64,000 nt of DNA, from assembly GCA_020891255.1 (NCBI GenBank), contig BQFW01000011.1, positions 620,001 through 684,000 on the forward strand. The letters run 5' to 3'. The stretch comes from Entomortierella parvispora E1425 (lineage: Eukaryota; Fungi; Mortierellomycota). Both the position numbers and the translations under genes were made by a program. Of this stretch, positions 1 to 64,000 are shown in pieces. Every line of letters starts with the position of its first letter. The first letter of the stretch is position 1. A model generated the notes under the pieces. That model was not told where the DNA came from. It was given only the letters and a program-made list of their open reading frames with translations, and made no database searches.

Positions 1-467
1 TTCCTGATCTTGACCACATCATATCCACGAGGAATGGCCTTCATAAATTCTATAGTCTTTGAGATGCACGAGACTGTAAATAATGCACCCACAGCCATGA
101 CGCACGCAGATGCCCACCGGGAACTCGGCCACCGACTGTTGTTTATAATCCGGTTCTGTCGTACTCCCACTGCAGCTAGGACACCTCCCCAGAGGAGAGC
201 CTTGATCGCGGCCCAGAGATGATATTGGTTGTAATGTAGGGCTACTGCCCGTTGGAGGGCTGCACACTCTGGATCAATGTGGACAACGATTGCCTTCCAG
301 TCGTGGCAAGCTCTTCTGAGTTCATATTGATTCATGCAAGACAGAGCAAGAGCAATAGTTTGACGCGAGTCCGCCTGGAGGTGGAGGTGCGAAGGCGTAG
401 ACTGGGTGGCCAGTTGGAGGAGTAGTTTCGAATGGCGTTGTTGCACCTGTTTACAGAGTCGCGCCAT
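1..467 (-). CDS. Partial hypothetical protein with hydrophobic segments, runs off the left edge
   Basis: Manual minus-strand translation from the ATG at 467 is open to position 1 (MARLCKQVQQRHSKLLLQLATQ...HLWAAIKALLWGGVLAAVGVRQ...WASACVMAVGALFTVSCISK...). It is absent from the ORF track because there is no stop in the window. Confidence 0.5.
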   Translation of the reverse strand, partial: MARLCKQVQQRHSKLLLQLATQSTPSHLHLQADSRQTIALALSCMNQYELRRACHDWKAIVVHIDPECAALQRAVALHYNQYHLWAAIKALLWGGVLAAVGVRQNRIINNSRWPSSRWASACVMAVGALFTVSCISKTIEFMKAIPRGYDVVKIR

Positions 468-1331
468 GTCTACGTAGGGCTGTAAGCTGCTCAAAATGAA
501 GACATATTCTGAGTGGAACGTGAAGAAGGAAGGGCGAGAGAGAATGTGCTTGCATGAGTATGTGGTTAAGGTAACACAGCCGGAGTGAAGCAAATAAGCA
601 ATTGAGATGGGTGGGCATTGTGTTGGAAGAATGAGCGATTGGCGCACAGGCAGCATTGTTTACCATCTGGCTCCATTGTCGGGGCCAATGGCGAGGCCCA
701 AGTGTATTGTTCGAGGCTGGAAAGGGATGTTGGGGTGATGTGGGTCATGGGTGATGACTGGGTATAGGTGGACATGGACATGGGGGGTGTGTAGGCAAGA
801 AGGAGCAAAGTGTCTATTCAAATGCATGTCCATGCACCAACGACAGACAGGCAAACGCGACAGACTGAAAATCTTCCTCCAATCGCAAAAGTAATTTGAC
901 GGGCACACGTGATACAAAGTTGCGTTGCGGTGATGTGGTGGCAAAGTCAAGACGACGCTTTCGGTGTCAGTGAAGGCACAGCGGCTGTGTGGGAGATCTT
1001 TTTTTTTTTTCCCTTCCTCCTCTTCTTCTCCCCTTGTCTCCATCTCCTCTTTCTATTTTTCTTCTCTTTGTTTCCGTTGCCGTCTTTTTGTCTCTGTTTG
1101 TCTCGTCGTTTCATTTATTCTCTCAATCCTTCTCACTCTCACCTCGCACTCATTCGCTTCCTTTACACCTTTAATCCCGTCCTTGTTGCTTGCAAAACAA
1201 CAAAAACAAAAACAAAAAAAAAAACGAAAAAAAAATCCTGATCATTACCACCTCGATCAACTCCATTCTACTCAGCGTTACTTTCCCCCGTGTCAAGTCC
1301 TTTGGAAACAAAAAGAAAGCTTTGCCCATAA

Positions 1332-4300
1332 ATGGACCACATCGAAGAGGCTGTTGCTTGTGCACTCAGCCCTAATGCGGATCCTGCTCTGAAGCAGCAG
1401 GTGGGTGTGCATAACTTTGATTCCCTTTTTTTTAAAGAATGATCTTTCACACCTGCTCGTCAATGACGGGTTCATTTCTTTCATACTGCGCCGTGGACGA
1501 GTAGGAGGAGGCGTAGCTTCGACTGTTTTCTGTACATGAGCCGCCCGGTTCTGCAGGCGCGGCACCTCTACAGGGTGCAGTAGAGTTGTGGACAGCGCCA
1601 GTGTAGAGCATATAGGGTCACGGTCAGGATCCGGATCAGGACTTATCCAGGCGAGGATTGGACCAGGATCAGGAGACCATGGCGGCTGTTATAGTCCGGA
1701 CCAGTTCGTGTTTCTCACCCCTCGTCGGACGCGAATCGGTCATGTACATCTCTGGGAGAGACGTTCCTGTGCGACCGTAGTGTCAAGGGGGACAAAGCAG
1801 ATGCAAGAAGCAAACAGCCATCTACCAGCCCTGTTCAAGGATGGGCAGTAGAAAAACCGCCAAACAGATGGGATCGGGAGTAATTAGAGGACCTTTGATG
1901 GACTCAGGAGACCTTGAATCAGCAGGAAGCAATGGCGGTGTCCCTGGCAACAGAAAGTGGGCGATCATGTCCCATCGCCACCATTTTAGTCGGACGAGCT
2001 AGATCCTAACTTTCCGCGCACCCTAATTGCTTTGAACGACGATAGGCTATGCAATACTGCGAGCAAGTCAAGGCGTCGCAGGATGGATGGCAGTCGTGCC
2101 TGACCCTTTACATTCGGGAACCCAAGAGGTAATTCTTCATCCTTCTACATTGTTCTCGCGCGCAGAGTTTGCTTGTCTTTGTTGGTGCTCACTGGGTTGG
2201 GCAACGCGGATGTGCTCTCCTGCGCCAATCACCTCGCGGGCTTTTATCGCTTGCGTCTCCGGTTGTTGTTGCTCGTCTGTCTTTGGAAGGCGGAAATGCA
2301 AAAGGGTCGTGTGGTGCAGCAATTGTGATACTCTGAACGAGATTCGGCAGAACCTAACCCCTTGCATTGTTTGGATACACAGCACTCCAGAAACCCGAAT
2401 GTTCTGTTTGCAAGTCGTCGAAGAAGTTCTTATGACCAGGTAAAGTGTACATCTATAGTCCATGAGAGGATGGAGGGAGGCTGTATCAAAAGGCCCTTCT
2501 AACCCCTAATTTATCTGCACTCTATAGATCTAACACCCTGGACGAATCAAGACTTAACTACTTCCGACAGACATTCATGGACTACATTCAGCGCGAGTTT
2601 GTGAACGGTGGCGTCGATAACACTCTCAGCACTGACCCTTCATGTGAGTGACAAAGCTACCTTATGGAGAGCATCAACCGCGACTATCTACAACAATTCG
2701 ACAGACATTGACTCTTTTTGGGCCCGGTTGTAACCTGTAGATCTCAAGAACAAGTTTGCACATGCCGTCGCTTTGCTCTTTCGCCAAACGTATCTTAAAT
2801 CATGGACTACCTTCTTCTCGGAGATGCTGGCTCTCATAGCACCTTTGCCGCAGTCATCGGGAAAGTCAAACATGAAGATGGTGGATCTGTTCCTTAGGAT
2901 CCTAATGTCCATTGACGAGGAGGTTGTAAATACGCTTACGTCTCGTACCAGTTCCAAGGAAGAAAACACACTCAACATCAACATTGTAAGACGATACTTA
3001 TGGGAGCAGAGGTAACTGGATATCAAACAGACTCAAATCGACTGACTCGCGGACCTTTTGGCCATTCTGAATTTTAGAAAGACCGCATGAGGGAACAAGA
3101 CGTACCTCGCCTCGCAAATGCATGGTATGAGCTCCTTACAGAGTACAAGGAGCGTAGCCTGGACTTTGCAGAGATGCTTCTCCGAATTGTGGGAGTTTAT
3201 GTCGGTATGTTAAATACCCAATTCCTACTTTTTACATGGTACTGGTGTTTATATTCCTTACTAATGCCCGTGTTTCAACTCTATTTCAGCTTGGATCGAT
3301 ATTTCTCTCATTGTCAATGAGCGTTTCGTGTCGGTTATCTATGGCTTTTTGGTGTCCACTTCAATTCGCAACGCTGCAGCAGACTGCTTGACCGACATTG
3401 TGAAGAAGGGTATGAAGCCCTTGGATAAGCTGCAACTTATTAGCATCCTGGGCATCGTCGACGTTCTTCAACAGCTGGATCTTTCTGTATGCTTAACCCT
3501 ACGACTAAATGGTTTCATATTTATGTGGACGCGGATCAAGCTTCTGTACTCACCCACAGCCCTCTTTTATTCCATTACTACCGTAGTCGGATTCTGAATT
3601 CCGTGAAAGAGTCGCTCGTCTCGTCAACAACTTGGGTCTTCAGCTTTGTCAGATCTGGCAGGACACCAACCCTCAGGCAAATTCCAACTACCCACCCACT
3701 GCCAATCCCACCGCTTACACTCATATTTCCCACCTTGTCCCAATCCTCCTTCAGTTTTTGAGGGATGAGGATGACAGTGTGTCCGAGGCTGTGTTCGGTT
3801 TCTTGCGTGAGACCCTCAACATGTTCAAGACTATCAAGAAAGCGACAGGAAGCTTGCCCCAGGAACAAAAGGTGCTTATGCGGCAGATTTTGGAATCCAT
3901 TGTCATGAAGATGAAGTATGGCGAAGACATGGAGTGGGTGTGCGTGGCTATTGCAGGAGGTCAAGAGTCTGTTGGTACTATCGGTGAGGATTCTATTGGC
4001 GACGAGGACATGCTCAACTTCCTGGAGCTGCGCCGGGAACTCAAGCGATTCTACGATCAAATCGCAACCCTTTCTGCCAGTCTGACGACTGCATTCCTGC
4101 ATTCCGCTGTTACTACGACACTCACTACGTATGTCACCGAAAAAGCCTCAGGTGCAACTCTGACATCTGACTGGAGAGACTTGGAGTTGGCGCTGTACCT
4201 GCTTTATCTCTATGGAGAGGCCATCAAAGGAGTTCCTCAATTTGCGATTGTTCCTCCCAGTGTCGGCGCTAACGGAGGAAAGATTGTACACCCCGTCGCT

Positions 4301-6233
4301 CAGCCCGGTGCCCCTCTGACACCCCTCGGCGAGTGTCTCTTTGAGATGGTCAAAAGTGGAGTCTCAAGCTACCCCCACCCATCTGTCTCTGCCAACTTTT
4401 TCGAGATCGCCTGCCGCTATAACAACTTTTTCGATGTGAGGCCTGACTGCATTCCTGATGTCCTGGAGGCTTTTGTGGATGCCCGTGGATTGCATCATCC
4501 CATCGCGGCCAACCGGGCAAGAGCGTGGTACCTGTTCTGGAGGTTCAGCAAGGATCTCAAGTTCAAGTTGACGCCTTACGTGGAAACTGTCCTGAACAGC
4601 GTCCAGGATGTTCTTACAGTGGAGGCGCCTTTGCCTCCGGTGTTGAACTCAGACTTTGATCTGTCGACTTTCAAAGACTCGGCCTTTGAAACCAAGACTT
4701 ACCTCTTTGAGGCCGTAGGTCTTTTGATCTCGCAAGAATCTATACCCGCTCAGCAGCAGTTTGAGTACCTTTCTGTGGTTGTGAACCCCCTCCTGACCGA
4801 GATTCAAAAGAATTTGGAAGCCTGCCAATCGATTCAGCAGAGCTCGAATGGTTGCATCGGAGGAGGTTCAGGAGTAGCAGCAGGATCTCCTCGCCATCGG
4901 GATCTAGAACTTGTCTGGGTTTTGCATCACCGCTTAATGGCGGTCGGAAGTGTCGCCAAAGGATTTCCTGATGTCATGAACATCAAAAAAGCGGCGGCCA
5001 ATGCAGCAGCCAGCGGCGGATCGCCTGTTGTCGGTGGATCGGGTCCCTGCGGACAAATCTTTAAACAGGTAGCCGAAATTACAGTTGTGGCCCTGGAGAC
5101 ACTCTCTCGTTTCGAGGTGATTCGCTCCGCGTCCCGATTTACATTCGGTCGACTCATTAATTGCCTGGGCCAGGACGTGCAGCCATACTTGCCGACACTG
5201 ATCACGGGGCTTCTCCAGGAATGCTCCATCGCCGAATTGGTCGAGTTTTTGCCATTCATGGGACAGGTTGCTCACAAGTTCAAAACGACAATCATGTCGA
5301 TCTTGGATGGATTGTTGTTCCCTCTGGTCCAAAAAGTTTTCTTCTTTTTGAATCAGGTACCCAGTGGCACAGACGAAGCCATGGCTTTGGCAGAACTTCG
5401 CAAGAGCTATTTGGCCTTCTTGATGGGCTTGTTTTCTTCTGAACTGGAGAACGTGCTGATCACGGAAAGTAAGTAATACATGATTAGAAGGGGAGAACGC
5501 CATGAAATCTAGACGACTAACCCTTATTTCCATCCCTTTGTGAACGATCCATAGCCAACAGCCCTCACCTGGATTTGATCATGCAGAGCGTGCTTCACTA
5601 TGCTCAGGATATGTCGGATGTTCCCGTTAGCAGGATGGCATTTGGAATCCTACTCAAGGCTGTCAACTCCTGGGGTGGCCAAGGCGAGTCTTCAGCAGCG
5701 GCCATTCCCTCGTCAACTTCAGCAGCGACAATTGCTAACGGCGGCGGTGGTATCACCAAAAAGACAATTGCATCAAGGATCAACGGCTCTAACGGCGCCA
5801 CAGGACCCAATGGCGAGAAGATGGAGGCGCCAGGATTTTATCAGTTCATGTACGAGCACATCTTGAGGATCACGTTTGAGGTGCCGATGAAGAGTAACTT
5901 TGATCTCGCAGACGGACAGTCAGTTCTTGTCCTAGGCGAGATTGCAGGTTTGCAGAAGGCCATGGCCTTGAAGCAAGGAGAGGCTTTCCTCACGTTTTTG
6001 AGTCAGGTGTACCTGCCTTCGATCCACTGTCCAGCCGAATTGGCGCAGGAGTATGCACAGGCTCTTCAGCAGTTGGAGGCCAAGCAATTTAAGAAATATT
6101 TCCAGGTAAGAAAAAGGAATCAAACGAAGCACAAGAGTGAATCATAAAAGGCCACGGGTGCACTGAACTCATAACGATCGCTTTCTATCCATGCTGTTCT
6201 CCATAGGCATTTATTCAACGCTCGAGATCATGA
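1332..6233 (+). CDS. LOS1: Exportin-T (tRNA nuclear export receptor), multi-exon
   Basis: Exon 1 1332-1400 MDHIEEAVACALSPNADPALKQQ; exon 2 2046-2128 AMQYCEQVKASQDGWQSCL; exon 3 2383-2439 TPETRMFCLQVVEE. Later exons include LKNKFAHAVALLFRQTYLKSWTTFF and the 3632-5476 HEAT-repeat ORF; the last exon is AFIQRSRS* (6207-6233). Matches karyopherin-beta exportin-T N- and C-terminal patterns. Confidence 0.9.
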
Positions 6234-7195
6234 TGATTATAAAGAAGGACATCCTTTTCTTCATATTTCGTATTCTAGCACCACTTCCACCACTACCCTA
6301 AAACAGATTCATCGCACATTTCTCGTTATCTTATCTCTGAAAAAAAACACATGAACATCTTCATATTATCCTACATATAGCACCATGGGTAGTCTAATCG
6401 CCATGAGTAAGCACAACAGTAGTGGCGTCATGCTCTCCATCGATAGAAACAACCCCGCTTGTCCCCAGCGGTGAACTCCGCGCCTGCCTGGGGCATCCGG
6501 GGTCAACGCCCTCTCCTTTTATTTTCCCTGTGGATGGTGATTTTTCTTAAGAGAAAATGTTTTGAGCGCGTGAGCGCGGCGCGCATTTCAGGAACCAACC
6601 CCCGGAAACTTCTCTCATGCGCCAGTTCATGAACATCAGGCTTACCGACGGTGTTTTCATCTCTCTTTTTTCCTCTGTGTCCCCTTCTCCGACTCTTTTC
6701 ATTGCCCCACCATCGCGCAAGGAGGAAAGCGCGGCAGACTTTGCCCGATACCATGCTCATTAGTTCACCAACAGCAATGCATTCAATTTGTACATGTGCA
6801 TACAAATGAAACTGATGCCTAACTGTCAGGACCCTTGTGTTGCTGACGTGTCACGCTGCGTGTAGTAGGAAGGATCTCGGTCGCGAGAATGGCCAGATGG
6901 ATCTTGTTGTCAACGGGAAAAGGGCACATGTGCATCTGCAAGCCGAACTTTTGAGTTCCAGCCCGAAGCTCAAAGAACCTAAAAAAGCTTCGGGAGGCAA
7001 AGAAGCATGGGAGAAACAAGGTATGTCCTTTGCTGTGGTGCATGATAATTGCGCTTTGTGTTAAATATTGAGCCCAGCATCGTCTCGCCAATGCCATAAA
7101 AGCAAAGTGGTCACCAACTCTCTGCCCACCACCTCTTCCTTTCCGCTTCCTTCATCATAACCGTCCAAAAAGAAACAAAAAGACTGAGCCAAACC

Positions 7196-10100
7196 ATGAC
7201 CCGAATGGACGATGATCCGCAGCGTGGTCGAGGAGCCAAGCCCTTTAGGGTCAAGGTGTCATTGACCGGCAGTATCGCCCAAGTCCTGAACGATTACCCA
7301 GATGGAGCGCAGATTGCCCGTGAACTACTCCAAAATAGCGAGGACGCTGGCGCGACTAGGCAGTGGTACCTTCTTGACCACCGTACCCATTCGTCCCAAA
7401 GCGTCTATTGCAAAGGCATGGAACAGTACATGGGGCCCGCACTTCTGGCCGGGAACGATTCATTGTTCAAAGAAAAGGACTTCGATTCGTTGCAGAATTT
7501 TGGCAACAGTGGCAAGAAAACCGACTACGAAAAGATTGGCCAAATGGGCATAGGCTTTAACAGGTAACGTCACGTCAGGAAGAGTATGATGTGCTATTAG
7601 TGGGCGCATCCAGACTGACACTCTTCGTTCACTTTTGGCACCGGGTCTTTTTTATAGCGTTTACCATATGACGGATTGCCCATCGTTCCTGTCTCACGAC
7701 CAACTTGTAATCCTGGAGCCTCATGAGAACATTCTGAGGCATGGCGGAATCCAGGGAGACTTTGTTTTTGAGCGTGAAGGCCTCGACCGGTACGCTGACC
7801 AGATTAATCCCTTTAAAGCAATGGACGACCGCCTTGATCTTTCGAAACCATACAATGGCACAATCTTCAGGCTTCCCTTGCGCACAAAGGTTCAGGCCGC
7901 TACCTCCCAGATATCCAACCGAGCGTACTCTACGCAGCAGGTACAATTAATATCCGAAATTGTTAATCAGGAGAAAGAGTTCTGAAGAGCGACTAATCGT
8001 TGCTCTGCCACCAACAACATAGGCTCGAGATATGTTGATGATGTTGAAGGAAGATGCTCTCGAGTGTCTTCTATTCCTCAAACACATTGAGCAGATCCGA
8101 ATTTATGAAAGAACGGACAGTAGCAAGGAACCGGTCCTTCTATTTGGCATTGAAATCGAAAATGCCGAAGAGATCCGGGAAGAGCGAACGAAGTTCATAG
8201 AACGCCTCAGGAGCTTCTCCAATGACTCCTTCAGCACAAAGTGCTCTGGATCGACTCTTGAATCCTTCATTCGCCCACAGTTCAAGATCAGGGACGAATA
8301 TGGCAAAGAAACAGTTGAAACCTGGCAGGTCACCAGCATGCTTGGGGACATGATAAAGGCACGCCAGCAAATGGAAGAGCAATTTAAATGCGACACCTCT
8401 GGGCACAGATTGATTCCCTGGGTTGGGATCGCATCTCCGGTAGACTCTGCCATCAAGATTAAGGACCCTCGTCTGTTTTGTTTCCTTCCCATCGGACACA
8501 ACGCCCCTTTCCCAGTCCATATCAATGGCCATTTTGCGGTCAAGCCAAGTCGTCGAGAAATCTGGACCAATCAGGGAAACGATATCTCGGAACAAAGCAA
8601 TGCGCGAATCAAGGCTCACTGGAACGAGTATATGATGATGGAGCTTGTTCCTAAAGTGTATGCCCGCTTCTTGGAGAACATGGGACTTGATCATGGCCCC
8701 GATTACAGCTTGTGGCCGGAGCAATCGAATGAGGGAATACCTGCTCTTTTTCATGGGATGCAGACCCGAATGTTGACGGAGGCTATCAAGGAGAAACGAA
8801 AGATATTCTTTATTGGACCCCCATCAAGCAAAAAAGCCGTTGCCTTTGAAAATTGCAATGTTGCCGATCAGATTCTTGGGCAGTCCACATTGCTTGTGGA
8901 TATTCTTCACCAGATGACAGGGGTGGCAATGGGCTTGCCTGACCGCATTCATGCATCTATCAGAACGGTCGCCAACAATATGGGACTGCAAAAGCGACTT
9001 CTCAATCCTGCTCGAGTTAGAAACCTACTATTGCAGTTTGTAGAACTATTCTCGAAGGTGTCATCCTCAGCGGCCAAGTGTCAGACTTTGGAGTACTGCT
9101 CGGGCGATCAAGATATCGAGGCACTTGAAGGACTACCACTCTTGCCTATGGCCGATGGCACCTGGGTCAACTTTAACAAGGAGGCGAGAGACAGTCGGTA
9201 AGTTATGATCTTGGTCATTGCTGAAGGTATATCATTTTCATAGCACCAATTGACACTTACCTTTGTTTCATCCTTGTTTTTCTCAAGCTTCTTGGTCAAC
9301 GACTTGGAGTACGAGATACTTAGCTTCTCAAATGCCGGTATTGTCCGCTTCAACGAACCCAATTTCCCATATTGGATCATTCAGGATCCAAAGTATGGGA
9401 CTTTCCTCACGCAGAAGATGCCTCATTCTGTCTTTGTGCAGAAAATACACCAATCGTTTGCCAACCACTACAACGAGGGAATAAGCGACTTTCCTTCCGA
9501 AAAATGGATTTCGCAGCTTTGGCGCTATCTCAAGACACATCAACATCTGATCTCTCACCTGGAAGGACTGCACCTATTGAGAACCACTGGCAGCAACCTC
9601 GCACCTCTAGACAAAGAAAATCCTGCTTTGGTTTTTAATGGACAGGACTCTCAAACAGCCTCCATTCTTAAGGAAACCTTGGATATCATGGACCATCAAC
9701 TCGTCTGATCTTGTCTCTGTGGCAGGGAAATACCTCGTCAATATCTCAAGTGTATCTGGAGTCCTCTCGATACTTTGCTCAGTATCAGCATCCAAACTTT
9801 CTACTCTGGATCAAAGCCATGGCAAAGTTCTCAGCCAGTACATACAACATCACCTGTCATCAGGACAGCAATTGTCGCAGGACCAGCAGGCTTCTCTTCG
9901 AAAGCTACCAATTTTCTACGGCTACAAAGACTCGGAGCTTAAGTCGTTCGATGCGTTGTCCATGGAGCACGGGTCGGCCTGGTATATTTGCGAAGACTTT
10001 TCGTTCTCAGACCTTCCATGGGTACCATCGGGGATGACTCTCTTCCAGCAGAGTCAGGATCTTGAGATCGTACTGAAAAAGGTCCTTGAAGTCCCAATCT

Positions 10101-13100
10101 TGAAAGAACACATGTATTGGGTCCATTTACTGCCCAATCTACCAAAGATGCCAGAGGCAGAATGGGACAAGATTATTTCCGCCTTTGCCCAGAAGTTCCA
10201 GTCCTATTCGGAGCGTTACTCCTTTAAATCGATTCTCCAAAGTCTAGAATTCGTCACTGTCGGTAGCCCACTTTCAGGAACTCAAACCAAGCGAATTCGA
10301 CCACAACATGCCATCAGCTCAAAACTAGGGAATATATACTTGCAGGAGGAGCTCTACTTTTCTAAAGGAATCTATGCCCAAGACCCAATATCGACAATGC
10401 TGCAGTCGTTGGGGATGACATCCTCTTTTCGCGAGGAACTAGCAAGAGAGCGCATCCTGACTATCGCGGGAATTTGGGAAAACGAAGCACCTTCCTCTAA
10501 TACATCTGTCACTGTTATCGCAGCTGCGCTCTTCAGCCGGGTACAGCGACTATGTTCGGAGCAGACTCTGTCGCAGGATCTTACCAACGTGATACAAAGC
10601 AGCAGGTGGATCCCTGGATCGATATCAACAAACCCTTTCAACTTCAGGTTGTATACGTCCAAGGAGTGTCGACCTTCCGACGACAGAATATTGCTAGGAG
10701 ACACGATGCCTGCTGTAGACATCTGTATTCCAAGTCCAACATTGAGAAGAACATTTGGCTGGGATCAACCACCTCCACTCGATAAGGTCCTCAAGCGTCT
10801 TTTACAGCTGATTGAGCCTGGAAGCGAAAAATCGGAACTCTCGGAGAAATATTTGACAGCAATCTATCTTGAACTTCTTGGCCGCATATACGATCCGGTA
10901 GTGCTTGCAATGATCAAGGAGACGGTTGACCACCAAAAATGGATTCTAGTGAACAGAGAGCTCTATGCCACAGATTGCGTGGCCTTTAGTATGCCATCAT
11001 TCCTGGCACCGGAATCAGTGCAGCTTCCATCAAGCGCATTGGATCCATTATTCAAAGCTCTAGGGGTTGCAGATTCTGTGGAAGTGAGCGATTTGCAGCG
11101 TGCAATCCGTGAGCTAGGTGCACAATATGGAGATGACACACCCTTGCCAGAGCATCATGCCACGCGTGTCATTAAGATCCTGGAACATATTGCTGCCACT
11201 CCGCCTGACTCCGAGGAGATTGGGGATCTCAAAGACCTTCTAATCCTCAACAAGGACTTGAAGCTATGCAGGATCGACGAAATCGTATATGACGATGTGA
11301 ACGAGGGTCAAGGATCTCCAGATATTTGGACTGATTCCCAGGAAGAGACGTACAACAAGGCTAATTCGAGAATCTCTCATCATGTCGCCACGAAACTCAA
11401 TATCACAATGCTCTCGACACTATACTGGCATTCCAAGAAAGACTCGGATATCCAACCGTGGGCACAGCAGGAGGATATCGCGGTTCGAATCAGACACATT
11501 CTCAACGACTATGACCCTTCTACTATTTTCCAAGAGTTCCTTCAGAATGCGGAGGATGCGGGAGCTACCAAGTGCGTTTTTATGCTGGACGATCGCTCAT
11601 ATGAATCACAGAGTATCCTCTGCCCTGAAATGGCGGCATGTCAGGGGCCATCCCTAATAATCTACAACGATGCCGAGTTCACCAAAGACGACTTTCTTGC
11701 GCTTTGCAAGATTGGTGTAGGAAACAAAAGTAAGAAGCGCCTGGTTTAATTGAAATATGCCTCTTCCATAAAGCCCATTTGATTAATTCGAGATTTTTTT
11801 TCTCTATTTCATTAGGCGGGGATTTCTCAAAGATCGGTCGTAATGGTCTCGGTTTCAACTCTGCCTATCACTTCACTGACATCCCGAGCGTGGTTAGTGG
11901 CACCCATATCGGATTCTTTGATCCTCATAGGGCGTATCTTCCAAAATTTCGAACGTCCAAGGGCCTGATGGCTGAGGGGGGCATCCGCATTGACTTCAGG
12001 ATATTCAAAGGGCAAACGTACGCCGACCAGATGGCACCTTACAAGGGCTTGTTCGGCTGCGATATGGAAACTCACTTCAAAGGCACTATTTTCCGGTTCC
12101 CCTTGCGTACTATGGAAATTGTTCCTGCAGAGCTGACGACAGATTCGTTCCAAAAATCGAGCGCCCCGATCGGATTACCGACTTTCATGTCATTCTCGGA
12201 CCTACTGTATTGTCAGCCGTGGAGGGACTTAACATGGACGAAATGCGCCTACTTCCCTGATAATCTAGAGATGCCAAAGGATTTTAGGGAGGCCTATAAA
12301 ATAGGCGGAGGAGCCAATGTTATGGATTGTACCCGTCACCTCCGTAATTTGGTCAAATTAGCCCCGGACTGCAAAACCAAAGACGAAAAGATCACATTTA
12401 CGAGGATGCTCTTCAAAATCTATGCGAAGTTTGAGGAGAGTCAAACTGCGATCCAGAAAACTATAGCGGCGCAGCTTAATACGACTTTAGAAGGTATCGC
12501 CTTCATTCTGAACGGAGCCCATTTGGACCCGGCTGTGAAAGCATCTTGGCGAAAACCTAGTGAGCTGATGCTGGATATCCAATTCGACATGAACGATCAA
12601 CAGCCCGTCCATCCGAGTCTGTTTGCTTTCAAGACTTTTCTCAGGACAATAGGCGTGCAAGAGATCAAGGAGGTCGTAGGAGATTATTCGGTCAAAGTTT
12701 CAAAGGGTCGAGATGTTGGAGGTGCCTTGGAGAGAGCATTGACGGAATCGTTCGAGAAACAGGACTCGGTGACGGGCTTTATGGATGTCAAGTTTACCTT
12801 CTCAGACTTAGGCAGTGGATCCGTGAAATCAGTCCTTGCCCACAAGTTTGTCCTTGCTCACACGAGCGAGCATTTTTTGGACAGATTTACTGGCCTCTGG
12901 GCCAAGTTGACTCCCGATGATCCAGAGGATCCAAGGCTGACAGTTGTGAATATGCCGAAGGTGACCAAGCCCGAGGAGGGACACGATGTTTTTTGGGGAA
13001 TCCTGTATTATCTCTACACGGATAACTTGATTCGGACGAATGGGCCTCCTTCTGCAACAGCATTGCCCGAGAGAGCGAACGAATACAATGACAAGGATGC

Positions 13101-13494
13101 TGCTGAAGACCGGGTCCAGTACCTCGTAGATCTGTTGAAAGCGGCTGCTCACTATCGTCTAAAGCGACTCCAGTCCTTGATTGCCGCTGCTCTCATGCCG
13201 CCCAAGTCTCTCATCACCCTCGTGAACGCCCTTGACATTCGAGCAACTGCTCGGGTGGTTGAACAGAGCGATTTGATTGCGTACTGCACAGATTTTATCC
13301 ACGAGAACCGCGAGACTATTGAGAATTTCGTCCGAGATGGGATCCAGCGCTGCGACGAAGAGATTCAACATATTAAGGGAGGGCAGTGTGACCCAGCCGT
13401 TCTGGAAAGATTGACGGAGTTGGAGAGCGAGCAATTGAACTATTTGGACCATCTCCAAGAGCTTGAAGGCACTGTTTTTCAGGAAGAGAGGTGA
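7196..13494 (+). CDS. Sacsin-like GHKL (HSP90-fold) repeat protein with C-terminal BTB/POZ domain; apparent frameshift at ~9705 and truncated second repeat
   Basis: Two sacsin-type ATPase motifs: ARELLQNSEDAGAT...KIGQMGIGFNSVYH...IFRLPLRT and FQEFLQNAEDAGAT...KIGRNGLGFNSAYH...IFRFPLRT. BTB motif DVKF...VLAHKFVLAHTSEHF. GT-AG introns 7564-7657, 7941-8022, 9198-9287 and 11730-11815 keep frame; the frame change at ~9705 has no usable intron. Confidence 0.8.
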
Positions 13495-14019
13495 AAAATA
13501 AACGAACCATGAATCATTTGTTGAAAGAGAGGAGACACAATACACCCATCGATCGAGAGAGGGAGAGAGGGAGAGAGAGCGTAGAAGAGCAAGGATGGCC
13601 CACCGCAGTGTGCATCGGACACATTTGCGTACAGAAACCGCATTCCCTGACTAGATCATTCAGCGGGTTATTTTTTATTTTTATTAGAACAACGGGATGG
13701 GTATGAATGAACGAAGAAAAAAAAAGAAAGAGAATGAAAGGACGGACATGAACATGAACATGATAAAACAAAAGTGACATCGGCAACTAGGAGAATGAAA
13801 TTCCTGCTGAGCCCCCGCCTCTCTTTTCTTGCCTTTCTTGCCTCTCCATCCTACGGTTGGGAACGATAGCCGGGTCAAGTGGGGTTTAGGAGACCGATCG
13901 TACCGCAGGACATGAAGGAGGGGAGTGGACCCTCTGTTTTTTATTGGTTGCTTGAGAAGGATGCCAAGGATCAGAGAGGAGGCAGGCAAAGGTGCCCACT
14001 TTTTTTGGGGGAGGGAGGT

Positions 14020-17000
14020 TTACAGGAGCCCAGAGCTGCGGAGGTTTAATCGCTGGACAATCGCGTTCACCGCCAAGACAATTACCCGCATCTGTTTGGT
14101 ATCCTGTTGCAGAAAGGGAAGCAAGAGAGAGAGGGGAGACGCTTCAAGTTAGCGAGCGAGTCTTTTTTTTTTTTTTTAAAAAAAAATCGATTAAGGAAAA
14201 GGCGCAATGTTTGTCTCGCCATGGTGGGACAAGCCACGTGCGATAGAGCGAAAAAAGAACTCTTTTTGGTTTCCCTGTCTGCTTGTGTCACCACATGTCC
14301 AGTGCCTTGCCCCCCCTTTGATAAACCATCGGATCTGGGGAACCCAAAAAAAAAAAAAAAAAAAAAAAAGAAAGCCACTTACTGTAGCGTGCGTGAAATG
14401 GACATAGACCTGTTTCGACGTATCCTTGCATTGCCCCAAGAACTCTTCATGGATAAAATCCGTCGCAGAAGCATAGTCGTTCTCGCCCTTGTAGGCTGGG
14501 AAGTGATCACGAAGCAAGGAGCCCGATTCGAGCTTGCGTTGAAAAATGTCAATCTTGTTCAGGAACAAGATGAACGACGTCATCTCAAACAGCTTGTGGT
14601 TCGCAATCGAGTTGAACAGCGATAAGCATTCGGCTAACCGGTTCTGACGCTCGTCATCCTCACACGGTTGGTCGTACGCAGACAATGCACACATGAAGAT
14701 AATGGCATTGACATCGTCGAAATAAGGCCTAATATTTTTTTTCAAAAAAAAAAAAAAAAAAAAAAAAAAAATAGTGAGAAAACAGATACGAGTGAAACCT
14801 TGTTGACGACGAAGGTATATATGAATACAAAGTTGAGGCTGTGGATCTTTTCCTTGTCAGTCCCCTTCGTTTATCGCCACATGGCACGCCGACTTGAGTT
14901 TCAATGAGGGAAAGGCGCTTGTTCCATCTATCCCGGTCCCCAAATTGATTTCCATTTGGGCTGAAGAAACAGCTCGGTTTTGTTGATCTCCTCTGCCATG
15001 TGGCGGGCGGGGGCAATGTCGTCACTTGTCTTCCCCCCCCCCCTTTTTTTTGACTCCGCCCAGGTGCAGCTGCAGCTGATCCATGCATGCCTGTTATTGG
15101 GAAGGTCCGTTTTGAAAAGTAGACAGGGATTGCCCGATTTCAACTTCAGCCATACAGAAGAAGCGGCCGTTCGTTTGTTTGTTGATTGTTGTTGTCGCCA
15201 CGCGAGAATGTGCCCTGGCATGAGGTCAGCCAAAACAAAAAAAAAAAAAAAAAAAAAGGAAGGATGGAAGAAATACTTACGCCCAGTATTTTCGTAGTGA
15301 CTTTTGTCCGCCCACATCGAAAATCCTAAGGAAAGGTTGGCGTGTACTGGATGTCAGTAAAAAGAGAGGCGAAAGAGGAGTTTGATTCTTCAGGAAAGGC
15401 GAAAAAGACTCAATCCTTATATTTTTTTTTTACCTGTAGTTGACTCCATCAATGTTGAACAAATGTTCAGACACGGCCAATGTCCGCACGCGCGCCTGCA
15501 AGATATCGTCGTCCGTTGGAATGTAATTTGGCTCTGCTATCCGATCAATTGAGTCCAGGAAGCTATTGAAATAAAAGGACCGTTAGAATAAGCAGAATTG
15601 CACCATTTTTGTTGTTTGCAAGACAAAGGGCAAAAGGGAAATAATGGGTGACAAGGGTCCAGGATACACAACTAACTCCCTCAAGAAGGAAAAAAAAAAA
15701 AAAAAAAGAGTTGCAGGCTATTCAGAAAAGGATGAGGTTGAGAGCACTTACTATTTTGCAGAGTCCTGAAGATTGAGGCTTCCACCAGTCCTGAAGGTCT
15801 GTTTGATTCCCTCATCGTTCCAAAGGGCTTTGATGGCCGGCACCATCTCCAAAAACATATCCGTCTCGGCCTTTGCATCCGTGATCTTGCGTGGGATAGC
15901 AGGGTTCGTGAATCCAAGGGATGTGATCGAGTAGCGCTTCAAAGTCGTCTCCAGTCTCATCACAGTCTCCAGGTGAGCAATATTTTCTGGGTGCTCCAGT
16001 GGGATGTTAGATCGTTGGAGTCCATAGGACAGAGCCTGAATGGCCTTCATAGCATTCAAGTGGACAACACGGCGGTACGTTTGGCGTTCAGCATCCAAAC
16101 CCTTTCGGCCATAGAGCAGCTTCAGTTGCTTTAGCACAGTTGTCTTGCCCGTCTCCGATGGTCCTATTGGAAGATAGAAAACACAAAATGCAATCGTGAG
16201 TAAATTTGCGCATGGCTCCAAACTCCCCTTCCGTTTTTCTGCATAGAAGGAATCGAAGAATAGAACATCGTCTTGGAAACTGAAGGAGAGGACAAAAAAG
16301 ACCTCATCCCAATCCTACAGGCACCATTTACACTCTTTTTCTTTTTTGGCCTTTGGCCGATATTGAAGGTTTGTCCCCGCCCGCCCGATTAAGTTTGTCC
16401 CCATCCCTTCTGCTCCCACATTTTTTTTTTTTTTTTTTGTTTGCTCTGCCCACTCCCATGGATCTCCTTCAAGAGAACATGGCGATCGATCCTGCCCTCC
16501 CACACGGATGCAGATCAAGGCAGCGGGAAGAATAGTAACAAAGACAGAACCGTGCAGATCTCGTCTGCCTTCGGGCAATAAACATTGTCCAGTGTAAAAG
16601 AATCAATTCAAAAGTGAACGATGAGAGCATCGAGCGTCACTGGAAAGAAAAAGAGAAATCTCTAATTTGGTCCATCCATTATTGTTGCCCAGTGAGAAGG
16701 AGCGGTAAGTGGCAAGAAATAGACAAAAGACGAGCTCGATAAAAAGGTTGAAAAGTGAATTGAGAGCGGGGCGGACCAAGGCCGCGTGCGACCGCTGCTC
16801 TCGCCATTCGACTGTTTTTCAACTCTACTCTCTAGTCCGATCTGGGAGGACAGCCGTCTCTCCTCGACACAGTGCCCACTCCAATCTCCCTTTGAGTGTG
16901 TTGTGTGTTTGTGTGTCATGGCTGCAGTCATTGCGTAACAAAACCGGTTTTTTGCAGGTTGCCAATCCGGCAGCAAGGTCGCACACATGTACTTGTCTGC

Positions 17001-18070
17001 ATACTTGCATGGTACTCCTTCTCCCACTCACTCTCAACAGGACGACGTTGTCGTTGATGGAGATCCTACATGAGCCGTGTTGAGCTTATGTTCCAAGTCG
17101 AGGGAAGCGAAGCGAAAAGAAACGCAGAATAAACTAGACGGCTCCACGAGTCCAGGACAGACCCAACATCGCCGACCCCCCCCCCCCCCCATGACCCACC
17201 TCCCAGGCCACCAAAAACGTGCTTCGAAGTGACACGCCACGTTGTTCTCCGCCCACCTCCCAATCGATCCACTCCTCCATTTTAGGGCGGTCGCAGAGAA
17301 GACGATGACAACGCGCAGAAAGAAGTGAGCGAGTCATGGGTCATGGGGTCATGGTTCAATTGAAAAAAACGCGAGAACTGAATACGATCCTACTTTTCGG
17401 GCTGGATCTGAAGGGGACGGACCTGACAACCGTGGTGCAACTGCAAGGAACGAACGAACAAACAAACACAAACAAACAAATAGCAAAACAAGAACGCAAA
17501 CGCACACACAAATAACAAGCCCAAAAACGATGGGCAAAACACCCCCTTCAACCGCCTCCTTCTCTCTCCTCGGGGAAGCCTCTTTCGCTCGTCCTTCCTT
17601 CTCCACAGATTTTGTGCACGCATGCCTCGAATGGACAGACGTTCTCTCTTTTTTTTCTCTCTCTCTCTTTCCTATCTGCTCTTACTGCCCTTCGTCCAAA
17701 CAGTGCAGTAACAGAGGCAGTAGCAGCAGCAGTAGAAGCAAATGTGCTGTATCCATCCTGAGCTCGATTCATACTGAGTGGACAAGCCCAATTGAAAAGA
17801 TATGAAAAACTCCTTACCCAAGATCAGCAACTTGGCGCCGCGTTCCTTCATGAGACGCTCCCGGTCCGCACGCAAAGCTCTGTCGATGGCGTCGCTGACG
17901 GCTTTTGCGCGCTTCATCTCTGCCTTTGTCAAGGGAGCGACAGAGCTGACGGCGACGGGTTGAGCTGCACTGATGGAATGGGATCCTGCAGAGGAGTGTG
18001 CATGTGAAGAGGACGAGGCATTGTTCGAGATGTCGGTGCTCGATGAGCCTTGTCCTGCTGTTGGCTCCAT
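14020..18070 (-). CDS. Heterotrimeric G-protein alpha subunit, atypical motifs, 6 exons
   Basis: Spliced product contains KLLILGPSETGKTT, DILQARVRT, IFDVGGQKSLRKYWAPYFDDVNAIIF, LFLNKID, HFTHATDTKQMRVIVLAVNAIVQRLNLRSSGLL*. The splice junctions were checked by hand and keep frame. Confidence 0.92.
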
Positions 18071-19920
18071 GGTTAAGCAAGTGAATGTAAGCAGGTAGGC
18101 CTGTGTGTGTGTGTGTGTGTGTGTTTGTGTTTAAGAATGAATGAATGGACGAGTTGCTGCTGTGGAGAAAGAAAGTCGAGTGTAGAAAAAGAATGTGGCG
18201 GATGCAAGGATGAACGAGAATGAAGACGGCAGGGGAGGCAATTAAGAGTGGAGTGGAGCAATGCGTGGATGCTGGTCAAGAGGATCAGTGCGGGTATGAG
18301 AGCTGGGATGAAGGACGACGATGGATGAAGATGGATGAAGATGGATGAAGAGAAGAAAGAGAAGAGAGAAGAGAAGAGAAGAGAGAAGGGAAAAAAAAGA
18401 GAAAGAGAGGATAGAAAGTGACGATGCGGTGTGGAGAAAAGACGCCAAACCGCTCTTTTTCCATCTGTGTGTCTGTCCGACTTGTCTTTCCTTACCTTTG
18501 TGTCTTCTTGTCTCTTGGGCATCGTCCCAGAGGACGGCGACGGTGCTGACTGGACCCTTGCTGGTGATCGCGCTCACGGTCACTGTCGTCGTCACTCTGC
18601 GCCATGATGGCTCCTCAGGGTCGGGCGTCGACTTCGGCTTTGAAACGGGCAGCAGGGTCCACCCCCTTTCATTTCCTCTCCTCGCCTCTCATCGTCTTCC
18701 TCCCTCGGACATGGTCTTTCCTCACATTTCAGACAAACAGACAAGCAGACAGACAGATAGACAGATAGACAGGCACGCTCTCGTCTTCGGGATCCAGACA
18801 GCGTGCAAAGAATAGAAAGACGGAGAAGAGGAAAAGATGGACAATGACCCCCTTGGGTCACTCGAGAACTGGATGATTGGGCCATGGCAACGCAAATTGT
18901 CCGAGAAAAAAAAAGTGATGTTAGACTGACCGCAGATGAACAAAAGACGAGCCACTTTCTCTTTGCAAGCTCACAAGCGAAAAACAATAGTCCAAAGGAA
19001 AAAACATTCACGATAGCAAAAGGGATGCATTGCATGACACGATATGGCAAAGGCGTGCCATGGCGATGAGGATCCACTCGAGACCGATGCAACCGGAAGG
19101 AGCTCCGAGCTCTAGATGGCATTCAAGGCGTTTTCTTCTCGTTCCTTTGCTCTTGTCCGTTTTCTCCCCCTGGGGTTGCACCAGGTCCACAGTGTTGGAC
19201 AGAGAGCAGACACTGTGGAACGACGACATGTCCCTGTCAGGGTGGCCACCAACAGCACAATCGATCGAGTTCGAGTCAGAACATCGTCGCCTGGCTCTCC
19301 ATCCTTTGTCTTTTGCTCTTTTGTGTCCAGCAACCCCACCCGATCCTACATGCACGCCGGGCGCGTGGCGCTTTTGATTAACCGGCAAGCCGTTGGGAGG
19401 ACGAAGATTAGAGGAAGAACCCGTCCTTAAGCATCCGTCCTTCCTGTTTGTCCGGTGGTGGGGGGTTTCTCTTCTGCAGTGCCAGTACTGGCAGAAGACA
19501 TCGTTGTTTGGTGGAGCTGACCCTTTCCTTTCAACTCGCTGCAGGTACTGACTCTGTGGCTACTACTGGATGATAACATGTGCCTCTTCACCTTTTCAAT
19601 AAGCAAAAGTCAGTTCCAACAAGCCAAGGAAAGAACACGAAGGAAGGAAAGAGAAAGAGAGAGAGAAAGAGATGGAGCGAGAAAAGGGGATTCGTTGCTC
19701 GGGTCATGGACGCTTTTGGTTAAATGAGTGTGGTGGTACGTGCATGCAGGAAGAGAAGACGAAAACACACGCCCTCTTCTTTTCCTTCTTTCCTTCTCTT
19801 CTTCTTTCGTTCCCCCCACCTGCTCGCTCGTCCCTTCCTTTTGCTCACTATTTCTCTTTGTCCTCGCACCCTTTGCTCACCGAGTTTCTTTCCATCCACT
19901 TCCGGCTACTCTTCCTCTCG

Positions 19921-20589
19921 ATGAACCCACTTTTAAAAGCATCCACAGCACTCAAGCCTGGTGGCGAAAAGTCTTCCGCCACCAACCAGGTAAGCATGTG
20001 TTCTTTGGTTTGGACATTGACCTATTCACCACCCGGGGTTCTTTACGCTAATGACCTCTGATCCTCACTCCTTCTGCCTTCTCTCGTGTCCCTGCCTCTT
20101 CGGTTGCTTACCCATGGCCTCAATATAGAAGACTCTGACCGAGCAAGAACAGAAGCTTTTGAAGATGTATGGTAATCTTCCCACGCCGAAAGCTCTTTTG
20201 GGTCAGAAACTGAAGGTACCACCCCTTTCACCTCGTGAAAGTAAAAAAAAAAAAAAAAAAAAAAAAGCCCCTACACCTTCAACTGCTCTTTGTTGTGATT
20301 TGTCAAAGATGCATGCTCTTGTGGTGCATTTAGTAACCCTGCAACTTCTCCCTTGATTTCGTGCATTGTGCAGGAACGCAAGTATTTTGACTCAGGGGAT
20401 TATGCTCTCTCCAAGGCCGGCAAGACGACCGCACCTGTTGGATCGCAGCATCCTCAACCCGAGAACATCCCACATTCAAATATTTCAGCTGCGACCTCCG
20501 CTTCCGGGTCAGCCTCAGGGTTTCCAGGGGGTGTCCATCATGGATCACCGCCACCGCGAGAGAGCCTTTTGATATACGAACAACTATAG
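19921..20589 (+). CDS. IGO1: Endosulfine/ARPP-19 family protein (Igo1/Igo2-like), 3 exons
   Basis: MNPLLKASTALKPGGEKSSATNQ | KTLTEQEQKLLKMYGNLPTPKALLGQKLK | ERKYFDSGDYALSKAG. FDSGDY is the diagnostic Greatwall/Rim15 phosphosite motif. Confidence 0.88.
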
Positions 20590-21409
20590 ACAAGTCTTGT
20601 TTTCTTATTGGCCTCGGAATGGCCTTTGAATAAACATTGGGGGAACGAGGTTCATCTTTTTCTTCACTCATTTCATGGCCAGACTCTGACCGTTACTGGG
20701 GACAACGACAATGGAGGAATCAACACTGCTGTTGACAGGTGGTCCGAGATCCTTGAGCATTTTTTTTTTTTTTTTTTTTTTGGTGTTTGTGTGTGCGTGT
20801 GCGCGCGTGTAAAATTTTTACCCTTCTCTGTTGAGCCAATTCCACTCTGACTGGTGTGGATAAGAAGGGCCAAGGAAACAGAGGACGGTGGTGGAAACAT
20901 TGGGTTTGCTCCGTGGACCTCCATGGCGTTCAGGACCCTTGATCAAAAACTTATTTTGAATGCACAGATGCTGTCTGTGTGATCTCTTTGTTTTCCTTTA
21001 GATTCTTGCAAGGGCACGGCTGAAAAAGAAGCAAAGAAAAGATGTTTGGTCTCATGACTTGAACAAGGGGGAGACAAAGAGATAGAGAGAGATGAATGAC
21101 AACCCACTTGCTCAGCTGCATTGCATTGCACTGCATGCACGATTGTGTGTGTGGTTTTGTTGTGCGATGGCGCAAAATAAAAAAAATGAACTGTCCGACT
21201 CTGATGGTGTTGGCAAAGACAAGTGTGGACCTTGCGCAAGCTCACCACGATTTACCGCCCTGTCGGCGTCATGTCCCAAATGCAGGTGCGACCAAGGACT
21301 ATTCCTTCCTTGGTCCCCATTGCCATCAATAAAAGGCACAATACCCTGGGAGTTGTCATGGATGGGGTTTATATTTTACAAATCTAGCCTTCTAGTTAAC
21401 TCGAGCCCT

Positions 21410-23918
21410 CTATGGCCCTTGTTGCTGCAGTTGTTGCAACTGTTGTTGTTGATTTCCGGTCAGCCCTCTCAAGCTAGAAATCGATCCCTCTCCCACACCC
21501 GATCCTGGCGTCGAGTAGAAAGATTGACTGGGCGACACCAATTGCTGCGTCGGAGACGCAACAATAGTGGACGAGGGCGACGACGGCGGTGACGAAAACC
21601 ACCTGTTACCCTGAGATACCTGTGGACTCGTCGCCAGAGCTGCAGAGACAGCAGAGACAGCATAGGGGTTTGATGCCGCAGCTGCAGCAGTGTTCAAGGC
21701 GATGGGCGACGTCCCACTATATTGTGGTCTGGGAGGATAACTTGGAGGGCCTGTGACCACATTGTTAACGGCGTAGGTAGAGTTCCGGAGAGAGTTGTGG
21801 TCTTGCTGCAGAAGACTCTGGCTATCCTGTTCATGAAAGCTACTGCTTCGTCTGGTTGGAATCTGGATTGTGGAAGGATCGCCTCCTGCCATAGGACGCA
21901 CCAGCGACTGAGCTGACAACGTCTTTTGAACTCGTTGATGTTTTTGATTTTGCGCCGCTGGCTGTTGACCTTGTTGTTGTTGTTGCTGCTGCTGATTTTG
22001 CCCAGAGTGTTGATCCAAGTGCTGTTGTTGATAGTACGCAAAGACTGAAGGTTCTGAAGTCGAGACCCTAGACGCTGGCGGCTGAGGAGGATGCTCGGGT
22101 GAGGGCAAAGGTCCCCGATGCTGGTGCTGACTCTCCTTCAGGGTCTGACTTGGTAACATCCAGTTCATGGACGATGACGAGTCATTGAACTCTTGCTTTT
22201 GTGGGTAGGTCGACAGAGGTTGGTTCTGGGTCTGCTCTATGCCTTCGCCCGTCATGGGCGATGCCGCAGTCTCTGTCAAGTTGCCCAACATTAGTGCACT
22301 GTACTCCTTCTGATCCTTGGACACCTTCCGAAAGAGGCCGCCAGTGAACGTTTTCCGACTCGATCCCAGCAGCGAGCGAGCCCTCTCGAGCTTGATCTTC
22401 TTGCGCTCATCCGCATAGGTCTTGAAGACGTCTCCGTCCAGGTAATACTCGCTCAGGACCAGCTCCAATTCATCCAACCGTTCCTTTAACATTGTAAGTT
22501 TCAGGTCAGCCGCAGAGACCGAGCCGTTCCCTTTCTCATGGATCTCGGGGCCGAACTGACCAACCTCCTCGATCTTGGTCGTGAAAGGCCCCTTGGACAA
22601 CCCATCCGGGGTATCATAGGCTTTGGCCAAGGAGCCCGAGATCTTTCTTCGAAAGAATGGGATACCAGCAATGAACCCCCAAGGAGACAGTACCGAAGCT
22701 CCGAACAAGAAGCCGATAAAGGAACCAACAATGCCCAAGAGACCTCCAATACTGGACATGGTATCCCTAAAAGTCGTCTTTTCGGTCTGATAGCTCAACT
22801 GGTTCAGGGTTGATTGAGGTCGCAAGATAATGACGGTCGTCAAGTTATCATAGACGCCTGAGGGGAAAGGAATGTGGGCCACTGTGGATTGATACGAGTA
22901 GTCGGTGCTTGCAGAAGTGAATCCCAAAAAGTTGACAAATTTCTCCAACGTCGTATTGGATGGAGTGATAGTCGGGTAGTAGTTGAACGTCAGAGGCGTG
23001 TAGCGGATCTCCACAAAATGACCGGGCAAAAAGTAATATTGGTTGAATAGATCCATCGTACTGAAGGTTGTCGACCATGACACTATCATTAAAGGCAGAA
23101 GTGAAATGAGTGCCTTTTGGCCCAACAACTCTTTCAGTATTAACTAAAGAACTTACAAGGGTGAATGAGACTGACTTGGGACCATCCGTACGGTGGTAAA
23201 ATCGGGTCGTGCTTGATCACGACTTGAACATAATCAAAACTTTGGGCCTGTAGCGTGTCCACAATCTGGTCCATAAAGATAGTGTCGCCTTCCCCGAGAC
23301 CTGACGGTCCGCGGCTGTATCCAACCTCAAGACCATAATTACCAGTGAGGTTTGAGAATAAAACATCGGTGACATTCAAATCGCCAGTGGCAGTGGAGAG
23401 AATGTTGAGTTCTAGAAGTCCCGATAAAAAATAACATGGACGATGAGTAATTGCCAAGGGTGGCCGTGTGATAGAGTCACCCACAGTTTCTTACTTGGAG
23501 TAATTGTGCCTGTATAATTAGTGTTTTCCTGAGTTACGAGGATATTCAAAGGTCGATCTCCTCCTAAGTTTTGGTACTCGACCAAGTTCCAAATGTACCA
23601 AATAGCACCAAGGAGGCAAGCCATTCCTTTTTTTTTAAAAAAAAGGCGTAAGGAATCTAGTAAGTTGAGGTACGAGAACATTTGCAACCTTTGCCAACTT
23701 TACTCGGTCGAAAACAACGAGCTTACGAGCAACAGCAATTACAACTACTCTGATCACACAGACCATGTAGTTCTCTCCCACCCGCCGTCGCGGGTAGGAA
23801 TCTAATCGATGGGGGCAAGAGAGAAATTTAATGATACCGGTCGGGTCAACAGGTATCAAGGTACAAGGTGAGCGGTACGAAATGTATGCTTACATCCAAA
23901 GGTACAGATATTCCACAT
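21410..23918 (-). CDS. Two-TM membrane protein of unknown function with large loop and Q/S/P-rich C-terminal tail, multi-exon
   Basis: Exons join as MWNICTFGYSYPRRRVGENYMVCVIRVVVIAV..., GMACLLGAIWYIWNL, a loop region, and the 21410-23128 ORF with SSIGGLLGIVGSFIGFLFGASVLSPWG followed by a poly-Q low-complexity tail. The start codon is uncertain. Confidence 0.7.
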
Positions 23919-24821
23919 GACAATTAACGGCCCATGAAGGGCCAGCGATCTTGAGGGTCGGATGGTGATCATTTTGATCTTGCTGCTAGTAGTCGAAAGA
24001 AAATATCAAGTAGTTTCGAAGAGGGGAAAAGGGAAAGGGAAATGAGGCTGGGAAATGAGACAAAGTAAGCCCTGGAGAAGAGATTGTGGATGAAGAGGAA
24101 TGAACGAAGAAAGCAAGGCGCTTCCGTTTTTCTGTCCCAATGGTTTTATAACGGAAACGATGGTCGACAACCACGCCCATTTGCTCATTGCCCAGATCAT
24201 TGCTCATGAAAATCAACCGAGCGTCCGTGCAAACGGCGTCAAAGCCCAATCTCAGGGCTCACGTCTTTGTCCGTTTCTGATACATCTTTCTTTTTGTTTA
24301 TTGTTGAGTTACATCTCTCACTGCACTGTAGACAAAGCAGCACAAGGGGAGGGGGAGGTAAGGAGATCTGTTTTTTTCGTTCATTTGACGATGCTGATGC
24401 TGCACCTGTCTGGGGAGGGGGCGCAGATCGTCAAAAAAAAGGGAAGTTGGCCAGAAGAAATAAAAAATAAAAAATAAAAAGCTTCGCATGCTGATCGAGG
24501 GCGAAACGCTCCTTGCCTTTGCCACCATTCCAAAAGAAACGCCGATCGCCTTCTCTCCTCGGGGAGAAGCAATCTTTGAGAGGCCTTTGCCTTTTTGAAC
24601 AGGGTGAAGTTCAGTCGGCCTGATGGGCAATGGCTCATGGACCACGCCCTCGAGCTAAGCCCTGCCACTTGCAAAACACACACTTTTAAAGTCGTACAAA
24701 ATTTCCGCGGGCCAAGCCCTGGCCTGCATGTAGGCAGCAGCACAACGTGGAGGTCCACACAAAAGGCATGGGTCGCCCTGACCGATCGCTTCTGGACAAA
24801 AGACGGAGGCGAAACAGGTCA

Positions 24822-25495
24822 TCACATGACTGCAGCTCCTTGTTTTTTGCGAGATCCTCCCAGGCCTGCGAAACTCGACCTGGGTAGGAACAGCCTTATG
24901 AAGTCCATGACCCTGAGTACGATTAACCTGTGATATATTTGATCATTTGATCTAAAGGTTTGTTCTCCGTTCTTCTCGTCCACGACAACATCATCTTCCT
25001 CCTCTCTGTTCTCTGGAGCTAAAGGTTCAACGTCTGGGCCGCTCCTCTGCTGGTCTTGTCCAAATCGCGTGCCTGAATCTATGCTGGGGTAAGGCGTGAG
25101 GGCCGCAACTCGCGCATGGAGCGAAATCGGCGGGAAAGTCGTCCTTCTCCATTTAAGTTCGGAGACGAGGAATGGCATCCCGACCAGGGTTGGCGGATCT
25201 GAGAGCTGAAGCTCATAGAGCCAGTCAAAGATTGCGCGCCGCAGCGTCAGGTCCGTGCATCGTGGTTGACGATCAACTGCATCCCAGCGCTCCAACCTCC
25301 GACCTCCCCGACTGAAAAGATGATGTAGCTTTCCCAGGCTTTCTTGCTATGTGGGCAAAGAATCCCGAAAAAATCATGAATACGTTCTATTCTGGTCAGA
25401 AAGCCGGTCGATCTGGACACAAATAAGACCGTCATAGAACAGCCAAGAGTAGCGGAGACCACAGTGAAGATGACGATGAAGAAAGTGGTCGACAT
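24822..25495 (-). pseudogene. Possible frameshifted membrane-protein relic
   Basis: Protein-like MSTTFFIVIFTVVSATLG...WESYIIFSVGEVGGWSAGMQLIVNH continues in another frame as DLTLRRAIFDWLYELQLSDPP..., with no clear intron between them. Confidence 0.3.
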
Positions 25496-26298
25496 GATAT
25501 TGAAGACGACAAAGGATAAACTCAGAGAATTGCAAATGCATATCTTTGACATGAAAACGTGAAATAAACATTAGCTAGAGCACAGATCTTGTTACCCATT
25601 GAGATAAGGTGTTCTTGGTGCTTTTGTTGCCGAACAGGAGCATCCTTCTCTTGTGCTTGTGGACGTGACGCTAATAAGGGCAGTCTTCATTCGCGCACGT
25701 CTGGGAAGTGGGAATGCTCAGCGTTGGGCGCTGTCTCGACTACACGCGAGATGGTCGGATCATCTCTCATTCCTGAACGAGAGCGAGAGAAGCAGAAGCG
25801 ACGATGACGACCGTTCAAGGGATCATGGTGGTACTGTGGGTATGCAGCCGATCATATGGGTTGTTCTTTTGGCGCTGGGATTCTGTGATAGACTGCGTTG
25901 CTGGACCTTATTCGAGTTCAATAGCCCGCCTCCTTTTGAGGAAGGGCCAATCAACTCAAAGAGTGAAGGAAGCGATTCTCTTGATCTTGAAGAGAGAAGA
26001 CAGGCCAATATCATGGTCATCCCAGGAACAAAGAGTCACACACTCCATACTGTTGTCCTTTGTGAGCTGACATGTCGTTCGCTAGATTACAGGTGGTATC
26101 CATTGTGGATATGACCCCTATACAAAAAGAGGTTTGGACCAGAAATGGAAAGTCTCGAGAAAGGCGCTTCCACACCAGCACAGGCCCCATCCACGTTGCG
26201 CAAAGACCAAAGAAAGGGCCCATCAGCAACATTCCGGTTCCGAACGCGTTATTTAAGGCGATCGCCATCTGAACTAAGTCAAGGAACCTTACTATGGT

Positions 26299-27146
26299 TT
26301 ATTTATCATCTGACTCTGGGAGTGGGATTCTCAATGCTAGGGACCGTTCTTTTAAGGACTCTGGCAAGTACCAAACGGGCGTTCCTTTAAGGAACGAGGA
26401 CAAATCCTGAAGAGCACCACTCACTAATCCATATCCTGCGCCCAGCATGAGGGTGTGCTTGGAGCTCTGTCGAGGCAGCTTATCTAAGAACAAAAAGTAA
26501 TAGAGAACAAAAAGTATCAACATCTTGACCGGTTGCAGTAGCCTTGAGAAACGCAAAAATGAAACCAGCAATTGTTCATGAAGAACCGCGTACTGGCGAC
26601 AGAAAAGATGGCGCCGGAGGCGATACCGGCCGTCACAGAGTTGAAGACATCGGCGCCTCCTCGGTAGAAATCAGCACTGGCCTCCAAGATCTCAAACAGG
26701 GCGACGAGAACAGCGGTTCTGGAGGAATAGACAGCTCCCTTTGTGAGGGCGCCATAGAACATCCTGTAGTTTTTCTTTTTATGGTAAAAGTACCAACCGT
26801 CCATGGTTTTGGGTAACCGGTGGGCGTTCTCGGCGAGATATTGCATGCCGGACTGACGGGAGCCCATGACGCCTCCGAGGACAAAGCCCCAGAAGGCGGC
26901 CGAGGCAGTGATGAGAGCGATCCGTTTGGCGGGCTCGAGGCCTATCCGATTGAGGAGGGGGTTCTTATTGAGGACTGAGAAGTCTGTTCCGAGGACGGAG
27001 GTGCTATAGTGGTGAGGGGGATATTCAGGCCATGCGGATGCGGCAATGGATGTCCGTTGTTGCTGTTGTTGCTGTTGTTGTTGTGATGGGGGTGAGGATG
27101 AAGAAGAGGAGGGCGTCAAGCCCGTAGGGGAAGAGGTGGAGGCCAT
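26299..27146 (-). CDS. Tim17/Tim22/Tim23-superfamily-like mitochondrial membrane protein, 2 exons
   Basis: Gly-rich TM helices (AAFWGFVLGGVMG, NSVTAGIASGAIFSVA, LGAGYGLVSGALQDL) and the fungal motif YLAENAHRLPKTMDGWYFYHKKKNY. The intron lies near 26480-26590. Confidence 0.75.
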
Positions 27147-27422
27147 TAGGGTCTAAAGTCAGTGAATGAGGCGGTGGATCAATGGCGACAACAGACAAAC
27201 TAGATCTCGTCTCTTTGATGCATCCATGGATGCTGGCTTGCAGTGACACTGCACAAGGAAAAAGCCACGGGGACGGGGGACGGAGAGACAAAACGCCACC
27301 AAATTTGGTGTGGGACTGTCATGCGCGTTGTTGGAGGGAGGCAGTGAAAGCAGTGAGTCAAGAAGGGCGATCACCCACGTTTTCTCTCTCTCTTTCTGTC
27401 CTTGCATCTGAATTGATTCACA

Positions 27423-28654
27423 ATGTTCTCATTCCATTCTCACTCGGGCCAGTTCTGTATGCATGCCAAGGGCACGCTGGAGCAGGTCGTCAATTCTGCT
27501 GTTGCCCGTGGGTTCACGCACTATGGCCTGTCCGAACACATGCCCCGCTACCAGCCAGATCAGCTCTATCCTGAAGAGGTTTGTCTCTGAAACCAAGGGT
27601 GCGGATCAAAATGAAAGAACCTCGACTAAAGTCTTTTGCGCCTTCTTCTTCCTTCTCCGAATATCCCCTTTGCAGTCTCATCTGACTGTCAAGGATCTGG
27701 AACAGATGTACGACCGCTTCTTGGTCGAGGCGAGTCGACTGCAGACAAAATACAGCTCTCAGATCTGTCTTTTGGTCGGGATGGAGACAGAGTATTTCGG
27801 TCCAGCCTCCATTGATTATGTCCGAAAGCTGCGTCAAGACCGACAGGACATGGTTTCCTCTTCTTCTCCTGCCAAGTTGCTGCCACGAGTCCAGTATATT
27901 GTCGGTTCATTGCACCATGTCCGTGGTATCCCGCTGGATTTCTCGACAGAGCTCTACCTGAAGGCTTTGGAGATGGTGGGTGAGGGATCTTGGGAGCAAT
28001 TGTTCAAAGTCTATTTCGATGCTCAGTTTGAGATGCTGCAAGGACTGCAGCCCGAGGTCGTGGGACATTTGGATTTGGTACGGATATTCTTTGGAGCCAT
28101 CCCTCAATGCAGCCATCACCAACACGACAGCCAGCCAGGAACATTGCCACCTGAGGCTGCGGCCAATGTGCTGACAGATGAGCTCTGGAGCCTCGTTCGA
28201 AGGAACATTGACTATGTTATTTCATACGGTGGGCTGTTTGAGCTCAATTCTAGAGCTTGGAAAAAGGGTCTCGCTGATGCTTATCCGCAACGAGATATTC
28301 TCCAGGTAAGCAGAGGCAAAGGGGAGGGGGCTCTTATGTCTTATTTGGCAAACTAACGGGTCATTTCCTAACCATCACGTCTGGCTACCCTAATAGTACA
28401 TCATCGAAAAGGAAGGACGCATCACTCTGTCGGATGATTCACACGGTCCAGACGACGTGGGCATGTTTTATGACCCGGAATTGAAGCGCTATCTGGAACA
28501 GATGAAAATCGAAAAGGTTTTCTACTTGGTCCCAGCGTCTTTGGATCCTAAACCTGCACATCCCACTCAAGCTAGGAAGGAGACAATGTCCTTCCAACAT
28601 GTTGTTGTACAGGCCATGGACCTTGCAGAGTTGCGTTTCTTTTCAAAAGAGTAG
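27423..28654 (+). CDS. HIS2: Histidinol-phosphatase (PHP family), 3 exons
   Basis: MFSFHSHSGQFCMHA, GLSEHMPR, VGMETE, IVGSLHH, VVGHLDL, FELNS and LSDDSHGP are the complete HisK/PHP metal-binding motifs. Confidence 0.92.
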
Positions 28655-28969
28655 AGTCAACGGTTTCATATCTGATTAAAGAATCCCATTTTATTAGATC
28701 TTCAGAAGAAAAAAAAAACAAAAAGAAAAACAAAAAAAAAAAAACAAAAAAAAAACAAAAAAGAATGTAGAGTACAAGTAGGGACTTCGTGTGAGAGATG
28801 CTGTTGCGGGTGAGATTGAAGAAGAGTCGATAAGTGCTAATCGATTTGAAAATATATATAGTGCAGCCTTTTGTCGACGGAGGTGAGGGGGATGAGGGTG
28901 TTTAGACAATTTTCGAGCCCATTTGTTTTTTTTCGGTTGTTGGTCTGCTTCCTGTCAACATGGTATCTT

Positions 28970-31806
28970 CTATCCAGTTCCTCCACCAGTAGAGGACAGG
29001 GTGGGTGGCGATGTGTCGGAGAGTCCTGACCCAGACAAGCTCGCCATCTTTTCAGCCTGAGCTGTTCCGGCTTCCCACAGAGCCTTTTTCATGGTGTCAA
29101 CTTCGTAATGCAGGATCTTGTACCGTTCAACCATCGTGCGGACGCTCTGACGATGGTATTGCTCAGTCATCAAAGCAGTGGCCTTATCGACATTGACACC
29201 ACTGCGAGGTTCTCCTGACCGCCGCAATAGCTTTCGATCTGGAACTTCCTGTCCAAAGGCCTGCTCGACTCGACGCTTCAAACGGTTATCCTGATCAACT
29301 CCCATAGCAAGCTCCAATTCTCCGTTAAGGCGGTCAAATTCTTCCTTTTTCTTGTCAATCTGGCTTTTGAGAGTCTTCATCTCCTTGTACTTGGTATGGA
29401 ACTGCTGAGAGACTGCAGCGTATTCTGCCTGAGTGGTAATCGCTGGGACTGTGAACACTGTTTTTCATCAAGATTGGAAAAGAAAGTATTAATAAAGGAC
29501 CTTGACTTTACGACCAAATATCGTCAGAACAAAGATTTTCTTACGAGGACTCTGAGGTTTCCGTGATATTGTTGACCCATTGCCGACTTTTGGAATCTTG
29601 TATCCATTGCCAGAAGCTTTTTTCGCTTCTGATCCTCGCCTCGCCGAAGATGTCCCGTTTCCATTGCTGGTAATGGACCCCCTTCTGCTGGTCAAATTTG
29701 GAGATCCAACAGCACCCAACGCTGCAGGCACTCCGCTGAGTGTTGGTTTGGTTGTGGTGGAAGGAGTTGTGTTGCTACTCTGGACTCGCACACTGTGGTT
29801 GGGCACTGAATCCAGAATAGAGGCTGCAGCCTGTCGGCTGGCTTTTGTTCCTGCACCAGAACTTCCCGCACCACTCTTGGAGGAGGTACCTGCACTCTTC
29901 TTTTTCGTCGACAACGTACTTGAAGCTCCACTCGCTGGAGATTTCCGGACCGAGACCTTCTTTTGGGCAGATCCGGTCGGTGGTTTAAGTAAAGAGTTGT
30001 TGTAGGCCGGCTGGCGCCCGTTCTCGGGGCCTTCTGACTCTGAACCGCCTCCGCCTCCTGACCGCCATCTTGATTGGGTGGTGTCCATGTTTCCTACAAC
30101 ATAGCCCTCGGCTACCAAAGGAGGGCTCCGCTTGACCTGATCAGGATCGAGGATATTCCGCTCTGGTGCATCTGGGGCCAGACCCAATTTGTCAAAAGCC
30201 GCCCGAGCATTTTTAGCCGCTGCGTCCCTTTGTTTCGCAGAATAGTTCTTCCAGTCATAAATCTTCACTTCCTTGTAAGTCTCCTGCTTCAAATAATATC
30301 GGCCTCTGGAATAAGTAGCCACCTAAAGAGCGGTAATCAAGTATAAAAAACTGGTCAATAAATCTTTTTGCACGCGGTAGTCTCGAGGATGCTCTTTTTT
30401 TTAAAAAAACAAGAGCAAAAAACAATGCGACTTTGTAATCCAGTGGATCTGAGAATCGCGCAGCACTTTAGGACTTTAGGCAAGTAAACTTTTTTGTGCT
30501 TCATCTCGACACTTACACTAGAGAGGATAGACTGTAGCTCCTCTTTTTCCGCACGCAAAGGATTCAATGCCTTCTCGTCCGTTCCCTCAGAGTTCCACGC
30601 CAGCAGTTGCACAACGCGTGTCCTGAGAGGAACTGTGGTCCCGGTAATGACTGTTGTTGATGGTGAAGGCGATGGTGGGCGTCGTACAGGAATTTGCGCA
30701 GAGGCTGGCTTAGATCCTTTTTTCACTAGATAAAAGAGGAAGCAAGGATGTGGTGAGCGAGGCTTACAGTGGAGAGGAAATATATGTACATCGTATCCCA
30801 ACCACTGGAACGTAGACAAAAACCCCTGTTACTTACAATCTTTTGGATCCAGTCTCTGCGTGCTAAAACAATGGCAAGTTCCAGAGTAAAATCAGATAGA
30901 GTGAGTACATGGACAAAGCAGCAAGCTTTACGCTAAATTCATGTAACAATGGATCCCCTTCAGCATTCACTCATATTCCACTTACGTTCGTACTGGCTCA
31001 TGCTTTATAGCCTTCTTTTGTCCCTTCTTGTCGTGTGTCTTGTGTATGGTGAACTTTGACGAGATATTACCAACAAGATCCAATTGCTTTGATGCGGCTG
31101 ACAATCTGTAAACCTCCATGTTGCCCATATCTTGGGCCTGTTGCGAAAAGTCGTAAAGGTTCTGACCAACCATGAATTTCTATTGCAGTTGATGTGAATG
31201 GAGATTGAGACGCATTTCGGCTGTTAGAACCTGACGTTGGCAAGAACACGAAGAATCCTCTTCAAAAGGAAGACCTTGGCGGATCGACAGTCCTTCACAG
31301 ATCCCCAATAACAAAGAAACGCGTTCTGCAAAGAAAAGTGATAACGTAGAGTGGTTTTCTTGCATCTGTTTGGGCTCCTTGAGAAACCATACACGAGCTG
31401 AAAGGACATGTCCCACGAGCTGTTTCGCCATCCGTGCTCATATTCTTCCTGTTCTTCTGAAAAAAGGGTCCGCACCCATTTGCTTCACTCAGCGTTTCGA
31501 TTTTTTTTTTCCCTGGGACAAGAACACGGGTATGCAAAAAAAAAAAAAAAAAAAAAAAAGAAACCAAAAAAAAAAAGGAAAAAAGGGCAAAACAAAAGAA
31601 TGTGGAAAAAAGGCGGACCAAAAGAAAAAAGCAACAATTACAGCAACAAGAGTAAGACTTACAGATTGACCCATGTCCAGTTGTAATGACTGTCGACCAC
31701 TCATGATCTCCTCCAGCACCTCTTCTGACAGCTTGAACTCAATAATCTGTCGCCTGGCTGGCGTGGCGGCATTGACCACAAAGTGATCATTATGATTGAA
31801 AGGCAT
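28970..31806 (-). CDS. ELL1: RNA polymerase II elongation factor ELL-like protein (C-terminal occludin-homology domain), multi-exon
   Basis: N-terminal IIEFKLSEEVLEEI; central VVQLLAW...KVATYSRGRYYLKQETYKEVKIYDWKNYS; C-terminal ITTQAEYAAVSQQFHTKYKEMKTLKSQID (occludin/ELL domain). Confidence 0.78.
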
Positions 31807-32379
31807 GCTGGCTGTGCTCCGTTTTAGCGCCCGAACGTGTTGATAACCGTGGAGGTATTCAGATTCAGTTCAGTCCGACGATGGATTCCACACCGATTGC
31901 GCGACAGGGACAGGGGGGAAAGACGGGTGGGTAAAACGAGGTTGGTTTGTTTAGAAAGAAAAACAAAAAGAGGGGGGGGAGGGGAGGGCGCGGGTTTCTC
32001 GCTTCTCTTGTGTTTGAAGTTGAGATTGCAAGTAAAGAGGTAGAAAAGGAAGGAAGTGTGAAGAGGTATCAACTATGGACAGAAGACGTGACGACGCGGG
32101 GGGGGGGGGGGTGAGAGACAGAGAAAGAGAGAGGAAGGGATGCAAGTCGGTCGAATGAGATGAGGGAGTGCAAGATAGATGGATGGATGGATGGATGGAT
32201 GGATGGATGAATGGACAGATGGACGAAGGGGAAGGGGAGGGGGGACTTCAATCGACAGTCCCAAATTTTTGTGCCACCTTTTCTCGTGCTCGCGACTCCT
32301 TCAACACACACCCATTCTTAAAAATTTAAGTGCATTTCTTGGTATTATTGAAACATGGTACAGAGGTGCGTCAGCCAGC

Positions 32380-34119
32380 TCAACCCAAAAACATGTGGCT
32401 ATTGTCATCATACTGGTCTTCGTTTCCAAGCTCGTTGATCTTCAGGGGCTCCATATTGATGGACCTCAAGGGATTAAAGTATCGGTGTTGCATCGCTTCT
32501 TTCGCCGTCAATCGCTCCTGATGGTCATAGCGAACTAGACCATCCAGGAGATCAAAAACAGTTGTGCTAGCAAGATGGGCATTGTCGTCGTTCACAAACG
32601 CCTTCCATGGCCTGGGCTTAAAAAGATGCGACGTCAATGCCTCGTGAGGACCGAGATCGAGATCGTATTTTTTCGCATACTCGAAAAACTTTTGAGATCC
32701 CAAAAGTTGAACCATCTTGACAAGTTGATCGTTGTTGTCCTGTCCGCGCAAGAAGGGTTCCTTTTGAAAGATCTATTGAGGCAAGGTCGGCAGGAGTTTT
32801 AGAGAGTTGGACATACATAAAAAGAATTGTGGCCGTGATTCAAGTCAATGGTTGCCTACCAAGCCCGCCATCATGACTCCGAAACTCCACATATCGAGCG
32901 AATAGTCATAGTGCTGAAGATCCACCAAAAGCTCGGGTCCCTTCCAGTATCGTGAGGCAACTCGAACATTATACATCGTCCCGGGCATGTAAAACTCGGC
33001 AAGACCCCAGTCAATGAGTCGTAACTGCGTTGCACAAGAGGCGGTGGATAGAGGCGATGGATAGTCAGATTTCAAATCTTCGAAAGCTATGAGGGCAGTT
33101 GCTTAATCTACGTACGTACCTTCCGCTTATTGTGGTCGATCATGACGTTGTGCGGCTTTAGATCTCGATGCATGATGCCTTTCGAGTGACAGTAATCCAA
33201 TGCCTGAAAGAGATCCAGCACACAAAGTATAAGTTCCTAGTGAGCCAGAGGTCCTGTGATTTGTTCATCCATCTATCCATCCATCCATTTGGTCCTGTAG
33301 ATCATACCTGTAAGAGTTGATACATGTAGAAGCGGACATCTCCATCCTCAAGTTTCGGGTACAGGGTCCTGAAGTCGTCATTGTCAACACACTCAAAGAT
33401 TAAAGATGGCGTCTTGGACTATGATTAATTCAATGCAAAGAGCAGTTAGGGTGTATGTGATGGATAAGCTGAAGCGTGTGCAGCCTTCAGGGTACAGCAG
33501 CGGATGAACATTGTCCCACCACGAGGACACGCAAACAAACGAGGGAAATATCCATCCATCCATCCATTCTGTTAATGCGGATGCACTAAGGAAACCTACT
33601 TGGGGGTCGCGGACGATATCAAAGAGGGTGATGATGTTAGGACCGCCGGTCAGGTTCTGGAGAATCTTGATTTCACGCTTGATTTTCTTCTTTTTGATGG
33701 GCTTGAGGACCTTGATACAGCATTTTTCACGCTTGGCAAGGTCAACTCCCTCGAACACCTCGGAGTATTTGCCACGTCCTACTTTACGGATGACCTCGTA
33801 GTTGTCCTGAGTTCTATCGATGGGGATACAAACAATGGGCGTCTGTTAGTCTCGTGGGCTGAGTGACCATTATCCATTTATCCATCCATCCATCGGTTGC
33901 AGTCCCTGTTGCCAGGGGTACGCCTACGGGTTGTTGGTTGGGCCGAGGCAGAAGAATAAAGAAAGAAAAAAAAGGAATGGGTGAAGGAGGTGATGATGCC
34001 AGGTCTCGTTACCCCCATTGCAAGGTGACATTCTCGTAGTCCCAGTGGTCCTGTCCAAGCTTCTCGTTCGCATCTGCGTAGACGGTGGCGATGGTATAGG
34101 GCAGCTGAACCTTATGCAT
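32380..34119 (-). CDS. CKA: Casein kinase II catalytic (alpha) subunit, multi-exon
   Basis: VYADAN...[67 protein letters not shown] and [19 protein letters not shown] at 34119. Confidence 0.93.
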
Positions 34120-34943
34120 GTTGACAAAGGGGAGGGATGGCGCAGGGTCCGAGGCGGCAAAAAGAAAAGAACGAAGCGAGGGATAAGGATAAGGAAGGAC
34201 AGGGGATTTGTATCTCTTGCGTTTAGCAAGCAACGAAGTATCAAGGGAACAGAGGGAAAGAGAGGGCAGGTGAGGGAGAGAGGGAGCGAAGGGGAGCAAA
34301 GAGAGGGAGAGGGAGAAGGAGGGGAGAGGGAGTGGGAGAGGGGGACAAAAAGAGGCTCTGCCTTGGACGGGCGGACGGATTTGATTGATTGATTGCATGT
34401 GTGCAGTGTGCAGTGTGCAGTATAGTGAGTGTACTGTGCACACACAAAGTGCCTGTGGGGTGCGGCTACATAGGCTCCAGAGCAGCAGTGTCTCCATGCA
34501 GACAAAGCCAAAATCTTTGTGCTCGCGTCACATAGCGCGTGCGATGGCAGGGTCTTCTCGTGCGTGTCCTCCTTCTTTTTGGTCCAGGCACTATAAAAAG
34601 GGCATCTCGCTGCATCTCAATTCACTCAATGATGTGTTCATTTTGTTCATATTCATTCCTTCATTCCTTCAGTGTGCTTCTGTCTGTCTGACGCCCTCCT
34701 CCCCCCTATCGTCTTGTTCTCGTTCTCTTCCTCTTTCTCTTTCTGCTTCTCTCTTTCCCTTTTTCTTTCTTTCCGCGTCGCGTCTTTGTCCCTTTAATCG
34801 CATCCTCGACCCGAGGCTTTCTCGCACCATCAAAGCGCACGCGACAACCTGCTCCCGGTAGCAAAGAACAAAAAAATAATAAGAGACCAAGGGAAACCAG
34901 ATTTTGATTCCTTCCGTCTTCTCCGGCTGCTCGTGAATGGCGC

Positions 34944-37900
34944 ATGGCTGGAATGCATCCCACCCATTCCACATCCCTGTCCTCCAACGGACCTCTCACC
35001 GACTCTTCCGTTTTAATTGAATCCCCAATGGACCCCAGCGGGACAATGAAGGCAACGCCTGCCTCATCCAGGCCCACTGTTGCAAATACTGTTCCCGTCA
35101 CCCCTGTCCTCGAGCCAAATGTGAATGGCATGGTCCCCATGAGCGCAATTATCCATCGCATGTCCAATGAGGCCTTTTCTGATCTGTCTAACCTCTCCGA
35201 AATGTAAGCTCTTGGTTCGAATGGAAGATCGTTTTAATGGTCGCGTTTCATTACAATGCAAAATGACTGATCCCCAGACTTGTCTTCTAGTTTACCATCC
35301 ATGGACGATGCTCAGAGAAAGCTTCATATCCTGGAATATGCACTGTCGAAACGGGAACAGTTCATCAAACTCCTTGTTCTGACAAAGTGGGCCAAGAGCG
35401 CGCCAAAGATTCAGCAATGCCAGGTACAGATCAGATACCTCTGTCAGACCTTCTTTTCGACTCGGTGGTCAAATACTAACAGGTGCTCCTCTGTTCACGT
35501 AGAATATTGTTGGTTTCTTGCACAATCAAAACGAACAATTCACGCATGCAGTTGGAGGACTTTTTGAGACTTACAAGACATTCGGCCGCGCAAGGTATGG
35601 ACTCTGGAGGATAAAAGTGGCAGAAAAGTGTCGACTGGGATTCTTACACGTCTATTTGCGCGGATTTTAGAGTACGCAACTATGATATACCCACAGCCAT
35701 TGATGTCTTGACGACAGGAACATATCAACGCCTCCCCTCAAGGATTAAGCAAGTCTATGTTGCTGAAGAGAAACCAACAAAGGCAGAGATGGCGTCAACT
35801 TTGGATCGCTTGGACGATGTCATACGGATGCGACTTTTATGTGACGAACTTGTACCGCCTGCAATGAAGTATACTGTTGGCAAGGGAAAGGCAAAGTTTG
35901 TGGTTGCGAACGAATTTGAGGTTACACTGACCGTTCCTGGACCTGGAACACCCGAGGATGTCCCTTGGCGGATTATCGGCCTCAAAATCTTGGTTAAACC
36001 AGTTGGTGGATCATTTCAAGGTAAGGGATTGTTACAACCTATTGCAGCCATTTTGTTCCTCGGTCGTTCTCTTTACGCTCAAGTTTCTCAACATATCCGT
36101 GATTTGATAATCGAACTTAGGACTCGAGACAACTCTAAACGAAGCACAGATGAAGGGAATCATGATGATGGCGCAAAAGGAGCTCGAATCATCATCTACA
36201 TCCAGTGCTCCTCCATCTCTCCCAGCTACTGGTGCAGAGAGCAAGGGACCGGCCAACCAGGCACTGCTCAGACTCTATGACTATCTTCATATGCTTTCCT
36301 TGCACTTACTTATTGAGCTGGTTTATATTCAGGTATGTGAAGTGAATACTGAACATCTACGACAAGACCATCCCAGCACTGTACCAAGTCTCTTATTTTC
36401 TGCTGTTCTCACCGATGTCTTTTATTCAGGCTTTCCACCTTCTTCGATCTGGATGGACTGATCGACTGCGCGTTGAAATCAATCAGTCGAGATCCATTGT
36501 CAGGCTGGTTTATTGGCATAACGGCTATACTCCTCCAACACTCCCGCCACCTACGCTGACTCCCAAGCGTAGAGCCTCGACGACGCCCGCCTCAGCTGCT
36601 GCTACTGCCAAGGAGACATCATCAGCGGCATCGGCCCAGCATGAACACTTTTTAGAAATCAGAATCGAAGAGTCTGTTGGCCCTGTCTCGAAGATTCCAG
36701 ATGGCCTAGCGGGAGCGTTGGTAGATCCAAAGATTCTCGGATATCCCAAAGCATCGATGAAAGTTGTTTGGAGTCAGGTTGCCAAGGGAATTGTTTCTGA
36801 AAATGAAACTAGAGCTATTCTGGAGCTGGTAAGAAGAACGGGACTTAATACTGAAACGAAAAGGGAAAGGGAGAGAGATAATGAATAGATGCTAATATCT
36901 CTTCGATAGGACCCCTCAAATCTGAATATCGAGAGATTGCTTTTGCGAGCTGTCAACATGCATACGAGTCAAGCAATGCAGGGATTCTATGACCGTCTTC
37001 GATCCCACATCGCTAGCATCAAATCCCAACCAGAACATCAGGATGGCACTCGATTCCTGCCCGAGGACGTTAGACTGGAGAGTGCTGTTGCCGATGAATC
37101 CCAGACGGCATTGGCTTCGCGTGCTCTGACAGACTCGCAGACATTGCTTGTTCGCCTGAAAGGGGATCGATGGATCAGAATCAGGATTGACGTCCGCACA
37201 GGCCGTGTTGTTGTTCGTGAGGTTGGGAAGACGGGTGAAGGCAACGATCGTAAGTACCATATACAGCACAACCAAGTGGATAATGAGGACCGGAATACTC
37301 ACGTCACTTTTTTTCCATTTTCTCCTTGTAGCCGTCATTGCCGCATTCCAAGCGAGGCTCAACGAAAACGCCAATAACATCGTTGATGCTTTAGTCTCTC
37401 TGCGATTTTCTGTAAGTTGACAGTGCACTATATGGTGCAATTTCTCAAACAGACGTCTAATGATTCTATGCTTTATTAAAAATAGATGGCGATTGTTGAA
37501 CTTGAATCTACGGGAGCACTTCTTGGACTTCAGCCCTACCGGCGTATTGCACTTGGAAAGGCTGATACGGCACAGTTTGGTGTCAATATCCAGCAGATAC
37601 TGTTTCTGCAATATCCTCAACATCCTCGCCACTACCTTGTCCTTGGAGTAGTTGATCAGCGTTTTCGCGTATGGTTGATCGAGGTGGCACCTGCTGAGAG
37701 AGAAATTGCTGGAATTTGGTTGACGCTGAAGTCGATCATGCCCATCTATTGGCAAGGATTGAAACGACAGCAGTCCGCCCCAGAAGTCGATGTCAACCTT
37801 AAGAAACTATCTGCGAAGAGAAAGTCTGTCCAATTTGATGTTGAAGACGACGTATCAGGGGATTTTACCGATATTGACGAGTATGTGACAAGGATTCTTT

Positions 37901-39622
37901 GATCTGTTGACTGTAATTGAAATTGAAACGTATTCGCTGACATCTTTCCTTTACTAGGCTCACTATTGATCAGGACGTGCTTTCCAAACTGGAGTCTCTT
38001 GGTCGTGTTCGTATCTGCCACAATGAAGCAAGAGAGCAACTACAGGTACATGGAATCCGGTACCATTATCTCTCAGCTGCTTCTCTGAGAGTCAAACCAG
38101 GGGAAAACTCAGAGATGTCAAGAGTAGCAAATATGGTCCCACTCCTGCGGCTTGACCCAAGCACTATCTGCAAGGGCTCCGCGGATGGGCTCTTTTTGTA
38201 TGTGGGTGCTAAACTGACAGGATGGTGGGACAGTCAAAGAGGCACCTGCAACTTTGTAATCCAAGCCAAATTTGCTCCTGGGGTTACTCTGCCTATCATG
38301 GAGAGCGAATTGCTCGGTAAGACGGAACCCACGGTGTACGCGGTATATTCTTAGATGTCTTACTTATACGATGTTATTTTCTGATCGTAGGCTCCTCTGT
38401 AGTATTCAGTGCAAAGACGGATCTACTGAGCTTCAACTACAAGACGCGGGGAGCTTTTGTTGGCCAGTTCAAGGAGGACTGGGAGAGGATTGTCCGCATG
38501 CTGAAGGTGATTCGCCAACTGCACGCACCGACATTGCCGAACAGCTCTATTATGCTCCGTGTTTGTCATCTTCATAAGGTGCAACTCCAGTATTGTGGCC
38601 AATATCTCTTGACAATCCAGTGGATGCCCGCACAAACATCGGACCAAAAGTCATCCACTGGGGTTATCATATCCAAAGCACCACGGTTCAAACAGGGCTT
38701 CTATGAGATTGACTTATCTGAGGCGGACAGCGATAGTGGCATTACTGTCAATCCTCATCGCCGTATGCGATACTTTTTACAGGACATGTTCAATCGGGAG
38801 GCTGACCTGCATAGTCTGATGAACGTAAGACAAGAACTACTTTGCAAGATATAACCCCTGCTGACTTTTTTCAAATTCTGATGAACGTCTTGCCCCATTC
38901 CCGACTATAGACCGTTATTCAAACGTGCCCCATTCTGGAAGTTTTGGATCGACTGGAAAACAATGTGAAGGAAGATAGCATGGGTATGAAGATGCTATCA
39001 GTCGTCCCTCGCTCTGCTCATCATATCAGAGTCATTGTTGGTTCAAAGTAGGTCATCACTGGAAGAGATAATTGCGTGAGAAACAAAGGAACGAAATTGA
39101 ATAGGGGCTAACCGACTATGTTGCTTATATAGATTCGCTTTGGACATCAGAGCTTACAGCCGCACGCACTTATCCATGTTTGATGCATCGTTCCCCACCG
39201 AGTCTTTTGGCTCAGACCTTCCCCCGCCTCCCATTCCTACGACTGCCCCTGCTCTTCTTGCAACTCCTGGAAGGGTCCTGCCTCCAACTACACGAGGAAG
39301 GCTACAATACGGACCAATAAGCAATCTCCTTGGCGTCATTGGTGGAATCGACGTTAACAAGGAAGACGAAGAATTCAACCGGTTGCAATTGGGTGCACCG
39401 TCGACCCATAACGATACTGACGGCTCTATGGAGATCACGATGGAGCAACCAAAGTTAGAATCTGAGCAGACTCCCAATCAACACTCGCCCCTGACACCCC
39501 CATCAACTCCCCGGGACCAGGAGTATGAAGTTATGGCGTTACAGAATGGACTCATCTGCTCTCGGAACATCAGTGGACGCGTTCTTTACCGCCTTGCAAA
39601 ACACATGGAGAACCTTGCTTGA
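34944..39622 (+). CDS. MED14: Mediator complex subunit 14, multi-exon
   Basis: MVPMSAIIHRMSNEAFSDLSNLSE, REQFIKLLVLTKWAK, YDIPTAIDVLTTGTYQRLP and GKAKFVVANEFEVTLT form the Med14/Rgr1 N-terminal signature; many consecutive exons run to 39622. Confidence 0.9.
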
Positions 39623-39848
39623 TCAGACTTCACCAAACTCGTTTCTTTTTTTTTTTTTTTTTTTTTTGCGACCTTCCAGCTCTCCTCCTCCTCCTTGTAC
39701 ACTACAAACCGCCATCTCAAGAACAAAATAATAAAAAAAAAGAGGATATTGCCATTGGTATGATATGCCTGATCTTTGTCGAGGTGCTGCAGTGGAAAAA
39801 GCATTGATACAAACAGCGATGCATCGTCCTGCATCATACTACCGCGCC

Positions 39849-40695
39849 TTAATTAAATGATGATTCTGCAAGGGTGTTTTTCACTTCACTGGCTGTCATT
39901 GTTTTGTTAAGAGATTGCTTTATTTCATGTCGCAAGTTTTCCGCAAGCTTGCTTGGTTCGTCGCCAACCTTTGCCGAAACAGGCATTGTGAAGAGGACAT
40001 GTGCTCCTGGATCGGTTCCACCTGGCATCAACACCACCTTTCTCTTGGTGCGATCGAAATTGTTGTTGCCAATTTCTCTCATGAGCCCCTTGCTGTTTAA
40101 CGACTCGGCCTTATTAAAACACCCAGGTCGATGGAGTGTGGGATTTGAAGTGAAGTTTGAAATGTAGGAGGATGAGCTGGCAGGGACCGAGGAAGACGAG
40201 TCTCCTCATTCTCTATGACTTTCACCCCACACGACTCGATCTAGAGGCAAAGGAAGGATATCGCTACCTGATTGAATCAAGGGACTGGCTAACAGAGTCT
40301 TGAAAAGCTCCTGGCCTTGCTTCCAAAACCTCATAGTACCAATCGGATTGTTGTTTTCAGAAGCCGTGTACTTGTCTCTGTCCGCCATCGCACCGTACAT
40401 GTGAGATTGAAGTGCAATCTCCTGGTTGACGTTCCACGATGGCTTCACCTCTTCGATGCTTCAAGGGACGAATAAATACCGATTCTCCGGCACCCAGCTG
40501 CTTCGAATGCCCGGTCATATAAGCAGGGCGAGGAACCATGATGATACCCCCCCCCCCCCTTGGATGAACTGAATGGTTGCCCCAGGTCCTTGTGCTCACG
40601 GCAAGCTGCGCACTCAACTCGTTGAAGGTGTGTCTTCCACCTGTGGCTAGGATAAACAGTTGACCATCTGTTTGCCTGATCGACAGCCGATTCAA
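39849..40695 (-). pseudogene. Degraded protein-coding relic of unknown family
   Basis: Three adjacent protein-like minus-strand fragments in different frames (40357-40695, 40206-40448, 39849-40082), interrupted by stops and a poly-C tract. Confidence 0.3.
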
Positions 40696-41589
40696 GTTTC
40701 AGCTTGTCAGCCCGAACACTGCATAGGGTATGACAGTTTCTGGGCTCTTGAGCAAAGAATGTACTTCTTTCCTCCCTTGGGTGCTTGGAATGTCTTTGGA
40801 CAGCCCAAGGCAGACAAGAGGCTGGATCCGTTACTTCTTGGGATTGTCTTGCGCTTCATCGACAAGTGTCGCGAGAACCTGGGTGGATGCTGCTATATGC
40901 TTGCATTATTAGCAAAGTTTGGGCATCCAGCATGTTTTCATTCTCTATTCTTTTGGTAGGAAATAGGAAAATCCAAGACGATCCAAAGATGGTCTTTTGT
41001 ACTAAGCCATGAATTTCAATTCAATAGCCCTCTGTGAAGGTGTCATCACTTTGTACCCTCTCATTCTGTGCAAGAGCCAGTAAAATTGGTGGCGTGCAAA
41101 GTACTGAGGTGACAAAAAACATATGCTTCAAGGGGGAGGAATGCTGAAAAAGATGGGGTACAGAAAAAGGGGGACGCCAAAAAAGATGGAGAGGGAGGAA
41201 AGAAAGAAGGTCAAAAGAGATCAACAGCTTTCCAACTTTCGTTGCACATATAAAGTAGTCTATCCACTCAAGAATATGTACTGACCCACAGCCAATCCAT
41301 CTTCAAGACTCCAGGAGTGCAACAGAACTCACATCACTCACATCACCTTCTGCCAGACCTTTATAAACTATCCCGGTAACCGTCCCAAAGAACTAAGAAT
41401 TCTCACAGAACGACCTACCCTGCACGCAACATCTATTGCAAGGCAAGTCATGCACCAGGCGACTGTGATCTGACCTCCAGCAAGTGACGACTATTGGCGT
41501 CTCCAAAAGTCAATGCGCTTCGATCCACCTAACAATGATGCTCAATGCTCTCTCAAACATGATTGTTGCAGAACAGGCGTCATCAAATC

Positions 41590-42738
41590 ATGACAACATG
41601 CGCTCGTCTGTGTGTGCAGTTGGCTGGAGGATTGTTTATTGGTGAAAACGCATCGCTGAGACTGTCTGATGATGCGAGATCTATATTGGATGAAATCGTT
41701 CCTTCTCAGTCTAGCTTTGTGCTGGAAACTATGAACAGGATACTACTGCACCGGAACGTTGATGGAGCGAAGTTCGACTGGATGCCTGAAATTCATACCA
41801 AGGCACGGCGTATCACCCGACTAGAACGCTCTGAGCTAGAGAAGAGTGCACTCAGTAGGCACTCCCTGCCGAGTACAGATTTCTCGATTATGCTCTATGA
41901 TGTCGGCGTTCTGTACTGTGGTACCATCTTCAAAACTGGTGGTGTGAAAGCTTGGGAAGATGCTGGTGTGTTAGTCGTCGAGGTCCTATACACGGATTAC
42001 TGGAGAAGTTGGTCGGCTTATGCAAACGAGTGGGATGCTTATGAAAAAGCATGTCGCAACATCGCATCCTTGCCTGATAGTGTGGTGGAGCTAATCAAGA
42101 TGGGAGTCATATTTAACTCCTGCATAAGTGCTGTCGAGCGGAGGTCCAACAAAACAGGGTATCTGTCCGGCATACACGACGTCATCCACACATTGACATA
42201 CAAGTCGTTCGAGTCACTGGGCTGGAGTTTTGCAGCTATCTATGCCAATGGACATGGCTTACACGTTGAGGCCGATAAGTTAGTTTTTGCTGGGTGGCTT
42301 ATCCCCCTTGTCCACGACGTCTTTGACTATCCCAGAGACTGCTATGAGGAAAACTATGGGAGTAGTTGCATGCTTCTTCATGGGCTTAATGAAGATGGCT
42401 TTTCGATAGGCTGCGCCGTATTGTTTGCAGTATGGAACAGCTTAGAGTCTTTCAATGACGATACAGCACGCTTGTTCAAGTTTTCCATCAGCACAGGAGT
42501 GGCTGGCAATCTGTCACTCCCTCGCTACAATGGAAAAGAACAGCTGATTAACTGCACGACCAGCGGCGTGTGGAGCACGAAAGTCAAAGCATCTGCCATC
42601 GACCTCATAAGGCATATGACTGGTGTGTCTATCCTCTGGCCAGAGAATATCGCTCTATCTACAATCAGCGACGCTACATATGTTGATTATCACAGGGCGC
42701 TTGTTGTTTGCTGTACGAATCTACCGCAGAGCAGGTAG
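41590..42738 (+). CDS. Intronless 382-aa protein, probable class I isoprenoid/terpene-synthase-like fold with non-canonical motifs
   Basis: First ATG at 41590. HDVFDYPRDCYEENYGSSCMLL resembles the NSE/second metal-binding motif; GNLSLPRY resembles the C-terminal RY motif ~70 aa later; YKSFESLG sits in the sensor position. TATA-like TATAAA at ~41248. Confidence 0.6.
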   Translation: MTTCARLCVQLAGGLFIGENASLRLSDDARSILDEIVPSQSSFVLETMNRILLHRNVDGAKFDWMPEIHTKARRITRLERSELEKSALSRHSLPSTDFSIMLYDVGVLYCGTIFKTGGVKAWEDAGVLVVEVLYTDYWRSWSAYANEWDAYEKACRNIASLPDSVVELIKMGVIFNSCISAVERRSNKTGYLSGIHDVIHTLTYKSFESLGWSFAAIYANGHGLHVEADKLVFAGWLIPLVHDVFDYPRDCYEENYGSSCMLLHGLNEDGFSIGCAVLFAVWNSLESFNDDTARLFKFSISTGVAGNLSLPRYNGKEQLINCTTSGVWSTKVKASAIDLIRHMTGVSILWPENIALSTISDATYVDYHRALVVCCTNLPQSR

Positions 42739-43199
42739 CCAGCCTGTGCATCGAGTGGGCAAACGAAATAATCAATTCCACTCTCATCAGAGATAGAACT
42801 ATTAGTTACGTCAAACGAGAGAACACTCAGTGCGGAACGTGGGCCTAACTTCTATCAAGTTCTGACCCTGTCCTATTTTTTAGATAATAGCCCCATTCAT
42901 GGTCTCAGAGTTCTCCGATGTGTTCCTCCTCTCACTATCTGTGCCTCACTTACAATATTGGTCTTCATAGTCTTTCACCACTTTTTTCGATTTTTAGTTG
43001 AATACGAATAGTGTGTAATAGGCACAGAGGGAGAATGCAAGGGGTTGGAATGATAGGGGTTTGGGTTGGTGGGATCATAAACGCTAGGATTGTAGACACG
43101 CGTTGCATAGAGCTTCGGCTCCTGAATCATATTACGTGGGGTGTGTGCGGGGCAGGGGGTCACCGTCAACGTGAGTAAGTCTGGGCACGAGTAATGACG

Positions 43200-44200
43200 A
43201 GACACAACGCGGTAGCAACTGCGCCAGTGACAGAAAGGAGTTCAGGGCGGCGCGATCGGCTCTCAAGGAAGGACCAAACCTCCATCTTAATGGCACGTTT
43301 TGCCTCCAAAAGGAATGCTCAAAATTGAAGGATAGGAAAAACCTGTCTATAAGGGATCCAAGGCCACACGTTGGAGGCCCATGGTGAACTCTAAGGTAAA
43401 CGTCGGAGTGGACCATTCTGTGCCTTTAGTCAACGATCGAGGAAACGATGCGAGAGTTGAATCTTACAATTGACGAGGCATCAAGGAAGTAGCTCACGTC
43501 TCCCCCCGTTGAGCTGGTCGCTCTTAGTCTCCCTGACACTTTGTAGTACTGGTCAATGGATCGCCCTAACCGGTGCTTGCGATGGATGTCATGAAATGTT
43601 GCCGCCAAGGCATTGTTTCGCTCCCTATCAATGGTCATTACCATCTCGTTCTGCTGAAGGTCGCCACGGGGTGCTTGGGCAAGGATTGCACTACGATGTT
43701 TACCGTTGTGCAAAACATGCACAAAAGGGTTGGAAGTAACCCTGATGAGAATATTCTCGAGCTGTCTCGTGCATGAGCGTGTAGGGGGCATGGTCAAGTG
43801 AATTGAGCAGAATGGAGGGAGGTGTGGACTAAAGGACTTCAGGGAGTGTTTGTGATAAAGAGAAGGGAGGGGTAAAAGGTGGGTGGTTCAGAGGGGAGAG
43901 GCTCGGGGGATTCATGTCATCCCTCAACAACGACCACAAGGAAAAAGTGTGGATTTTTTTTTTATTTTTTTTTTTAGGCTTGCACGACAAGTCCTCACTG
44001 GCAACTGATAAAGGCGAATGTGACAAAGCTGATAGCACCACTACAGTTGTTCTCGCAAAGGAAAAGGGGGTCCTTGTCAAGCTTCCATGGACGCGACCGA
44101 GGTTTCCGACATGAACAATCGAAACAACTGATAACGATGTGATTACCGCGGCCCATGTAGTCCGCCTTTCTAGGAGCGATCTGCTATATGTTACGAGATC
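43200..44200. repeat. Copy 1 of ~1 kb direct segmental duplication (copy 2 at ~52670-53770)
   Basis: Continuous alignment by eye from agaaaggagttcagggcggcgcgatcggctctcaagg to ctaggagcgatctgctat; copy 2 has an extra ~95 bp at ~53550-53645. Confidence 0.9.
43426..43791 (-). CDS. Small (~120 aa) hypothetical protein, possible OB-fold/SSB-like, copy 1
   Basis: MPPTRSCTRQLENILIRVTSNPF...YYKVSGRLRATSSTGGDVSYFLDASSI. The ORF is intact in both copies and preceded by a pyrimidine-rich 5' region; a possible 50-nt GTAAGA...CTAA...CAG intron lies at the 3' end. Confidence 0.6.
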   Translation of the reverse strand: MPPTRSCTRQLENILIRVTSNPFVHVLHNGKHRSAILAQAPRGDLQQNEMVMTIDRERNNALAATFHDIHRKHRLGRSIDQYYKVSGRLRATSSTGGDVSYFLDASSIVRFNSRIVSSIVD

Positions 44201-44939
44201 CCTGCTGGGTGTGGAAGTATGGGAAAAGAGTTGTCCCCGATTTGAATCTTGCCGTCTCATCTTCTCTGAGTGCATTTCAGTTATGCTCTTGATCTGCTTG
44301 AAAGAAAACTACGGGACTACCGGTTCATTGGCCTTTGCTTGAAAGTCGTTGCACCTATTCGTGATAAAAGGACTGCCGCTTGCGGTGTGGTCAATATGGT
44401 GCTGTCAAAACATGGTTGGTCCCGCACTCCTCTCTCGTGAACTCCCAACCCAACCCTTCACCGAGCCGACTGCTATTAACCCATCCGGAGGCAACACATA
44501 GTATTCCGGACCAATGCTTGCCGCAGGCACGACTCTCAGGGTACCACTCTCCCCCAATCCTTCTTTGAACCGTCAGTATTGCGTTACCCGAGAGTCGTGG
44601 AGGGCAAGGACACTCACAAGGCCAACTCAACTGCTGGGATTTTACTCATTACCAGGTCCGCAGCCACTTGCAGGTTACTCTCTCGCAGCAAGAGAGAAGT
44701 GCACTTGTTTCAGAACATCTCATTACCAGGCCGAAGGCCGCTTCCTGAACATATAGTTCTCTCCACCGCAACAAAGCCGAAAGTGATTCTCAGGACCCAC
44801 ACCGCCACCCCCGCCACCCCCGCCACCCACGGTCATACTTTCGTACCTTGTTACATGTCTTTGGTCAAGGGCTTGAGAGGACTAACGTTGAAGAGAGAGG
44901 AAACCTCTTAATGTAACGCGTTGACAACTCTCCCTTGCA

Positions 44940-45929
44940 TCACGGCAAGAAAGCGGGTACGGTCCCTTGGCGGGATCTTGACTGGATGCAAGGCGCGCAC
45001 TTGCTCGAATGGACGGATGGACAGACGCGTCGATGGCCAATTTTAAGGGGCACTGCCGATGTGGGACTGCTTTTCGTTGTTGACCCAAACGCGAAACGGG
45101 CAGTTGCACGGCCAGGAAGCACAGCTGGGGCGTGCTCTGGAGGAGGGGCAGCCATGGAGGAGGGGCGCTCTTGGCGACAAGAGGCTTGAGAAGGACGAGC
45201 ATACTCCAGAGAGTGAGCCTGCTGTTGGGCCACTTCAAAGGCACAGCTGGTCTTGAAAGGCAGGAGGTGCCCGAGGAGCCAGGGCCCTGCTTGCAGAGAG
45301 GTGGAACTTGTGTGTTTGGGAGAGTGCACTCAAGCCCAGCTACTCTGAGCAAGAAACGTTCTTGAAGTGGGGCTGGCACCGAAGGGAAAGAGCTTCTTCC
45401 CAAAGGGCACAGTTATCTGCCAGGGAGGCAGAGTCATGAAGACCTTGAAGGGCAGAGAGGCGGTCTGAAGGGACTGCGCCTCACAAAGTCTTGCACGGGC
45501 GCCAAGGAGACAAACAGCGACAGAGACTCGGCAAGCAACGTGGTCCGCTATCCACCTGCAAAGTAAACGTCGAGTGGCAAGAAAACGGAAAAGGAGCATG
45601 CTGCAAGGGGGCGTCAGAGGCTGAAAAGGATGTAGGTTGTGTTTGTTTGGCTGGATTTCAAAAAAGTACCTTGAAAACACGGGCTGTGCTCTCGCGTCTG
45701 AAGGGACGCGGATGTGGTGCAACCTTGGGTCATGGTGGTTGGTGGAAGGATCATGGTCCTTGTGGAGTATGAAGGTGGAGGTGGACTGTGGGTGGAGGTG
45801 GACTGGGATTGAGGGGGTGGTGGTGGTGAGAGGGAGGAGAAAAAGAGAGAGGGCGAAAAAGGCGAAAAAGGCGAAGCAGATAAACCGAAAAAGCAGACAA
45901 AAAAAAAAAAAAAAAAAAAGCAGCCACAA
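44940..45929 (-). pseudogene. Low-complexity coding relic; part (45126-45228) is repeated at 63897-64000
   Basis: ORFs 45330-45929 and 44940-45329 are one frame broken by a single stop. The segment gctctggaggaggggcagccatggaggaggggcgctcttgg...ctgctgttg recurs at the right window edge. Confidence 0.4.
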
Positions 45930-46026
45930 AAAAAAAGGCAGCAGAACCTCATCTTGTCCTCATCCTCCCACCGCTGACACCAACCTTCCCTGAGGCTGCT
46001 CCGCGTCGATCTTGATGGGCTGAGAG

Positions 46027-46699
46027 ATGAACGTCGGCGTCACATCTACCTGGATCTGTCAGCCCTTCAAAATGCCGACCCTCCTGCCTTCCATGGCCGC
46101 CGGATGGGTCCTTGAATCGCCCCTCTTTGATGAGTTTCGCCAAGTGCGCCTGGTGCAGGTCCATCGACAAGCCGGTCGATATTCAGGAATCCGGGGTCAT
46201 CAAGAGGAGAGGGTTCTACGCCTGACCTTTGAGCTCTCGGAACTCGGAACCTCGCCAAGGGCCATGTTGTATGCAGGGCTCGAGTTCATCTTTGCGGACT
46301 GGGAGGAGGACCTTCATGACACGGGCGACGAGGCGGTTGGGGACGGTCAAGGCGATGGGGACAACTGGATAACGTCTTTCAATAATAACCGCGACAGCAT
46401 TCAAGACAAAAGTGTTTATTGGCATCTACCAGAAGAGAGATGATAACCGGCGGGAGATACTCGACGCACTCCTGCTCATCCAGGAGCAGGTCTACCTGCA
46501 CGAGCTTCAGCCTCGCGTCTATTGGAAGTCCACATCTGATCAGGGCCATGATGGCACAAAGGACCACATTGAACAAAGGACCACAGCCTGGAATAAAAAC
46601 GTAAGGAAATATTACGACATCCCTGGCCTCATCTTCACTAAGTTCACCTACACTTGCCCTCATCCTAACAGTTACCAACTGTACCTGCACTCCACCTAG
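46027..46699 (+). pseudogene. Frameshifted hypothetical-protein relic
   Basis: Protein-like GWVLESPLFDEFRQVRLVQ...GLEFIFADWEED continues in a shifted frame as FIGIYQKRDDNRREILDALLLIQEQVYLHELQPRVYWKST. Confidence 0.35.
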
Positions 46700-47020
46700 C
46701 GACACCGCACCCTTGGTATTCAATGCAAGGAAGCACCCCTATCGACAATACCAAACCCAGGTCACTCCATCCCAACTCATGCCATTGGCCATTGTCTATC
46801 GTCCAGCGAGAGGTACTCGCTCAGACACCCATGGTTCTTAACACGGTCACGGGAAACGCGGGCTTCGCCGTACAGGAGGCCGAAAGGCTGCACCAAGGAA
46901 GGATGCTCCTCGTCGAGCTGGATGAATGTCGAGATGACCATCGACGAAGGATCTCCCAGGATCTATCGGCTCTCCAAACGCAGACCCCCCAACCTTTGGA
47001 GGTTCATCTTCTAGGGTTTA

Positions 47021-49230
47021 TGTGGTAATCAAGATCTGATGAGGTAGGATTTATTTTGATGCATGACCGAAGGGGAAGTTCAGAGATGCAAAACCAAAAA
47101 AAAAAAAAAAAAAAAAAAAGAGCGAGAAACCACTCAACGAGGACTCATGGTGATCAAAGAGAACCTACTGAGAAAAGGAGGGACAGGACATCAAAACGTA
47201 TGCGAAAGCGCTTGATGATTCCCACCTACCCTTCTGTGCTTCCAAGCCTCTTCCCGAGTACCAACGTTCACCCAAGAACATGTGGTTGCCAACCACGACA
47301 AGTGACTGACCCACAACCATGCTTCACTTGTAGATTTTTTTCAACCCACTTTACTCATTTTGCTACAGGAGGACAGCTCCACTGGCAAGAAGCGTAAAAG
47401 GAAAGATTTTATACATGGTGGAGATGTGCCAAAGGTGCAGCAATAAAGTTGATAAGGAAGCAAAATCAATGTATTGTGCTTGAGGCGCATGTCACTAGAT
47501 CATGACTCGCGAATGACATGTAAAAAGGAATGAGTAGTCAGGACAATTCTTCCGTTATCGCACTGAGTGGAGTTATCGCCGGCTTTGCGCCATCCCATAA
47601 CCTCCATGTGGAAGATTTTGTTCCTGAGTCCTACTCCTCAAAGTCGCCATTGTTGTTCCTTGCCTTCTTTTCCTTCTTGGATGGAGAGAAGAGAACATAC
47701 GCATTAGGTCGCTTTATATGAGGCGGCGTGCTTGGTCGCTCCCCAAAGCTGAAGGGTGAATATGCATCATTGTCACCCTCGTCGTCATATTCGCCATCGT
47801 AGTCATCATCACTGACGGGCTCCAAAGCATCGGGAACATCAGTCGCATACCATCGCGAGCGTTCCTATTGCAGACCATAAAATAACAAACTTCAGGTCTC
47901 TCATCGTCGCGGCTTTGTCCCAGATCTTGAAGTGTTTCGCAAACGATGCGAATGACACGTGCTCCGCTCGCTCGCCATGCTCTCTAAACAGCTTTTTTCT
48001 GCTTTCCAGCGAGAATCGTTACACAAAAACGAAAGAAGGGCCAATCAACTCAAAGAATCAAGAAAGTGATTCTCTTCGACAAGAAGAAAGGAAGCAGGCT
48101 AGTATGCGCGTTGTTGGGAAAGAAAAGAAAAAGCTGTACACATGTTAACAATACATTCGTTCGTTCCAGTGTTACTCGGAATCATTTGACGATGGGCGAG
48201 GAGAAGAAATAAAGGCACTTCAGCGCAAAGGCCTGACGACTCCAAAACTGCGAGTACATGTCGAGAGTTTACGCTGAACGACATTGTCACGACTACCTCC
48301 GGTCGGCGTGGACCAGGATTGTTAATCCGTGACCACACGCTAGATCTAAAAGGAGCCGTTTTGGCAGACAATGCGCTCTATTCTGTCACTCGCCTTTTGT
48401 GCATGATCCGTGAGTAGAACGTCATGACAACTCCATTTACGCGAGCACATGTCACGCGGCCCTGCTGACGGCTGAGCATGTCGCGACCACCTCCCCGGTC
48501 GGCATGGACCGTAACCACATGCTGGACCTGAGGGGGCCAGGTCGCTTTGACAAGTCATGTTTGCATGCGCCTAGTGCTGAAAGAAGTCCATTACCTTGTC
48601 GAGTGAGGAGTTGAGAGGAGCAGAGGTGCCAAGGTGTGTCCATGCAATTGGCAGCAAAATGCAATAGATTCAGGATTTAACGATTCTTTATTTCCACGCA
48701 CATCTATCTTCAACTCCGACCTTTGGTGCTGCTTTCGCAGCCTTTTCTCTCATGAGAACTACAGTTGACCCGTCTACGCGCGCATACGCGTTCCTTCTTC
48801 CTCGCCCACCACGCTCCCCACGCTCGCCATTACTCATTACCAGCGACAACCCTTCGCATTATTGCGTTCCGCCTTTTCATCAGCTCTTATCATCTGATCT
48901 TTTACGCATCCTCTGAATTGTGCCTCTGATGGGATTACAAGATTGGTTCCCCTTTTTGCGCTACGGCAAAAAAATGAAAGGTCAACCGTGACGAAGCCGC
49001 TGAAGAATGCTACAAGAACCTTGACGCACTCGAGCAAAGGGAATCATCAAACGCTTTCGCATACGTTTTGATGTCCTGTCCCTCCTTTTCTCAGTAGGTT
49101 CTCTTTGATCACCATGAGTCCTCGTTGAGTGGTTTCTCGCTCCTTTTTTTTTTTTGGTTTTGCATCTCTGAAATTCCCCTTCGGTCATGCATCAAAATAA
49201 ATCCTACCTCATCAGATCTTGATTACCACA
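47021..49230. mobile_element. Non-autonomous DNA transposon with ~200 bp terminal inverted repeats and TA flanks
   Basis: 47021-47223 is the reverse complement of 49039-49230, with about 3 substitutions plus a poly-A length difference. Termini are TGTGGTAATC...GATTACCACA, with TA immediately outside both ends. No transposase ORF inside. Confidence 0.85.
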
Positions 49231-49766
49231 TATGTCAAGATTCTTTATCTCCTCTTCACACCCGCTCGGCTGTTATATCCTTCATTCGGCACGATTCCTA
49301 CCTTCTTATGATTTCCCATCTTGTCTCCCCCAAGCTTATAGATGTCCTCTCCTTCTCGGCAGCACCTTGGGACTTGAGGCGATCAGTTTTTTGCTAATCC
49401 CTCTCCTCACCTTTACGCATTCCCTCACCATTCAAGATGTAGATGTGATCTCATATATGTTGATTTCTGCCCTCTAGGCGAATGATCCATCGTCCTCCCT
49501 TCTTCCTCCAACTCTTCTTCGCGGCTATAAAGAGCGAATCATATTCTAAGCTAACCCATATCTCACTCCATCCAACTTTTCTTTCGCAAGAGTCATTCGA
49601 TCACCCCTACACAGCTCTCTAGTCCTTCCTTATTCAAGAACCACTCACCGGTAGGAACAAAGCAAACCAAACACACCCTTTTCAGACCAAAGACGTAACC
49701 TTGCTCAATTAAACAAAAAGGTTACTGACAGCTTCTTCTTTGTCTTTTTTCCTTCTTTTCTAGAAA

Positions 49767-50280
49767 ATGTTGGCAAGCCACCCTCAAAAGACCGAGATCA
49801 AGCGCATCCGCCCCAGCAAGGCCGCAGCGGGTCATCTCTGAAAAGTCCTTGGCCTTTTGCTGATCCTGTCTTTGTGTGTCACCGGCGTGCTCTCCTTTGC
49901 GAAAAAGAGTCCCGCGAAGATTGCCGCCTGCCAGCGTATGAAAGCTCGCGGGGAAAGTGGTCGGCCTTATAGGACTTATAACACACGTGATCTTCGCCTT
50001 CGCTCAGTGGAGGCTGCTGAAGAAGATGCAAAGCAGAAAGCTTTGAACGAAAGGTGCGAAGACCGCGGACTGTGTTTAAACTACGCGCGGTGCTGTATTG
50101 ACCGTTGCAAGGGAGGTGAAACCGGCCTCTGTGAAAGTCAAGGACTGCGATAGTGCCGACGCGCGTAATGCGGTTTACGAATGCCAGAAAACCCAGATAT
50201 GTATTGAGCACTACAGTGTTTGCCCTGGTGTATCCGACACTGATTGTCGATGCAGGCAGTACAACAAGAGCTGCTATTAG
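49767..50280 (+). pseudogene. Secreted cysteine-rich small protein disrupted by an in-frame TGA and a frameshift
   Basis: TATA (ctataaa ~49525), a 5'UTR intron (49651-49763) and ATG 49767. TGA at 49839 is followed in frame by KVLGLLLILSLCVTGVLS (signal-like), then ERCEDRGLCLNYARCC and, after a frame change, YECQKTQICIEHYSVC...DCRCRQYNKSCY*. Confidence 0.55.
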
Positions 50281-51169
50281 TGCAGTTTACCCCCTTTTCT
50301 CTTTGAACTCTTTGTAGTTCATGGCCCATTATTTCCATTCCCACCATTATCGCGCTCCGTCTTTGCAACACGTTCCTCTATTTCCGAGAACGCCACCCAC
50401 CGTGTCCCTGAATGTTTGATTTATATGGGTGCATTAAATTTTCTGTGTTTTCAAAAACACAGATATAAAAAAAAAACCAGACAGAGAGTCGCCAAAGTGA
50501 ATTTCTGTGTTTTTTCATTGCATTTCTCTGATGAACAAAACAGCGTGCTTGCAGCAAGTGCTTCTTAGGGAGGGAGCCTATACATTCTTTTTGAAGATGA
50601 AATGACTCAGTTGAAGTCCAGTTGTTTGTTATCAGAAGCTGTTGCCAGCTTAGTCACCAGCCTGAGACCAAATGGAGAGGTCCTTTGTGCGAGCAGCAAT
50701 TGACATCCTTTGCGCATGGGTCGGTTGCCTCTGCGCTTTGCCTCACTTAGGCAAAGGCCAGTTGGATATCCTGACCCTCGGATATAAGGTCTGTATGCTT
50801 GATTTTGGAGGTGGTGAGGACGATGGAGGCGATGGTAATGAGGACAGTACGACGACCTTTTTGCGCTCGATCGAAAACTTCTTGTTCGCTCAAGAAAGCC
50901 ATCCAAATCCTTCAAGTTCTCCCAGTTCGCCCTGATCCAATCTAAAGTTCGCCTAGTGCGCACTTTTCAGGTTCAACTGTTGACCCACACCTTGATCTCT
51001 TTGACCCATTTGGCCCATTCCTCTCTCCATTTCTGGATTCGAGTTCTGCCTCACCATTTGAAACACCCCCCCCCCCCATCAGCACCAATGGCCTGTTGTA
51101 TAATGCCTGAATATGATCGTCGAACGTTCACCAAAAGAGTCGGCGAATACACTTTGAGCTGTGATCGAA

Positions 51170-51360
51170 TCTGGTGTACTGTATGGGCGATCAAACTGAG
51201 CTCCCTTCTGAGGAAGAAGCTAAGACCATTGCCAAGTTGGAGGAAGTTTTGACCATGTTCAAGAAACATCTACTCCCAAAACAGCATTTGGAAAGCTGTC
51301 CCCATCAAATCAAGATCAAGAACGGGAAAGTGATTCACTACAAAGCTTCTGAAAGCTTGG
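51170..51360 (+). mobile_element. Ty3/Gypsy pol relic (protease-RT linker region)
   Basis: LEEVLTMFKKHLLPKQHLESCPHQIKIKNGKVIHYK resembles the Gypsy pre-RT motif F...LP....H.I....G. Confidence 0.4.
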
Positions 51361-51972
51361 GTAGAGGAACGCAGACTTCAATAACAGGAAAAAGATTAGA
51401 AAGAAGAGCAGGAAGAGGAGGCGAGAAAGACGGCCATCAACGTTGTAAGGACGAAAATATGACCTCGTACTGCCGTATCCATCAAGCGCTCACGCAAAAT
51501 ACATCCAATTGCCTGCACCCCAGACTGGTCACACTTGTGGGTCGTTCGAATTGTCCTAAATTCGACTCAAGTCCAAGTCCCTCCAATGTCGCTCAAGTTG
51601 CGAGGTTCCCTGTAGCTCCACTTTCGCAACCATTCAATCAAAGCGCGCACCACTTTCCCCATCTTTTGTCTTAGTGGCACTGTTCATTGGAAAACTGTTT
51701 CTAAAATAAATGCGTTATTGACCATCGCCTGACAAATAAACAGACCTCGTAAACGACAGTCCGACCAAACCGCCTGTTCGACTACACTTGCACTGTTACC
51801 ATTGTTGCCACTGCGCACATTACTTGCATGATGTCTCTGTATCTTTGAATACAGCGTCGAGCCTCTTTTTCACCTTCCCTAATACGATGTTAAAGGAGAG
51901 TGAGCACAAAAGTTTGAGAAAAAAAAACAACTAAATAGGGTAGTTGTTGCCCTTGCTGTCGGTGCCAGTATT

Positions 51973-52420
51973 CACTTGCACCTACGACCATGTTCTCGAT
52001 CAATGGCGCGAGCGCTGACTTCTATCATCATGGCTGCAGCTTTGTCGGCAGCTCTGGAAGCTTCATCGGCAGTTTTGGAGGCAGAGCGAGACAAAACCTC
52101 TTTTTCCTGGCGTAGAGATCCCTCACTGTCATGCCAGCCTATTGGTACGAGAGAAAAAAAAGGTAAAAAAAAGTGTCAGGGCGTTACCACACCAAAAAAA
52201 AAAAGAAAAAAAAAAAGAAAAAAAAAGGGGGAAAAAAAAAAGGGAGGGCACTGTGGCCCTCGTCGCTTGCAAAGAGCGTTACGTTTATGGATCTCCACAA
52301 TTCCCTTGAGTCTTTCAACAACCAATTGAAGGGTGATCTCATCGATTTGTTGAGATATAGAACCGATCAGAAGGGCCTTTTCTTCCGAAAGGAGTTTGCT
52401 CTCAGTCCTGGGCCGTTTAT
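51973..52420 (-). CDS. Two-exon coding fragment of unknown function
   Basis: TESKLLSEEKALLIGSISQQIDEITLQLVVERLKGIVEIHK, then intron GTAACG...CCAATAG (~52145-52279), then in-frame RWHDSEGSLRQEKEVLSRSASKTADEASRAADKAAAMMIEVSARAIDREHGRRCK*. No start codon was identified. Confidence 0.35.
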
Positions 52421-52669
52421 AATTTGGCATTTGTGTCCGTACGTGCTCTATGTATGTGTGCAAGGCGGGTATTGCGCTTCTCCTTATTTAGTTTTATCCT
52501 GCAACGGTACGAAATGGAGAAATGGTAGAAGAAAAGGAATGATGTCAACTGCAAAAAGGTCAATGAAGACAAAGGAATGCAATGAAATGTCGTTTGACAA
52601 AGATCCAGCGATTTGGTGGCAAGGGAGGAGTCACGCGATTTTCGCGCTCTTCGTTTTTTTGTGATTGTG

Positions 52670-53770
52670 CGACAACGCGACAGCAACCGCGCTAGTGGGA
52701 GAAAGGAGTTCAGGGCGGCGCGATCGGCTCTCAAGGAAGGACCAAGCCTCCGTCTTAACGGCATGTATTGCCTCCAAAATGAATGCTCAAAGTTGAAGGA
52801 TAGGAAAAACGAGTTTATAAGGGATCCATGGCCACACGTTGGAGGCCCATGGTGAACTCTAAGGTAAACGTCGGAGTGGACCATTCTCTGCCTTTAGTCA
52901 ACGATCGAGGAAACATTGCGAGAGCTGAATCTTACAATTGACGAGGCGTCAAGGAAGTAACTCGTGTCTCCCCCTGTTGACCTGGTCACTCTTAGTCTCC
53001 CTGACACTTTGTAGTACTGGTCAATGGATCGCCCTAAGCGGTGCTTGCGATGGATGTCATGAAATGTTGCCGTTGAGGCATTGTTTCGCTCTCTATCAAT
53101 GGTCACCACCATCTCGTTTCGCTGCAGGTCGCCATGCGCAGCTTGGGCAAGGATTGCACTACGATGTTTACGGTTGTGCAAAACATGTACAAAAGGGTTG
53201 GAAGTAACCCTGATGAGAACATTGTCGAGCTGTCTCGTGCATGAGCGTGTGGGGGGCATGGTCAAGTGAAAATGTGCTGAGAGGAGGTGTTGAGCAGAAT
53301 GGAGGGAGGAGTGGATTAAAAGGACTTTAGGGAGTGTTTGTGCTAAAGAGAAGGGAGGGGTAAAAGGTGTTAGAGGGGAGAGGCTCGGGGGATTCATGTC
53401 ATGCCTCAACAACGACCACAGGAAAAAGTGTGGATTTTATTTTATTTTTTTTGGGCCTGCTCGACAAGTCCTCACTGGCAACTGATAAAGGCGAATGTGA
53501 CAAAGCTGACAGCACCACTACAGTTGTTCTCGCAAAGGAAAAGGGGGTCCATTGTCAAGCTTATTGTCATTCCGGCTCAACTTCTCCCTCAATTGTTCAT
53601 TTTCTCGCAGTCTTTCCACCCGGAAAATTCTCTGACTTCCAGGAACGGCTTATTTTCCATGGAAGCGACCGAGGTTTCCGACACGAACAATCGAAACAAC
53701 CGATAACGATGTGATTACCGCGGCCCATGTAGTCCACCTTTCTAGGAACGATTTGCTATCTGTTCCGAGA
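52670..53770. repeat. Copy 2 of ~1 kb direct segmental duplication
   Basis: See 43200-44200; same orientation, ~9.5 kb apart. Confidence 0.9.
52894..53259 (-). CDS. Small (~120 aa) hypothetical protein, possible OB-fold/SSB-like, copy 2
   Basis: 14 amino-acid differences in 121 relative to copy 1, with the same stop position and the same candidate intron. Confidence 0.6.
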   Translation of the reverse strand: MPPTRSCTRQLDNVLIRVTSNPFVHVLHNRKHRSAILAQAAHGDLQRNEMVVTIDRERNNASTATFHDIHRKHRLGRSIDQYYKVSGRLRVTRSTGGDTSYFLDASSIVRFSSRNVSSIVD

Positions 53771-54244
53771 TAAAGAAGCTCGTGCATGCAACGCGTGGCC
53801 GCAGAAGAATGTGAGGATAGCGACATAATGCATCTGGAGGCCATCTCTTCTCGCCAGAAAGGGCCACAGAAAGAACGTTTGACGTGGGTGCAAGCGCGGT
53901 GTGCGCATTTTGCAAGGAATGAAGGACAAGAGGTCAGCAGAGGAAGAAGTACTGGTAGTCTATCCATGGATGGAGGCAAGATGGAAGAGCGATGCAGGAG
54001 TTGAACGATTTAGGGGTTGAGAAGGAACGGTTGCGCAGAAAGAATGGACGCAGGGCCTTGTCTTTCTTTTTTTGTCCTGTCCCCCAACCTTTCCCTTTCC
54101 CTGTTGTCATGCATTTCATGACCGTTGTTGCGCCAGGGACGATTTTTTTTTCTCGATTCAGTTTCCTTTTTGGGCCATTTTAGCCCTCTCCTCCCTCTTT
54201 TTCTCCCTCCTCGCCAACAACACTCATATGGACATGGACATGAA

Positions 54245-54735
54245 CCGAACTGCATTCATCCGGATCAAGCGCGCCATCTGCTCCGTCCTTGTCATCCACA
54301 TAGTCGACCCTGGCCTCATTACAATCGTGGACACGGATGCATCTGGCTTTGCCATTAATGCAGGGCGGAATGAACCCATGAGTAGGAGCTGCTAGACTGT
54401 CATGCATACCATGCGAACCTGGCACTACTACCTTGACGGCACCAAATTCACCATCAACACTGGCCATTCTCTCAGCGCTGGGACGTCTCACCATGGAGTT
54501 ACATCGGCCCTCTTCCACCCTCAGCCCGCAACTTTAACGCCGTCACGGTCTTTGTCGACAGGCTCACCAAGCTCGAACACTTTGTCCCCAGCACCACTTC
54601 CGCACAGCTGTCGATGTCGCTCACCAGTTCGTCGACAATATCGTCAAGTTGCATGGCCTCCTCATGTCCATCATCTGCGAGCGCGACACACGTTTTGCTA
54701 GCACATTCTGGTAGGAGTTGCACAGACTGCACATA
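54245..54735 (+). mobile_element. Ty3/Gypsy retrotransposon relic (RNase H and integrase fragments, heavily deleted)
   Basis: AFIRIKRAICSVLVIHIVDPGLITIVDTDASGFAI and MHTMRTWHYYLDGTKFTINTGH are RNase H motifs. NFNAVTVFVDRLTKLEHFVP and IICERDTRFASTFW are integrase core motifs. Order is RH then IN. Confidence 0.85.
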
Positions 54736-54759
54736 TTCGTTTATTGTCCTGAATTCGAG

Positions 54760-55146
54760 TGTGGCAGGAATCCAATGTGAATATCAAGAACTTGCCACGA
54801 ACCGACAGGAACTTAGACCGGACATGGTACACGTTCTTGTACCCCTGATCTAGGATATCGGACCTAGATCTGTATCTACACCGATTGGCTCCGGCAAGTA
54901 CAGTATTTCTCCCGCACCAATGCGTACTCACCGGCTGTCCCTCCGACTACGGCTACCTTTTGTGAGATTGTTATCATCTCCCAGCCATACCTATCAGTAG
55001 CTCTCTGACTCAACCGTAGACCGATTGATCTTCTTCCTGCCCCATATATAATTCCTTCTATTCTCTTGTCTTTATCCTCAGTCTGCAATTCACAATAAAT
55101 CTTACCTCCTTCTCTCTTTTTGTCCCCGCCTTGTCTGATCGTGACA
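54760..55146 (+). mobile_element. Putative LTR adjacent to the Gypsy relic
   Basis: TGTGG...GTGACA termini with an internal TATATAA and AATAAA; no matching TSD found. Confidence 0.35.
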
Positions 55147-55251
55147 ACTATTTATGATTTTACTTCTTTTATTTTTTGCTTAGGTAGCTCAATTGGAAGA
55201 TGCCCAATCGGTATCATCAACTATATTACCATATTGGAAGAGACACTTTGG

Positions 55252-56410
55252 TCACTGCGTAGACGTGATAAGTCTGATGAACTTCTTCAAATTGATAACA
55301 TCTTCCAGGTGATCAGCGATACCCTCGAAAAAAAGGTATCCAAATTTGAAAGGTTGATGTGTACCATCACATCGTCCGTGTCGGCGACTCGGTCGGTTTT
55401 GACATGAGTACTGAGTTGCCGCTGCAGACCCCAGGAATTTCAATGTGAATACAAAGGATGCCCCTGAGGTTGATTGGAGTGCCCGAATCTACAAATTCCT
55501 GTCGAATACCTGCATTTCCGTCCGTCTCGTTGATTCCATCCTTCTTTAAGAAACAGCCTCGAATGTCATTGGAAGTCTTGTTAGAAAGAGCCGTATCTTC
55601 CCTTGTGTTGTCACTGTAGAGCTTAATTGCGAGAGAGCCAGCGTAGTGGTTGTTAGAGGAGAACCAGACTCCATCTGGACGAGTGCCAAAATTAGCAACG
55701 AGCATCTGATTCGGAGGACAATCTTTGAGGAAGGCAAGATCCGCTCGGAGACCAGTCTCTGAATACCCACATCCGTTGGCTGTGTTGATCGCATCAATCT
55801 GGAGGATCAGGCCATTGCGCCAGCCAGGTAGAGTAACACCTTGAAGGAAAGGAAGGTCAACAACACGCTAACCATTGAAGCGCTGAAGACAACGACGAAC
55901 AAGAGGTCCAAACGCATCTCCTTTTGAGGTCGATCCACGTCCGTAGTTGGTGACAATCCTGAATATCTAATCCAAGTACTCCAAGAATGCTGGATCCTTG
56001 CCAGAAGCCTTTAGCTCTATCACCACCGCCTCAATGACCATAGGCTCATAATCAAGTGGATACCGTCAGGATGTGGCCGCAGCTTGCACAGGGCCTTATC
56101 CACAAAGTCAGCCTGATCCTTTCCTGCAAACGATATTTTGCCGCCATGGAGATGAGGGTTTGGTGAGACAATTGACGACGTCAACAACAAATCGGGCTCG
56201 TCTTGCCAGCTTGCGGAGCTTCGGTTCAGGGATGACACAATCCTCCATATCAACCAAATCCGAGAGCATCCTTGAGACAGCATCTTTGCAAAAGCGAGGG
56301 AAATCGTTGATTTTGGAGTCGTTGGTTTGCTTGGCAACAGCAGAATACACATGATCTGCATTCTGCAGTGAGAGAGCCGTTCCAAGGATCACTAACGTGG
56401 CTTGAAAGTC
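55252..56410 (-). pseudogene. Crinkler (CRN)-like ATPase + restriction-endonuclease-fold effector, 5'-truncated and frameshifted
   Basis: QATLVILGTALSLQNADHVYSAVAK, STSKGDAFGPLVRRCLQRFN, DLPFLQGVTLPGWRNGL, RPDGVWFSSNNHYAGSLAIKLYS, DIRGCFLKKDG, GILCIHIEIPG and FFEGIADHLEDVINLKKFIR are motifs I recall from Mortierella CRN-like REase proteins; several frame changes. Confidence 0.7.
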
Positions 56411-56520
56411 CCGCAGACCCGCAAAAACACCTATAAAAAAAGTTGCCTCCCGTGCTAGAGCCATGTAAAGTGTTTCACCCTATCTCTCGGAGGAACTTTT
56501 CGGCAATAAAAATCTCCTGG
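56411..56520 (+). repeat. Direct repeat A (second copy at ~59269-59390)
   Basis: gcagacccgcaaaaacac...ttgcc.cccgtgctagagcc.t.taaagtg.tt...gagga.c.ttttcgg occurs in both places. Confidence 0.8.
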
Positions 56521-56720
56521 ATTTTTCAATTGTCCAATCCCTCGCTTTATCATCCCTTTCCTCTTTCCATCCCTTACAATAATTTCTAGCATCCTTAGAT
56601 CCTTTGGGAACACATCTTTTCAGATTTGTTTGGCGTCCTCTTTTTTTTTTCTTTCTGTGTGCCCTTGATATTCTCATCCCCCTGATCTCCCATACAGTGC
56701 CTTGATCTTTTTTTTTTCAG

Positions 56721-56839
56721 CTTGCCCTTGATTTTTGCTTGCCCTTGATTTTTGCCTGCCCTTGATATTTGCTTGCCCTTGATATTCGTTATTCCTTGAT
56801 ATTTGTTATCCCTTGATATTTGCTTTCCCTTGATTTTGA
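56721..56839 (+). repeat. 17-bp minisatellite, 7 copies (consensus CTTGCCCTTGATWTTTG)
   Basis: Directly visible tandem units with progressive divergence. Confidence 0.9.
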
Positions 56840-57267
56840 TATTTTGCCTGCCATCTGGATCATGTTTTTATCTTTGATTTTTTCAATGTATCCCTACTCA
56901 AATGTCACAGGTAAAAATTGCCGACTGCCTCCTCTCGGCATGCCCTCTCTCACCCCTGGTGGAACGGCGACCCCTTTGTTTAATCTTGTCTCACATCTGG
57001 CCTCTCCCCATGATGTTGAGCTTTTCTTCTCGTTATACTGCATCCTGGATCCTTTGATTTTCATCATCTTGCTCACATATAAAAAGATGCTATTCCACCC
57101 GCCACTGTTGATATCTTCACCAATACTCCATTCGCGAATTCGGCCTCAATATGGTATGATACAGCACTCTAAACTCTGCCAACTCTCTTTTTCTATTGAC
57201 CGCTTAATTAACTCATGTTCACATCACTGCCATTTCCCTATTGCTGTTCTCCTAGAAACGTAACACT

Positions 57268-57879
57268 ATGAGCGCATGCATGAAACTTTCGTTAATTATC
57301 AGCTTGACCCTCTTCATGTTTCCAACCATTGGTGCAAGTGCTGGCACTGGTGCTGATGTTTTGAATGAGTTTGGTCATGAAGCTAGCCCGCACCCCACCA
57401 CCTGTGTTGATGCCAATCGTGATGGCATCTGTGACCGCCTTCGTCCTCCACGTCCCTGTGTTGATGCCAATCATGATGGCATCTGTGACCGCCCTCCCCC
57501 TCGTCCCTGTGTTGATGCCAATCATGATGGCATCTGTGACCGCCCTCCCCCTCGTCCCTGTGTTGATGCCAATCGTGATGGCATCTGTGACCGCCTTCGT
57601 CCTCCACGTCCCTGTGTTGATGCCAATCATGATGGCATCTGCGACCGCCGCCCCCCTCGTCCACCTCCCCGTCCTGAATGTGCGAATGAGGCTGGTCGTG
57701 AAGCTCGTCGTAAAGCTGACGATGCAAAACGTAGGCTTGATGCATTACGAGATGCTACCGCAATGGCCAGAGCTGATCCTCATCATGTCTATACGGCTGA
57801 TAGCCCCGTGCATTTTATCAAGGATGCCAAAGCGGAGTTCATCAGATGGAATATGCAAGCGAAGAGCCAGGGATGCTGA
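57268..57879 (+). CDS. Secreted protein with five CVDAN[RH]DGICDR repeats and a helical Cys-bounded C-terminal domain
   Basis: Intact 203-aa intronless ORF with signal-peptide-like MKLSLIISLTLFMFPTIGASA. Repeat starts are 57403, 57457, 57508, 57559 and 57613 (54/51/51/54 nt). Confidence 0.8.
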   Translation: MSACMKLSLIISLTLFMFPTIGASAGTGADVLNEFGHEASPHPTTCVDANRDGICDRLRPPRPCVDANHDGICDRPPPRPCVDANHDGICDRPPPRPCVDANRDGICDRLRPPRPCVDANHDGICDRRPPRPPPRPECANEAGREARRKADDAKRRLDALRDATAMARADPHHVYTADSPVHFIKDAKAEFIRWNMQAKSQGC

Positions 57880-59084
57880 CCCTATTAGTATTAATAGTAG
57901 TGCGGTCCCGATCCACATCAATCAGAGCACATAGAAAAATATTTTCAGTATCATTTCCTATTTGTCTAGTTTCAGTTTTTTGGTTTCGTATATGAAGGGA
58001 CCAAATCCAGTTTGCTCCTGGTTGCCTTTGAGCCCTTCAGAACGCAAATACACATCCCCACTTTACCTGCCTGATATCCCCTTTGTAGTAGCAGCAAGCT
58101 CGACGCCTTAATTCCGATTGCTGAGACTATTAGAATCTAGTAAGAACCCCTCTCTTACCTTGGATATCACAGACCCATTGCATTCTGTTGATCGACCTTG
58201 TACACTGGATCTTACCTGTCCTCGACAAGTTCCGTCAAGAACCTCGACCAACAAGTTCTCCGTTGTCCTTGCTCACTTACGAGGTACCAACAATGTCTTG
58301 TTCTTTTGAGTGGACTTTTTTTTTTTTTTTTTTTTTTTTACGATCTTAGCATCCCATCCTGAGGCCTTAACTGGTGCCTGGGAATCTTCCTTATCTTATC
58401 GTCGCCCTCCCTCGAGTCTCTCCTGAACCCTCAGTTAGTCGGCCTTGTCCTCTTTCCCGGACAGAATACCTTTAGCCCTGCTCTTACTGATTAGATTCCA
58501 TATCCTCTCTTGTTGCTGATCCTAGTTAGTATAGTCACCTGGAGCTGATCCTTGCGGCACGAGATCAACGTCCCTGCCATATGTAAACAGCGAGCCTTGT
58601 TCGTTATTATTCTTTTCGTTATCATTTTCACCTCCAGCCTTTGCTGACGTTAGACTATGTATACTTACTTTAGACAACATCACAACAGTACGGACAGGGT
58701 CTCGAGAACAGTCCTGACCCAGGAAAAATCTAAGACGTAAAAGGACCCGATCTTCCTAGCCATAATCCTGTAGTAGCATACAGACAAGTCAATCTCAATC
58801 AAAAACAACTTCTGTTACTAGATCAGTCCAGGAAAGCGTCACAAACCGCCCTCGGTCTAGATCGGACTTGACGCGTCTCATTGATTCCACGTCCCAAGTT
58901 GCTGGCCCATTTTCTTTTGTTTGCGGCCTCCTGATACCACCTACTACCACCTCCATGTAGCCAAGTTTGAAAATCCATGATGATCCACCCTCGAAACCCC
59001 CTGAAAACAAAACGCTCAGCATTATGAATATCACTTGACACAACTTTGCACACAAACTAGCAAACTAGCAAATACACACACCAA

Positions 59085-59240
59085 CAACTTTTCGCGCCTT
59101 GCCACCAACCGTTCGCGACTTGCCACCAACTTTTCGCGTCGTTGCGTCGTTGCGCAGCCGCCACTAACCTCCCGTGCCTTGCCACCAAGCTCCCGCGCCG
59201 TTGCACAGTGGCCGCCAATTTTTCGCGTCTTGCCACCGAC
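59085..59240 (+). repeat. Degenerate short tandem motif TTTTCGCGYCTTGCCACCAA
   Basis: About 5-6 imperfect copies immediately before direct repeat A copy 2. Confidence 0.6.
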
Positions 59241-59268
59241 CAGGATGGTCTATCTGGCTAGAGAAGCC

Positions 59269-59975
59269 ATGCAGACCCGCAAAAACACTAGAGAAAAAAA
59301 AAAGAGTTGCCCCCCCGTGCTAGAGCCCTATAAAGTGCTTGACCCCAGCACTTGGAGGACCTTTTCGGTGAAAAATTCAAGATCCTGGCACCTTGGTACC
59401 TTTGTTCTAGGTCGTCCTCAGCTGTATCTTTCTGATGATGCCATCGGGAACCCATTATCTGGCCTAGATCCGGGGGCATCATGAGATTAAGTTGATCCCA
59501 GGTGGTCCCCCGTGCTAGAGCCATGTAAACCACCCGGTCAGAAAAAAAAAAGTAGCCACCCCGTGCCAGAGCCCTGTAAATTTTGACCCATCACTTGGGC
59601 TTTTTCGGTGGCAAAGTCAAGACCTGGCGCCCTGGCTCTTTGGATCTAGCTTGTCCTCGGGTGATACCTTCGAATTATGCCATCGTGAGCCCGGGATCCT
59701 AGTCATGATCTCGAGCATCATCACTTCGAATTTTGTCTCAAGTCCCAATGTTGAATGTTGACCCCTCACTTGGAGCACTTTATTGGTGGCAAGGTCAAGA
59801 GTTGGGGCTTTGGTACCTTGGATCTAGGTTGTCCACAGCTGCAGCTTTCGGATGATGCCGTTGGGAGCCGAGGATCTTGGTCATAATCTCGAGCATCATC
59901 ACCTCAAAGTCGGTCCCAAGTGGTCGCCTGTGCTAGAGAAATGTAAACCCATCTGCCCGCCAGCCAAAAAAAAAA
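59269..59975 (+). repeat. Direct repeat A copy 2 plus three diverged ~180-240 bp tandem units
   Basis: The pattern TGACCC..CACTTGG...TTTTCGGTG..AA..TCAAGA..TGG...GGATCTAG.T.GTCC.C.G...ATGCC.T.G...TC.CGAGCATCATCAC recurs three times. The CCGTGCTAGAG..TGTAAA motif occurs at ~59314, 59510, 59561 and 59929. Confidence 0.75.
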
Positions 59976-60349
59976 TGCTGATGTCGACTTCTTCTTACTG
60001 ACTGAGTGACCAGGGGTCTTCTTTTTTTTCCTTGCCCAACATGGACCTACCACCTTTGGGCATGGAATAGCTTCAACATTATTATTGCTTTGACTTGTTT
60101 GTAGCACCTCCGCTGGATATTATTGTGTTTATTTGCCACCTTCACCACCTTTCTTCAGCTCACTGATACTTATTTCACTATGACGACAATAGTTGAATTC
60201 AAGTTGGTAAAGAAGCACCAACGCAGCAAAGGCCCAACGTCCCCTGGCCAATGGTGCGTTGAGGGATCGGTCAATACATTAAATCAGTGAAAAAAGATAC
60301 AAAGTAGAAGGAGGGAAAGAATGTGGAATGCCAACGGCCAACTGGTGCT

Positions 60350-61831
60350 TTAGGGGTAGTAGCGGAAGCTGGGGTGCATATCATACAGGCCATCCTTGGC
60401 TGCATCCACCATCATCTGGCGCGTCATCTGCTGGGGTGGGCCATACTGCTCGTCACGCTTGGCGTTGATGCGGGAGATGTAGTACGATAGCAAGGCAGCA
60501 ACAAGCGCCGTGAATAGGATGAACGCGAGACAGATGGCGTGGCCCATGACGAAGCGCGGTGCTGTGTTGGTCGGGTAAATCTGGCCGCCGGCCATCGCCA
60601 GCGCCTGTGCGAACATGTTCAGCATAGCGAGCCCCACCGCGCGCTTCGTGTGCCCGATGTTGTTGTTAGATACCCACGCCAGCGTCAGCGGGATGATCGG
60701 GTATATCCCGCATGCCACGAGAAAGGCGCCCACGTAGTTCACGCCCATAAGGCCGTTCGAGATCAGCAGGATGTATCCCAGCGCCGCTATCAGCCCAGAG
60801 CCCGCGATAAACATGCCGCGGTTGCGCATGCGGTCCGACAGCCGGCACTGAGCGAACACTGACACTGCAGCACAGATGTAGGGTGGCACCGACAACAGCT
60901 GTGCATTCAGCGGAGTCACGCCAAACTCAGAAATGATCGTGGGCAGGAACGCCGTGTACGATGACAGGCAGATGTTCATGCCAATGTACAGCAGTACGCA
61001 AGCCCAGTTCTTGGTATCCTTGAATGCTGCAACCAGCTGCGACATGTCAAACACGTTGTCGTCATGGTTAAACTCGGAGCGGTAGCGCTCGATCGCAAGC
61101 TGCTTCTCCTCAGGCGTGAGTAGACGCGTGGACGCCTGTTCAGGCATGTTGGGCAGTACAATGACGGTGAGCAAACCAAAGAAGATGGTGAGGCAGCCCT
61201 CGATCAAGAAGATGATCTGCCACGGCTGGAAGTGAGGGTTGTCCGCCATGTTCTTCATGATGCCGTACGAAATGAGACCACCAAAGGCACCAGCGACCGT
61301 GGACGAACCGATAAACAGCGCCACGCGCCACGCCAGTTCGTCGCGCAGGTACCACCAGGACAGCAGAAGCGGCGCGCCTGGCCCGATACCCGCCTCGAAG
61401 ATGCCCATGAAGAAACGGCACGCCAGCAGGCCGCTGTAATTGGTAGTGGCAGCCATGCTCGCCGCGCACACGCCCCACATCACCATGGTGAATGAAATCC
61501 AGCGCGAGGGCAACACCCGCTTCAGCATGAGGTTGCTCGGCACCTGTGAGATCGTGTATCCCGCGTAGAACATGGACAGCACGTTGAAATACTGGCTGTC
61601 TGAGATATGCGTGCCCTTCTCGAGGCCCGCTAGGCGTGCATTACCAATATTCCCACGGTCGAGCGACGAGAACATGTACAGAATGGACACCCACGGCACG
61701 AGGCGCAGGTCCATCTTGAGCATCAGGCTACGGCGGATCTTCTCCAGCTCGGTGGGGTCTTCCGGAAGCACTACATCGTCGGCCACGATGTCGTGAGACT
61801 TCTCCTTGTCATGCTGCGGTGAACCCGACAT
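60350..61831 (-). CDS. MFS transporter, anion:cation symporter (allantoate/nicotinate permease, Dal5/Tna1-like) family; intronless and GC-rich
   Basis: KMDLRLVP, LDRGNIGNARLAGL, QVPSNLMLKR, RFFMGIFEAG, WWYLRDELAWRVALF, WQIIFLIEG, WVSNNNIGHTKRAVG and HPSFRY; 493 aa. Confidence 0.92.
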   Translation of the reverse strand: MSGSPQHDKEKSHDIVADDVVLPEDPTELEKIRRSLMLKMDLRLVPWVSILYMFSSLDRGNIGNARLAGLEKGTHISDSQYFNVLSMFYAGYTISQVPSNLMLKRVLPSRWISFTMVMWGVCAASMAATTNYSGLLACRFFMGIFEAGIGPGAPLLLSWWYLRDELAWRVALFIGSSTVAGAFGGLISYGIMKNMADNPHFQPWQIIFLIEGCLTIFFGLLTVIVLPNMPEQASTRLLTPEEKQLAIERYRSEFNHDDNVFDMSQLVAAFKDTKNWACVLLYIGMNICLSSYTAFLPTIISEFGVTPLNAQLLSVPPYICAAVSVFAQCRLSDRMRNRGMFIAGSGLIAALGYILLISNGLMGVNYVGAFLVACGIYPIIPLTLAWVSNNNIGHTKRAVGLAMLNMFAQALAMAGGQIYPTNTAPRFVMGHAICLAFILFTALVAALLSYYISRINAKRDEQYGPPQQMTRQMMVDAAKDGLYDMHPSFRYYP

Positions 61832-62775
61832 GGTAAATTAAGAATAAGGGGAGGAAGGTGAAGGCTCCTGGATGAAGAAATCGATAAAATACAGAAAGGA
61901 AGGGTTCTGCACAGAGAGTGAGGGATAGAGGTTGATACGCAGGAGAAAGCCGAATAGAAGAAGGGTCGTAGAAAAAGGACTTCGATAATGGAGGAAAGGA
62001 ATAAGGAAAATGGAAACCCGGAAACGATGAAGAAACAGCATGTGCGGAGTTGTGGCAAGGACTTTTTATACAGAAACAGCCCAGGTCCTGTGATGATCGG
62101 AGGATAATTGAACCTAAACTCTGTTGTAAAGAAGGTTTGTCAATGAGTGGAGAAGTGGGGGAGAGAAAGGAAAATTGGGAACAGGTGGATGGACAAGAAT
62201 ACCGCCACAGTCAAGAGGTGTTCATCCGGAAAGACTGTACCATAATAGGTTATGAACTTTACCTGGCTCAGGACAAGCAGCAGGACAAGAGGAGTCACAT
62301 ACAACGGCTGCACCAATGATCGATCTCTCTGGTCACCTCAATGCCCCTGGCCGTTCTGCCCTCGGATGTTGCCCTGCCCATGTACCTGTACACCCCTCTC
62401 CCGATCTTCACTCATAGGTCCCACCCTCAGTTACCTTTCTACCTCTTTTCCCCCTGACTCATTCATAACCGATGCGGGACTCGCCGCTAGTATAAAACCC
62501 AAAGGCGCGACTTCATAGTTCCCCAGTCTGCTACTCACAATATACATTAACGCCTGCCTTTTATTCCTTTCCACATCCCTCACTGTCACGAACGGTTAGA
62601 CATGAGAAACTGTACTGTAAAATGCTTGTAATTTTCCCGAAGGAATAAAGAATTAGGGCTTTCACGCCCTGTAAGATATTTGAGTACTTTCTAGAACTTC
62701 AAATTCGACAGGGGAAAGGCAGATGGTGGTGTTTGGACTGGTAACAGGAAGAGGGGCCCCTGGTTCATGTTCAGG

Positions 62776-63004
62776 GCAAGTTTCAAGTCTCGAAGACCTG
62801 CATGGACCGAGCAATGAAGACGCATGTGTTGTCAAAGGAAGAAAAAAAGTTGATCCTGGTACTTTGTATGACTGATGACTCGGTGAAGACTGATCCAAAG
62901 TCCTTCCCTCAAGGTGCATCCGGTGGGCATCGTTGTGGTTTACGTAGGGTGCAAGTTTCAAGTCTCTTGGACTTGCATGGACCGAGCAATGGAGGCGCAT
63001 GTGC
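62776..63004 (+). repeat. Two ~57 bp direct repeats (third degenerate copy ~63300-63335)
   Basis: gcaagtttcaagtctc......tgcatggaccgagcaatg.ag.cgcatgtg at ~62776 and ~62951. Confidence 0.75.
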
Positions 63005-63109
63005 AGACATTCACTCGTTCTCACAAAGTGCGTACTAGATCCATGTAAAGTTGGTGGTGTACTAAGCCTATGTGAAAAAGAGACCCCTGTAAATAAGTCT
63101 GTCCATACG

Positions 63110-63148
<39 letters not shown>

Positions 63149-63896
63149 CATGTAATAAATCCATGTAGAATCAGGCTATTTTATTTTCTTGCGTGGGTGA
63201 TATCTCTATGGAAGCCGGCTCAATCGTCTTTCCTCTAGCTTTAATGGATGGGCACCATCGAGGAGGATTTTTGTCACAAGTTATAGCGTTCTAGGTCTTC
63301 AATGGAAGGAGCAATGGAGATGCATGTGTTTTGACCACCCATGGGTCTCCAGGAGGAGTCTTTTGCTACAGGTTGGTTCTAGGGCCTGTAATAAAATGAG
63401 CACCCACATAAGTTGACTCGCTCGTCTTCTGATCTATCCACTAAAGGATATTCCGGATAACAGAAGTCTGACTCCTCGTGTTCTCTGGACTGAGTTTCAT
63501 AACCCAATTGCAGAGGCAAAGAAGAATGATCCAGCCTATCCTTATACTCAAGCGCGCAAGAAGGCTCTGCAGAGGCGAAATCAGCTGGTAGATATCACTG
63601 AGGCCATGGCAAAGAAGGATGAAGTTCCCTCGAGTCAGTTATTGCAACACTTGAGGTCGCGTACAAAGAAAAAACGATCAACTTTGTTCGACAGGACTTG
63701 TCATCTTTTCTCCGAATCTTTAGGTTTTGATGGGACCACGAACCAATAGTCAAGAACCATACGGCGACGCGATGCGCGTGAAGGTGAGATGAGGACCGGG
63801 GTATGAAATACCACAGCAAAAGATGCACAATATTTCTTTTTTAATGTAGATTCGTTCTTCCGTCCAAGACGTCCAGACCCAAGAAGGAAGATTCAA

Positions 63897-64000
63897 GCGG
63901 GGTATGCTCTGGACGAGGGGCAGCCATGGGGGAGGGGCGCTCTTGGAGAAAAGAGGGCTTGAGAAGGACGAGCATGCTCCAGAGAGTGGGCTTGCTGTTG
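63897..64000. repeat. Dispersed repeat matching 45126-45228, runs off the right edge
   Basis: Near-colinear alignment with about 10 mismatches and a 1-nt indel. Confidence 0.85.

Follow-up and report, generated by a model that had tools for sequence, protein, structure and literature searches.

An uninterrupted open reading frame of 382 codons, located at positions 41590-42738 of the window (the whole stretch of 64,000 nucleotides from Entomortierella parvispora E1425 analysed here), is a real but truncated copy of the gene for a protein of about 419 residues. Our preferred reading, to which we give a probability of about 60%, is that of a native gene from a family of cytosolic proteins that adopt a class I fold beyond the reach of sequence recognition and that we propose to be prenyl-diphosphate cyclases, the allele carried by strain E1425 being likely crippled. 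Mortierellaceae are among the commonest fungi of soil and rhizosphere, yet they are thought to be poor in terpenoids: surveys based on HMMs found almost no sesquiterpene cyclases in Mucoromycota, and the genome of E1425 contains one canonical terpene synthase.

The ORF scan of the window showed a frame open on the + strand, as are all the features described below, from the ATG at 41590 to the stop codon at 42736-42738, in agreement with the first-pass annotation made from the letters of this DNA; an upstream TTG start would extend it to 391 amino acids. The same annotation had called the gene intronless, which is true of the coding sequence in the window and not of the gene, since the 5' leader carries an intron. 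The leader was characterized using X2, a public sequencing run from the same sample as the genome and probably an E1425 RNA-seq library, which yielded patchy contigs of 200 nt at a depth of about 2. One of its contigs spans 41300-41440, skips 129 nt and joins to 41570, so defining a leader exon that covers at least 41300-41442 and, within the 5' UTR, a spliceosomal GC-AG intron of 129 nt at 41443-41571. The splice joint has 2 ambiguous bases, and a cut shifted by 2 reads AAG/GCAAGTCAT...TTGTTGCAG/AA. This spliced contig also documents the transcription of the gene, which is present as a single copy in the E1425 genome. In the orthologous loci of E. chlamydospora and L. gamsii the intron retains its GC donor, CTAAC branch box and AG acceptor, and the similarity at the DNA level to orthologous loci of other genera starts at 41414-41423; the L. 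gamsii ortholog has in addition a GT-AG intron of 105 nt within its coding sequence. The conserved leader intron points to a native spliced gene and not to an intronless insert. The further claim that every core gene in the window has introns was overstated, the Exportin-T, sacsin-like and MFS neighbours containing open exons of 490-700 codons. The canonical terpene synthase of the genome is likewise a single open frame.

These data bear on the origin of the gene, for which a recent horizontal acquisition or a retrocopy had been suggested as the explanation for an intronless orphan among relics. Such an origin would account for the uninterrupted coding sequence in the window, for homolog loci that are not syntenic (seven of them were compared and showed unrelated housekeeping neighbours), and for the patchy distribution of the family with its pseudogenes and tandem duplicates, as well as for the copies labelled Apophysomyces which nest within the Mortierellaceae clade with a dS of about 0.7-1.0. 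We consider it very improbable nonetheless. The GC-AG intron of the leader and its branch box are shared with two other genera, and the composition of the gene (GC 0.48, GC3 0.52) matches that of the neighbouring host genes Exportin-T, sacsin-like, Tim17, MFS and Med14. No TIRs and no inverted or direct repeats were found around the gene, which has only poly-A/T tracts in its surroundings, and the nucleotide similarity to other genera extends from about 175 nt upstream of the ATG to within 15 nt of the stop, so that the unit conserved between genera is the leader plus the coding sequence only, i.e., 1.44 kb. The absence of repeats and the limits of this unit also led us to reject the idea of a mobile-element cargo. 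Finally, the search of 1.84 billion cluster representatives described below found no relative outside the lineage, and the three paralog clades of the family are each common to several genera. Native composition, absence of repeats, conserved intron and lack of an outside relative together argue against a horizontal transfer or a retroposition of recent date. As to the Apophysomyces label, the methyltransferase gene neighbouring such a copy gave no DNA match in the E. parvispora genome, and the GC content of the flanks did not discriminate.

The truncation results from a frameshift. Homologs are typically about 419 amino acids long, and the window protein ceases to align with them after residue 374; codons 1-374 (41590-42711) code for a variable N-terminal part of about 65-80 residues followed by the class I terpene-synthase alpha-bundle core. 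A comparison of run contigs, alignment and translations showed that one base, compared with a second isolate and with all homologs, is missing between 42711 and 42712, directly after codon 374 (tgc, 42709-42711). From there the ribosome would read out of frame (42712-42738) the peptide CTNLPQSR up to the premature stop at 42736-42738, and the last 44 codons with their stop, which code for two conserved helices and the CIEWANEIINS box, are displaced to 42714-42848. Taken separately from the ORF, these displaced codons (42714-42845, stop 42846-42848) are 80% identical to residues 376-419 of the L. gamsii protein (E 5e-22), while the remaining protein is 69% identical to its best homolog; as the displaced C-terminus is better preserved than the rest, the break must be very young.

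Public sequencing runs were compared with positions 41300-43000 of the window. The contig built independently from X1, a run of the sample from which the genome probably derives, has a word depth of 83 and is identical to the window over all 1701 bases, deletion included. X3 comes from another sample and another study under the same organism label; it is about 94% identical to the window and presents an extra A behind 42711, which is the sole indel within 41590-42848. This isolate therefore has an intact ORF of about 419 codons running from the ATG to the downstream stop. An assembly or polishing error, with E1425 really possessing the intact 419-aa gene, could be imagined for a Nanopore-based assembly and for a site in a short C/T-rich context; it becomes highly improbable in view of the X1 contig, which shows no indel relative to the window at 42711, of the polishing of the assembly with Illumina reads (PMC8759367), and of the location of the missing base outside any homopolymer. 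The frameshift is genuine and strain-specific.

As to its consequences, the deletion exchanges the conserved last 45 residues, i.e., two helices, for 8 unrelated ones, and in the AlphaFold2 model of a full-length homolog residues 364-395 are helical with a pLDDT of about 97. With these two conserved helices gone, the window allele is most likely null or crippled, and has been so only since very recently. In ABA3 cyclases the extra C-terminal helices are required, and a naturally occurring BcABA3 with a shortened 3' end is inactive (PMC11695735); by analogy, the window allele is probably non-functional. The occurrence of intact and frameshifted natural alleles under one species name would provide a ready genetic contrast. 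The first-pass annotation had overlooked both this frameshift and the close spacing match to the ABA3-type cyclases presented further on.

Taken strictly, the term orphan which had been used for this gene does not apply either, for at least 25 homologs exist, though they are unnamed and restricted to one lineage. By word search, 25 relatives sharing 53-69% identity were retrieved, each annotated as hypothetical protein; they come from Linnemannia, Mortierella, Entomortierella and Podila, plus three from an assembly that bears the name Apophysomyces ossiformis (GCA_014839865.1). The family thus has at least 25 members and is almost wholly confined to Mortierellaceae. An exhaustive profile search among 1.84 billion protein cluster representatives returned 11 clusters, all of them close family members, and no distant relative, bacterial or other. 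Neither the window protein nor the family profile matched any Pfam, NCBIfam or PDB sequence, and for none of the 22 members compared was there a Pfam match even at E = 10. The tree resolves the paralogs into three clades with good support, each with members from several genera; these clades are older than the genera. The window copy falls in clade A; its terminal branch is the longest (0.34, the median being 0.12), and its allele bears the most private changes at invariant sites. For seven coding sequences, the two exons of L. gamsii being concatenated, dN/dS was between 0.15 and 0.29 in 21/21 pairs: the genes of the family code for proteins and evolve under purifying selection.

The AlphaFold2 models, run on the family alignment, are all-alpha both for a full-length homolog (pLDDT 84.4, pTM 0.89) and for the window ORF (pLDDT 78.9, pTM 0.84), and they present the alpha-domain fold of canonical class I terpene synthases. 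In a VIA search, class I terpene synthases made up 49 of the 50 best rows, over residues ~65-349; a chain-elongating GGPP synthase appeared first at rank 50 among these best 50, and terpene cyclases scored about 3 Z units above the chain-elongating prenyl synthases. The structural matches include BcABA3, SkABA3, AsR6 and the N-prenyltransferase DabA, with ABA3 as the top or tied-top match. The top rows of Foldseek, individually weak, were trichodiene synthase, CotB2, squalene synthase and polyprenyl synthases. ESM Atlas gave SQS_PSY when searched by shape, and the TRI5 and Terpene_syn_C_2 clusters (0.93) when searched by language-model features. The terpene-synthase-like fold anticipated in the first-pass annotation is thus borne out by two independent models, by Foldseek and by ESM Atlas in both of its modes. 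Aligning the family profile by hhalign with the canonical terpene synthase of the genome yielded nothing meaningful, which precludes a residue-level mapping of the motifs by sequence. The assignments of motifs to helices given below are therefore based on predicted secondary structure and alignment end-points and not on a superposition; they are consistent with the predicted helix order, with the near-invariance of the residues among the family sequences and with the end-offsets of the alignments at the RY pair. Conservation was counted over 22 family sequences, or 21 at some positions, and the peptides quoted earlier from the window protein were each found at their place within these motifs.

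Two elements stand on predicted helix D. At its start, W122-E123-D124 (41953-41961) has W and E conserved in 21/21 sequences and D in 16/21; judged from spacing only, E123 is a candidate equivalent of the Mg-chelating E124 of BcABA3, from which it is one position off, D131 and D136 being possible alternatives. At the C-terminal end of the helix, the site of DDxxD in canonical enzymes is occupied, according to conservation and model, by [D/E]131-x4-D136-Y-W-R139 (41980-42006, EVLYTDYWR in the window). Position 131 is D in 18 and E in 3 sequences, D136 and W138 are present in 21/21 and R139 in 20/21, and the models show a helix at 122-133 followed by a short one. The missing DDxxD had been noted before, and indeed no such motif exists anywhere in the window protein, nor in any member of the family, where [D/E]x4D stands at that helix end. 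Further on, helices 195-208 and 211-221 are parted in the models by a 2-residue break, taken as the break between predicted helices G1 and G2, which coincides with K205-S-F-E208-S209 (42202-42216, KSFES in the window; K20/R2, E21/D1, S21/T1). In canonical enzymes the kink between G1 and G2 holds the Arg-Asp-Gly effector triad (PMC11234867), of which K/R-x-x-E-S is, on the basis of the model, a candidate analogue.

The most conserved block lies at the C-terminal end of predicted helix H, where conservation and model place the NSE/DTE site: H242-D-x-x-[D/E]246-Y-x-R-D250-C-Y-E-E-N-Y at 42313-42357, read in the window as HDVFDYPRDCYEENY. H242, D250 and E253 are found in 22/22 sequences, D243 and E254 in 21/22, and position 246 is D in 16 and E in 6; in the models a helix covers 228-245 and another 247-252. 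The family lacks the canonical consensus (N/D)Dxx(S/T)xxxE; its HDxx[D/E]xxxD keeps the i, i+4, i+8 register of that motif with all three ligand positions replaced. Just past it follows C251-x8-C260-x3-H264-x10-C275 (42340-42414), whose four residues are each conserved in 22/22 sequences and which, more speculatively and from the sequence pattern, may form a structural metal site or line the cavity. The RY pair lies between predicted helices J and K, in G-N-L-x-x-P-R312-Y313 (42505-42528, GNLSLPRY in the window; R 21/22, Y 22/22), after a helix that the models place at 290-309, and corresponds to the canonical RY pair. It had been described as lying about 70 residues downstream of HDxxDxxxD, and its distance from H242 is exactly 70. 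The alignments with aristolochene synthase, epi-isozizaene synthase and CotB2 end with model residues 314, 317 and 310 on chain residues 316, 343 and 292, respectively, and these end-offsets place the RY pairs of the three enzymes on residues 312/313. Over the whole protein, aromatic and His residues occupy 20/78 invariant positions for a background of 13%, about a two-fold enrichment. Within the C-terminal ~140 residues C387 is the sole Cys that is invariant, further ones being found at 178, 251, 260 and 275.

If the family acts as we propose, the protein would bind a prenyl diphosphate at the entrance to a helical cavity lined by aromatic residues, where a cluster of divalent metal ions would hold the diphosphate. 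The ligands of the metals would be H242/D243, [D/E]246 and D250 on helix H and, on helix D, [D/E]131 with D136, and/or E123 as in ABA3 cyclases; R312/Y313 and K/R205 would contact the diphosphate directly, and ionisation would give an allylic cation that is cyclised or quenched within the cavity. With a His among its ligands and a triad made up of carboxylates, the site may prefer a metal other than plain Mg2+.

A terpene-synthase fold does not by itself show function, and the same bundle may serve another chemistry, such as the transfer of a prenyl group to an amine or aromatic acceptor (as in DabA) or a reaction on a phosphate ester that is not an isoprenoid, or it may be devoid of catalysis and serve for binding or as a scaffold. 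Both canonical motifs are missing, His in a metal motif is atypical of Mg2+-dependent cyclases, and the genes have no biosynthetic neighbourhood: beside none of the seven homolog loci was there a prenyl-diphosphate synthase, a P450 or another tailoring gene, and the hypothesis of a biosynthetic gene cluster was abandoned, the seven contexts having nothing in common. Against such a different role, the most conserved block stands exactly at the NSE/DTE site with three metal-ligand side chains at i, i+4 and i+8, the RY pair, invariant here, touches the diphosphate in every class I cyclase, AsR6 and ABA3 among them, the two-fold enrichment of aromatics at invariant positions is that expected for a cavity stabilising carbocations, and the structural scores rank terpene cyclases over chain-elongating prenyl synthases. 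We hold a role other than cyclisation to be unlikely, if well worth keeping in mind. Acyltransferase and BBE-oxidase genes lie near one M. alpina copy; they flank a pseudogene and do not recur elsewhere.

The prenyl-diphosphate cyclase that we favour can be taken one step further, more tentatively and at slightly less than even odds, to a new class of non-canonical class I cyclases on a par with IB-IF and ABA3. This class, found for the most part in Mortierellaceae, would combine a His/Asp/Asp(Glu) metal triad with a Lys-Glu-Ser effector element, maybe use a transition metal, and make a terpenoid new to these fungi. If true, such a family with a cyclase fold, hidden so far, kept by selection and represented in a genome by up to three paralog lineages, would mean an unseen biosynthetic capacity and a new natural solution for binding diphosphate and metal on the class I fold. 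It would also add one more case to the growing number of terpene synthases recognisable by structure only, and imply a terpenoid as yet unreported from abundant plant-associated soil fungi.

Among known systems, the closest is that of the ABA3-type cyclases. BcABA3, RuABA3 and SkABA3 (PDB 8ZAC-8ZAG) have the class I fold, with no DDxxD, NSE or DTE motif and no Pfam terpene-synthase match, and the landmarks of BcABA3 are E124, R202, Y242-H250 and R312/Y313 (PMC11695735). The landmarks of our family fall at nearly the same numbers (Glu at 123 for 124, the basic residue at 205 for 202, the NSE site at 242-250 and the RY pair at 312-313 in both), with spacings of 119 + 70 between E123, H242 and R312 compared with 118 + 70 between E124, Y242 and R312 in BcABA3. 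Both systems also have a variable N-terminal extension and extra C-terminal helices. The differences are nevertheless substantial. The family shows no homology in sequence with BcABA3 or SkABA3, whether its profile is compared with PDB sequences (0 matches at E up to 10) or run in an exhaustive hmmsearch. The NSE site of ABA3 consists of Tyr, Lys or Arg, and His and binds no third metal, whereas that of the family is an acidic cluster with His covering residues 242-254. ABA3 cyclases bear on a long C-terminal loop a Cys4 zinc site that is absent from the family, which has instead the invariant C-x8-C-x3-H-x10-C just past its acidic motif. Homologs of ABA3 are known from over 100 ascomycetes and bacteria, the family almost only from Mortierellaceae. 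The lack of homology, the acidic NSE site and the lack of the Cys4 loop led us to keep the family apart from the ABA3 members.

With canonical class I enzymes (PF19086, PF06330, PF03936; selinadiene synthase 4OKM and trichodiene synthase 1JFA), the family shares the alpha-bundle, the helix order, the break of helix G, the acidic motif of helix H in NSE register, the RY pair 70 residues further on and an aromatic-rich core. It differs from them in having [D/E]x4D for DDxxD, H, D/E and D for the NSE ligands and Lys for the sensor Arg, and in escaping their HMMs. The canonical enzyme of the E1425 genome, which is 100% identical to EMPS_10920 of E. parvispora and to which the family profile does not align, has DDCFEE, NLIWSWSKE and PRY.

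Class I-fold cyclases invisible to sequence methods have been described as classes IB (BalTS), IC (AsR6) and ID-IF (PMC11234867), in addition to ABA3 (PMC11695735); the AsR6 humulene synthases constitute class IC (PDB 7OC4; PMC8457177). At the canonical site, each of them binds diphosphate and metal through residues of its own, and their genes often lie outside clusters (PMC11234867). Our family resembles AsR6 and classes IB-IF in its class I fold, in its private motifs, and in being unrecognisable by sequence and found through structure or model and not through HMMs; with AsR6 it also shares the RY pair (R350/Y351 in AsR6). In the latter, Lys289 takes the place of the third Mg2+ within the NSE site, and zinc is bound near the N-terminus by Cys3His; neither feature is found in the family, where residues 242-256 contain no conserved Lys and the N-terminal Cys4 and Cys8 are not invariant. 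The D(N/D), ND and RXXKD motifs of class ID and the two long Asp-rich motifs of class IB are likewise absent, and the exhaustive search and the comparison of the profile with PDB sequences revealed no similarity to AsR6 or to classes IB and ID-IF.

The turnover of the family is high, as illustrated by a pair of tandem duplicates in one contig by an M. alpina copy broken in four frames, and by the disrupted window allele; the fact that several copies are pseudogenes indicates that the function is dispensable. Annotation has been affected as well, the family being called hypothetical protein everywhere and mis-modelled in at least one genome, in which annotators fused a copy with an adjacent NLR-like gene. 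The resulting protein (P0027, 1563 aa) could have passed for a fusion with an NLR effector domain, an idea that we rejected: its model spans 9.8 kb and consists of the four-frame pseudogene stitched onto the downstream ARM_5-NACHT gene.

The genome carrying the window encodes only one terpene synthase that Pfam can recognise, found on contig 15 (846992-847594 region; L004:1240-2256, positions being counted within each locus) and matching Terpene_syn_C_2 with 25.5 bits. This canonical enzyme is written in one uninterrupted frame, is 100% identical to EMPS_10920 and carries all three of the motifs DDCFEE, NLIWSWSKE and HPRYGW. In the family of the window gene, the pattern C251-x8-C260-x3-H264-x10-C275 (window:42340-42414) is invariant and lies immediately downstream of the acidic motif. 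C251, C260, H264 and C275 could possibly form a Cys3His metal site, a candidate which differs from the zinc sites of AsR6 and ABA3.

The ortholog from Linnemannia gamsii (L002:627-1991) contains, after residue ~185, a GT-AG intron of 105 nt which keeps the frame and has no stop codons. The window gene lacks this intron, and the homologous coding sequences examined at loci L006-L009 are likewise intronless. The E. chlamydospora protein P0007 (L007:6576-6910) is annotated from an internal methionine and counts 372 aa; at this locus the upstream ATG, the leader and the intron are conserved and align with those of the window. Its gene model is probably truncated at the N-terminus, or else the copy is damaged upstream. 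In M. alpina (GCA_019788775.1), the protein P0027, annotated with 1563 aa (L003:1737-11511), is a merged gene model, joining a family copy split over four reading frames (L003:1981-3252) to a downstream NLR-like gene with ARM_5 and NACHT domains. Just past this model lie two enzyme genes, one for an acyltransferase (PF02458) and one for a FAD oxidase of the BBE type.

Family copies were also found in the Mucorales-labelled assembly GCA_014839865.1 (Apophysomyces ossiformis), where two intact genes (L006:10001-11260 and 14914-16173) form a tandem duplicate with a unit of ~4.9 kb and 90% nucleotide identity; the flanks have a GC content of 41%. Because these copies are enclosed by the Mortierellaceae clade A and their dS to Mortierellaceae genes is only ~0.7-1.0, about the distance between Mortierellaceae genera themselves, the sequences point either to wrong labelling or contamination of the assembly or to an inter-subphylum transfer.

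Around the window gene, long poly-T and poly-A tracts of 20-25 nt occur ~2 kb upstream (window:39638-39696) and 3-4 kb downstream (45859-45948 and 47070-47130). They generate the sole "inverted repeats" of the region and are probably without meaning. Elsewhere in the window, a 203-aa ORF (57268-57879) gives a weak EF-hand-like repeat signal (PF13202, under the cut-off).

Follow-up and report, generated by a model that had tools for sequence, protein, structure and literature searches.

The open reading frame at positions 57268–57879 (+ strand) of the window (the whole analyzed stretch of 64,000 nucleotides from contig BQFW01000011.1 of Entomortierella parvispora E1425) belongs to an intact, single-copy gene encoding a protein of three parts, namely, a signal peptide, a repeat-filled spacer and a helical C-terminal end, which is probably exported. 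According to sequence comparisons, conservation of the gene lies in the folded C-terminal module and not in the repeats, and this end-piece defines a small, undescribed fungal family (the 'ARADP' helical hairpin). The repeat unit itself belongs, by its sequence, to a catalogued, uncharacterized prokaryotic repeat, and outside this fungus it was found here only in bacteria and archaea.

Gene model, repeat array and surroundings

The originally called ORF of 203 aa is open and intact, and its frame extends upstream to position 57256, where the preceding codon is TAG; consequently, the initiator methionine must come from an upstream exon. A 208-aa database protein, P0001, equals methionine plus the translation of 57256–57876. 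This protein was used as deposited as the query for searches, and the second exon was compared against it. The features of the gene were as follows:

57078–57085 (+): TATA-like box TATAAAAA, read from the sequence; putative promoter element
57151–57153 (+): proposed start codon; the first coding exon is ATG alone, with the donor GTATGA directly after it
57154–57255 (+): proposed 102-nt intron, GTATGA...CTCCTAG, deduced from the 208-aa model
57256–57879 (+): open frame of 207 aa plus the stop codon, containing the ORF 57268–57879
57256–57879 (+): second exon with the remaining coding sequence and the stop codon, based on the open frame and the match to P0001
57256–57342 (+): predicted signal peptide, residues 2–30 of P0001, likely cleavage ASA/G (hydropathy heuristic)
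57403–57669 (+): five tandem units CVDAN[R/H]DGICDR, each with a Pro/Arg linker (54, 51, 51, 54 and 57 nt)
57679–57876 (+): C-terminal Cys-to-Cys helical-hairpin module of 66 aa, based on alignments and AlphaFold2 (AF2)

The TATA-like box TATAAAAA precedes the proposed start codon by 66 nt, and the single ATG between the box and position 57151 abuts the box. The N-terminal residues beyond the originally called ORF are backed by the start of the Linnemannia gamsii orthologue, MKCNIMSTCMKL versus MKRNTMSACMKL here; the signal-peptide region is 44% identical to the N-terminus of that orthologue. The original prediction of a signal-like N-terminus agrees with the hydropathy heuristic, which gave a core LSLIISLTLFM (11-residue window, mean Kyte–Doolittle hydropathy 2.42) followed by an A-S-A/G site with small residues at −3 and −1. 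The gene was also rightly described as intact. Other fungi contain significant relatives of its end-piece, so that it is a real gene and not a chance ORF. It is present as a single copy in the 38.9-Mb genome, and the repeat motif is confined to the same place, since D-x-[DN]-x-D-G-x-C-D occurs in these five positions only.

The array was detected by TRF with a period of 51 nt and 5.0 copies (57401–57662, 90% matches, score 407). The five CVDAN[R/H]DGICDR units, starting at ORF residues 46, 64, 81, 98 and 116, follow the order A (18 aa), B (17 aa), B, A, B' (19 aa), and their linkers are RLRPPRP, RPPPRP and RRPPRPPPRPE, all as originally described. The Dx[DN]xDG calcium-loop core, the two bracketing cysteines per unit and the lack of the EF-hand acid at position 12 were likewise confirmed. 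Units 1 and 4 are identical (54/54 nt), as are units 2 and 3 (51/51 nt), which means that the array is young or homogenized; the cores of the five units differ by one R/H change (unit position 6) and one synonymous change, with all motif residues kept. The mature protein contains 12 cysteines, an even number, with two per unit and two in the C-terminal module. The AF2 model of the whole protein, run without an alignment, was poor (pLDDT 59, about 58 across the repeats). Searches of the whole protein against local Pfam, NCBIfam and PDB sequences gave nothing above threshold, and the exact loop of the unit was found in none of the solved structures searched.

The gene had been placed between direct repeats, with the suggestion that it is mobile cargo. 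Such repeats exist (77% identity), but they are fragments of a dispersed family, and the repeats around the gene were as follows:

56398–56503 (+): upstream direct repeat, a fragment of a dispersed family, 77% identical to the downstream one
57892–58700 (strand unassigned): solo copy of a dispersed element of about 0.8 kb, starting 13 nt after the stop codon; sole copy in the window
59255–59368 (+): downstream direct repeat, inside a longer copy of the same dispersed family (about 59068–59976)

The suggestion of mobile cargo did not hold, given that the gene, with its motif, is found at one genomic place only and that the repeats on either side of it are old pieces of dispersed families. The family at 59068–59976, the second dispersed family, contains an internal tandem duplication of about 175 nt (59579–59743 and 59754–59921) and is enriched near contig ends (C11:1–10679, C16, C18 and C5:1.87–1.90 Mb); it may be subtelomere-associated. 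The 0.8-kb element has at least 40 scored copies elsewhere in the genome (74–84% identity). On 14 other contigs it forms one tight cluster each, often as head-to-head inverted pairs (e.g., G000:C9:266883–297382, C12:996113–1052852, C6:417561–469324 and C10:761654–763779), and it could be linked to centromeres or form the arms of a TIR transposon. The ...G-C-stop ending of the protein is common to its family relatives, so the insertion of this element did not truncate the protein, although it may have taken the place of the 3' untranslated region. A 17-nt tandem array of GCTTGCCCTTGATTTTT and its variants (about 8–11 copies, 56640–56838) precedes the proposed start by about 310 nt. The nearest recognizable neighbor is an MFS_1 transporter gene (60350–61831, − strand; intact 493-codon ORF, E-value = 3.7e-33).

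Fungal relatives of the C-terminal module and prokaryotic counterparts of the repeat unit

The helical domain bounded by two cysteines was described correctly: the last 66 aa have Cys at both ends, and two helices were predicted there by AlphaFold2. In an exhaustive phmmer search, 85 proteins were found at E-values up to 0.001, about 80 of which matched via the repeats, whereas P0009, P0010, P0013 and P0015 matched residues 134–208 (E-values from 7e-30 to 5e-13). Three of these relatives of the module come from Hohenbuehelia grisea (Agaricales, Pleurotaceae), and the fourth comes from L. gamsii (Mortierellaceae). The eleven aligned modules have Cys-to-Cys spans of about 63–81 aa and share the core motif RL.AL..A.A.ARADP..V...SP.H.I, which is present in E. 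parvispora. The five terminal modules (from five proteins) have 24 invariant columns and about 50% identity, and all invariant residues are kept here; the E. parvispora module is nevertheless the most divergent of the eleven, departing from the consensus with SPVH for SPYH and KDAK for GAE. Internal modules are longer at both ends together, and terminal ones are shorter at both ends; since the N- and C-terminal extensions are gained and lost together, the two cysteines are expected to form a staple with the ends side by side. The AF2 model built on the module alignment contained helices at 4–32 and 44–63 (pLDDT 87.3, pTM 0.70).

The module occurs once in the E. parvispora genome, and the L. 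gamsii protein P0015 matches this gene alone; the two genes are reciprocal best matches and hence orthologues. The signal peptide and the module of P0015 correspond to those of the E. parvispora protein, but its spacer of 42 residues is different and lacks the repeat unit. The H. grisea proteins (P0009, P0010 and P0013) are secreted and carry two to four hairpin modules in tandem, and their spacers are Arg/Gly/Asp/Pro-rich with poly-Asp runs and end in PPPRP-x-Cys, as does the linker here; D.D.DG strings are already present in one of them. The module is distributed patchily, being found in Mortierellaceae and one basidiomycete only. No relative of the module was found among Pfam families and PDB sequences or in a metagenome scan with the module alignment, and word-index searches with the C-terminal region and with the L. 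gamsii orthologue each returned only the query protein itself. Kinship with ZneB or other membrane-fusion-protein hairpins was not accepted, as the PDB fold search and the Atlas structure neighbors gave generic alpha-hairpins only (best Foldseek E-value = 0.42).

The precomputed database annotation of P0001 is PF27309.1. This family is MJ0753_N according to the Atlas (Pfam 38.1), in which an adjacent cluster carries TSP3_bac; literature searches on PF27309 and MJ0753 found no papers. The word-index search with the protein also returned bacterial metagenome proteins labelled PF27309. The approximately 80 prokaryotic representatives carry tandem [FYWC]xDx[DN]x[DN]GxCD, a pattern that all five fungal units fit, and the fungal units scored 33–34 bits each against a profile of 260 distinct prokaryotic units, which had been collected with the fungal protein as the query. 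At position −2, F was counted in 110, C in 75, Y in 38 and W in 8 of these 260 units. V, A, N and I of the fungal unit are each the majority residue at their variable positions, and its Cys at position −2 is the second most common residue there. The cysteine of the motif is invariant in 260 of 260 units, most of which have no partner Cys.

Two kinds of prokaryotic unit were distinguished. Small secreted proteins of gut bacteria and anaerobes (e.g., the Ruminococcus MAG locus L002) are filled with aromatic-first units that have one Cys. Cys-first units with two Cys were found in the soil-bacterial proteins P0005, P0006 and P0008, in one Nanoarchaeota protein and in large Ig/PKD/cadherin surface proteins, the last of which match TSP_3 and Notch LNR weakly. 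In P0005, 14 consecutive residues are identical to fungal unit 1. The bacterial units align with calmodulin Ca2+ loops, but not significantly. Three bacterial loci with mini-repeat proteins were examined (L005:992–4159, L003:3968–5742 and L002:1209–2382). One of the proteins is encoded between a MerR-family regulator and YnfA with a CDF cation-efflux pump; the genes of the two others immediately precede that of an ECF sigma factor, and in one of these two cases an RsgI-like anti-sigma factor and His-rich tails were noted as well. Such gene contexts hint at a metal-related role for the uncharacterized PF27309 family.

With regard to the origin of the unit, it is possible, though we hold this only tentatively, that a loop of 12–14 residues was captured from a soil bacterium into the fungal spacer, recoded to fungal codons and amplified to five units. 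Convergence of an Asp/Arg/Pro-rich spacer onto the same 14 residues is equally allowed. Capture is suggested by the 14-residue identity with P0005, by the Pfam label, and by the fact that neither the rest of the genome nor the orthologue contains the motif. Convergence is suggested by the Asp-rich spacers of the family, by the D.D.DG strings of H. grisea and by the PPPRP-Cys junction native to the family. The bacterial contig L008 was the sole match in a metagenome scan for the exact unit, and its codons are unlike the fungal ones: the bacterial and fungal unit DNA differ at 9 of 36 positions (about 75% nucleotide identity), 8 of which are synonymous, a difference that was read from one bacterial unit and speaks for convergence. 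For Dx[DN]xDG loops in general, repeated convergence in Asp-rich regions has been favored, and transplantation was raised and set aside (Rigden et al. 2011, PMC3123361). Among the genomes searched for a donor, 301 Acidobacteriota genomes gave two weak N-terminal matches to P0005 only, and the four genomes behind loci L002 and L005–L007 gave no match.

Possible role of the array and alternative explanations

The reading that we favor, at roughly even confidence, is that the array is a recently amplified filling of a variable spacer, forming a cation-binding rigid stalk that carries the conserved stapled hairpin. The layout of the family is a signal peptide, then a variable Asp/Arg/Gly/Pro-rich spacer, then the stapled hairpin, and in E. 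parvispora the five mini-loops would fill this spacer. Cysteines of proteins passing through the fungal ER are normally oxidized, and in the secretory pathway each unit would most likely close into a 10-residue disulfide ring (Cys1–Cys10); together with the staple between the first and last residues of the module, six disulfides would be expected in the mature protein. In each ring, one Ca2+ would be coordinated by Asp3, Asn5, Asp7 and Asp11 together with a backbone carbonyl. The Pro/Arg linkers of this protein cannot be helical, and they would be stiff, polyproline-type segments that keep the units apart. The 66-residue hairpin would be the working end and may bind a partner. The D-N-D-G ligand set is that of the classic hard-cation Ca2+ loop, which is found in many unrelated extracellular proteins (PMC3123361). 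Several points count against the stalk. The acidic ligand that EF-hands have at position 12 is missing from the unit. In most prokaryotic members, which come from anaerobes, each unit has a single Cys, so that the conserved Cys must have a role other than a disulfide there. The MerR/CDF/YnfA metal-efflux cluster around one bacterial member would point to softer metals, and the repeat element abutting the stop codon might reflect weakened constraint or expression. The poor AF2 model across the repeats, the lack of this exact loop among the solved structures searched and the departures of the module from its consensus also weigh against the stalk.

The same cysteines raise the alternative that the paired Cys, together with Asp and the His/Arg position, chelate a soft metal (Zn, Cu, Cd or similar) for extracellular buffering or scavenging. 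This would accord with the invariance of Cys in the 260 prokaryotic units despite the usual lack of a partner, with the R/H alternation at unit position 6, and with the neighborhoods of two bacterial members, the one between the MerR-type regulator and the YnfA and CDF efflux genes and the other with His-rich tails adjoining the ECF sigma/anti-sigma pair. However, the metal-efflux context is a single locus, and the oxidation expected in the fungal ER, the even Cys count and the fixed spacing of the two-Cys units all speak for disulfides, as the ligand set speaks for Ca2+ (PMC3123361); we consider soft-metal binding unlikely, though a live alternative. It is likewise improbable that the gene is decaying or was never expressed, with the array being neutral slippage in a low-complexity spacer at a locus overrun by repeats. 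Such decay could be concealed by the very recent expansion, with units identical in DNA and the ORF intact for that reason, and it would suit the dispersed element 13 nt past the stop, the other repeat fragments that flank the gene, the divergence of the module, the greatest among the eleven aligned, and the finding of only two Mortierellaceae proteins of the family among billions. Against it, the frame is open over 207 codons, the start, splice signals and TATA-like box are intact, the ...G-C-stop ending is native, and the invariant residues of the module are all kept. The units themselves have lost no motif residue in any of the five, their cores differing only by the R/H change and the one synonymous change.

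Less probable still is the release of the five units as disulfide-cyclized peptides by a Pro- or Arg-directed protease, not KEX2, with the hairpin as a follower or recognition domain. The precursor originally envisaged had the layout of fungal RiPP or KEX2-processed repeat precursors, and KEPs have been reported in early-diverging fungi (PMC6339444). By the heuristic, the protein has a signal peptide, and its five near-identical cores, which make up about 29% of it, exceed the KEP thresholds of three repeats and 15% coverage; each core has Pro before it and Arg after it. In the published KEP pipeline, proteins are cut at KR, RR or KK, and three or more similar fragments are required (PMC6339444). 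The same cut in silico found dibasic sites at residues 132, 152, 159 and 160 only and left all five units on one fragment of 103 aa, which contradicts processing by KEX2; there is no KR, RR or KK between the units, and the sole RR near the array is followed by Pro. Excision by another protease is opposed by the L. gamsii orthologue, which keeps the hairpin without the cores, by the H. grisea relatives, which repeat the hairpin instead, and by the prokaryotic unit, which sits inside large surface proteins and not in precursors. No RiPP-type tailoring enzyme (UstYa/DUF3328, prolyl oligopeptidase or methyltransferase) was recognized in the seven long ORFs at 41.5–62 kb of the window, where spliced genes could escape such a survey, and the MFS transporter was the only neighbor recognized. 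The locus does not provide evidence of a new class of peptide natural products from fungi.

If the stalk reading is true, a catalogued, unstudied prokaryotic extracellular repeat would be at work in a fungal protein, and the locus would be a test case for the question of whether the spread of short calcium loops is due to transfer or to repeated emergence. It would also add a small, undescribed secreted-protein module, present in two Mortierellaceae and, in tandem, in one basidiomycete. The five-unit array is short and self-contained.

Comparison with known repeat and calcium-loop families

Like KEPs (PMC6339444), the protein has a signal peptide and, behind it, three or more short repeats that are compact and nearly identical; it differs from them in the lack of dibasic sites between the repeats, in the folded conserved domain after the array and in having an orthologue without repeats. 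With the Dx[DN]xDG class, including the EF-hand (PMC3123361), the unit shares the core D-x-N-x-D-G with Asp at position 9. Unlike the EF-hand, which has Ile, Val or Leu at position 8, the unit has Cys there; there is also no helix-loop-helix and no acid at position 12, and a probable disulfide brackets the loop. In the local Pfam search, EF-hand_5 reached 22 bits against a cut-off of 25.9 bits, over profile positions 7–14 only, and a faint match to Notch LNR was obtained. Assignment to the EF-hand was rejected on the basis of this sub-threshold, loop-only match, of Pro, Arg or Leu at position 12 and of the Pro-rich flanks.

The thrombospondin type-3 repeats (TSP_3, PF02412) and TSP3_bac (PF18884) gave no match to the protein at E-values up to 10. 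The likeness to them lies in extracellular, tandem, disulfide-bearing DxDxDG[IV]xD loops without flanking helices; the difference is that TSP3 has DGxxDxCD and paired loops, whereas in the fungal unit Cys directly follows Gly-Ile (DGICD) and there is one loop per unit. The Excalibur extracellular calcium-binding domain is secreted and Cys-bracketed, with the motif DxDxDGxxCE. The fungal unit is similar to it in the Cys-bracketed DxDxDG loop with Cys just after Gly, but its Cys is one residue closer (DGxC instead of DGxxC) and is followed by Asp instead of Glu; no Excalibur Pfam match was obtained in the protein.

The prokaryotic PF27309-type proteins differ from the E. parvispora protein in their linkers, which are rich in Gly, Asn and Cys and not in Pro and Arg, and in their hosts; the fungal helical module was present on none of the prokaryotic members found here. 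Nevertheless, the two share the same 12-residue motif, repeated in tandem units behind a signal peptide, and the two-Cys subclass to which the fungal units correspond exists among the prokaryotic proteins as well.
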